A DNA stretch of 64,000 nt from Eledone cirrhosa (lineage: Eukaryota): NCBI GenBank assembly GCA_964016885.1, contig OZ024745.1, positions 60,884,001 to 60,948,000 of the forward strand. The letters run 5' to 3'. Positions within the stretch are counted from its first letter, which is position 1; each line of letters starts with the position of its first letter. Both the position numbers and the translations under genes were made by a program. Below the pieces are notes generated by a model. It saw only the letters and a list, made by a program, of their open reading frames with translations. It ran no database searches and had not been told where the DNA came from. Below are positions 1 through 64,000 of this stretch, in pieces.

Positions 1-13612: not shown

Positions 13613-15284
13613 GATCTCCGGGAGAGATGACCCCTTAGCCCCGGGAGAGATGACCCCTTAGCCTTTGTCAAGGCACAATTCTAGGAGAAGGAAAACTCTG
13701 ATATAACACCTGCAACCCTAATGATATCCAATGATGTTGACTTGTTCTTCTTTTTGGTAAATATCATCTTGGTTAAGAGAGTGGGACTGGCTTTGTGCAG
13801 TGCCTTTGCTCACTATAAAAGCTTCACGGCACAAGCATTGCTTTATATCTGGAGATCTCTCTGCACTTCTCGTCACATGGTACCATGGGCCCAGCACTAT
13901 ATGTCAATAATTGTCACAAGTATAGTGTTTGTACCAGAGTTTTCAAGTCGCTAGCTGGACTAAAAAGTCACACTCGTTCAGCGCATCGGTAGGGGTTCTC
14001 CTACATGGATATAAAGTAGTGGCCGTACTCGAAAACGAGTTGGCAGCCACCATGTATGTATGTATGTTATGTCGGGTCACTCTTGAGTGCTACTGGTAAC
14101 ATGTAACCCAGTACAACCTGTCGCATGGTCGGTTCGTCGGCGACTAAACCGGCAACCCCACCAAGTTTATTTGGTGAGGAGGGTGATTTTGGACACCCTA
14201 AAGGACAAAAAACAAAACCTGACAAAGGGCAGAAGAACTCATAAGAATCAACGGCCATCCAAAAGTGTGTAAATATGTATATACACATGTACATATGTAT
14301 GTATATGTATGTGTATGTGCATGTGTATGTATATGCGCGGGGACATAGAAATAGTCGGGCTGGACACCCGATCGCACGGTTAAACCACTGGGAGTGAAGG
14401 ACCCCACGACTTTGTCAAGGCATTCTTCTAGAAGGCAACTCAAGAAACTGGGATAACTCCGATATAAAACCTGCGGCTCAGTAATTACCGGTAATGTTGA
14501 TATTTTCTTCTTTTCGGGTTATAGCTACTGTCGCTCAGAGAGTGGGACTGGCTCAGTGCACAGTCTTTCGTCACTTTAAAAAATATCTTCACGCAAGAGA
14601 GAATTAATTAATAATTATTAATAATGGTATATCGTGCAATGGCCATACTCGATAACGAGGAGGCAGCCATCATGTTTGTATGTATGTATGTAGAAATAAT
14701 CGGGCTGGATACCCGATCGCACGGTTAAACCAGTGGGAGTGAAGGACCCCAAGCCTTTGTCAGGGCATTCTTCTAGGAGAAGGCAACTCAGGAAACTGGG
14801 ATAACTCCGATATAAAACCTCAGTAGTTACCGATGATGTTGATCTTTTTTTCTTTTCTTCACTTAAAAAAAATCTTCACGCACAGGCATTGCACGATAAC
14901 ATTAATTGATAATTATTAATAATTGTTTCTACTTTTGGCAACAGGCCAGCAATTATCCCAGTGAATTACTGGTACTTTATTTTATCGACTCTGTAAGGAT
15001 GAAAGGCAAAGTTAACCTCGGCGGGATTTGAACTCAGATCATAAAGGGAGGTAACTCTATGCTGCAAAGCATGGCGCCCGACCCTCTACCGATACTGCCA
15101 ATCCACCGCCCTTGATAATTACTAATAATGTTATATCGTGCAATGACCATAATCGATAACAAGGGGGCAGCCATCAGGTATTGTTTAGCTCTAGTTTTCT
15201 TAACTATTGGAGCGCTTGCCAGCATTTCTACGATTTTGCGTTTCGTTTCCCTTTTTCTACCAGCCGAAATACGATTCTCGCTGA

Positions 15285-15384
<100 letters not shown>

Positions 15385-16699
15385 ATATATATAATGTTCC
15401 ATTTAAAAAATAATTATCGTTTTTTGTTGTTGTTTTTAATCGAAGACAACTAGTGAGGAAACGAGAACTAATTGGTAAATGTCTAAGAAATGTTAGCAAT
15501 ATGTTATAATCTATGGCCTTGTACTGGTTACCTAGTTATTATGTAAGTCTCTACTGATGGACACTGCAACAATTATTCTATAACATGAGCAGCTGTTATT
15601 TCCTCGACTCTACTAATCTTTATATGCAGCTGAGCACGTACACGTCAAATGAACTGTATTTCTCTTCTATGGCACATATTAACCGTGGGTTCTTTACTTT
15701 ATTTTACTTCCTTAGTTAAAATATATCATTCAGCTTGTCAAACTCTATGGCAGCCAATTTTTTCCCCGCTTTTTTTCTTTTCTTTCTTTCTTTTTTTTTT
15801 TTTGTTCCTTTATTTCAATCTTATCGTATGAAACCATTTTGCTGGTTTGAAAGCTGATGACGGTGAAGCTGTGTGTGCATAAATTTGTTTTGTACATCGC
15901 CTTTCTTTAATTCCTTCTTCCAGTCACTTCTGTGTGCCAGCATACTTCTCCTTGTCTTTCTCCTCTTTCAATCTTTTCTATATTTCATCTGTCTGTCACC
16001 CACCCTGTGGATTGTCACTCTATTTACCACTGGCCACTGGTCTTTGTCCGCTGAAGCATTTTTGCCCATCGCTGTCTTTGACAGTATTTAGCTGTTTTGT
16101 CGGCTGTTCTAGCGATGAGCTTTTTCCTTTCATCTTATGGGAACAGATGTTATAATACATGAAAATATAATACTGCAGACTGCCAAAGATAATTTTTTCT
16201 ATCTGGTACACTTAAGAGGAATTTTAATAATAATTAGAATAATTGTTTCGTCGCTGAGACGGCATTTAAGTCTTTGAAAACCTAGTTAAGAGTTGAAAGG
16301 TATTACGTAATGTGTAATCAATTGTTTTACCAACCTGTTTGAGAACTTTAACAATAGAAGTTGTGCGGGATAATATACATTGTGGCTCAACCACAACAAG
16401 GAATCGATTGAAACAAGAAGACTGCTGATGAAGCTACTTTAAAGATGTTGAACGATAGACAAGATATTCGATATGTACTAGAATTAACTTGAAATTACTT
16501 CATGCATTATACACATGGATTAAAGAAATTAAAACATAGACATGTGTGTATATGGAACACATTTATATATAAAATATATGGACTGTTCTTAATACTTGTT
16601 GATGTATATATTGGGTGACCAAAAGTGATAATAGTTAAGAATAAAGAAGCAGGAATTGTTAAAGCAAGAATATGATCTTGACAGGACTCCCACGATTTC

Positions 16700-17060
16700 T
16701 CATGAATCTTGGGTAATGGCCGAAAGAATACGATCGCGAATACAAGCGGCCGAAATCGGGTTCCTCTGAAGAGTCTTTGGAGTAACATTACTTGATAGAG
16801 TGCGTAGCTCGGAGTTCAGAGAGTCGTTCCAGGTAGAGCCGATACTTCTCCGAATTGAGAGATCACGGCTCCGATACTACGGGCATGCAATTAGAATGTC
16901 CCAGGAAAGAATTGCTGGACAGATTTTACGGGCAAAACAAACAGGCAGGAGACCCAGGGGTAGACCCTGAGCAAGATGGTTGGATAACATCCGTGAACTT
17001 GGCTGGTCTCGTTTGGGGATCCAGGAATGTTTGAGGTCTCTGCCCCCATGATCCAAGAAG
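16700..17060 (+). mobile_element. RTE (Expander/Rex3-like) LINE 3' fragment; copies at 31920-32335(-), 44830-45460(-) and 56790-57280(+)
   Basis: HESWVMAERIRSRIQAAEIGFL*RVFGVTLLDRVRSS...GRRPRGRP. Confidence 0.82.
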
Positions 17061-17094
17061 AAGAAGGAGGAGGAGGAGAAGGAAGAGAAGGGGG

Positions 17095-17280
17095 AATTGT
17101 TAAGCAGGTATTAAGAACTGTTTGCTTGAAGCTGTGTTCCAGAAACTCTAGTTTCTGACAATGCCAGTGAATTTCGTGTTAATGGCTGGTTTTCGTGACT
17201 TGATATGATCGGATATAAACTTATGAAAACGTTTTCCTATCACCCAGAAACAAATGTTATTTCTGATAGAACAGTAGCAA
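17095..17280 (+). mobile_element. Ty3/Gypsy integrase core fragment
   Basis: VPETLVSDNASEF...YHPETNVISDRTV corresponds to the SDNGxxF...YHPQSNGxxER motifs; contains an internal stop. Confidence 0.7.
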
Positions 17281-18310
17281 GATCTTCCAATTTATGAAGG
17301 TTACAAAAAAAAAAAAACTAATAAAAGAAGAAAAGAAAGGGGAAGACCCACAAGGGGCACTAGATTTTCCTTCTATATGGTCAAAACGAGAGCAAAAGAA
17401 AAGGAAAAAACAAAGAAAAAAAAACAAAAAAAAACCCACCACCAACTCAAGACCAAATGCGACAATCGGTCGCACAGCACATCACAAGGGTCAACGGAAA
17501 ATGTTAAAATATATTTACTGAGTAAAGTATTTAATACGTAGTAAATTAAAAGGGTAGTTCATAGATAACAATGATAATGAATTATATATAATTGTATAAT
17601 TTATTTACTCCATACCAACAAGAAGTAGACGTCTTTCGAGTTGAGGGTAGAATAATGCAATAATAATTATACATCACGTGGTTTGTAAATAAAAATTTGA
17701 AAAAGCACAAAATTTACTCTGAATGTTATTTTCGTATTTTACAAAGTCAGTTGAATAATTTCTTGAATCTTGGGTAATGACCGAAAGAATACAACCTTCT
17801 CGGGAATAAGTAGGCGAAGAAGAAGAAGAATTTAATAATTTGTGTTGTAGAAAGAAGCGTTCATTTGTATTTTCTTGGTTGTAGATTCAAATGTATGCAA
17901 GAAGAGAAACAGCCACCAATAAAAAGTAAAATCAGGTAACATACGTGTATTTAAACTATAGAAATCTGTTGAGGCTAGACCAGAGATGGGGAACCTGCAG
18001 CCTTTTGAAAGAATCAAAAGTTTCCAACAAATTTTAAATGTTCATTAATGTTTTTGTCTATCTTTTGTTATTTTAATTTAAACCATAAGATGAACGTATT
18101 TTAAATAGCAAAGAGTAAAAGAAAAACCCAACGAAATAATCCACATTGCCAGACAGCCAGAATTTAAAAAAGAAGACCATAAAGGCCATTTCAACACTTC
18201 CTACGCTCATGTTTTACTTCTAATACGATTCTAGAATGTACATTAAATCCATGATCGACTTCGTTTTTTAGATAATTAGTACATAGTAATTAGATTTTTA
18301 CAAAATAATG

Positions 18311-18740
18311 CTTCATTTCTCTCCCGTCGTCGCATAACTGCAGAGGATATGCGACAGCTGGAGAGAAATGAGGCAAGCATGATCCGTTAGATGTGTAATG
18401 TCAATGTGCATTGAATGACCAAGCATAGACGAGTTGAGAGAGAAACTGTATAAGAGGGATAAGTTGTACGGTGCGGGAGAGAAGACAGCGATGGTATGGA
18501 CATGTGATGCGCTGGGTAAAGAAGTGCCAAGAAATCCCAGTAGAAGGAAGACGCAGTAGAGGAAGACCACGAAAAACATGGGCGGAGGTGGTGAGAGCGG
18601 ACCTCAGATCGCTGAAGCTCACGGAGGAGATGACGAAGGACCGTGACAAGTGGAGAGATGATGTGTTGAATAGGACTCGTCCCACCCTTGTAAACAAGGA
18701 AAAGCTGACGTAAAATGATGACGATGAAGATGATGATGAA
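18311..18740 (+). mobile_element. RTE LINE 3' fragment with (GAT)n tail; related pieces at 30210-30480(-) and 37640-37990(-)
   Basis: ORF 18471..18713 reads RWYGHVMR...EGRRSRGRPRKTWAEVVRADL...DRDKWR. Confidence 0.85.
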
Positions 18741-18759
18741 TGTAGATTTTAAGAATATA

Positions 18760-19338
18760 CTAGCAGAATGGCCCGGCGTTGCTCGGGATTTGCTTTAGGG
18801 TTCTTATATATTTGATGTATATTTATCCTTATCGAGCCTCGTGAAATAAATACATTTGTTTATATGTTGTTATTGTGTATGCAAAAATATCTGTACACGA
18901 ATATATAATTATATATATATTAAAATAACAGATTAAAGTTTAAGCAAAGAATCGCTGCTTTCACCCTTAACGGGATCTTCTGAAACTAAAAAAATCAATC
19001 TGTGAACGCAGAAGTAAATATTTCGATATATATATATATACACACACAGCGTCATAATGTCGTAATGCAGACAGCCAAACATACAGACAGATATTATAAG
19101 GGCGCAACGTTATATCTATGTATCTATCTAAAAAGAAAGACTAAGAATTATAGAGAGAGATCTCTAAATCGCCTAATGCTGTCCCTAGGGCATTGAAAAT
19201 TTGAAATATTTTTTGCTCCAAACACTCACAAGACCATAAGTATTACATGTGTAAAGTTTGAAAACAATCTGTTGGGTGGTTCTCGAGTTTTAGGGAGTCA
19301 GACAGACAGACAGATATTCCCTGTTTTAGATATATAGA
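18760..19338 (-). mobile_element. Non-autonomous Helitron (complete)
   Basis: On the minus strand: A|TCTATATATCTAAAACAGGG...(TCTG)n ... 3' hairpin CCCGAGCAACGCCGGG and CTAG|T. Both TC/CTAG termini and the A|T target are present. Confidence 0.85.
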
Positions 19339-21701
19339 TAATATAATTTTAAGAATATATAATTATGGTTGAATGCAGCCTTATTTTATTAGAAGTAACT
19401 TCATGTAGCCTTACAACATAAAAAGACCCCACCTCTGGGCTAGACCAATCCAACCAAACAAGAAGAGAGATAGTGTGTGTGGCTGTGTGTGAAATAATAA
19501 AAGCCAGCTATTTTGGAAGTTGAGGAGATAAGTCGATTATATTAACTCCAACACATGACTGGTACTATATTTTACCCAAGAAGGATGACAGGCAAAGTTG
19601 ATTGAACCCGGGACAAACATATATATATATAAATATATTCATTAGTTAAGCAAAACAAGACCACAAATTTCACAAGGAAGACATTATTAAAAGATTGTCA
19701 ACATATTTTAGTTTAATGTCTTCCTTGTTAAATTTGTGGTCTTGTTTTGCTTAACTAATGAATATTTCCAGCTCTGCGCACCTAACTTCTGCATGAACCC
19801 AGCCACCTAGCTGCTTTCTACTGCATATTGCACATTGAGCACATGCCTTTACGCTTTGGCTTCTAACTAATTCACCAATCTCTCCTCTCATATCTCCTCT
19901 ACTATCTCCATCTCTCTCCTTAAGATTGGTTACTCTTGAACTGTATATATAAATATATATATATATATATAAACATATATATATATGTAAATATCTTTAA
20001 GTCGTTTGGAAGCCTCGACAATGCAAATGGGTAAATCTCCGGGTAACAAGGTCCGGTGGTGGAGAGAGAGATGTAAGTGGGTGTACGTTGAGATGCGTGG
20101 TGTGTATAAGATGTGTGAGATGTGTAGAATGAAAGGAAGAGTATAAAGGATAAAAATAAAAATAACAACACAAGAGAGAGTTACCTTGGGAGAGATTTCA
20201 TAGTCCCTATATATTTCGGATTCACATCCATCAACTGGGGTTTTTTTCCGGGGTGGGGGAAAAGGTTGTCTGTCGGACAAGTCCGGAACGCATCTTTCGC
20301 TGTTTGTTGATTTATATATATATATATATAAACATATATATATATATAACGAAGGAAATGTGGTAAGGAACCAGATGGACCATAACGCACCAAAGTACTC
20401 AATACTTAGAGTCCAGAATTAGCCGTCGAAACGGCTTGAGCTCAGCCGTCGGGGTCCTACTTGTTTCTATATATATATATATAACAAAAAGGGTGTGGTA
20501 AGATACCAGGTGGACCATAACGCACTAGAGTACTCAATACTTAGGGAAGTAGAGTGGGTAATATGAAAAGAGTCAGGACCCCAATGGCTGAGCTCTGGCC
20601 ATTTCGACAGCTAGTTTGGATCTAGCTGTCGTGTGTGTGTATATATATGTATATAGAGCAGTGATCTATTTATTTTGCAAGGTTTTTTTTACATGAAATT
20701 GTGTGTTAAAACAGATATTGTTATATTTGCGGAGGGTCATGCTGTCCTAATATTGCCAGAAGAAAATATAGTAAAACACACTCAGTTTGGTTTTATATAT
20801 ATATTAGAAAAAGGTGAAGGATATGAGAATATAATTATTCTATCATTTCTACACACGTTTCAATATTGAAACGTGTGTAGAAATGATATATAATAATTAT
20901 AATACCAAAGAAAATAGTTAAGTACTACACTATAATCACATATTTTATATATATATATATATATATGTATATACACATATATATGATAATTGTTTCTACT
21001 TTTGGCACAAGGCCAGCAATTATCTCAGTGCATTACTAGTACTTTATTTTATCGACCCTGTAAGGATGAAAGGCAAATTTGACCTCGGCAGGATTTGAAC
21101 TCAGAACATAAAGGGCCATAACTCTATGCAGCAAAAGCATGGCGTCCGACCCTCTACTGATACTGCCAATCCAGTGCCCTCATATATATATGATAATGCT
21201 GCTTAGCTTGTGGCAGCTGAATGAAAATCTGAAGTAACAAACAGAGAAAAGAGCTTGATTGTTTAAATAATCAAAACGGGGCTTACAGACTTTGAATCTC
21301 TGGCTAAAATGACATGTGAAAATTGGGAAACTAAAATTTCGACTGTATGAGGTTGCTACTAATATGCTAATTTGAGCCATATTCTTTTCAGTTATTGCAC
21401 AACTCCCTCCTCGAAAATAATTTTTAGTTCATCTCTTTTGATGGGGCAAACAAATGTGATCACCAATAATTTTGTATGAAACTGTATTTTCAGTTTAATA
21501 TTCCATCTATATATTTCACTGATAAATATTCAAATTCCATGAAGACATTTTTCAAGTATATGTGTGTTTGTGCCTCAGTGGTTCTGTGTTTATATGTGTG
21601 TGTGTTTGTCTGTGTTTCTGTGATTTGAGTTATTGGACAATCTCCCACTCAAAAATAATTTTTAGTTCATCGTCTTTGATGGGGCAAACAAATGTGATCA
21701 C

Positions 21702-21826
21702 TAGGGCAATTTTTTTTAGACCTTAAAATTTTTAGTATTTAGACCTTAATTTGCTATTTTTGATCAAAATAAGTTTTTTTTGCCATTTCTAGGCCATTTA
21801 AAACTTTTTAGCAAAATATTGCCCTA
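21702..21826. mobile_element. hAT-type MITE, 125 bp
   Basis: TIRs tagggcaat/attgcccta; 8-bp TSD gtgatcac/atgatcac; empty-site paralog at about 21440-21490. Confidence 0.82.
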
Positions 21827-23697
21827 ATGATCACCAATAATTTCTTGAATGAAAGTGTATTTTCAGTCTGATATTGAGGTAGAAATGATGAACCACAACA
21901 AACTAGATAGACATCTCAAGCAGGAAATAATTGTTTCTAACATAAGGCACAAGTCCAGCAATTTTGGAGTAAGCGAAAATCAATTATATTGATCCCAGTA
22001 TTTATCTGGTTCTATATCCCCTGCAACAACCCATCATACCACACCACACACCACACCACACCACACCCACATCTGGATGGATGAAAGGCAAAGAGTCAAA
22101 GTTGACCTTGCACTCAGAAAAATTACCGATTTTCCACACACCCACACCTCTGCTTATTCCACCCTCACGCCTTACTATTTCACATCCGAGAGTAAGCAAT
22201 AAAAATAAGACAACTGTAAAATGATAATAGTAATAATGATTTAATTTATTGGCCACAAGAGCCGACATGTAGGGGACAGTGGGGGTTTACAATAAAATTA
22301 AGTGAAAATGCACAATAACAAAACCCATTTAACAATGAAAAGAAATATAAGAATAATATATATATAAAAAATAACAAAAATAATAATTGTTTCTACTTTT
22401 GGCACAAGGCCAGCAATTACCCAATGCATTACTGGTACTTTATTCTATCGACTCCGTTGGCACAAGGCCAGCAATTACCCAGTGCATTACTAGTACTTTA
22501 TTTTATCGAATAATAATAATAATAATAATAATAATATTTTATTTTCTTTCCCAATCTACATCCAATGTAAGATCCAATTTAGTAAGAATGGGTGGTTCTG
22601 TCATCTTGGAACCACGTAAACCATAAAGGAATACCTGTGGCCTGGGGACATTGCTGGAACCATCTGTCTTTGTCTGGGTACTTTGATTTCTACAATGAGA
22701 AGACATCAAAATATATGAACATAAACAACAATATAATCACTGGATGGTACCCCCCACCCACACACACAAATGCATGTGCATATACACACACATACGCACA
22801 TCTACCCCTTCATACACACACACATACGCACATCCACCTCTTCACACACACACGCACATCCCCCCTCCCACCCCCACACACACAAACGCATGTGCATACT
22901 CGCATATACACACACACAAACCCAAATGATTGTGCATACCTCTATCTCTATGGCCCAAATTGGTCACAAATGACCATGGTTTTGCACCTAGAAAGTTTCC
23001 CTTGGAGGCACAAGCCTGGGCAAGGTTTGTTTTATGGAAGACCAGTAGTCACCCATGCATATCAGTCTCCCCTCTCCACACGACCAATGTTGTACAAGGG
23101 AAAGGCAATGACCGCTACAGCTTGGCACCAGTGACGTCGTAACTAATATATACATTATATATACACTACATACACACTATGTATAGACTGTATATTATAT
23201 ATACATCATATATGATGTTGTTCAAGGGAAAGGCCATGACCAATACAGCTTTGCACTAGTGACGTCACAACTCATTTCTACAGCTGAGTGAACTGGAGCA
23301 ACGTGAAATAAAGTGTCTTGCTCAAGGACAGAATACATCACCCAATCCAAGAATCGAACTCACAACCTCTCAAATGCAAGCCCAATGCTCTAACCACTAA
23401 GCCATGTGCCTTCATACACACACAAAGAAAAATGCATACACACACACAAATGCATATGCATACACACCCACACACAAACACAAATGCATGTATACACACA
23501 CATACACATATACACACACACATACAAACACATAAATACATTCTTCTTCTTCTTCGGCCGAGTTTACACTCGCAAAGATTCAGCACGCTTTCTCCAATCG
23601 TCCCGGTCGAGCAAAACATTTCTCAGTTCATCGATATTATCAATGTTGGCATCTCTCAGCAGGGTATCAATGAATGAGACGGCCTGTCTTACCACAC

Positions 23698-24897
23698 TTC
23701 TTCGTCTGACCGCCAGTTTCTAGAGCACAAGTTGTGATGCTAAATACATTCTGAACTGCTTAAAAAAATTGATCAAACTATTTTGATACAACTCAACTGT
23801 TCTCATCTCATGATCCCTACAGTGTCTCATTCCCATCCTTGACCTTATTCTAGAACTCCTTCCCAATCTAATTGTCCCAAATACACAACAACAACAACAC
23901 TAACATTTTCACCTTGGATTGTTACTTTGTTTTATAAACCTCCAAAAGAATAAAAGGCAAACTTAACTTCAGCATGGCTTGAACTTAGAGTGCAGAGAGC
24001 CATGACAAATACTCTAAAAAGTCTAAAGTCTGTCTGAAGCCAGAAGGCTTGCCAGACCAGTGCTTATCCCAGTTTCATGGCATGAATCGACTGAGAATAC
24101 AAGACTTCCCCCTGGACAGGACGCCAGTCCATCGCAGGGTTAAACCCCGAGCTATTGCTAGAACTCATTTTCAGCTGAGTATACTGGAGCAGCATGAAAT
24201 GAAGTGTTTTGCTCAAGAACACAACACACTACTCAGCCCAGGAATTGACATTATGATCATAAGTCCAACATACTTACCACTGGGCCACAAAGCACTTTTC
24301 TTCGTCTGACCGCCAGTTTCTAGAGCACAAGTTGTGATGCTAAATACATTCTGAACTGCTTAAAAAAATTGATCAAACTATTTTGATACAACTCAACTGT
24401 TCTCATCTCATGATCCCTACAGTGTCTCATTCCCATCCTTGACCTTATTCTAGAACTCCTTCCCAATCTAATTGTCCCAAATACACAACAACAACAACAC
24501 TAACATTTTCACCTTGGATTGTTACTTTGTTTTATAAACCTCCAAAAGAATAAAAGGCAAACTTAACTTCAGCATGGCTTGAACTTAGAGTGCAGAGAGC
24601 CATGACAAATACTCTAAAAAGTCTAAAGTCTGTCTGAAGCCAGAAGGCTTGCCAGACCAGTGCTTATCCCAGTTTCATGGCATGAATCGACTGAGAATAC
24701 AAGACTTCCCCCTGGACAGGACGCCAGTCCATCGCAGGGTTAAACCCCGAGCTATTGCTAGAACTCATTTTCAGCTGAGTATACTGGAGCAGCATGAAAT
24801 GAAGTGTTTTGCTCAAGAACACAACACACTACTCAGCCCAGGAATTGACATTATGATCATAAGTCCAACATACTTACCACTGAGCCACAAAGCACTT
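23698..24897. repeat. 600-bp direct tandem duplication
   Basis: 23698-24297 equals 24298-24897 with one visible substitution (24283 g vs 24883 a); duplicated ORFs at 24049 and 24649. Confidence 0.95.
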
Positions 24898-25930
24898 TTT
24901 TCTAATGCTCTAACAACTCTCAACTCTACCAATTTGCTTTTATAGGAACACATAGTGGTGACAAAAACAATATATATCATCACATCATCATCATCAGTTT
25001 AATGTCCATTTTTCAACACTAGCATGGGTTATGAACCCATATAAATATTGGTAAGTAACCCAGAAATTTTAACCAGCCAGCTATTTTAAATATATTCAAT
25101 TTAAAAGAGGATATTAGTTGCACGAAAATAGGAACTCTACCAATTTGCTGTTTGAAGAACACAATGTGGTAACAAAAACAATGTATATCTTGGTAAGTAA
25201 CCTAGATTTTAACCTTTCAGCTATTTTAAATATATTTAATTAATAAAGTATTAATTTAATTTAAAGAGGATATTAGTTGCATGTAAGTATAATTTTGGTT
25301 TGGAACTGGAATGGCTATTTCAAAGAGAACAATATCATGTAGAAAGCTCACTATTAAAATGCTTTCACTATTAGTTTTAAAAACTTAAGATATTCCTCCC
25401 AGCTATACAAATGATACAGAAGCTTGTTTATCTATTTATAAATATAATTCTACATGCTATGGCATCAAGTTCATTCTCTAAATATCATTGAAACTTAGTA
25501 TTATATTATTAGATTATCCGCTAAAAAAAAAAAAAAATCTGATGTAAACCAAGAACTCATAAGAAAATATATTTCTCTAACTATATGCAAGTAAAACATC
25601 TCCAGCATAGGTTTTATATGCAAAAAAATATATATGCTATGGCTTATTTTAATTTTAGTACTATGTGAGTAAATGTCACTGATGATGTGTAAAAAATCCT
25701 GAAACACTGGTGTCTGACATCCTCACATGGCTACTGAGATAACTGTGACATGATCACAGCTTAAAACTCACAGTGAGACATATATGTTTATTATATATAA
25801 ATACATCGTAATATGCCTAGATATATTATGGCTGAAAAGAAAGATAAGTTGATCACAGCTGGAATGACTTTGGTCATAGGCCTGCTTGATCAAAGCTGAT
25901 CTGGAGCTAAACAACAACATTATCTCTATC

Positions 25931-26059
25931 TCATTCTCTCTCACCAAAAGATACATTAAAACTACTATACTTTGGCATATAGGTTTGTGTAGTGACAATC
26001 CTTCGGAAATTGCTGATATCAGTTTGAACGGAGTGCGTGAGTTTATGACGTAAATTGGT
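25931..26059 (-). CDS. CFAP206: CFAP206 probable terminal exon (TNLRHKLTHSVQTDISNFRRIVTTQTYMPKYSSFNVSFGERE*)
   Basis: Acceptor ttacag; NLRxKxTHSVQTDxSxxRR motif; in-frame TGA at 25933-25931. A weak donor (AA|gtatag at 25970) could instead lead to an exon I did not find. Confidence 0.82.
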   Translation of the reverse strand, partial: TNLRHKLTHSVQTDISNFRRIVTTQTYMPKYSSFNVSFGERE

Positions 26060-26399
26060 CTGTAAAGAAAAAAAGGTTTTAATATAATGTTATTACTTTC
26101 TTGCATGTTAAAGGTTTCTGACAATATTAAAGCACTAACACTGATTTTCAAGTGAGTGGTATATACATACAACTCTGTAGAGAAAGACAGTTTAGTTAAT
26201 TAAATTGAACCCGTATATGACTGGTACTAATTTTATCATCTCCAAAAAGAATGAAAAATAAAGTTGATCCAGGTAATATTTGAACTCAGAATGTAAATTG
26301 ACAAAGCTAAATACTGTTAGTGTTTTAGTCTGGTGGTTTACTATTCCTTCTTGGCAGAGATGCTCTGGTAGAGAATGAGTCCCAGATGGCAAATAGTAA

Positions 26400-27300
26400 T
26401 ATGGCTAGCAGATATAATGGTTAATTGCAGTATAAGTAGGCTCCTACTGAACAAATAAGCAGCCCCAGACCAACAATGGTAAACTACTAGGTGAGATAGA
26501 GCAATGGGTGATGACACTATTGGCTCCAAAGAAAACTCTCACAACCCAGTAATGTAGCTACAATGAGGTGAGTAAAGGCCGCTTCTAAAAAAAACTAGTC
26601 TTTGTGGGTCTGAGAAAAGTATCAAATTGGTGACTGGTGTGAATAAAACCACTAAAACACTGCAACATGGTTTGATACAACAAAGACAGTCATACCACAT
26701 TGTCCTTTGTACAGGATAACATGGAACACATTCAGGCTTTAGGGAGAGGAACCTGTTTGAAAAATATATTGCAGTCTCCATCCAATGCTGCAAGACTGGC
26801 AATGGGTTTGTAACCTGTCCTGGGAGGCATGGGATGGAAGCACAAAGGTGGTTACATATCCCAAGACACCAAAGAGGGTCCAGAAGGGAGCAAACATTGA
26901 CAATTGGTAACTGGAATATTACAACTCTTTCAGGCAAGTAGCAGGAACTAGTAGAGGAGGACAGATGCTATTGGTTAGATATAGTTGGGGTTTCCTCAAC
27001 AAAGTTCCATGACTTTGATATTGTAGATTTAGATGGAGGGTGGAAACTCCACTATTCGGGTGTGGTGCCAGAAATGACTGCAGAAGTAGGAGTAGGGATA
27101 CTCACAAGCTCTTAACTGTCAGAATGTGTTATGGAGCCTGTTGAGAGGGAGGATTTGCTCTTGAAGCTTAGACTGTGGGTGGTGCAAGTTTATGCATCAG
27201 AGAACCTGAATACAGATCCTTCCTTGATGAAGTCACTACAGCATCAGATGTAGTTATGACTGAGACATATATCCTAATGGGAGACTTCAATGTACACTAA
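26400..27300 (+). mobile_element. RTE LINE 5' part with decayed APE endonuclease
   Basis: LTIGNWNITTLSGK*QELVEE...DIVGVSSTK...GWKLHYSGV...GVGIL...VQVYA...ILMGDFN. The 5' segment 26620-26770 recurs at 32420-32555. Confidence 0.78.
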
Positions 27301-28210
27301 CATTACACATGCAGAAGAGTATGCTCACTTCACTTCTTTCTAATCTTGGCAAATCCTTGCATTTATGGTTCATATCTGAATATTTCATGCCACATATAAG
27401 CATCAAATAATATGGTTTTTGCCCTAAGAAAGAATCCCTTTATTACCAGCAAAGAAATATCTCTGAGACCAGAAGAGCATGATAACTAGGCTAAAACCTG
27501 GGACTACTTGTGTAATTTGAAATAAAAATTCAGCCTAGTATTCCTACCCACTTGTAACTTTTTTATGTCTCCTTATCTCATTGACAATCTTAGAAAAAGC
27601 ATGAATGTCACTGAAAGGAGAGATCCCCTTCAGTCACGAAAGACCATGGGTTTTGCACCTAGAAAGTTCCACTCTGAGGCACAAACCCAGGCAAGGTGTT
27701 TTTGTGGAATACTAGCAGTTGCCCACGCATACAAGTCGCCCCTCTCCATGCCACCAATGTTGTCCAAGGAAAAGGCAAAGGTTGATACAACTTGGCACCC
27801 GAGACATTGCAGCTCATTCCTGCAGCTGGGAGAATTGAAGCAAAGAGAAATAAAGTGACTGGCTCAATGACACAATGCATCACCCTGTCCTCACGATTGT
27901 GAATCCAGCACTCTAACCACTAAGCCACACACCTTCAAATGTCATTAAAACGAATGACATTACAATCCTTATAAATATGAAATTTCACAAGCTGACAAGG
28001 AAACCTTTACATAGTCAAACAACCCAAGAGAAATAGCACCAAGTTCTCTCTCAAATCACACCTTACAGTCTTCAAAATTAGAGGACATATTGGACAATCT
28101 AGTCTTGGATATACATAATAGGATCATCATGGTTGGAAAGCATTTCATCATAGGTCTGCTAGATTAGAATTTACTTGGAATTAAACATCAACATATGAAA
28201 TTTTATTTAC

Positions 28211-28354
28211 CAATTTAATAGCCTTTCGTCGAAGTTCCCATTCATTCCACTCATAGGACTTGACGATATTCTTCTCAATGAAGTGTGTGTCTGTCTGGGT
28301 TCCGTTTTCATATTTTACAATAGGCTTATGTAAATAGCGCCGGCCATCTTTTGT
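28211..28354 (-). CDS. CFAP206: CFAP206 exon L (TKDGRRYLHKPIVKYENGTQTDTHFIEKNIVKSYEWNEWELRRKAIKL)
   Basis: Acceptor atgcag, donor gtaaat; 144 nt, phase 0->0. Contains the hallmark SYEWNEWELRRKAIKL. Confidence 0.96.
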
Positions 28355-29569
28355 CTGCATTGAAACAAGATATCAGTTAGAGGAGAAGAAGAAATTGTTA
28401 TTCAAGAAACCATTATTTTCATCAAGACGTCTATGACAGTACAAATACAAAAACATAGAAAAGCAACAAAGAAGACACAGTGCAAGGACTTACACCTCAA
28501 ATACAATAGACTTTATGAACATAAGGACTACAATATGTGTGAGGTTGGACAAAAGAAAGTTATATGAAAACAAAGGTAAGGTGCCGAGGATCAGTATGTC
28601 TGAGCTGGGCAGTGAAGTAAGCTCCCACTGGCCTACAAAATGGCTCAAATAATTTGTGTTTATCACCTCTGCCGGCCAAACTCCCTCCCATGCATCCCTG
28701 TCATGGCACTGGCTTCACCAAATTGGGTTGGATATGAAAGTGAGAGTTCAGCACTATAATCAATGCAATGCTTGGATTGCAATATCCTAAAGTTCAGCAT
28801 ATACTTGTGACTGGGCACCACTTGTGAAACCAATCGCCTGAAACTCCATTGAAATGAACTTACACTGTGAAATCCTTCGATGGAACTGGCTCATCCCACC
28901 TCGGGTGTTCTCTCTGATAGAGACGAAGTGAGAGTATATTTAAATTCATGTAAAAATGAGAAATCTCATCGCTAGAACAGCCATTAAAACAACCAAAAGC
29001 TGTCAAAGACAGTGATGGGCTATTGCTGGTACTCATTTTCAGCTGAGTATACTGGAGCAATGTGAAATGAAGTGTTTTGGTCAAGAACACAACACACAAC
29101 CCAGCCCAGGAATGGAACCCACAACATGATCATAAGTTCAACACCCTTACAACAACTAGGCCACACGCCTCCAATACAACACATAGTCATAAATATTTGA
29201 CACCCAATACTATTATTATTACACATGCCACACACCAACAATAAGTCACATTCAACACCCAATCAACACCCAATAAAATAACACAGTACATAGCCATAAT
29301 GACATTTTTTACAGTTTCTTGAGCTGGTAAAAACAGTAGTCAAATCTCCCTTGAAAGAAAGTATACATTGGATAATGTAGTCCCTAAAACACATGCAAAA
29401 AGATGGGTTAGTTACAGCAGAAATGTCTTCAATAATAGATGAGATAGGCCCTACAACTAATGTATAAAAAATAACAAAAATCTTGCTTTATATTTCAGCA
29501 ATGCAGAGTAAATATAGTAAAAATATTGACACAATATACACTCAATGTAGAAATAATGTGGCAACAAAC

Positions 29570-29663
29570 CTGTGGTGAGACAGTACTAAACTGGTTATAT
29601 AATTCAAGGAGGTGTATCAACTCTGGATTATATTTGGCAATTTCTCCACTGGAGAGCATATAT
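29570..29663 (-). CDS. CFAP206: CFAP206 exon K (KYMLSSGEIAKYNPELIHLLELYNQFSTVSPQ)
   Basis: Acceptor caacag, donor gtttgt; 94 nt, phase 2->0. Contains the ELIxLLELxxQF motif. Confidence 0.92.
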
Positions 29664-29728
29664 CTGTTGGATAACAAAAGAAAAAAATATTAAAACATAC
29701 ATCATTACTGGATCAACTTTCTCTAGGG

Positions 29729-29895
29729 CAGTAGCTCCCAAAATGGGTTCTGCAAAAGAATGTCTAGGGTTCCATGAAAAAAGGTAGAGCAGTATATCTA
29801 TATTATGACCATACAACAGTATAAGACTTTGGAGTTTCCCAAAATGTTTCTGAACCAAAAAGGGTTCCACGTTTGGAAAAGTTTGGAATACCCTG
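29729..29895. mobile_element. hAT-type MITE
   Basis: Imperfect TIRs cagtagctcccaaa / tttggaataccctg; perfect 8-bp TSD ctctaggg. Confidence 0.75.
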
Positions 29896-30567
29896 CTCTA
29901 GGGTATATGAAATTAAATCAAAGCTAGGAAGGTGGAGCACCATTAATAACAGGGATGGGTGTAACCATAATCAGAACCAGAGATGTAAAATGTACAAAAC
30001 CAGTGGATCGTTAGAATATTGGTCAAAATGTCAACAGTATTTACTTATGACCTCACACCTACTGAGGTCAAATCCTGTTGAGGTCAACTTTGCTTTTCGT
30101 CCTTACAGAGTCATCATCATTATCATCACTGTTTTGTATCCACTTTTCATATTTGCATGGGTTGGATGGGTTCTGTTCAGTCCAGCATAGCACCTCTCCA
30201 ATCGTCCCGGTCCTTCGTCATCTATGTGAGATACAGTGATTTGAGATCAGCTCTAACAACTTTTGCCCAGATCTTCCTTAGTCTCCTACTCTAGCACTCT
30301 TCCACTGGAATTTCTTAGCACTTTTTCACCCAATGATCATTATTCATACACATCACATGACCATACCAGAGCAGTCTTCTCTCCCGCCCACTACATGTAA
30401 ATCATTTTATATCCAGCCTCACTCTCAGCTCATCTATGCTTTGCCTTTCAAATATATTAACATAGCATTTCGTCTGCGTTCAGTCCCCAGACAAGTACTA
30501 AGTTGATTTAATATTCCTATTTAGTATCCTAGATATTAAAGAACTAAGAAGACTAAACGTTGCTTAA

Positions 30568-30777
30568 CCCTTTAGCATTCACATTACTCTATATATACTA
30601 TTATATTTTCATGGTAAATGCTTTATCTCACATAATTATCTCACATAATATCGAATCTATGAGATTTTGAAAGTATTTATTTTGAGAACAATACCTTAAC
30701 ATCAGTTTGAGTGACAAGTTACAGTCAGTTTCAACAGAAAAATATAGAGAATTCTGGCGGGTTTGAACATTAAAGGG
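30568..30777. mobile_element. piggyBac-type (TTAA) MITE, copy 1
   Basis: TTAA|CCCTTTAGCATT...cattAAAGGG|TTAA; internal sequence homologous to 31590-31797. Confidence 0.8.
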
Positions 30778-30996
30778 TTAAACTTCAAAGAGGCATTTAA
30801 GAACTGGTACTTAGCTTTAGTTTCATGATGTTGGTGGGGGTGAAAGTTATATATCAGGATACTATGATAGTCTAACTCAAGTGACATTTTGAGATAATCT
30901 GGTATTTATACCTGACAACTAGATGCAATATAGAATATTCTTCTTCAAAAACAAACAATTATGAAACAAAAGAAATGCCTGCCACACCTCCCCCAC

Positions 30997-31345
30997 CAAA
31001 GCACCCAGTCCACACTGTAAAGTGGTCATGTAGGTGTCACGACAAAAAGCACCCAGTCCTCGCTGTAAAGTGGTCATGTAGGTATCACGACAAAAAGCAC
31101 CCAGTCCACACTGTAAAGTGGTTGTGTAGGTGACACAACAAAAAGCACCCTCTCCACACTGTAAAGTGGTCATGTACGTGGCACGACAAAAAGCACCTAG
31201 TCTACGCTGTAAAGTGGTTATGTTGGTGACATGACAGAAAGCACCCAGTCCACACTATAAAGTGGTCATGTAGGTGTCATGACAAAAAGCACCTTGTCTA
31301 TACTGTAAAGTGGTTGTGTTGGTGACATGGCAAAAAGCACCCAGA
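30997..31345 (+). repeat. 48-bp minisatellite (~7 units), SINE-derived
   Basis: Unit aaaaagcacccagtccacactgtaaagtggtcatgtaggtgtcacgac with gcacc starting at 31001, 31049, 31097, 31145, 31193, 31241, 31289 and 31337. Related arrays at 36455-36575, 49400-49610(-) and 57770-58135. Confidence 0.9.
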
Positions 31346-31375
31346 AATGTATATAATTAATTGTGTTTTACTTGC

Positions 31376-31518
31376 TTTTGTGGATTTTTAGCAAATGTAT
31401 AGGCATCTTCAGTTGTAGCAAAAGCATAATAATAGTTCTGGTACTTAGCAATTCCAATAGCACGGTTACCACGCAATAATAGGCCATTAAATTTGGACAG
31501 TGTCACAGGACAGTAACC
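31376..31518 (-). CDS. CFAP206: CFAP206 exon J (GYCPVTLSKFNGLLLRGNRAIGIAKYQNYYYAFATTEDAYTFAKNPQ), GC donor
   Basis: Acceptor ttgtag; 143 nt, phase 0->2 using AA|GCAAGT. Matches recalled GFCAYTF...GLLLPGNPAIGILKY...AYSFAENP. Confidence 0.9.
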
Positions 31519-31589
31519 CTACAAAAATCAAAGGAAAAAATTAATTGGTAGATGTCATCATCATCATCATTATCATCATCACCGTTTAA

Positions 31590-31797
31590 CCCTTTAGCAT
31601 TTACATTACTCTATATATACTATTGTATTTTTATGATAAAGGTTTTACCTCACATAATATTGAATCTATGAGATTTTAATGTTATTTATTTTGAGAACAA
31701 TACCTTAACATCAGAATGAGTGGCCAGTTAGGGCTAGTTTGAACAGAAAGAGGTGAGAGAATTCTGGCCGGATGTGGCTTGTTTAAATGCTAAAGGG
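31590..31797. mobile_element. piggyBac-type (TTAA) MITE, copy 2
   Basis: TTAA|CCCTTTAGCATTTA...TAAATGCTAAAGGG|TTAA, inserted into a retroposon tail whose empty form (catcatttaacgtccattt) is at about 33001-33025. Confidence 0.85.
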
Positions 31798-32585
31798 TTA
31801 ACGTCCATTTTCCACACTAAAATGGGTTAGATGAGTTATTCCATTGAGACAAGCCAGGTTGGATGTCCATGTCTTGCTCATACAAGAAACATGGCTTGGT
31901 GTCTACAGCTGGATGCCCTTCCTGGATCTCCTGCCGGTTGGTTTTGCCCATGAAATATGTCCAGCGGTTCTTTCCTGAAACATTCTAACCACATGCTCAT
32001 AGCATCAGAGCTGTGATCTCTCAATTCAGAGAAGTAGTGGCTCTACCTGGAATGACTCTCTGGTCTCCGAGCTATGTAGTTTATTGAGTAATGTTACTCC
32101 AAAGACCCTTCAGAGGAACCTCATTTCAGCTGCTTGTATTCGCAATCGTATTCTTTTGGTCATTACCCAAGATTTATGACCATAGGTGAGGGTTGGCACA
32201 AATACTGAATTTAAGATAGCAAGTTTGACTTTTACACCTACTTCCCTTCTTCTGAGCACTGAATGTGAATCTGATGCATTACTGCACCAGCTCCTGCAAT
32301 TCTTGCACTTAATTCAGCTTCCTACCTTCCATTACTTATGAACACAGTCCCAAGATATGTGAACATGTAGTGTACTGCGCAGGCATCCTTGAGAGGATGA
32401 GTGTTTGAGAAAGAACCAGATTAGTGACTGACGCGAATAAAACCACCAAAACTGCAATATGGTGAGTGGTAACAAAAAGAACCATACCACAATGACCTTT
32501 GCACAGGTTAACAAGGGACACATTCAGGCCTTAGGTAAAGGGGGCCTGAAAAATAATATACAGAACCAATTGCCTAAATGCTTAC

Positions 32586-32690
32586 CGCACATTCTAAAGT
32601 CAATTGGTCAAAATTCGTCGTAGTTTCTGGAATCAACCATTCTATATCTGAGTAGTTCATTATTTTATTGATTTCCACTTTGTTACAGTG
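32586..32690 (-). CDS. CFAP206: CFAP206 exon I (HCNKVEINKIMNYSDIEWLIPETTTNFDQLTLECA)
   Basis: Acceptor ttgcag, donor gtaagc; 105 nt, phase 0->0. Contains the EWLxPETTxNFDxL motif. Confidence 0.92.
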
Positions 32691-33838
32691 CTGCAAATAA
32701 ATAGTTTTTAGAAAACAAAATTTCTTATAAAATTTTTACATTATGATTATAATAATGATTCCCAAAACCAGAAAATACATATGAAACTTATTTTTAAGTA
32801 TTTTTAAAACATATATATATACACTATGTTAAGGTATCAATACATATTTAATATGTATGATGATATTGTTTCTCAATAAAAAGACCAATGGACCTTGGTT
32901 CAGAGCATCAATGCTATGTGCTTCTCAAACGATATATGCTTCTTTTGCTCTACATATATCTTTTCAATTTCAATATATATATATATATCATAATCATAGT
33001 CATCATCATTTAACGTCCATTTTCCATGCTAGCATGGGCTAGGTGGGTTATCTTGTTTGAGGCAAGTTGGGTGAGGTAACTGTGTCTTGCTCATACAGAA
33101 CTGTTTGTGGCTTGGCTTCTAGAGCTGGATGCCCTTCCAAACGCCAACCGCATTTACAGTGAGTGCTGCGTGCTTTTTGTTGTGACTCATACATGACCAC
33201 TTTACTGTGTGGGCTGGGTGTTTTTTGCATATAAATACATGTGATGGGCTCTCTTGTTATTTTCGATATATGAGTGCCAACAAATGTTACTTTTTTACTT
33301 CACATTTTAGTGTTTGTTTCTTCTGTGAGACACTAAACCTACTTCTGCTGGGTAATCGTGGTCTACATGAATGGCTAGCGAGATGCCCTGACTTAATGTC
33401 ATGCAATTTTTTCCTGTAGGGCGAGCAATTGAGGAGAGATGTACCAGGGTTGTTAAAATAAAGAACCAATCAAATACTGATATTATTCAAAGATCCCTAT
33501 TAGTCCTTTAGTTTTTAGCAGGTGAAAAACAGTGAGGCCTTTAGTTGTAAAAAGATTACTATACTAAAGTAACTGTCACTGTTTTACCTGTATATACATC
33601 AATACATACGATTTGTTCAGCAATATTCTTGATGTGAAATCTTGACAAGATGGAGTAGAAGTTTAAGACCAGAAAATAAGGAGGCACAAAACAGATAGTC
33701 ATTGAAGAGGTCACAGAATGTGTGATTAAAAAACTTTGACAAACAAATGAATAATGAATAATAAAGATAAAAAGTGAAAATTATATGGAGTATGTGTTTC
33801 TTTCTATTGGCAACATGACCATCTTCAAATATAACAAC

Positions 33839-33871
<33 letters not shown>

Positions 33872-34773
33872 TATGTATATAGATATATTTACCCATATAC
33901 AGATAAATTACCAAGATGGTAATACATTACCAGCAGCAAATCAGCATTGCATAACTACACCTCATAATTGTATGAGCATCTGATGATGTCACATGGAGAC
34001 TGTCAATGATATAACCATTGCATAACCATGGCATTGAAATATATTATGCAATAAAACAATTTTGTAAAAGTAACAACATTTCGTATATATATATTTATAT
34101 AAAAGAAATAAGATTTTGCTTCAAGCATAGCTTTACACAAAAATGTATAGAAATTTCGTATTTCTAAAGATCTTTTAGGAAGCCATAGCTATGCAAACAC
34201 CGGGGGTATATATATATATTTACCCATATATACATAAATACATACATAAGTATCATCATCATCATCATCACCGTTTAAGATCCATTTTTCCACACTGGAA
34301 TAGGTTAGATAAGTTATCCTGTTGAGAGCAATGTCAGGTGAGGTGACTATGTCTTGCTCATACAGAACTCATATATTTACCCATATATTGAGCAAAACAC
34401 TTTATTTCATGTCACACCAATTGATTCAGCTAAAAATGAACACCAGAATTAACTGGGAGTTAACTTGTGATGGACTGGCATCTTGTCCACCAGGAAAAGT
34501 CTTGTATAGTCAGTCAGTCACTTAATACCAATGAAACTAGGATAAACACTGGCCTGATGAGCCTCAGGAATTGGGATAGACTTCAACTTTTTTAAAACCC
34601 ATATATACATAAATACATACATATGTATATAGATAGCGTAACCCGTAGATATGAATATTTTTGTGTGTATCTGAATATATGTGTGTGTGTATCCATGATT
34701 ATCATGGAGAATAACCATAATAAATTTCTTTAATGGCCTCCCTTACACTTAAAAATTGAATAATGGGACTTAC

Positions 34774-34860
34774 TAAAGGTGATTCTGATGTAAAGTCTTG
34801 TATCTCAATGTCCATCAGCAATGGAGCCATAGTAGCATCATTGAAAATCTTAAGATGAGC
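34774..34860 (-). CDS. CFAP206: CFAP206 exon H (AHLKIFNDATMAPLLMDIEIQDFTSESPL)
   Basis: Acceptor taacag, donor gtaagt; 87 nt, phase 0->0. Position and AH..F start fit the poorly conserved linker. Confidence 0.78.
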
Positions 34861-34956
34861 CTGTTAGATCAACAGAAAAATATAGGAATTACTTTAACTG
34901 CTCTTAAATACAGTCAACATATACAGACAAGCAAAGACCCACATATTGCCATGTTA

Positions 34957-35011
<55 letters not shown>

Positions 35012-35416
35012 GTGTATATATATGTATTTATATTCATTTTTATTAAGGCTAAATAGTGACTCTTGTTACTCTGGAGTTTCGCCTGTTTAAAAATTTAGTT
35101 ATGTTATTAAATCTCCCCAAATTCTTAATTATTTCCAAACTTATTTGAAAATCACAGACAATATCTTTCATGTGGAATATGGTAATAAGAGGGTTAATGT
35201 ATGTTACCCCTCAATTTCATACTAAACACTTCAGCCAATCCTGTCTCCCTATAACTACAAACCTTTGGAACTCCAATCTATAAATGCTGAAGGAAAACAT
35301 CACCCATATCAATCTCCTCAGTCTGTGAAGGTCATTGATACAGCTTCCACATGGTCTTTTGACTATCTTCTTTTGAATGAAACCAATAATAACTGATCAA
35401 CTGTATGGACACTTAC

Positions 35417-35521
35417 CTTTGAGAAGATATTTAAATTAGATGAGACATTATTGAACACACTTAGAAGTACCATTTCATCTTGTAGACTATTCCACAATTG
35501 GGACATGTGAATGAATAGTGG
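35417..35521 (-). CDS. CFAP206: CFAP206 exon G (PLFIHMSQLWNSLQDEMVLLSVFNNVSSNLNIFSK)
   Basis: Acceptor tttcag, donor gtaagt; 105 nt, phase 0->0. Matches recalled PIFIALSTLWTSLQDE. Confidence 0.92.
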
Positions 35522-35748
35522 CTGAAATGTAGTAACATATATATATGTATATAAAACAATGTTGACTCTGATTGAGATGAAGCAAGAGTGTATTTCAATA
35601 TATATATATATAAAAATAAGAAAACTCAGTGCTAGAACAGTCGTTAAAATAGCTAAATGCTGTCAAAGACAGCAATGGGCAAAAATGCCTCAGAGGACAG
35701 AGACCAGGCTGTTTTAGCGATGGGTTTTCTCATTTTTATATGTATGTG

Positions 35749-35780
<32 letters not shown>

Positions 35781-38700
35781 ATGAAGGTCACCAAATTTAT
35801 CTCATGCTAATATTTTATCCATCTTCCAAAACAGCCCTCCATTTAGTGCCTAGAGGTGTGTTCCTCCTCCATCTAGCCATCTTCAATAACTGAGGAACTG
35901 AGGAAACTGTTCCAAGATATTCCTACAACTCTTTTCATGCCAAGTAAGAATATTTTGAAGTTTTTGTGCTCACTGATCTCTCTTCTTTGGATAAACTATT
36001 TAATCATAATAAACGCTGTACTGGCTGAGAAGAAAAATGTGCATGCTTTGACAATTATTAGCATGTTGTTTTTTCTGTTTTTTTTAAGGCTCCACAAATA
36101 TATGCAAAAAAAGTGGAAAAATAATATTTTTCAAAATTAGAGCTAAATCTCTCAATAAAAAAAAAATGTCCCCCCCCCCCAAAAAAAACAAGTAAAGAAA
36201 TACATACGATGATATATAATTGAGTAAACATTCTGTTTTTTTTTGTAGGGGTGGAGGTGTAGGCTGGAATGTTATCTTCTGAATCTATTCAAATTTATAA
36301 TGATGTCTTATAAAGTTATCTTAGCAATTAAATTTATGAGTATTTTCAATACTTGAAAAAATCCAAATTTTCGTATTTTTCCAACACACACCTCTATTCT
36401 GTCTGCATCAACACCGCCCCTTTCTCTGTAAAGTTATGTTGGTACCACAACATCCAGTCCTAAATAAATGAGGTCGCATAAGTGACACGACAAAAAAAAC
36501 ACACAGTCCACGCTGTAATGTAGCCGTGTAGGTAACACGGTAAAAACCTCCCAGTCCACACTGTAAACATGGTTGGTGTTAGGAAGGGCATCCAGCCATA
36601 GAAAACCTGCCAGACAGTCCTATACGAGCAAGACGACCAATCTTGCCTCAAGTGGGACAATTCCCAGCTAAACCCATGCTAGCATGGAAGATAGACGTTA
36701 AACGATCATGATGATGATGATGATGATGATGATGATATATCATGCAATAAACAATTATGGTGAATTATATAAGAATATATATAAGAATTTTATTGCATAT
36801 TTACTATATCTATATATATGTATATATAATAAAATGGACGAGGTGTTACATTTTCATTACATTTATATATATTTATATATATATATATTTCATTGATAAT
36901 ATAGGGGATGAAGTAAGGAAATTTTTGTTGTTGCTCTTTAATTTAATTTTTTTTCTTATTCCTTTTTAATAATTGTTTTGTCTTAAAACAATAATTTTTA
37001 TTTGGTTAAACATATGCAAAAAGAAAGCAACATTGGAAAGGACTATAAATGCCATAAATGAGAAGAGCAAGGACTACTAGACAAAGAAAGAGAGAAGGGG
37101 AGAAGGTGACAGACTCTACACCAAGGTCAGGGTGGTGTTTCAGCAGTGTCCCACAGGCAAAATGGCAAAAGCATTTCCATGGACAATAGCCACCCCACCT
37201 CGTGGGCTCTTTCCTTAGAGGGGTTGCTATCGATCCAATTTTATAGAGGAGATCAGCTGTCCGGGGTCCAAAGACGCCTGGGATCTTGACGGTGACTGAT
37301 GCAAAGAGGGAACAGTCGAACAAGTTCCAGTATATAAACACTACTTTATCGAGAGATGTCTAATAGAAGAAAGACAAAAATATATGCTATACTTTACTCT
37401 AGAATACATTATAGATGTTTAGGCATCACTCTATCTTTAGACAGATGTAAACAACCTCTCTTTATATACAATATTTTCATTGAAAGAAAAAGAGAGAGAT
37501 GAGTCAGACTGTTAATCTGCTACATATGAACTCTACATTCTTCATTAGCCTACATGAGATCCAAGTAAACTGCTAGTGTACACATAGTTTATACCATGTA
37601 CACAGTATGGAATTCCTACTAAGTCTTTTTCTGTTTATTAAGCATGGCCATTTTCCTGGTGGAATTAGGGCCCACGTTCTTTTCTACTTATAAACCTTTT
37701 GATTTTAGGTTTTGTTTCCATACCTGGAATTTCTTCTCTAATTCTACTACAGATTCAGCTATGAAGAGGTCATCAGTATATAGGTGATCCTACATGTGGA
37801 GTTAGGCTCCCTCACCACACTACAGGCACTCCTGTGTTATAACCTGGTGGTCTATGATAAACAGAAGGGGGCTGAGTACTGAGCCCTGTATGCTACTAAC
37901 TTTATCACTGAACTCATTGTTAACTGTCATTTTGCTGATTGCACCTCTGAACATGGCTAGTACAGCCTTCACATGCTATTCATCTACACACACTCATACA
38001 TAGATAATGGCTCTATCTTGATTTCAAGAACTGCCACCACCTGATGCCCCTCTCACACATGGGTGGCACGAACATGACTCTTCAGTTCTGCCAAGGACTT
38101 TCATTCCTTGCTGCAGGGATGAACATTACTTCCTCCTTGGTTTTGTTCCCTGTACATACAGACATACAGACATGCATACACACATACATACATGATGATG
38201 GCTGCCCCCTCGTTATCGAGTATGGCCATTGCACGATATACCATTATTAATAATTATTAATTAATTCTATCGTACAATGACTGTGCGTGAAGATATGTTT
38301 TAAAGTGAGGAAAGACTGTGCGCTGAGCCAATCCCACTCTCTGAGCGACAGTAGCTATAACCCGAAAAGAAGAAAAGATCAACATCATCGGTAACTACTG
38401 AGCCGCAGGTTTTATATCGGAGTTATCCCAGTTTCCTGAGTTGCCTTCTCCTAGAAGAATACCCTGACAAAGGCTAGGGGTCCTTCACGCCCAGTGGTTT
38501 AACCGCGCAATCGGGTGTCCAGCCTGACTATTTCTATGTCCCCGTGCATATACATACACATGCACCCATGCATATACACATATACATATACATACATATG
38601 TACATGTGTATCTACATATTTATACACTTTTGAATGGCTGTTGACTCTTATGAGTTACATACATACATACACACACACACACACATTAAGAAAACACACA

Positions 38701-38824
38701 TACATATACACATGTGCATAAAAAAGGCATGATGAAAACCAAATGCATGTTGTGCTCCCTTACAGAGCACTGAATAACCACAGCCCTATACTTAACAGAC
38801 ATATAAACAGTGTAGAGCACTTAC

Positions 38825-38944
38825 ATAGACCTGGGTTGTCGGAACAGCTGTTTTGTTTTCAACAGTATTATTGATGAGTTGTAAATGAGTTTGTTGTTCA
38901 TTAATACAGGTTTCAACTAGTCTTGCAGAATTTATCACATCATT
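38825..38944 (-). CDS. CFAP206: CFAP206 exon F (NDVINSARLVETCINEQQTHLQLINNTVENKTAVPTTQVY)
   Basis: Acceptor ttccag, donor gtaagt; 120 nt, phase 0->0. Contains the KxAVPTxQV motif. Confidence 0.9.
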
Positions 38945-39398
38945 CTGGAAAACATATGAAAATATGAGAAATAGCATGACTACACAAAACATTCTACTAC
39001 AATTCTTTTTTACACTATATATGTATACAGGCTGAGTGGTTAGAGAATTGGATTCGCAATCATGAGGTTCTGAGTTCGATCCCGAACCAAGCAATGCATT
39101 ATGTCCTTGAGCAAGACACTTTATTTCATGTTGCTTCTTCTACCTGGATATGCGACCAGTAGATAGTATTAGTAATTGGAAAGACCAATGAAAACATTAT
39201 TTCCTTGGTCCAATTTGACGAATTCCACCCAATTCATTAAGCGAATGAGCTCTGAGATCTTGTCGATCGACTGTTATCATTATATATATATTTTCCCCAA
39301 AATGGCTAACTGAACATAAACAAACATGCTTTTACTAAAAAAAAAAAAACCGCGAAAAAATTCTCTATCCTTCTACTTCATCTTTTATTTCTCGTACT

Positions 39399-39435
39399 AT
39401 TTTCTGATGAAAGACTGATGTCTGAAACATAAAGA
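39399..39435 (+). ncRNA. Degenerate minimal hammerhead motif
   Basis: ttt-CTGATGA-aaga ctgatg tct-GAAAC-AT-A-aag; probably a CpG-decayed GAAACGUA form. Confidence 0.45.
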
Positions 39436-39529
39436 CTCATTTCTTACTATATCAAACGTTAAACTATTATATTATATTTCTTCATTGTACTGTGTTGTCT
39501 GCTTTCCTGTTTCTTTTTACTTTTTGCAC

Positions 39530-39562
<33 letters not shown>

Positions 39563-40049
39563 GCACTATCATAGAGGTTTATATGAAAACATATGCAATA
39601 TCATTTCATCATTTCATTTAACCACCACTTTTCCCTGCTTGCAAGGGTGGGACGGGAACTGATTCTGGCTTGATTTCTACAGCTGGATGCCCTTCCTAAC
39701 TCCAACCTCATTTACAGTGAGTGCTGGGTTTTTTTGCCGTGACACCTACACGTCCACTTTGCAGTGGAATGATAGGGAACACAGTCCCTATCATCTCATT
39801 TCTACAGCTGAGTAAACTGGAGCAATATGAAATAAAGTGTCTTGCTCAAGGAAACAACACATCACCCGGTCTGAGAATTGAACTCACAACCTTTCGATTG
39901 CAAGGCCAATGCTCTAACCACTAAGCCATGTGCCTCCATTATATGTTCATATATAATAAACATATGAGAATCTTGCTCTGAATTTTTTTAAAAAGTTGTG
40001 ATCATGTCATGATTTGGAAGGTATGTTTTGCTGGTTAACTGCTACTAAC

Positions 40050-40174
40050 CTTAATGATTTGGTAAAATGCTTCCAGCTGATAAACGTTTAATAATGATTG
40101 TTTCATCAAATCTAACTGGGAAGGGGACAGTCTTTCTGACATCTTCTCCTGTGTCATAATGTAATGGAGAATAG
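40050..40174 (-). CDS. CFAP206: CFAP206 exon E (SILHYIMTQEKMSERLSPSQLDLMKQSLLNVYQLEAFYQIIK)
   Basis: Acceptor ttcaaag, donor gttagt; 125 nt, phase 1->0. Aligns to recalled LKEALYNIRQYEVFLQIIL. Confidence 0.85.
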
Positions 40175-40561
40175 CTTTGAAAATGAAAGTAATAAAATAA
40201 TTATTGAAAATAACATTGATAACTAAATTATTAAATAGAGAGAAATAAATAAAAGAAAAGACAACAGTTTTAAGTACATATCTATATTTATCAGAGAAAA
40301 TATGGTATGGTCTGTTATAGTATAATATAGTATTGTAAAGTATAGTATATATTATAGTATAGTATATGGTATGGCGTGGTATAGTATATACTGTATTATA
40401 GTATAGTGTATAGTACATAGTGTATACTACATTATAAGTACTAGATTTTAAAATATATGTACTGGAATTGAGGTCAAGAAAATCCTTTAATCGTGGTACC
40501 CCAGCATGGGCACAGTCTAACGTCTGAAACAAGTAAGATAATATGTGAGTTTGTGTGTGTG

Positions 40562-40974
40562 TACGAGGGTCGGATGAAAAGTTCAAATCTTGCGGCTGAT
40601 TATGAAGGATTGATGCTGGTGCTGTAAAATCTTGCGTCCATTACTTCAACACTTAAGAGCAGTGGATTGGCAGTATCAGTAGGAGGTGGGACGTTATGAT
40701 TTGCAGCATAGAGTTACGGCTCTTTACAGTCACAGTTCAAATCCCGCCAACGTTAACTTTGCCTTTTATCCCTATGGGGTCGATAAAATAAAGTACCAGT
40801 AATGCATTAGGATAATTGCTGGCCTTGTGCCAACAGTAGAAACAATTAATTTTAACTCTTCTCATTAATAAATGCATTGTTTCTTTCCAGGGACTATGTT
40901 GAAAAATTAATCTCATTTGGTCAATCGATGAGAGTATCTTAGTCAGCCTATGAAATTTTCAGCCGACCCTGCTA
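40562..40974. mobile_element. Mariner-derived MITE interrupted by a SINE
   Basis: TIR-like ends tacgagggtcggatgaaaagttc / gaaattttcagccgaccctgcta; SINE at 40655-40848. Related mariner-derived pieces at 47643-47925 and 54400-54565. Confidence 0.7.
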
Positions 40975-41229
40975 CATATATATATATATATGAGGATGAG
41001 AGAGAGAAAGAGAGAGAGAGAGTCTCGACCTATCTGTAATATCTATAATTCAATGTGTTTGTTGAATTACTTTAAAACTGCGAAAACCCCATTTTGGACG
41101 CGACGGTATTTGAACTAGCGCCGTTGAACTTTGATTCACACCTGAATATATATACCACGTGATACGTAACATTTCGTATTTAATATTAGGTCTTCCCAAA
41201 CACCTGTCGTCTTATTGCTTAATTCCTTT

Positions 41230-41442
41230 TTGAAGCATGGAACAAACTACCTGCATCAGTTGTTAGCTGTCGAGACACTGCATCCTTTAAGGCCTCCATG
41301 CTTCCCGAGATCCGCCAACACTACAGCTAACACATACACACATGTACTTCCCTGACATTTGTGTATTATTCTATGTACTTTCTTGACGAGTTGTAGTGCA
41401 CCTGAGCACTTTACACAATAATTTCATTATTATTATTATTAT
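41230..41442 (+). mobile_element. CR1-like LINE 3' end, same family as 52020-53665
   Basis: EAWNKLPASVVSCRDTASFKASMLPEIRQHYS*, followed by the shared 3'UTR and an (ATT)n tail. Confidence 0.85.
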
Positions 41443-42706
41443 AATTATGTTTGAAACAACTTTTAGCTCAACTAAGATTTGAATTTAGTTAAACAGTTTT
41501 ATATATGTATAGAAGGAATGAAATCTTTCGATACCAAAATTTGAACTGTTCTGATAGACATTTTAAAACAAATTTTTTAAAGCATACTAAGATAGAAACA
41601 AAATGATTTATGGCGTTAAATTTTGCAAACACTGAAATATTAATGTATAGATATGAAAATGTGAATATTCAACACAATTTTTTTGTCCATTGCAACAATA
41701 TAAATTCAACTTGGCAGTGAACTGTCTATTTATTTAATCTTACCACGGATCAGCTGCTTCACTGAATAGACCCGCCTGTTTCGAAAGTAAGTACCTTCTA
41801 ATATTTATTATTGCGAACTTATTAATTTTAACCGTTTGATAATCAAAACTAATATTGATTTTCATAGGTAAAATGTTTCTTTCATCATTGTTGCCATCGA
41901 AGATGTATATGGAAGTGTTATTAAAGAATTACACAAGATTTTTTTGCAGCCAAACGAAATCTACGCAAATCATCTAACGCATTGAATTTATGAACAATGG
42001 TTTTCTGTATATGTCACAAATGATCTTTTCTTTGAATCAAATTGTAATACTGTCTTTGAATGTCCGTGTTTGTATATTTGTTCAATAATTATTTCCCCTA
42101 ACAATTAAACTCGGTAGATCTAAACAAAATAGGGAAAATATAAAAATAAACCCTTGTATATATGTAAATATATATTCCTGCCTGCTAATGGTACCATGAC
42201 TAAACCAGCTTCCTAACCAGACCCCTGGTCTGGTGAGGAGAGTAAGTGGAAACCCAGCAGCACAAAAAAACGAGCTATTAATGGGCGGATGAACACCTCA
42301 GAGTCAATGACTATCCACCACAACTATAGGTTAAATAACCTCACTAACCCGAAAATGGCCAGCCGTGGCGGATTACATCAGGGGTGTGCAGCATATTTCA
42401 TTGGCGGGCCACTTTTGAACATTGGAAAAACTATTAGGGCCATTAAACACTGTTGTACGCCCATTGATTAGATATATATAAATGTAATAGCATATAAATT
42501 ATGTCTGATGCAGACACACACACATATATATATATTTATACACACACACATACATACCACACCACACACAAATCGTCTTCTGAAATTAGTGAAGCTATCA
42601 TTAATCCTCACCGGGTGAAGTAACTTGCAAATTCTTCGTAATTCATGAAATGCAATAATACATCTAACGGACACACACACATACATCTATTCATACATAG
42701 ACATAT

Positions 42707-42952
42707 ATGCGCGAAGTCTGGTTCGCGCGTGCCCGAAGTCTGGTCCGCGCGTGCCCGAAGTCTGTTCCGTGCGTGCCCGAAGTCTGTTCCGCGCGTGCCC
42801 AAAGTCTGGTCTGCGTGTGCCCAAAGCCTGGTCCGCGTGTGCCCAAAGCCTGGTCCGCGCGTGCGCGAAGTCTGTTCCGCGTCTGCCCGAAGTCTGGTCC
42901 GCGTGTGCTCGAAGTCTGGTCCGCGAGTGCCCGAAGTCTGGTCCGTGGGTGC
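42707..42952 (+). repeat. GC/CpG-rich 22-bp minisatellite (~11 units)
   Basis: Unit GAAGTCTGGTCCGCGCGTGCCC with variants; abuts the Helitron Rep remnant. Confidence 0.92.
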
Positions 42953-44735
42953 TTTCAGAATTCGATGACTGTTGTTCGACACATGGGAAAGCCATCTTAT
43001 TTCATCACGGTAACAACTAACTCTAACTGGGATGAAATAAAAGATAGTTTGCACCCTGGTGAAGAACCTAGAGACCATCCTGATATTTGTGCAAGAGTCT
43101 TCAAGATCAAGTATGACAGCCACATGGATGACATACTGAAAAAAATGTCCTAAGAAAAGTTGTGGCTCATTCTGCTACAATAGAGTGGCAGAAACGAGGC
43201 CTCACTCATGCTCATATTCTGCTGATAATGGCTGAAGATTGCAAGCCCAAAACTGCTGATGCCATTGATCAGGTAGTGTATCTTGAGATTCCTGATAAAG
43301 AGACCAATCCAATCCTGCAACATTCATGGCCCATGTGGACAAACTAATATGATGTGCTCATGTATGAAATGCCATTGATCAAAAAGTTATCCCAAGGCAT
43401 TCAGACAAACCACATTTGTTGCCGAAAATTCCTTTCCAGAGTATAGAAGAAGGGATAGACAGCATGGTGGTCACATCCATACAATCCAACTTAAAGGTCA
43501 AGAATTTACTGTTGATAATCGTTGGATTATTCCATACAACCCTTTCCTCTCATTGAGATATCAGTGCCACATCAATTGTGAGGTTGTCCACAGTGTCAAG
43601 GCTAAGTACTTTTATAAGTACATCACAAAAGGATCAGACAAGATCACTTTCAATATTAAGGATGATCAAGGAAATTGTGTCCATGCCCAAAATGAGATTG
43701 AGACCTATATCAATGTACGGTACATCTCAGCCAGTGAAGCATTCTGGAGAATCTATAAATTTCCATTACATCATCGAAAACTGCCAGTTGAAAAGTTGCC
43801 TTTCCATTTACCTGGGGAACAAATGGTCGTGTATGAGTGAGGGCAGGAAGAAAGTGCTGTTTCTAGGGGACAGCCAATGACTAAGTTAACGGAATATTTT
43901 CAACTGAATATTAGAGACCCACTGGCACAAAACATATTGTATATTGATATTCCTAAATATTTCACTTGGATAAACAAAAAGTGGCAAAGAAGAAAAAAGA
44001 TACATCTGGATGGTGATCAACAATCTATGAGTGAATCTCTTGGACGCATTCCAGCAGTATCTCTCAGTAGACATCAATCTGAATTATATTACCTCAGGAT
44101 GATCCTACATCACAAGGCTAGGTAAACTTCATACAAAGATTTGTGGACAATTGAAGGAGTTGAATTTCCAGCATTCCAAGAAGCATGCAGGAAACTTGGT
44201 CTGTTAGATGAAGATGGAGATAAAGACAAAGCTATGGAAGAGGCCTCATCCATTACGCTTGGTCTTCAGCTGCGACAGATCTTCTGCACCAATTTTATTG
44301 TACTGCATGCCAAATGACCCTCTGCAGTTCTGGGAGAAATGGAAGAATTGTCTTGCAGAGGATATCATGCATGAACGTCATGAGCAAGTCATGTCCATGC
44401 AAACCGTGCAGATTGTTCTACAGAAGATCCAACAAAGACTTCAACATGATGGCTTGGACATTCATGCCAACTATAGACTTCCTCGGCCAGACCTAACTAT
44501 TGTTGCCATACCAGAAATCAACAGGGTTCTTATGGCAGAAACTGATTTCAATACATACCAACTGCAAGCAAACATAAATGAACTTTTGCCAACATTGAAT
44601 TCTGAGCAACTGGTTATTTTTCACAAAGTAATCACTTCTGTAAATGAAAATGAAGGCAGAATTTTCTGCTTGAATGCAAGTGCAGGTACAGGAAAGACCT
44701 ATGTCATAAACATCCTATTGGATTACCTCCTTTCA
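42953..44735 (+). mobile_element. Helitron Rep-helicase pseudogene fragment
   Basis: GKPSYFITVTTNSNWDEI...PDICARVF (Rep motif I), EWQKRGLTHAHILL (HUH), KYFYKYITKGSD (catalytic Tyr), RYISASEAFWRI, ELYYLRMILHH, and PIF1-like Walker A ASAGTGKT; multiple stops and frameshifts. Confidence 0.93.
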
Positions 44736-45569
44736 GGCAGTTTTCTGCTAGCATATGTAGTGTGCATATTGGTATTATACACAAATATATATGCACTAGG
44801 TATATGTAAATTGAAAAGTAAATGACAATATCTTCTTCACCCACTTATTTCTGAGAGGGTCATGGGGGCAGAGTCCTTCTCAAACACTCCTTCCAGCGAG
44901 TCTGTCAAGAGCAAACATCTCTGATCCAGCTGGATCCCAAAGCGTGATCAGCCAAACTCATGGATGTTATCCAACTATGTTTCTCAGAGTCTACCTCTGG
45001 GTCTCTTGCCGGTTGGTTTTGCCTGTAAAATTTGTCCAGCGATTCTTTACGGAGACATTCTAAGCACATGCTCATAATATCAGAGTTGTAATCTCTCAAT
45101 TCGGAGAAGTAGCGGCTCTACCAGGAGTGACATCTAGTCTCTGAGCTATGCACTTTGAGTAACGTTACTCCAAAGACCCTTCGGAAAAACCCCATTTCTG
45201 CCGCTTTTATTTGCAATTGTATTCTTTTGGTAATTACTCAAGATTCATGATCCTCGGTAAGAGTTGGCAGGAATACCAGGAAGACAGTGAGTTTGGCTTT
45301 TACACCTACCCCTTTCTTCTGATTGCTGAGGCTGGCACATTACTGCATCAGCTTTTGCAATTCTTGCACTTAATTCAGCCTCCTGCATTCCATCACTCAT
45401 GAGCATGACCCCAAGATACTTGAACTTCTCTAACTGCTTCAGTAGAACTCCATTCACATGTATATAAATTTGAGGGATACACTCATATATATGTCTCTAA
45501 GTTAAAACAGTCACACACACACACACACCCCTCTAATTTAAGAACGCCAATAAACTCACGCGCGTGCAC

Positions 45570-46010
45570 ACACTGTCCTATTACCACTTAAGAGCTTTGG
45601 GCTGGGCAAACATCCCCTCAATTTTGGAACCATCTGGGTTGTCCAGAATTGATGGGAAAAGACTTGACAGTCTTACTCTGTCCTCCTGGTCAAGAGGTAG
45701 ATGCTTTATCTAGGATGTCACAGTTAGTGACTCTTTTGTTTCTTCCCACATCCTGGATGCAGCGGCAAGAGCTACAACATCCGCAACTGAACGGAACAAA
45801 ATCCTAAAATACTGCGTTCTGTCAGCTAACTACATTATCCAGCCTGTAGCATTCAAGATGTTTAGGGGAGTTGGGCTACTGACAGCGAGGTTCTTATTTT
45901 CACTGGCGGCTCGCCAAACAGGTAACTGGTGATGCTCGTGAGGGCACTTGGTTGTTCCAGCACCTCAGCTTCGCCATCACCCCAGGTAACTCTGTGGGTG
46001 TGTTGGCTTG
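45570..46010 (+). mobile_element. CRE-clade non-LTR retrotransposon RLE-domain remnant; related pieces at 37130-37340(-), 49050-49310(+, RT N-terminus) and 54780-55110(+)
   Basis: DGKRLDSLTLSSWSRGRCFI*DVTVSDSF...QPVAF; PDGITLFPFKGGKSII*DVICCDTF; SFPVGSGAGIYGLQPQHF...GGLHSIAIGDTLQRLTAK. Confidence 0.72.
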
Positions 46011-46151
46011 CCTAAAAAATTATTAGTGAGGTTTCCCAGTGCACTTTTCCTTTGTATATATTATATTTGTTTGTGTTTTCATTCTGTAACCATTATATTA
46101 AATTTTTATACAAATCTTTATATATGCAAGCGTGGAACATGGACGTTAAAC

Positions 46152-46188
<37 letters not shown>

Positions 46189-46190
<2 letters not shown>

Positions 46191-46861
46191 ATAAAAGTGA
46201 GGATGTGTGTGTGTCTGTGTACAAATTGGCATGCATAAGGCTTTCACAATTACCAACTGAATTTGACCTAATTTTCTGTGCACGTTGCGCAGGTCGCTAA
46301 GATTGTCACATCACAAAAATTTTTCAAATCGACCCACGTTGAACAATAAAAAATCAATATCAAAATTATCGGTAGAAAAATTGATGTGAGATAACAAACT
46401 TTATTGACAATCCTTATAAAAAAGGGAGATAACCTTTTCAATAAACCATACACAGCAAAGGTTGCTCTCAAAGAATAGATTTTCTCTTATTCTACTCTCA
46501 TTGTTTTTTTGTTTGTATACAACTTTGCTTTCATTACAAATTTTTGTACTTTAGCAAAACTGCCTGTTTTTTTTACAGATTGGTAACGTGTCTTTAATCG
46601 TTTGTATAACTACATCTTGTTCAGTGTTTTCCTTCATTATCAGCATAGTTTTATGTGTACAAAGATTGCACTAAATATTCGTTTGCATTAATTAATGCAC
46701 TGGGTAATTGCTGGCCTTGTGCCAATAGTAGAAACAATTAATTATTGAAGACTTCTGCTTATTTTAACAGGTTGGGAACAAATAATGTTCTTCTTTTACT
46801 TCCTAGCTGTATATTCTTAGCATAATTTCAAACCCCGAGCAACGCCGGGTAAATCTGCTAG
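46189..46861 (+). mobile_element. Non-autonomous Helitron (5' TC lost)
   Basis: Starts atataaaagtgaggatgtgtgtgtgtctg and ends with hairpin CCCGAGCAACGCCGGG plus CTAG|T (46858-61), the same 3' hairpin as 18760-19338. Confidence 0.78.
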
Positions 46862-48119
46862 TGAGTTTTAAAAAAAAAGTTAAACTGTGTTGTTAATAAA
46901 TAAATAAAAAGTTGTCCTTCATTTTACTCTCGAATGCTGCTATCATGACTGTCTGACTGTATGTGTGTGTTTGTGTGAAAGTATGTGTATTTTTGTAAGT
47001 TTGTGTTTGCGCGATTATAGTTATATACACATACATGTCAGCGTGTTGAAAAAAATCTTAATCTCTTCATCTATCTCTTTCACACATTCTATCACATAAT
47101 CACTCTATCTATCTGTATCTCTCATCACACACTCTCTCTTTCTATATATATGGTAGTTGAAGTGGTGGTGGCAGCGGCAATATACCGGAAGTGAATTTTT
47201 AACTTTTAAAAGAAGTCAATTTTACATAAACAATAAAATTATTTAATCAAGAGTTACAAAATTTAGTAGATAAATTATGTAATATTCATTCATTATTTAT
47301 TCAAAGTAATCCAACTTATTTTACTAACTGGATTAAAAGAAATAAATTGGATGCTGTCCCGCACTCCTCTCTTTATTATCTATAGTACAGTATAGTTTAT
47401 AATATAGAATATCACCATCATCACTGTTTTATGTCCATTCTTCCACGCTACCATGGGTTAGACAGGCTGTCCTGTTGTGGGCAGTGCCCGGTCGGCTGAC
47501 CTTGTCTTGCTCATACAGGAACTGATTTTGGCTTGATTTCTACAGCTGGATGTCCTTCCTAAAACCAACCTCATTTACAGTGAGTGTTGGGTGCTTTTTT
47601 TCCATGGTGCCTACACGATATAGTATTATATATTATGGTATATTACAAGGGTCGACTGGAAAGGTCATAGGCTGACCAAGATATTCTCATGGAATATGAC
47701 CAGACAAGATCTATTTTTTTAACATAGTCCCCCTTGCGGTTCACATACTTCTTTCATAAGTGTTGCAGTGCTTGGATCCCATTGGTGAAAGAAACTTTTA
47801 TCCTGTTGGTCAAAAAAGTAATCAACAGCAGATATGACATCATCACTGTCACACTAGTTCCCAGCCAAGTGTTTTTTTCATGTTGGGGAACAGATGATAG
47901 TCAGATGGAGCCAAATCATGAGAATTCTTATTCCAAATACCTCCCCTCTGCTTATTCTACACACACCCTGCCACTTATTCCATCCCCACCCTCACCCCTC
48001 GATCACTTATTGCAACGTCCTCGCTTATTCACCCACCCCCCTCATAATTTGGGACCTGATAGTAGGTAAGTAGAGGATCCTTCCTTATGAGCTTGTCATT
48101 AGAAACAGTTTTTACTTAC

Positions 48120-48212
48120 AGGTATATGTATTTATGAACTCGCATGTATTGTCGATTTCTTTCTGGATACTCTTTGATGTCTGAGGAATGACTACGTTCA
48201 AAATGGCTGGTA
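48120..48212 (-). CDS. CFAP206: CFAP206 exon D (LPAILNVVIPQTSKSIQKEIDNTCEFINTYT)
   Basis: Acceptor tttcag, donor gtaagt; 93 nt, phase 1->1. Aligns to recalled LPAVLHVAIPAT...YRYT. Confidence 0.87.
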
Positions 48213-50188
48213 CTGAAATTGAAAGACAGTTTTTATATATAACAAACAATTTATTCGTGACCTCAGCTGGGCTTTTTAGTTTTAGGAGGGTTACAATTTT
48301 TTAATTTCATACCTGTATGTATAACTTTACAATTCCAATTACTTATGCCAAGCTAACTTTGATATGTAAAATTGGGGAGGTTGCTGTGTATTCTAATTTT
48401 TTGTATACGATGGCCCCCACCCCCAAACCTGAAGTGCTCCGGGCCCCACAAGGTCTAAATCCAACCCTGCACACAGGAACACACTCTCACACACTATAAC
48501 TCTAATATCTTGAATATACATTCTATACACTGCCTCCCACACTTCAGGCAACTTCGGAGGACATCTTGAATTCAGCAGTGGGAATCAACAAGGCAATTGT
48601 TAGTAATGCAGTGTTCCCTATTTGTTTTGTTTTATTTCGGAGATGTTTACTTACAAGATGAATAACTCTAGTTTGTTGAGGTAAATATATTAGTTACCTC
48701 CCCTGAAAAGTGACTGCCGGAGTAATTATCGGCATGGTCGTTAAATTCTTAACCATATCAGTTTAACTCACGGCTTCGATTCTTCTTTGGGACATTTCTC
48801 GAGTGTCTGTTACACTTTCAAAAACAAGGTACGAATATAACAAATTTCCGTTCCTACCACTATCTCAATAGTTTAAAGAGAGAGTTACAAGCAATGCCAA
48901 ATTCAACGAATTGGACATTAAAGCAGTTGTTAGCCTTATTTTTCTTTGTTCTCTTTCGGTCAATGTAATACAGATTCTCTCGAACGATTGAGAGGGAAAG
49001 ATCCTTCGATCCCTCCAGATGACTGGCCGGACCTACTAAGTTATTTTAGACCAGTTTTCACCTTCGATAACATCTAGCAGGTGATTGCATCCTTCCCTGT
49101 AGGTTCTGGTGCAGGTATTTATGGTCTACAACCTCAGCATTTTAAGCCTCAAGCTCTTGGCAATCTGACCCAGTCTGTCAACAGAAAGTATCCTCTTCTA
49201 TATTCGCCCCTTGTTCTTTAAAACTAAACTATTTGGTTTCACTAAGCCTAATGGTGGCCTCCACTCCATTGCAATCGGGGACACTCTGCAACGGCTCACG
49301 GCAAAAGTGTATCTGTAGTCAGTCTGACTACCTGTCTTCAGAACTAATTTTGGCTTCGCTTCTATGATGGATGCCTTTTCTAACACCAACCACACAGTGT
49401 GTACTAGGGGCACTTACACGACCACTTAAGTGTGGACTGGATGCTTTTTGTCATGTCACTAACACGATCGCTTTATAGCGTGGTCTGGGCGCTTTTTGTT
49501 GTGACACCTTTTCAGTGTATAATACTAGGTGCTTTTTGTTGACACCTACACGACCACTTTAGTCTGGACTGGGTGCTTTTTGTTGAGACGCTGACACAAC
49601 TACTTTACAGCAAATCATTTCGTCCAACACTCTAGTTTTATTGATACATAACTGTTCATTTTAAAATGTTCATACCTATATTAAAACCTTTCATCATAAT
49701 TTTATTTAAGTAATTTTTATTAAGTAATGTTTGCAATGACAGTTTACTAACGAAAATGTTAGTTATCTCATTAAATTCTTCAAATTTTCAAAGTTAATTT
49801 ATGCTCATAGGCAGTGTATTTCATCAGAAATATAGCAACAAAAGAGTTAAATACCTTTCCAATCTTAAATGTATGCAAGGTGTTTGTAGGGCATTTAAAA
49901 AATCTGGCGGAGCCCAAACCTCCCCAGGTCTGAATAGAGATTTCTTCCACAGAAGGATAGAGAGAGTGAGAGAATGGAAGTGAGAAAGAGATATAAAGGA
50001 AGTAGTACTTGACTGATACTTTTTTTTATCGACCTTCAATGGATGAAAGACAAAGTTGACCTCAGTGGGATTTGAACTTATTGAACAGAGAGCCGAAACG
50101 AATAGTACTAAGCATTCTGTCTGACGTTCTAACGACTCTACCAATTCTTTACGATTACCAAAATAAATTAATAGATTCCTGTACTTAC

Positions 50189-50347
50189 AATCATCAATGC
50201 CTTTTCCACCTTTACAATACTGTTTATTAAATAGGCGGATTCCTGTAGATATCATGGTCAACTCCAGAAGTTGTCTTTCTTTATCTCCTTTGGACAAAGC
50301 TAAAAATGAACCAAGTTCTCCTCGAGGAAAAACACTCTGAACAGCCG
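50189..50347 (-). CDS. CFAP206: CFAP206 exon C (AAVQSVFPRGELGSFLALSKGDKERQLLELTMISTGIRLFNKQYCKGGKGIDD)
   Basis: Acceptor caccag, donor gtaagt; 159 nt, phase 1->1. Overlaps ORF 49824..50297 and matches DKERQLxELTMIxTGIRLFN...KGGxGIDD. Confidence 0.95.
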
Positions 50348-51712
50348 CTGGTGTAATAGATGATAAAGAAATGGATGAAAACAGCAGACAAAGAACAGGT
50401 GAATTATCAGTTTGTAAACAACCAAATATTTAAACTGTTCAACTTTAGAAAGCTCTAGTACTTCCTATATTTCAAGCACTTGATATTTTTGTGGGCCTCC
50501 TAAGCCATTCTGTGCAGCATTTTGAAAGAATCAGATATTTCCAACAAAATTTAAATTTTTATTAATATGTTTTTGTCTCTCTCTTATTATTTCAATTTAA
50601 ATCATAAGATGAACGTATTTTAAATAGCAAAGAATAAAAGAAAATTCAACGAAATAATCCACACTGACGGACAGCCAGAATTAAAAACTTAGTAGATTGT
50701 AAGGGCCAATAACAAAATGCTTTCCTACATCAAGCAGTCATAACAAAGTCATTAAAATGTAAATAGCTTTCAAATTGTTTTTCGTTTTCTTTTAGTTAAT
50801 ATATAGTAATTAGATTTTTTATTAAATACTGTAGACTTTAATTTTTTATGGTTTCTTGACTGCAGCCTTATATTACAAGTAACTTAATGCGGCCTTTCAA
50901 CATAAAAAGGCTCCCCACCACCTCTGATGTAGACCATTCCCATCCCGAGAATTTCAGGGGTCTTTTTACTACATTAAAAAAATCAATGATTTACACATTT
51001 TTATGCCTAGTATTGTCATATGTCACAAAGGCAGGAAGACGGGTGATTAAAGGAAAAATAAACAAAAGTCGAAATAATTTAAAGGAGATAACAGTTCTCC
51101 CCTCTCCTGTTTGCCAGAGTTGTTTCCCTTATAAAGGCAGCATGCTGAAAAGCATGATTAGAATCAGCGAGAACACCACTTGATATTAAACCACATGAAA
51201 CCAGCTCTGGTTCTACGATACAAAGCTTTTTTTATTTAAGATATTTATATTTATGTCCCAAATACCAGGTATATAATAGGAAAGTTATATAAATATATTA
51301 AATTCTTGATTATTTTGTAAATAATATATAAATAACATTACAAATTGCTCACAATTCTTTTAGAATAAAAATATAAACACAAATTGTTTGTAAATTGTTT
51401 CAAAATAATAAACACTTCGTTAGAAATATAATAACTGTTTCTACTTTTGGCACAAGGCCAGCGATTTCTCAGTACATTACTGGTACTCTATTTTATCAAC
51501 CCCGTAAGGATGAAAGGCAAAGTGAACCTCGGCGTTAGAAATATAATAACGAAAGTATTAATGCACCGGAAATGATATTAACCGACCACATAATCACACA
51601 CACGCACTATATATATATATGCGTGTGTGTTTAGTGGTAGCTATGATGCTTCCATTGGCGGTATGCCAGTTGAGCACTCTATGTTCTTACAGAGCAAAGT
51701 GCGATATAATAA

Positions 51713-51968
51713 AAAACGAAAAATCAGTGATGCATCTGGACTCAATTTATTGTGTGTTACAATTGTTTCGCCGGCAGACAGCTCGAGACACGATCATTGT
51801 ATGGATCTGTCTGAGAAAATTTGTTCCGAAATTATTCGAAGTGTCCGACGAACCTGCAGTTCTAGAATCAGACAGATCCATACAATGATCGTGTCTCGAG
51901 CTGTCTGCTGGCGAAACAATTGTAACACACAATAAATTGAATCCAGATGCATCACTGATTTTTCGTTT
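51713..51968. repeat. Fold-back insert beside (TA)n carrying a hammerhead-shaped motif in both arms
   Basis: Arms of about 100 bp (51713-51814 and 51868-51968) are near-perfect reverse complements with a spacer of about 53 nt. Confidence 0.92.
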
Positions 51969-52019
51969 TATATATATATATTTAACGAAAGGTAAGTATT
52001 AAAAGAAATTGTTAAATGG

Positions 52020-53665
52020 ATTAATAATAATAATAATGAAATTATTGTGTACAGTGCTCAGGTGCACTACAACTCATCAAAGGTGCATGTATAGTACATA
52101 GAATAATGTACAAATGTCAGGAAAATGAACAGTGTACGAGTCATGATATAATAATAACAATAATGAAATATTGTGTACAGTGCCCAGGTGCACCACAACT
52201 CATCAAAAAAGTGCATGTACAGTACATAGGGCAATGCACAAACATCAGTAAAATGAATAGTGCACGAGTCATGATACACACGTGTGCATGTGCATGGAAG
52301 GGGTACATCAGGTGTAGCCTTGGCGTATTTCGGGGAGCATGAGTGTCTTAAAGGATGCAGTGTCTCGGCAGCTAACAACTGACGCAGGCAGTTTGTTCCA
52401 TGCTTCAGCAACTCTGAGCGTGAAAAAATGTCTACGAAAGTCATGGGAGCTGTGCTGTTTTCTGATCTTGTAGGCATGTCCACGTGTGTTAGACACATGG
52501 AGATCAAAGAGGCGCTCAGGGTTGCAATTGGCGAGATGGTTAAAAACTTTGTGGGTATTCACCAAGTCCATTGCCAGACGTCGGAGCTTCAATGAATCCA
52601 TGCCCAGGGAAGCAAGGCGTTCAGAGTATGGTAGGTGTCTGATGGAGGGTATGCGCTTGGTTGCACGTCTCTGAACAGTTTCCAGGAGGTCAATGTTCTG
52701 AGCAAGATAGGGGTTCCAGACTGATGATGCGAATTCCAAGTGTGGTCGTACCATAGCTGTATACAGTTTTAAATAGATGGCTGGAGAGTGGCTAACAAAA
52801 GTCTTGCTGAGTGATGCCAAGACACCCTCGGCCTTCTTGACAATCTTAGAGACATGCTTTGTCCAACGCAAATCGTTGCTGACAGTAATGCCCAGGTCAC
52901 GTTCACAAGAGGACTTTTTGATATCAGTATTGTGGAGGGAGTATGTGGACGCTGGATTTTTCCTTCCAAAATGCATGGTGGTACACTTGTCCACAGCCAG
53001 CTTCAGTTGCCAGTCTGTGATCCATTGCTGCATTGTGTCCAGGTCTGATTGTAGGAAAGAGTTGTAAATTTCAGGATCAGTCCTTTTGATTTCAAGGTAC
53101 AGCTTGATGTCATCTGCATATTTTAGTACCGTGGCATTCTGTAAGTTGGCATCTATGTCGTTAATATATGCCACAAACAAAAGAGGACCAAGAACAGATC
53201 CCTGTGGTACACCAGATGACATCTCATATGGTGAAGAATGCTGTCCTAGAACCGTGACTACTTCTTTTCGGCTGAGAATGAAGGATTTCAACCAGTCGAA
53301 AAGACCATCCCTCACACCCATTGCAGAGAGTTTTGCCATAAGTCTTTTGTGTGGCACAGAATTAAAAGCCTTAGCAAAGTCAAGATAAACAACATCCACC
53401 AATGAGCCGCTGTCAGTGATCCGGGTGATGTCCTCAAGGAACTCGATAAGCTGATCACAGCAGCTGGAGTTAGGGATAAATCCAAACTGTGAGGGCCGGA
53501 TGAGGCTGTGAGAGCTCCAGAAGTTCCAAAGTGTTTCTCTGACACAGGATTCCATCAGTTTGGCCATACAGCTAGTAAGACTGACTGGACGATAGTTGAC
53601 AGGTGACATGCGGTTGCCCTTTTTGAACAGGGGAATGACACTGGCAGTTTTCCACTGCTCGGTTA
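52020..53665 (-). mobile_element. 5'-truncated CR1-like LINE with an uninterrupted RT ORF (52308..53681, 457 aa)
   Basis: WKTASVIPLFKKG, NYRPVSLTS, QFGF, YLDFAKAF, GVPQGSVLGP, YADD, ERDLG, VRPHLEFASSVWNP, TRGH; 3'UTR with an internal duplication and an (ATT)n tail. Confidence 0.95.
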
Positions 53666-55335
53666 TTAGATGAAATAACAATAATAATAAGAATAAATGT
53701 AATAACGAGAATATAAAGAATAAATGATTTGGTTTATATATGGTTTACTTCACGTGAATCAATTAAAAAGTACATATAAAACAGTTACCAAGAGTTGTTG
53801 ATGTGAAAACAGTGAGCGAACAGATAATGTTGTTGTTGTTATTTGGAGTCCGTGGTAGTAATTCTGAGACCGTAGTGAGTAAGAGAGAGTAATGATTTGT
53901 ATACCTCTGAATGGTCTGTAATTGGTTGTAGACCACTGTGGCTTGTACATGGTCTGTAGTAGCAGGGCTCCAATCTCTGTGTGTGTATCTGTAGACCTCA
54001 TGGGGTCTGTTGATAGTGGTGAATCCTTACATAGTTAGTTGCTAGCGTAATGTTCCGATGTCTCTGGCTTTTCTGTAGACCTCTGGGGTCTGAAGTTAGC
54101 GGTTAATTTTTACATAGTTAGTTGTGTATCCTATCGCTCCGATGTCTCTGTCTTTAAAGTGGGAAATTATAGGCCTTATATAGCTATCGCTTTCTGTCTC
54201 CCACCTTGAGGGGATAGCCAACGCATCAACCTGTCTACACCAAAAGGGTGTTGACCTAGAATTTAACCTTTAGCTATCACCCAAAGTTCAAGGCGCGGAC
54301 AGATTTCGCTACACACACACACACACACACACACACGAGATATACTGAGAACTGCAGATGCTGTGAGGTTGGTGATGTTATTGGTAGTGGTAATGGTGGG
54401 AACAAATGTCGCAGTGACGATGACAACGTCATATCTGCTGTTGATGACTTTTTTTGACAAACAGGACGAAAGTTTTTTTCACCAATGGGATCCAAGCACT
54501 GCAACACAAGGGGACTGTTGAAAAATAAATAGTCTGGTCATATTCCATGAGAATATCTTGGTCAAATTATGATTATTATAACTAACTTATTATTGGGACA
54601 CCTATGATGCCTATTACTTTTTTTTTTTTTTTCATTTAGCTCTCTTTTAAGCCATAATCTAATGCATCTATAATATTCCTTTGTGATTTTTTTCTGTCAT
54701 TTGTGTGTGTTGTACACTGTCTTGTTCACCAATTCTTAATTATTTCTGTGTCTCTATCTGGCCTTTCTTTATCTAATTATATTCCCTGATGGAATTACTC
54801 TCTTCCCATTCAAAGGAGGTAAATCCATCATCTAGGATGTGATATGCTGTGACACATTCACTGCCTCTTAGTTGCTTTGGCCACAAACCCAGGTACCACA
54901 GCCCATAATGCAGAGGACAGGAAGACAAGCAAATGCCGGGGCTTGTCTGCCTAGTTGCTTCCTTTGTGCACTGGTCGTTGTCAAGACCTCAGGCATCCCC
55001 AGACTCCATATAGCTGACATCCTCTGTAAAATTGGAACATCAGGAGTCCCATGAGTTAGGATAGCTATTGCAGGAGGTGTTGCTGGTCATTTTCTGCAGA
55101 AATGCCTTTGCCATTTTGTTCACGAAGCAGGTGCAGCTGAAACACTGCTCTGACCTAAGTGTAGAGTCTGTCGCTCTCTCCCCTTTCTTTCTTCATTTAT
55201 CTACCAACCCTCGTTCTTCCCCTCCCTTTCCTATCATTTATGGCAGTAATTATCCTTTCCGATACTGCTTTATGATTCTGTATTTTTGTTATATCAATAC
55301 ATTTATTCCGTATCTACTTAGAACATAAAAGATTA

Positions 55336-55401
<66 letters not shown>

Positions 55402-56307
55402 GGAAATCAGTAAAATCGAATCTCTGGCGGTTTGCAAGTAAATTCGGCCTACTTATATGAAATGATGAGTAGGACCTCAGAGTAATAACATACGTTTAAA
55501 TAGCTTGACAAATCGAACATTGTGGTAGGCGAAACTAACACACAATATATACCAAAGTAACGATAGAACTAATCAGGTTGAGATATATATATATATATGT
55601 GTATATAAGGGTTTACTGATACTACTATCACTTGCCACTAGCAAATGTGTGTGGCACGCCACTTTTGTCTTTCCATTACAGGGAGGCAAACTCCTGCTGA
55701 CAAAATGGCCACACACCTAATTACATAATGTGTACTATCATTACCTAATATTCTGCACATTGCTGCACCTTTTGGTACATGGCTAGTAGTCTGGCACCTT
55801 GGAAATGTGTGCAGCAGTCTGGATACTGTAACATCTTACCCACATGAAGTCGTCTTCCTCACTGATTGATGAAAATATGCACTCTGGCCAGCTGGGTTTG
55901 AATTTTAATATGAACTTGGTTGATCATTGAGTGAGCAAACGACCAAAGCTATGTGCATTCTATTCGACTTGCTTCATCTCCTAATGATAGATACACATAT
56001 ATATATATATATAATAATTGTTTCTACTTTTGGCACAAGGCCAGCAATTACCCAGTGTATTACTGGTACTTTATTTTATCGACCCAGTAAGGACGAAAGG
56101 CAAAGTTAACCTTGGCGGGATTTGAACATAATAATAATAATGAACAAGAAAGATGGTTTCATTTGTACATCCCTATTTATTTTGTTATACATATTTCAAA
56201 GACGTAAGGCAGTTGTATAACAACTGCCCCATGTGTTCTCAATAGTATATAGTGTTATTAGCTTCACGCTTCAGAATTATAAAAGTTAATTTTCCTCTAT
56301 AAATTTC

Positions 56308-56458
56308 ATTACTACTACTACCACTACTACCACCACCACTGCTGCTACTACCACCACCACTGCTGCTACTACCACCACCACTGCCACTACTACTACAACT
56401 GCTGCTACTACTACCATTGTTGCTACTACTACTACAACTGGCGCTACTACTACTACTA
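56308..56458. repeat. (CTA/CCA/CTG)n trinucleotide microsatellite
   Basis: Read directly from the sequence. Confidence 0.9.
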
Positions 56459-57368
56459 ACAGTTGGTAACTTTGACACAATAAATGTTCTAATAACTCCT
56501 CTAGTATTTATTTGTGCGGTCAGACATAATTTTGTTAAAGTAATATAGCACCTTTCAATGAACAGCCGGGAAAGAAAAATAGAATTATTCCATTTAGTGT
56601 CAACACTTGTTAATTAATAACATTATAATCATTACACTGTTACAACACTTAAATAAGTAAACTGCAGAGAATGTATCATGTTATTAAATATTTGACCCTG
56701 TTTCATTAATAGTCAGTGAATAAACTAATTGATTGCACAATGATGATTTTAAAATGAAAAAAATTTAGTTTAATAAGAAAAAAATCAGAAGAAGGGAGGT
56801 AGGTGTAAAAGCCAAACTCGCTATATTCAATTTGGTATTCGTGCCAACTCTTACCTATGGTCATGAATCTAGGGTAATGACCGAAAGAATACGATCGTGA
56901 ATACAAACGGACGAAATGGGGTTCCTTCAAAGTCTTTAGAGTAACGTTACTCAATAGTGTGTGTAGCTTGGAAATCAAAGAGTCATTGCAGGTAGAGCCA
57001 CTACTTCTCTGAATTGAGAGATCACAGCTCTGATACTATGGGCATGTGGTTAGAATGTCTCAGGAAAGAATCGCTGGACAGATTTTATAGGCAAAACCAA
57101 CTGGTAGGAGACACAAGGGTAGACCCTGAGCAAGGTGGTTGGATAACATCCATGAGCTCAGCTGGTCTCACTTGGGGATCCAGCCAGATCATTTGAAAAT
57201 GGTTACTTCTGATATGACCCACTGGAAGGAGTGTTTGAGGAATCTGCTTTCATGATCCTCTCAAGAATAAGTGGGAGGAGGAGAACAACAACAACTTAGT
57301 CAGCAATAGTACTTTATACTGGAGTAAAGAAAAATAATCTCAGTAAGTATATAAGAGAGGATACAAAC

Positions 57369-57557
57369 CTGTGGTTTCTCTTACAACAGCCAAATCAGTT
57401 GGACTGCCAAGACCAGACCGCAGCAAGATAGCTGACACAATCTTTTCATAAAGTTCCTCTAGTTCATCTTTGTTTTTCACCCGGCTATCTGTGATTTCTC
57501 GTATTATAGGCTGTAAGCGGGCTTCCAGTACTCTCCGATGTTCTTGCAGGAATTGTT
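57369..57557 (-). CDS. CFAP206: CFAP206 exon B (EQFLQEHRRVLEARLQPIIREITDSR...LLRSGLGSPTDLAVVRETT)
   Basis: Acceptor gattag, donor gtttgt; 189 nt, phase 1->1. Strong match to recalled CFAP206 EFLEEHHRVLESRL...LLRSGLGSPTD. Confidence 0.93.
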
Positions 57558-58164
57558 CTAATCAGAAGAACAGATAAGAAAGAAGATTAAACACATTCAT
57601 GGGAAAGGAAGTGATGCTAGAACATGAAAAACTTTTGATAAGCAAGACTAATATATAAAACAATATTGATGATGGTGGTGATGGTGATGGTGGTCACTCC
57701 TCTTGACCAACAAGCTTGGAAAGATGAACACGCTCTCTCACAATGCTGCTTAAATGGCCTATAGGTAATAGCTCTCAGTACACCCTGTAAGGTGGACATG
57801 CTGGTGACACAACAAAAGCCCCTAGTCTACCATGTAAGGTACTCCTGTTGGTGCTATGACAAAAGAGCACCTAGTCCTCCCGGCAAGGTGGTTATGCTGG
57901 TGACATGACAGGAGGCACCCAGCCCACCCTATAAAATGGGCATGTTCGTGGCACGACAGAAAACATCCAGTCCGTCCTGTTAAGTGGGCAAGTTGGCGAC
58001 ACAACAAAAGCACCCAGTTCAACCTGTAAAGTGGTTGTGTTGGTAACACGACAAATAGTGCCCAGTCTACACTGTAAAATGGTCGTTTTGGTGCCATAAT
58101 AAAAAGCAGCCAGTCCACACAGTAAATATGGTTGGCATTAGGAAGGGCATCCAAGGACTGTTTC

Positions 58165-59070
58165 ACACACTTCTGCTCTTGTGATTAACCTCACACAGGA
58201 TGTCCATCCAACTTCAATGACAAGCAACTGCATGAGGTGGTGGAAGCAGACCCACACCAGACTTTCCGAAGTGCTTGGGGCATCGAAAACAACCATCCTC
58301 AATAATACATGAGGGAAAGTGTCGATGCTGGACCAATAGGTGCCCCACAATCTGACTGACCATAATTATGAATATCAGGCAGCAGCTGTGACTTCTCTGG
58401 TACCATTGCACAACCAACTGGTTATGTTCCATTGTCACTAGTGATGAAAAATGGTGTCTCTTCATTATTGTCAAGGACAAGTGATTATGGGTTGATAAAG
58501 AGAGTGCACCACAGTGGCAAGCAAAGGCTAGCCGTCACCCTCGCAAGGCCCTACTCTACTAAGTGTCTGGTGGGACTAGAAAGGAGTCATCCACTATGAA
58601 CTGTTCTCACCAAACATCAGCATAACTTCAGATGTCTATTGCCAACAACTTAACAGAATAGCGGCAAAAATTGCACAGCGCCCACACCATGATCTTATTC
58701 AATTCCTTCATATTAACGCTTGGCTGCATACATCAAGGATAACCTGTGAGTAGCTACTGGAGCGAGGTTAGGAGGTTCAGTCCCACCCGCCGTATTTGTC
58801 CAACTTCATGTCTACAGACTGTTACTTTTTTCTTTCAATAAGCAATGCAATGCACTCAAAAACCTTCGCTAATGAAGACCAGTTAAATCAGTGGCTGATG
58901 GAATTCTTTGCATTAAAGCCAGAAGAATTCTGCAGTGATGGAATCATGTACCTTCCAAAATGATGCTTGATGGGAATTGGAAATGATGGTATTTTGACTT
59001 GTAAAATTTTCCTAAAAAAAGTCAATAAAAATGTTTAAAACGGTGAGAACTTTCTGTCTAATCTACAATA
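58165..59070 (+). mobile_element. Decayed mariner transposase gene
   Basis: RTGCPSNFNDKQLHEVVEADP, *VPHNLT (WVPHEL), IVTSDEKW, VWWD*KGVIHYEL, HPPYLSNFMSTDCY (YSPDLAPSDY); TIR-like end near 59040-59066 followed by TA. Confidence 0.85.
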
Positions 59071-59754
59071 TATATATATATATAAACACTTGTTATTATA
59101 TACATAGTGGTTGTGGTGTTGGTGGTGGTGGTGGGGCATGCTATCGCTACATATGTTGTGAAGGTAATTGAGGTCATACTATAGTAGTTCCTCAACACCT
59201 CCTACTGTTGCTCATACGAGGATTCACATTCAACCTTACAAACTAATGAAACATTTGTTAACTGTTGCTGTCATCATCATAGTTGATATGTTTGGGTTTC
59301 CATGCTGAGAAGAAGCCATCAGACACATGCAAGCATCGAAAAGTGGACATAAAAATGACATTGATGATGACCTTAGTTTACTCTGTTTGAATAGACTTAT
59401 GACACAGAGCTAACTAATCAAATAAAATCTAAAAAGTGTAAAATCTGTCTTAAGCAGGGAGGCTCATTGGGCTGGTGCATATCCCAGTACAAGACTCCCG
59501 CTGGACAGAATGCCAGTCCACTGCAGGGTTAAACCCCCAGCTATTGCTGGTGCACATTTTCAGCCAAGTATATTGGCAATGTGAAAAGAACCTTTCTTAG
59601 AGTTTCAATAAGATATCTGCAGCAATGTTTTCATTCATGTCCTTATGATCAATATTCCAGTGGCAATGAGTTAGACAAATGTAAAATTTGAGGGCATGTC
59701 TTACTGTTACTATGAGTTGGTGAGAAATTGTAAATATACCAGTAATATACTGAC

Positions 59755-59845
59755 CTCGAGATGTGTAATTCATATCAAAGTAAACCTGCATTTTTATGGT
59801 ATCCAAAGAAGGGGACTTTGGATCCAAAATGCTTATAACACACAG
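59755..59845 (-). CDS. CFAP206: CFAP206 exon A (first exon visible in the window; LCVISILDPKSPSLDTIKMQVYFDMNYTSR)
   Basis: Acceptor tttcag, donor gtcagt; 91 nt, phase 0->1. Peptide matches the recalled CFAP206 segment PSLDTIKMQVYFDMNYT. Upstream exons (about 64 aa) were not found in 59846-64000. Confidence 0.93.
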
Positions 59846-60221
59846 CTGAAATTAAAAACAAACAAAAAAACAGTAAATAAAAAGCTCTTTCTATATATAA
59901 ATCATTCATAACAAACTTTCAGATTTCAAGAAATGTTCAACTTTAGTAAAGCATTGTGGAGTATCTACAATGAATATAGAGAGGTAAAGTAGATGATGGA
60001 TGATATCTAGAAAGATAGATCCTCATAAATGGAGATACAAAGAGAGATCTAATATCATACATATATTCAAACTATGGCAACATAGTAGTTAAATAGAGAG
60101 GAGCGCAACAAATATTGAGCTTCAATACATGCAATATACACAAATTTATAATGAGGACAATATCATAATAAATTGTTTGTTTTTAACTCCATGTTATATA
60201 TGCTAATATAATAACATGTAG

Positions 60222-60556
60222 GTGAAGGTGCTTGGCTTAGTGGTTAGTGTTGGGCTTACAATCGTGAAGTTGTGAGTTTGATTCTTGGACTAGGTGATGT
60301 GTTGTGTTCTTGAGCAAGACACTTCATTTCATGTTGCTCCAGTTTACTGAGCTGTAGAAATGAGTTGCGATGTCACAGGTGCCAAGCGGTATTGGCATTA
60401 GTCTTTCCCTTGGACAACATCAGTGGTGTAGAAAGGGGAGACCGGTATGCATGGGTGACTGCTGGTTTTCCACAAACAACCTTGCCCAGACTTGTGCCTT
60501 GGAGGGGAACTTTCTAGGTGCAAATCCCATGGTCACACATGACCGAAGGAGGTCTT
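60222..60556 (+). mobile_element. tRNA-derived SINE with CORE-like block; copies at 22970-23410(-), 27620-27935(-), 39030-39210(+) and 39790-39935(-)
   Basis: A-box tggcttagtggttag, B-box-like gagtttgattc, and gtgttcttgagcaagacact. Confidence 0.75.
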
Positions 60557-62744
60557 TATGTTGCATGACGAGGCCAACAACAGAGCCTCTATGTTATTGT
60601 ATGGCCTGCTAAATCTCCATCAAATCCCAATACTACCGTCATAAAAAAAAACAAATAATATTTTCCAACATACACACTGTATATGTAAAAAGTATTGGAT
60701 AATCACACCTGGAATGCTTTTAATCATAAGTCTCCTTGATCTGGAACTAAAGAATAACAATATGGTGCTGCAAGTTCATCTGTAACAGCAGAACTGATAG
60801 GGGGAGGGGGCATCTTAAAAATATAATAGTAAAGAGCAATCCATGTCAAAATAGAAAAATGGATGTTAAATGATGACACTAACTGTGGTGGCTAGGCTTA
60901 ATATGCTGAATGTATGGAGTGATAGGGAAATAATTGGAAACTTTTGAAAGATATGAAGAATGGAGATTCATTTGATACTCTGTATGATGATGATATGTGA
61001 AATCTTGTCATATAACAACCTCTCTAATGTTGATACTATGATGAATTTTACCAAGTACATTCCTCTGTAAAATATAGAAATCATGCCCAAAATGAAACAA
61101 ATGAGTGAGACATTGCCCTGTGACTTATATTGTACTCGGAATAGGAGGTAAAACATGTCAGCAAGGAAAGCAAATGTAAAATAACAAGGTTTTTTTAAAT
61201 ACCTACAATTTAATTGTGTAACTATTTTGCTGTATGCCCAACCTACATAGGCATGGAAAAGCATATAAAATTGATTGTGATGCTGATCTATAATTTGCAC
61301 TGATAAAATAATCTGCATTGTTAGTATGTTTAATTTCCATGCTAGCATAGGTTAAATGAGACCTCATGAGGAAATGCTCTATGTTTACATAGAAAGCTAA
61401 TTTTAAAATGGGCTTAAACACCCTACTAGTTGAAATGAAACAAATTAATTTACAACTGTTTGATTAGTACATGTATATACAATAACTGTAAATTATCATA
61501 TATGTACATGCATATCTTTGTGTCAAACATGGCTTCCATGTAGCCATCAAAATGGCAAGCCAATTAAGAGAGCAATAACTCTAACTAAATCAGGTTGTGA
61601 TGGGTAGAAAACAACCAGAAAAGGCTGATACACTACTGTCAGGTGACATATCTCCCTCAATGGTTCACTGTGAGTCAAGACATGGCAATATGGAGGCTAA
61701 TTAGGATGGAGACTGCAGGTGAAATTACAAGAGTGCTGAACAAAACATTTCTGGTGAGGGGCTCTGTGGACAAGATGTTGATGGACAACAGCACTGCATT
61801 TCATTCATAGCTGCTGAAAAAGATGCTCAACAAGTGGAATGTGAGTCACTCTTCTGAGCTGCGTATAGGCCAAGTGTGAATGAGATTGAGGAGGCACATA
61901 TCTGCCTAATTGAAGCAGTGTTTGGGTACAATATGTCACCCTGATCAAGACAAGCCAAAGAGGCAGTATTCAGGTATGAAGGGCAATATCCAAGCACAGT
62001 ACCACAGTGACATAAAGATGAGGAAGGGCCTACATTTGTTTAGCCAGACTTCCTTCTTGGATTGGAGATGAAGTCTGAGTAAAGCATCACTCAACATGCC
62101 CTGCATATCTCAATAGGGTAGGAGAAAAGTGACAGCCATAAATTCCCAAAACAGCATTTTGATAGAATGTTGCACCACATTCTGCATGTCCACAGGGTTG
62201 TCGGCTGATAATAAAGAAGACGGGATCAGCCCTCTTCCAGCCTTGTGAAGGACATAGAAGGAGCAATGTCTGGTCAAGTGGATGGTCTATTTCAACATGA
62301 AGTGAGGTTATGTGAAGTGATCAGTGAGTTGTGTAGGGTAGCGAGTCACACACTGGAAAGAACAGGGTCTAGTGACATCACATTAGTGGAAAGGATCAAA
62401 TCTCTCTCTCACATACACACAGATAGGAGGGAAGGGGGGGGGGGGGGGACATTTCAAAGGGACATGTGGTGTTTTCAAAGGTTTCCTGCAACATTCTAAT
62501 TTCTGACCCAGTTACACAACTAGATAGAGGGACAACCGAAGGTAAGTGATTTCATGTGTTCTGCCTCAATTCCAAACTTTTACAAAGTTAATGATATGAA
62601 ACAACTAGTTTAGGTAGGTAATCCTATTCAGGTCACATATACAAACATAAGACTATGTATTTCTAACACAAAAGAATACTAAGCACTTTCATGTTTTGTA
62701 CATCAAAATAAACAATGTACATACAGACACGCATGTATAAGTAC

Positions 62745-63125
62745 ATACATTTATACATAATGGCTGCAAACTTGTGTTCGAGCATTGCCATCGCCCAATA
62801 AAATGCTCAAAAATGTGCGGCACAAATGTGGCTCTTTAAACCAGCCAAATACTTGCACCCTCTGGCACACACATGGCAACTGTAGGCTCTTCTGCGACTT
62901 TCCATTGCTTTGTTCTGACTGTGTGTTCCCATGCGTCTTTTAAGACCTCCCATGATTGCCACATTCCCTACACCTTTTCAGATCATAGGGTCTACATGAG
63001 GTCTACTGATGTGACTTTGTTCATGTCTAATCAAACCAACTTTTCTCAGGCAGACTCGACCACAGTGCTGGCAAACTAGATGATGCTCAACAGCAGGCAG
63101 TCCAGAAGTCTCTTCCTCACCTTCC
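62745..63125 (-). mobile_element. RTE-type LINE 3' end with C2H2 zinc fingers
   Basis: LVCQHCGRVCLRKVGLIRHEQSH plus a decayed YSCHVCQR..LAGLKSH; ends gcagccattatgta, like the (TATG)n-tailed family. Confidence 0.68.
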
Positions 63126-63300
63126 TTTATACATACATACATACATACATACATAGGTATGTACCTATGTATGTATGTATGTATACATATATACATATAT
63201 ATACATATATACATACATGCATCATCATTGTTTAATGGCTATTTTCCACGCTAGCATGGGTTGGACAATACATACAGACAGACAGACATAGGTACATACA

Positions 63301-63635
63301 TACTCTCGGGTCCCAAATAATAGGGGAGTATTGGAAAATCGGTAATTTTTCTAAGTTATCTCCATTAAATTTCTTTAGAAACCAGAATTAGTCGTTCAGT
63401 TTACATATTAAGACCCCAACCCATCCTATTTATTATATAATGTATGAGATTTCTAGTAATATTCTTTTTTTGTTATGTATATAGTTTTGTAATGTATAAA
63501 GAAAATTAATTGTTGCAGGAATGCTACCACTTAAAATAAAATTTCGCTGAAGATAGATTAGCAAAATGGGGTGGGTTGGAAAAATCTGAAAAATTTAATA
63601 TGTAGGGGAAGATGATTATTTGAGACCCGTGTGTA
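63301..63635. mobile_element. Tc1/mariner-type (TA) MITE
   Basis: Imperfect TIRs tactctcgggtcccaaataat / attatttgagacccgtgtgta; partial copies at 22120-22195 and 47925-48063. Confidence 0.65.
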
Positions 63636-63689
63636 CAGAGACAGACATACATAGGTGCGTATATACATATGTACATACATACAACTCAC

Positions 63690-64000
63690 ACCTAGGGAAA
63701 TTGCCAAGTAATACTGCAGTGAATCGATGGATAAAAAATTATTCATGGATATGTTGCCAGGAGACTCCAGAGTGAGAGTAATAAAAGATAAGCAAAGTAG
63801 TCTATTTTGAACAGCTATATTGGCTCCCACTTTGAAGGATACACTTTTGCAATCCAAGAGCAGGAAATCAACACAAAATACCTAATTCACAAAAGAGATA
63901 GCGATGCGGGCAAAACACCTGGATGTGACAACAAATGCAGACTTAACATCAAAGGTGTCACCCATGTCATAAGCAGCTGTCCAAAGATGTCATCCCAGGC
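63690..64000 (+). mobile_element. R4/Dong-clade non-LTR element fragment (zinc-knuckle region), running off the window
   Basis: HGYVARRL...SHFEGYTFAIQEQEINTKYLIHKR...CDNKCRL..VTHVISSCPKMSS. Confidence 0.8.

What the first reader, a model, noticed from the sequence alone, without database searches (positions are those of the whole stretch)
51891..51928. Hammerhead-shaped RNA fold with a shortened CUCGA core, recurring in unrelated inserts
Seen: gtgt-CTCGA-gctg tctgc tggc-GAAA-C AATT GT-A-acac, which gives stem I (gtgt/acac), a 4-bp stem II, GAAA, a palindromic stem III and a GUA site. The opposite arm (51751-51790, minus) has the same motif with G-C in place of a G-U pair. A divergent insert at 6033-6078 (minus) reads ggatacgt-CTCGA-ttct acgaaac agag-GAAA-ATT-GTA-atatgtcc, with different stems and the same CTCGA. 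Weaker echoes are at 9517-9560(-) (CTCAA...GAAA TGATCA) and 10140-10175(-) (gtCTCGAg...gcGAAA). Known: canonical hammerheads need C3U4G5A6N7G8A9, and PLE hammerheads are minimal type-I with a palindromic stem III. Inference: the same 2-nt-shorter core across different stems suggests a conserved variant, either a new self-cleaving subtype or a non-catalytic fold recognised by PLE RT, rather than random decay.
Basis: partly seen in the sequence, partly recalled or inferred. Interest (0 to 1): 0.78.

Follow-up and report, generated by a model that had tools for sequence, protein, structure and literature searches.

The report
Hammerhead look-alike inside an abundant retroelement
The hammerhead-looking stretch is a conserved piece of a very abundant short mobile element, likely a passenger of Penelope-like retroelements; it lacks the ribozyme's catalytic core and shows no structure-preserving changes, so it is likely not self-cleaving.

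Summary
The letters are as described at 51891-51928(+), with a twin at 51754-51791(-). The twin is not independent. The site is an inverted dimer of one ~260-nt unit (5' part, 106-nt arm, optional ~85-100-nt tail) lying in a (TA)n microsatellite. The family has thousands of copies in this 3.0-Gb genome. CTCGAG is the family state: 3325 exact matches, against 6 unrelated matches with CTGANGA. No Rfam hammerhead model matches it. In 81 arms the proposed stems break one-sidedly (pair 2-37 holds in 47 of 80) and only one cell shows a two-sided change. A fold of this shape with any 5-nt core turns up about once per 64 kb in surrogate sequence.

The "unrelated" insert at 6033-6078 belongs to a related family (about 67% identity). 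Its motif straddles the joint between two inverted monomers, so it is a chimera. That family is the 3' end of a ~4.7-kb element with an RT-like and a GIY-YIG-like ORF (likely Penelope-like). It shows 5' truncation, inverted copies and (TA)n targeting.

Real hammerheads with an intact core occur in other repeats of this genome and this window.

Verdict: ordinary.

The parts
51626..51708 (-). 3' tail of the left monomer (sense strand is minus). (TG)n/(TA)n lies beyond it at about 51609-51625.
   Evidence: Conserved next to the arm in the copies aligned. Tail contiguous with the arm in 21 of 50 loci. Absent from other monomers.
51709..51814 (-). 106-nt arm of the left, tail-bearing monomer
   Evidence: Inverted repeat found. 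Piece map 'tail- arm- loop+ arm+' for L001, which is the window copy.
51754..51791 (-). Hammerhead-like 38-mer in the left monomer
   Evidence: Descriptor hit. Sequence GTGTCTCGAGCTGTCTGCCGGCGAAACAATTGTAACAC.
51815..51867 (+). 5' part of the right monomer. This is the 'loop' of the apparent foldback.
   Evidence: It stands directly 5' of the arm in plain monomers such as L114, L120, L122, L124, L129 and L130.
51868..51973 (+). 106-nt arm of the right, tail-less monomer, ending in (TA)n at about 51968-51983
51891..51928 (+). The finding: the hammerhead-like 38-mer in the right monomer
   Evidence: No Rfam hammerhead match.
6053..6289 (+). Unit of the related second family, arm plus tail, sense on plus, ending ...CACCAATT before (AT)n
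   Evidence: About 67% identity to the 51.6-kb element.
6120..6165 (+). True homologue of the 38-mer block in the second family (GATCGTTCCTCGAGCGACCAGCTCGAGGAACAATTGTAATATGTCC). Here CTCGAG can pair with a second CTCGAG downstream.
   Evidence: Family 1/2 alignment.
5990..6052 (-). Inverted, tail-less partial monomer of the second family, abutting the (TA)n array at 5800-5989
   Evidence: (window 5986-6053 matches query positions 99-167 in reverse).
6033..6078 (-). It is a chimera across the joint of the two inverted monomers.
   Evidence: Most copies of this family (27 of the 30 aligned, by my reading) continue differently after the position equal to 6052: (TA)n, a longer element, or inverted copies joined at other points.

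Best explanation
The 38-nt stretch is a conserved sequence block inside a ~260-nt repeat unit, present in thousands of copies, that is likely a non-autonomous passenger of Penelope-like retroelements and is likely not a ribozyme.

Shown. The unit is linear: a 53-nt 5' part, a 106-nt arm holding the block, and an optional ~85-100-nt 3' tail. It occurs alone and as head-to-head inverted dimers with variable joints. The window copy is such a dimer in a (TA)n microsatellite, which is why the block appears on both strands. A related family (about 67% identity) forms the 3' end of a ~4.7-kb element with RT-like and GIY-YIG-like coding sequence. The block carries CUCGA(G) where a hammerhead needs CUGANGA. 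Its proposed stems decay one-sidedly.

Inferred. The units would be copied in trans by the RT/endonuclease of the long elements through target-primed reverse transcription at (TA)n. Priming on both DNA strands, or snap-back, would give the inverted dimers. Two alternative RT start sites would give the tailed and tail-less ends. The likeness to a hammerhead (GAAAC-AAUU-GUA) would be either chance or a remnant with no catalytic role.
For: Repeat family. 2437 first-look candidates; all 40 scored places matched, nearly all full-length (36 of 40 cover the query to within about 5 nt of each end), at 84-100% identity on the better strand. 3325 exact motif matches, with 0 for the reversed-pattern control.

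Linear unit and dimers. Of 20 loci taken as pattern singletons, 7 are plain monomers, 11 are inverted dimers or snap-backs with different joints, and 2 showed a single arm without the 5' part. Among the 30 best copies, the 5' part is continuous with the tail-less monomer in 19, with the tailed monomer in 10, and was not detected in 1. (TA)4 or longer lies within 60 nt on at least one side in 29 of 30 copies and on both sides in 17 of 30.

Second family. One constant end lies next to (TA)n and the other end is variable. Eight of 30 copies run on into a longer element, truncated at different points. About 8-10 of 30 carry inverted partial copies.

Single locus L134. In order: an inverted partial unit, RT-like matches to P0004 (62-72% identity), linker plus GIY-YIG-like matches (85% to P0001), a 3' region 88% identical to L069, the family-2 unit, then (TA)n.

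Not a hammerhead. No hammerhead match in Rfam at gathering score in the window, nor at E<=10 around the site, nor at E<=5 in 17 related loci totalling 69 kb, nor at E<=10 in L134. Covariation is absent. Alifold across both families gives -3.35 kcal/mol and no such fold.

Contrast. The same genome has RF00163 matches above the cut-off, 18 of 74 scored candidates. All 12 copies I read have CUGAUGA intact.

Literature, passages read. PLE insertions have a tail at one end, inverted 5'-truncated copies and a (TA)n bias (PMC8557442). C3G or G8C kills a PLE hammerhead, cleavage is not needed for insertion in vitro, and both DNA strands are cleaved and extended (PMC11167929).
Against: The Penelope-like label is not proven.
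- Pfam gave no RVT_1 hit on the 750-, 718- and 627-aa ORFs.
- The GIY-YIG hits are below Pfam's cut-off, 19.4 and 19.5 bits against 22.6, and came from 2 of 114 ORF pieces.
- PDB sequence search found nothing significant, and a search among longer proteins found nothing.
- RT identity therefore rests on motifs I read in P0004 (DIDSYY, YRDD) and on Atlas feature scores of 0.96 to clusters carrying HTH_animal and RVT_1. These are leads, not proofs.

The tail is about 85-100 nt, not the published 30-40 nt. Family 1 is tied to the long element only through its ~67% homology to family 2.

The core columns (CTCGA and GAAA) are somewhat better kept than the arm average, 98.9% against 93.7% in 30 copies, and CTCGAG and CAATTG persist in both families. 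Some sequence-level constraint is therefore not excluded.

The 3' 100 nt show a weak, non-significant collinear likeness to a true hammerhead family: 2 to 58 of 500 shuffles reach the score, depending on the copy, and shared (TA)n inflates it.
Confidence: 0.78

Rival explanations
1. The block is a remnant of a Penelope-type hammerhead that lost its CUGANGA box. It is kept as a sequence or protein-binding element in the 3' region that the element's RT or endonuclease needs in cis.
For: It lies in the 3' region of an RT plus GIY-YIG-like element, where PLE hammerheads are reported (PMC4209133 and PMC8557442, passages read). Its 3' half, CGAAAC-AAUU-GUA, closely resembles CGAAAC-AUU-GUC of true hammerheads in this genome. 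In tail-less monomers it lies at a similar distance from the 3' end, about 50 nt, by my reading. CTCGAG and GAAACAATTGTAA persist across two families that are about 67% identical. Core columns are 98.9% conserved against 93.7% for the arm.
Against: There is no significant homology between the true-hammerhead family and this one (29 against 22.4 +/- 3.5, and 23 against 23.6; weak, inflated by shared (TA)n). No intermediate with CUGANGA was found among the 6 genome matches. The copies used for conservation were chosen by likeness to the window copy or by the motif itself, which biases those figures.
Confidence: 0.12
2. It is a new self-cleaving hammerhead subtype with a core two nucleotides shorter.
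For: GAAA, a short palindromic helix III and a GUA site are present. The CTCGAG state is the family consensus and not decay.
Against: The equivalents of G5 and A6 are missing. From recalled mutational work, core positions are essential; in passages read, single C3G or G8C changes abolish a PLE hammerhead (PMC11167929). There is no covariation. The G10.1-C11.1 equivalent is unpaired in 18 of 80 arms, and stem I pair 2 in 33 of 80. The isolated RNA does not adopt the fold. In family 2 the CUCGAG can pair with a second CUCGAG or CCCGAG instead. No Rfam match.
Confidence: 0.03
3. It is a foldback or MITE-type DNA transposon with long terminal inverted repeats that targets TA.
For: 106-nt arms that are 97% complementary, flanked by (TA)n, and a discrete length in the best 40 copies.
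Against: The tail sits on one side only. Plain monomers without any inverted partner exist, 7 of 20. Dimer joints vary. The related family shows one constant end and graded truncation of the other end, running into an RT-like/GIY-YIG-like element. That is the pattern of reverse transcription.
Confidence: 0.03
4. The inverted dimer acts as a long-hairpin RNA gene, a source of small RNAs, and the arm-to-arm complementarity is kept by selection.
For: Predicted hairpin of -211 kcal/mol, z -26. 21 of 106 arm-to-arm pairs show two-sided changes, and 0 of 500 shuffles reach this.
Against: Both arms are copies of one template made at insertion. That gives the same counts without selection, since monomers and dimers with variable joints coexist. 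There are no RNA data.
Confidence: 0.04

Closest known systems
Minimal type-I hammerhead ribozymes of Penelope-like elements (Cervera and de la Pena 2014, PMC4209133; Rfam RF00163)
   Same: GAAA box followed by a 1-2 bp helix III with a small palindromic loop and a GUH site. A short helix I and a 4-bp helix II can be drawn. It lies in the 3' region of a likely PLE-type element.
   Different: It has CUCGA(G) instead of CUGANGA. There is no covariation, and the closing pair of helix II is not kept. No Rfam score. True members in the same genome keep the full core.
Penelope-like elements with a C-terminal GIY-YIG endonuclease and a cysteine-rich linker (Neptune-like), and their insertion signatures (Craig et al. 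2021, PMC8557442; Frangieh et al. 2024, PMC11167929)
   Same: RT-like then GIY-YIG-like order. A C-x-C...C...C linker stands before the GIY-YIG part. (TA)n targets, 5' truncation, an inverted partial copy upstream, and an optional tail at one end.
   Different: No canonical hammerhead was found in the element, although the paper states that canonical HHRs are universal in C-terminal-EN clades. The tail is ~85-100 nt, not 30-40. Pfam does not confirm the RT, and GIY-YIG is below threshold.
Animal non-LTR retrozymes as non-autonomous PLE derivatives (bioRxiv 10.64898/2026.07.22.740005; abstract only seen)
   Same: Short non-coding units related to PLE terminal regions, in high copy number.
   Different: Retrozymes are tandem units with active hammerheads. 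These units are monomers or inverted dimers without a hammerhead core.
Foldback elements and MITEs
   Same: Long inverted arms, small size, TA-rich targets.
   Different: Here the inverted arms are two separately truncated copies of a linear unit. They are not terminal repeats of one element.

Membership tests
Hammerhead ribozyme (type I, PLE minimal form) | Conserved box C3-U4-G5-A6-N7-G8-A9 | tested here: not met
   The block reads CUCGA(G). CTCGAG is found in 71 of 81 arms and none has CTGANGA. Genome-wide there are 3325 matches with CTCGAG, against 6 unrelated ones with CTGANGA.
Hammerhead ribozyme (type I, PLE minimal form) | G12-A13-A14 box, A15.1-U16.1, and an H17 cleavage site | tested here: met
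   GAAAC in 75 of 81 arms. The A-U pair holds in 80 of 80 (79 A-U, 1 G-U). GUA follows.
Hammerhead ribozyme (type I, PLE minimal form) | Helices I and II supported by covariation, with a conserved G10.1-C11.1 pair | tested here: not met
   0 of 10 pairs have two-sided changes in 30 copies. In 81 arms there is 1 such cell. The closing pair holds in 62 of 80 arms, and stem I pair 2 in 47 of 80.
Hammerhead ribozyme (type I, PLE minimal form) | Match to a curated covariance model | tested here: not met
   No hammerhead family at gathering score in the window, nor at E<=10 in 51600-52100.
Hammerhead ribozyme (type I, PLE minimal form) | Site-specific self-cleavage | not testable with these tools
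   It needs an in vitro transcription and cleavage assay or RNA end mapping. No RNA run was listed.
Penelope-like retroelement (parent of the short units) | RT and GIY-YIG endonuclease in one element | tested here: inconclusive
   L134 holds RT-like and GIY-YIG-like matches in that order on one strand. P0003 joins an RT-thumb-like part and a GIY-YIG-like part in one 627-aa frame. However, Pfam RVT_1 does not hit and GIY-YIG scores 19.5 bits, below the cut-off of 22.6. Atlas scores of 0.96 are leads.
Penelope-like retroelement (parent of the short units) | Insertion signatures: 5' truncation, adjacent inverted 5'-truncated copy, optional tail at one end, microsatellite target | tested here: met
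   The tail is longer than the published 30-40 bp.
Penelope-like retroelement (parent of the short units) | Pseudo-LTRs from partial tandem copies that carry a hammerhead | tested here: not met
   No tandem arrangement was seen in the loci read. No hammerhead was found inside the element. Only decayed copies were examined.
MITE or foldback DNA transposon | Terminal inverted repeats at both ends of every copy | tested here: not met
   7 of 20 loci are monomers without an inverted partner, and the tail sits on one side only.

The most novel reading that the evidence does not exclude
A lineage of endonuclease-bearing Penelope-like elements gave up hammerhead catalysis. It kept the GAAAC-AAUU-GUA half together with a new palindromic CUCGAG box, as a cis signal used by its RT/endonuclease and by thousands of short passenger units. 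That would be a ribozyme turned into a protein handle.
Probability: 0.1. Interest if true: 0.55.

Novelty: new member of a known kind. Interest (0 to 1): 0.2.

Why it matters
The finding would have mattered as a new class of self-cleaving RNA. The evidence does not support that. What remains is an annotation: a very abundant short retroelement family, likely moved by Penelope-like elements, which forms inverted dimers in (TA)n microsatellites. Its parent-type element seems to lack the canonical hammerhead that C-terminal-endonuclease PLEs are reported always to have. That is of modest interest to people who curate PLEs. The case is also a caution: a half-hammerhead shape appears about once per 64 kb by chance, and the two arms of an inverted repeat are not independent observations.

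Tried and rejected
- RNA evidence: no RNA holder was listed for window 51625-51965, so no reads were laid.
- Earlier notes of this scan: none for this genome.
- The neighbouring ORF at 52308-53744(-) is a LINE-type RT (RVT_1 E 1.6e-36; best PDB relatives are R2 and LINE-1 ORF2). Its flank is not shared by other copies of the repeat, so it is not the partner.
- A search for relatives of the GIY-YIG-like ORF among longer proteins found nothing.
- Pfam on the long ORFs gave no family. A PDB sequence search with P0004 gave nothing significant.
- The family-1 copy in L093 lies 1.5 kb downstream of a GIY-YIG-like ORF, but microsatellite separates them. I did not count it as one element.
- The two canonical-core motifs flanking the L134 element belong to two different families (compare), so they are not pseudo-LTR partners.
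- A first reading, that the long hairpin out-competes the small fold, was dropped as the main argument once monomers were found. It holds only for transcripts that span a dimer.
- Homology between the true-hammerhead repeat and this family was tested twice and is not significant.

Full report
**1. What is at the site**

It lies in the right arm of an inverted repeat. The arms are 51709-51814 and 51868-51973, each 106 nt, 97% complementary, with 53 nt between them. The 'opposite arm' copy of the motif is at 51754-51791(-). It is simply the other half of this repeat, and the G-C versus G-U difference is one arm-to-arm mismatch.

Rfam finds only a tRNA in the whole window at gathering score. In 51600-52100 at E<=10 it finds no hammerhead, only weak generic hairpin hits.

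**2. It is a high-copy repeat**

The window is C5:60884001-60948000 of a genome of 2,995,841,428 bases in 1796 contigs. The 265-bp stretch has 2437 first-look candidates. All 40 scored places matched, nearly all over the full length, at 84-100% identity on the better strand.

Alignments show a further ~85-100 nt conserved on one side only, the 'tail', at window ~51626-51708. (TG)n and (TA)n lie beyond it, and (TA)n lies on the other side. (TA)4 or longer is within 60 nt on at least one side in 29 of 30 copies and on both sides in 17 of 30.

**3. CTCGAG is the family state**

An exact pattern CTCGAG-N6-30-GAAACAATTGTAAC has 3325 matches in the genome (1659 forward, 1666 reverse). The reversed-pattern control has 0. 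The same pattern with CTGANGA has 6 matches, none with the family's intervening sequence.

**4. The fold is not supported**

- *30 aligned copies.* The ten proposed pairs show no pair with changes on both sides. Percent paired is 90.6, against a shuffle mean of 90.7, with 406 of 500 shuffles as high.
- *81 sense arms from 49 loci.* Stem I pair 2-37 pairs in 47 of 80 arms (31 are C.A). Pair 1-38 pairs in 68 of 80. The helix II closing pair pairs in 62 of 80 (12 are G.G). Pair 13-19 pairs in 67 of 81. Only one cell in all has a two-sided change. These loci were chosen by likeness to the window copy (30) or by the exact motif in one arm (20). That choice favours the core, not the stems.
- *Isolated 38-mers.* They do not fold into the drawn shape, and their energies are ordinary (z -0.89 and +0.16). 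The three other sites give z -0.28, +0.92 and -0.89.
- *Chance.* A descriptor of the same shape with any 5-nt core gives 6 hits in the window: the two arms, three overlapping hits in a TA run, and one other. Sixty Markov surrogates gave 0.98 +/- 0.97.

**5. The 'foldback' is an inverted dimer of a linear unit**

The arm-to-arm helix shows strong two-sided changes: 21 of 106 pairs and 74 cells, with 0 of 500 shuffles reaching this, and slid controls 31-40% paired. At first this looked like a selected hairpin.

I then fetched 20 loci taken from the start of the pattern list because they lacked a partner hit nearby. They showed otherwise:
- Seven are plain monomers. L114, L120 and L126 have 5' part, arm and tail. 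L122, L124, L129 and L130 have 5' part and arm without the tail.
- Eleven are inverted dimers or snap-backs joined at different points, with tails on one side, both sides or neither.
- Two (L116, L133) showed one arm without the 5' part.

The 53-nt 'loop' is therefore the 5' part of whichever monomer reaches further. Among the 30 best copies it is continuous with the tail-less monomer in 19, with the tailed one in 10, and was not detected in 1. The two arms covary because both were copied from one template at insertion.

In the window, the tailed monomer is on the minus strand (51626-51814). The longer, tail-less monomer is on the plus strand (51815-51973).

**6. The second insert is related, and its 'hammerhead' is a chimera**

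Window ~6000-6300 aligns with the 51.6-kb element at about 67%. The local score is 134, against 23.5 +/- 3.9 for shuffles. It belongs to a second family with 2421 first-look candidates.

In that family one end is constant (...CACCAATT, then (TA)n). The other end varies. Some copies stop and meet (TA)n or unrelated DNA. About 8-10 of 30 are joined to an inverted partial copy at differing points. Eight of 30 continue into a longer element, and those are truncated at different 5' points. That is the pattern of reverse transcription from a fixed 3' end.

In the window, the unit is 6053-6289(+) and an inverted tail-less partial monomer is 5990-6052(-). Its CTCGA half is the antisense of one monomer's 5' end. 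Its GAAA-ATT-GTA half is the sense of the other monomer.

The true homologue of the block is at 6120-6165(+). There CTCGAG can pair with a second CTCGAG downstream. Alifold over both families gives -3.35 kcal/mol and no hammerhead-like fold.

**7. The parent is likely a Penelope-like element**

Long copies of family 2 share about 2.7 kb. They begin with an ORF (P0001) that gives weak GIY-YIG hits in two copies: 19.4 and 19.5 bits, below the cut-off of 22.6, from 2 of 114 ORF pieces. Its Atlas score is 0.96 to GIY-YIG-named clusters.

P0001 has 59,603 first-look candidates in the genome. A related 627-aa frame (P0003) joins an RT-thumb-like part, a cysteine-rich linker and the GIY-YIG-like part. 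A 750-aa frame (P0004) shows DIDSYY and YRDD, with Atlas scores of 0.96 to clusters carrying HTH_animal and RVT_1.

One locus, L134, shows the whole layout on one strand:
1. an inverted partial unit;
2. RT-like matches;
3. linker plus GIY-YIG-like matches;
4. a 3' region 88% identical to L069;
5. the family-2 unit;
6. (TA)n.

Against this label: Pfam gave no RVT_1 on the long ORFs, and searches of PDB sequences and of longer proteins found nothing.

Passages read in PMC8557442 describe (TA)n bias, a tail at one end and inverted 5'-truncated copies as PLE signatures. Passages read in PMC11167929 report the following:
- internal RT start sites that define the tail;
- cleavage and extension of both DNA strands;
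- loss of hammerhead activity with C3G or G8C;
- insertion in vitro without ribozyme cleavage.

The tail here is longer than the published 30-40 bp.

**8. Real hammerheads are present elsewhere**

RF00163 scores above its cut-off at 18 of 74 scored candidates in this genome. The 12 copies I read have the form ATTGCC-CTGATGA-GTCC-TAAATA-GGAC-GAAAC-ATT-GTC-GGCTAAT, about 50 nt from a 3' end. In 6 of the 12 that end abuts (TA)n, and in the other 6 the repeat runs on. This repeat also shows 5' truncation and inverted copies.

My canonical-core scan (CTGANGA, helix II of at least 3 bp, GAAA) finds 62 hits in about 366 kb of fetched loci. Going by the 14 hits listed per group, none lies inside a family 1 or 2 unit. 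It finds 5 hits in the window (763-803-, 1371-1417+, 39404-39427+, and two overlapping at 63547+), against 0.38 +/- 0.63 in surrogates.

The 4.7-kb element itself has no such motif and no Rfam hammerhead at E<=10. Nor do 17 related loci totalling 69 kb at E<=5.

The likeness of the block to these true hammerheads is limited to CGAAAC-A(A)UU-GU and a weak collinear resemblance further 3'. That resemblance is not significant.

**9. Verdict**

The site is an inverted dimer of a short retroelement unit that is likely PLE-dependent. The block is most likely non-catalytic. I give about 0.12 to the idea that it is a hammerhead remnant kept as a cis signal, and about 0.03 to a new ribozyme subtype.

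The mechanism of mobilisation is inferred from sequence patterns and from the cited papers, not shown. It comprises trans copying by the PLE enzyme, two-strand priming or snap-back for the dimers, and two RT start sites for the tailed and tail-less ends.

Whether this family is already in print was not settled. Two literature searches turned up no paper on it among the titles and abstracts listed. The supplements of PMC8557442 were not opened.

Noticed in passing
window 763-803(-), 1371-1417(+), 39404-39427(+): Motifs with an intact CUGAUGA...GAAA hammerhead core and a paired helix II. They belong to repeat families seen in many other loci of the genome. The scan found 5 hits in the window, counting two overlapping ones at 63547(+), against 0.38 expected in surrogates. 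Rfam's gathering score is not reached.
   Followed up: partly
window about 9640-9810(-): Another element with the same layout, a long near-perfect hairpin (TAGGAACGAGTAGGACCCCGACGGCTGAGCTCAAGCCGTTTCGACG...) plus a one-sided ~75-nt tail, flanked by (TA)n. The same tail sequence stands beside family-1 copies in L006 and L019. Probably another inverted-dimer family.
   Followed up: no
window 52308-53744(-) and 52022-52276: A 478-aa open frame with RVT_1 (E 1.6e-36) whose nearest solved relatives are R2 and LINE-1 ORF2, so a 5'-truncated LINE. Its 3' region holds a 128-bp unit repeated twice and ends at the same (TA)n that the dimer sits in.
   Followed up: partly
window 44208-44825(+): An open frame with a PIF1-like helicase hit (E 3.6e-08), possibly a Helitron remnant.
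   Followed up: no
window 51891-51928 and its family: The 38-mer holds three palindromic hexamers: CTCGAG, GCCGGC (GCTGGC in this arm) and CAATTG. CTCGAG and CAATTG are kept in the second family. Their meaning is unknown, and this was noticed post hoc.
   Followed up: no
genome-wide (G000): The GIY-YIG-like ORF has 59,603 first-look candidates and the RT-thumb-like part has 35,603, so Penelope-like sequences make up a large share of this genome's repeats.
   Followed up: partly
window 12160-12233(+): A tRNA gene (Rfam RF00005, 70.8 bits).
   Followed up: no
L134 (G000:C12:21539500-21548500), sense positions 1674-1701 and 7976-8004: Two canonical-core hammerhead motifs of two different families flank the 4.7-kb RT/GIY-YIG-like element on its sense strand. 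They were judged to belong to neighbouring insertions.
   Followed up: partly
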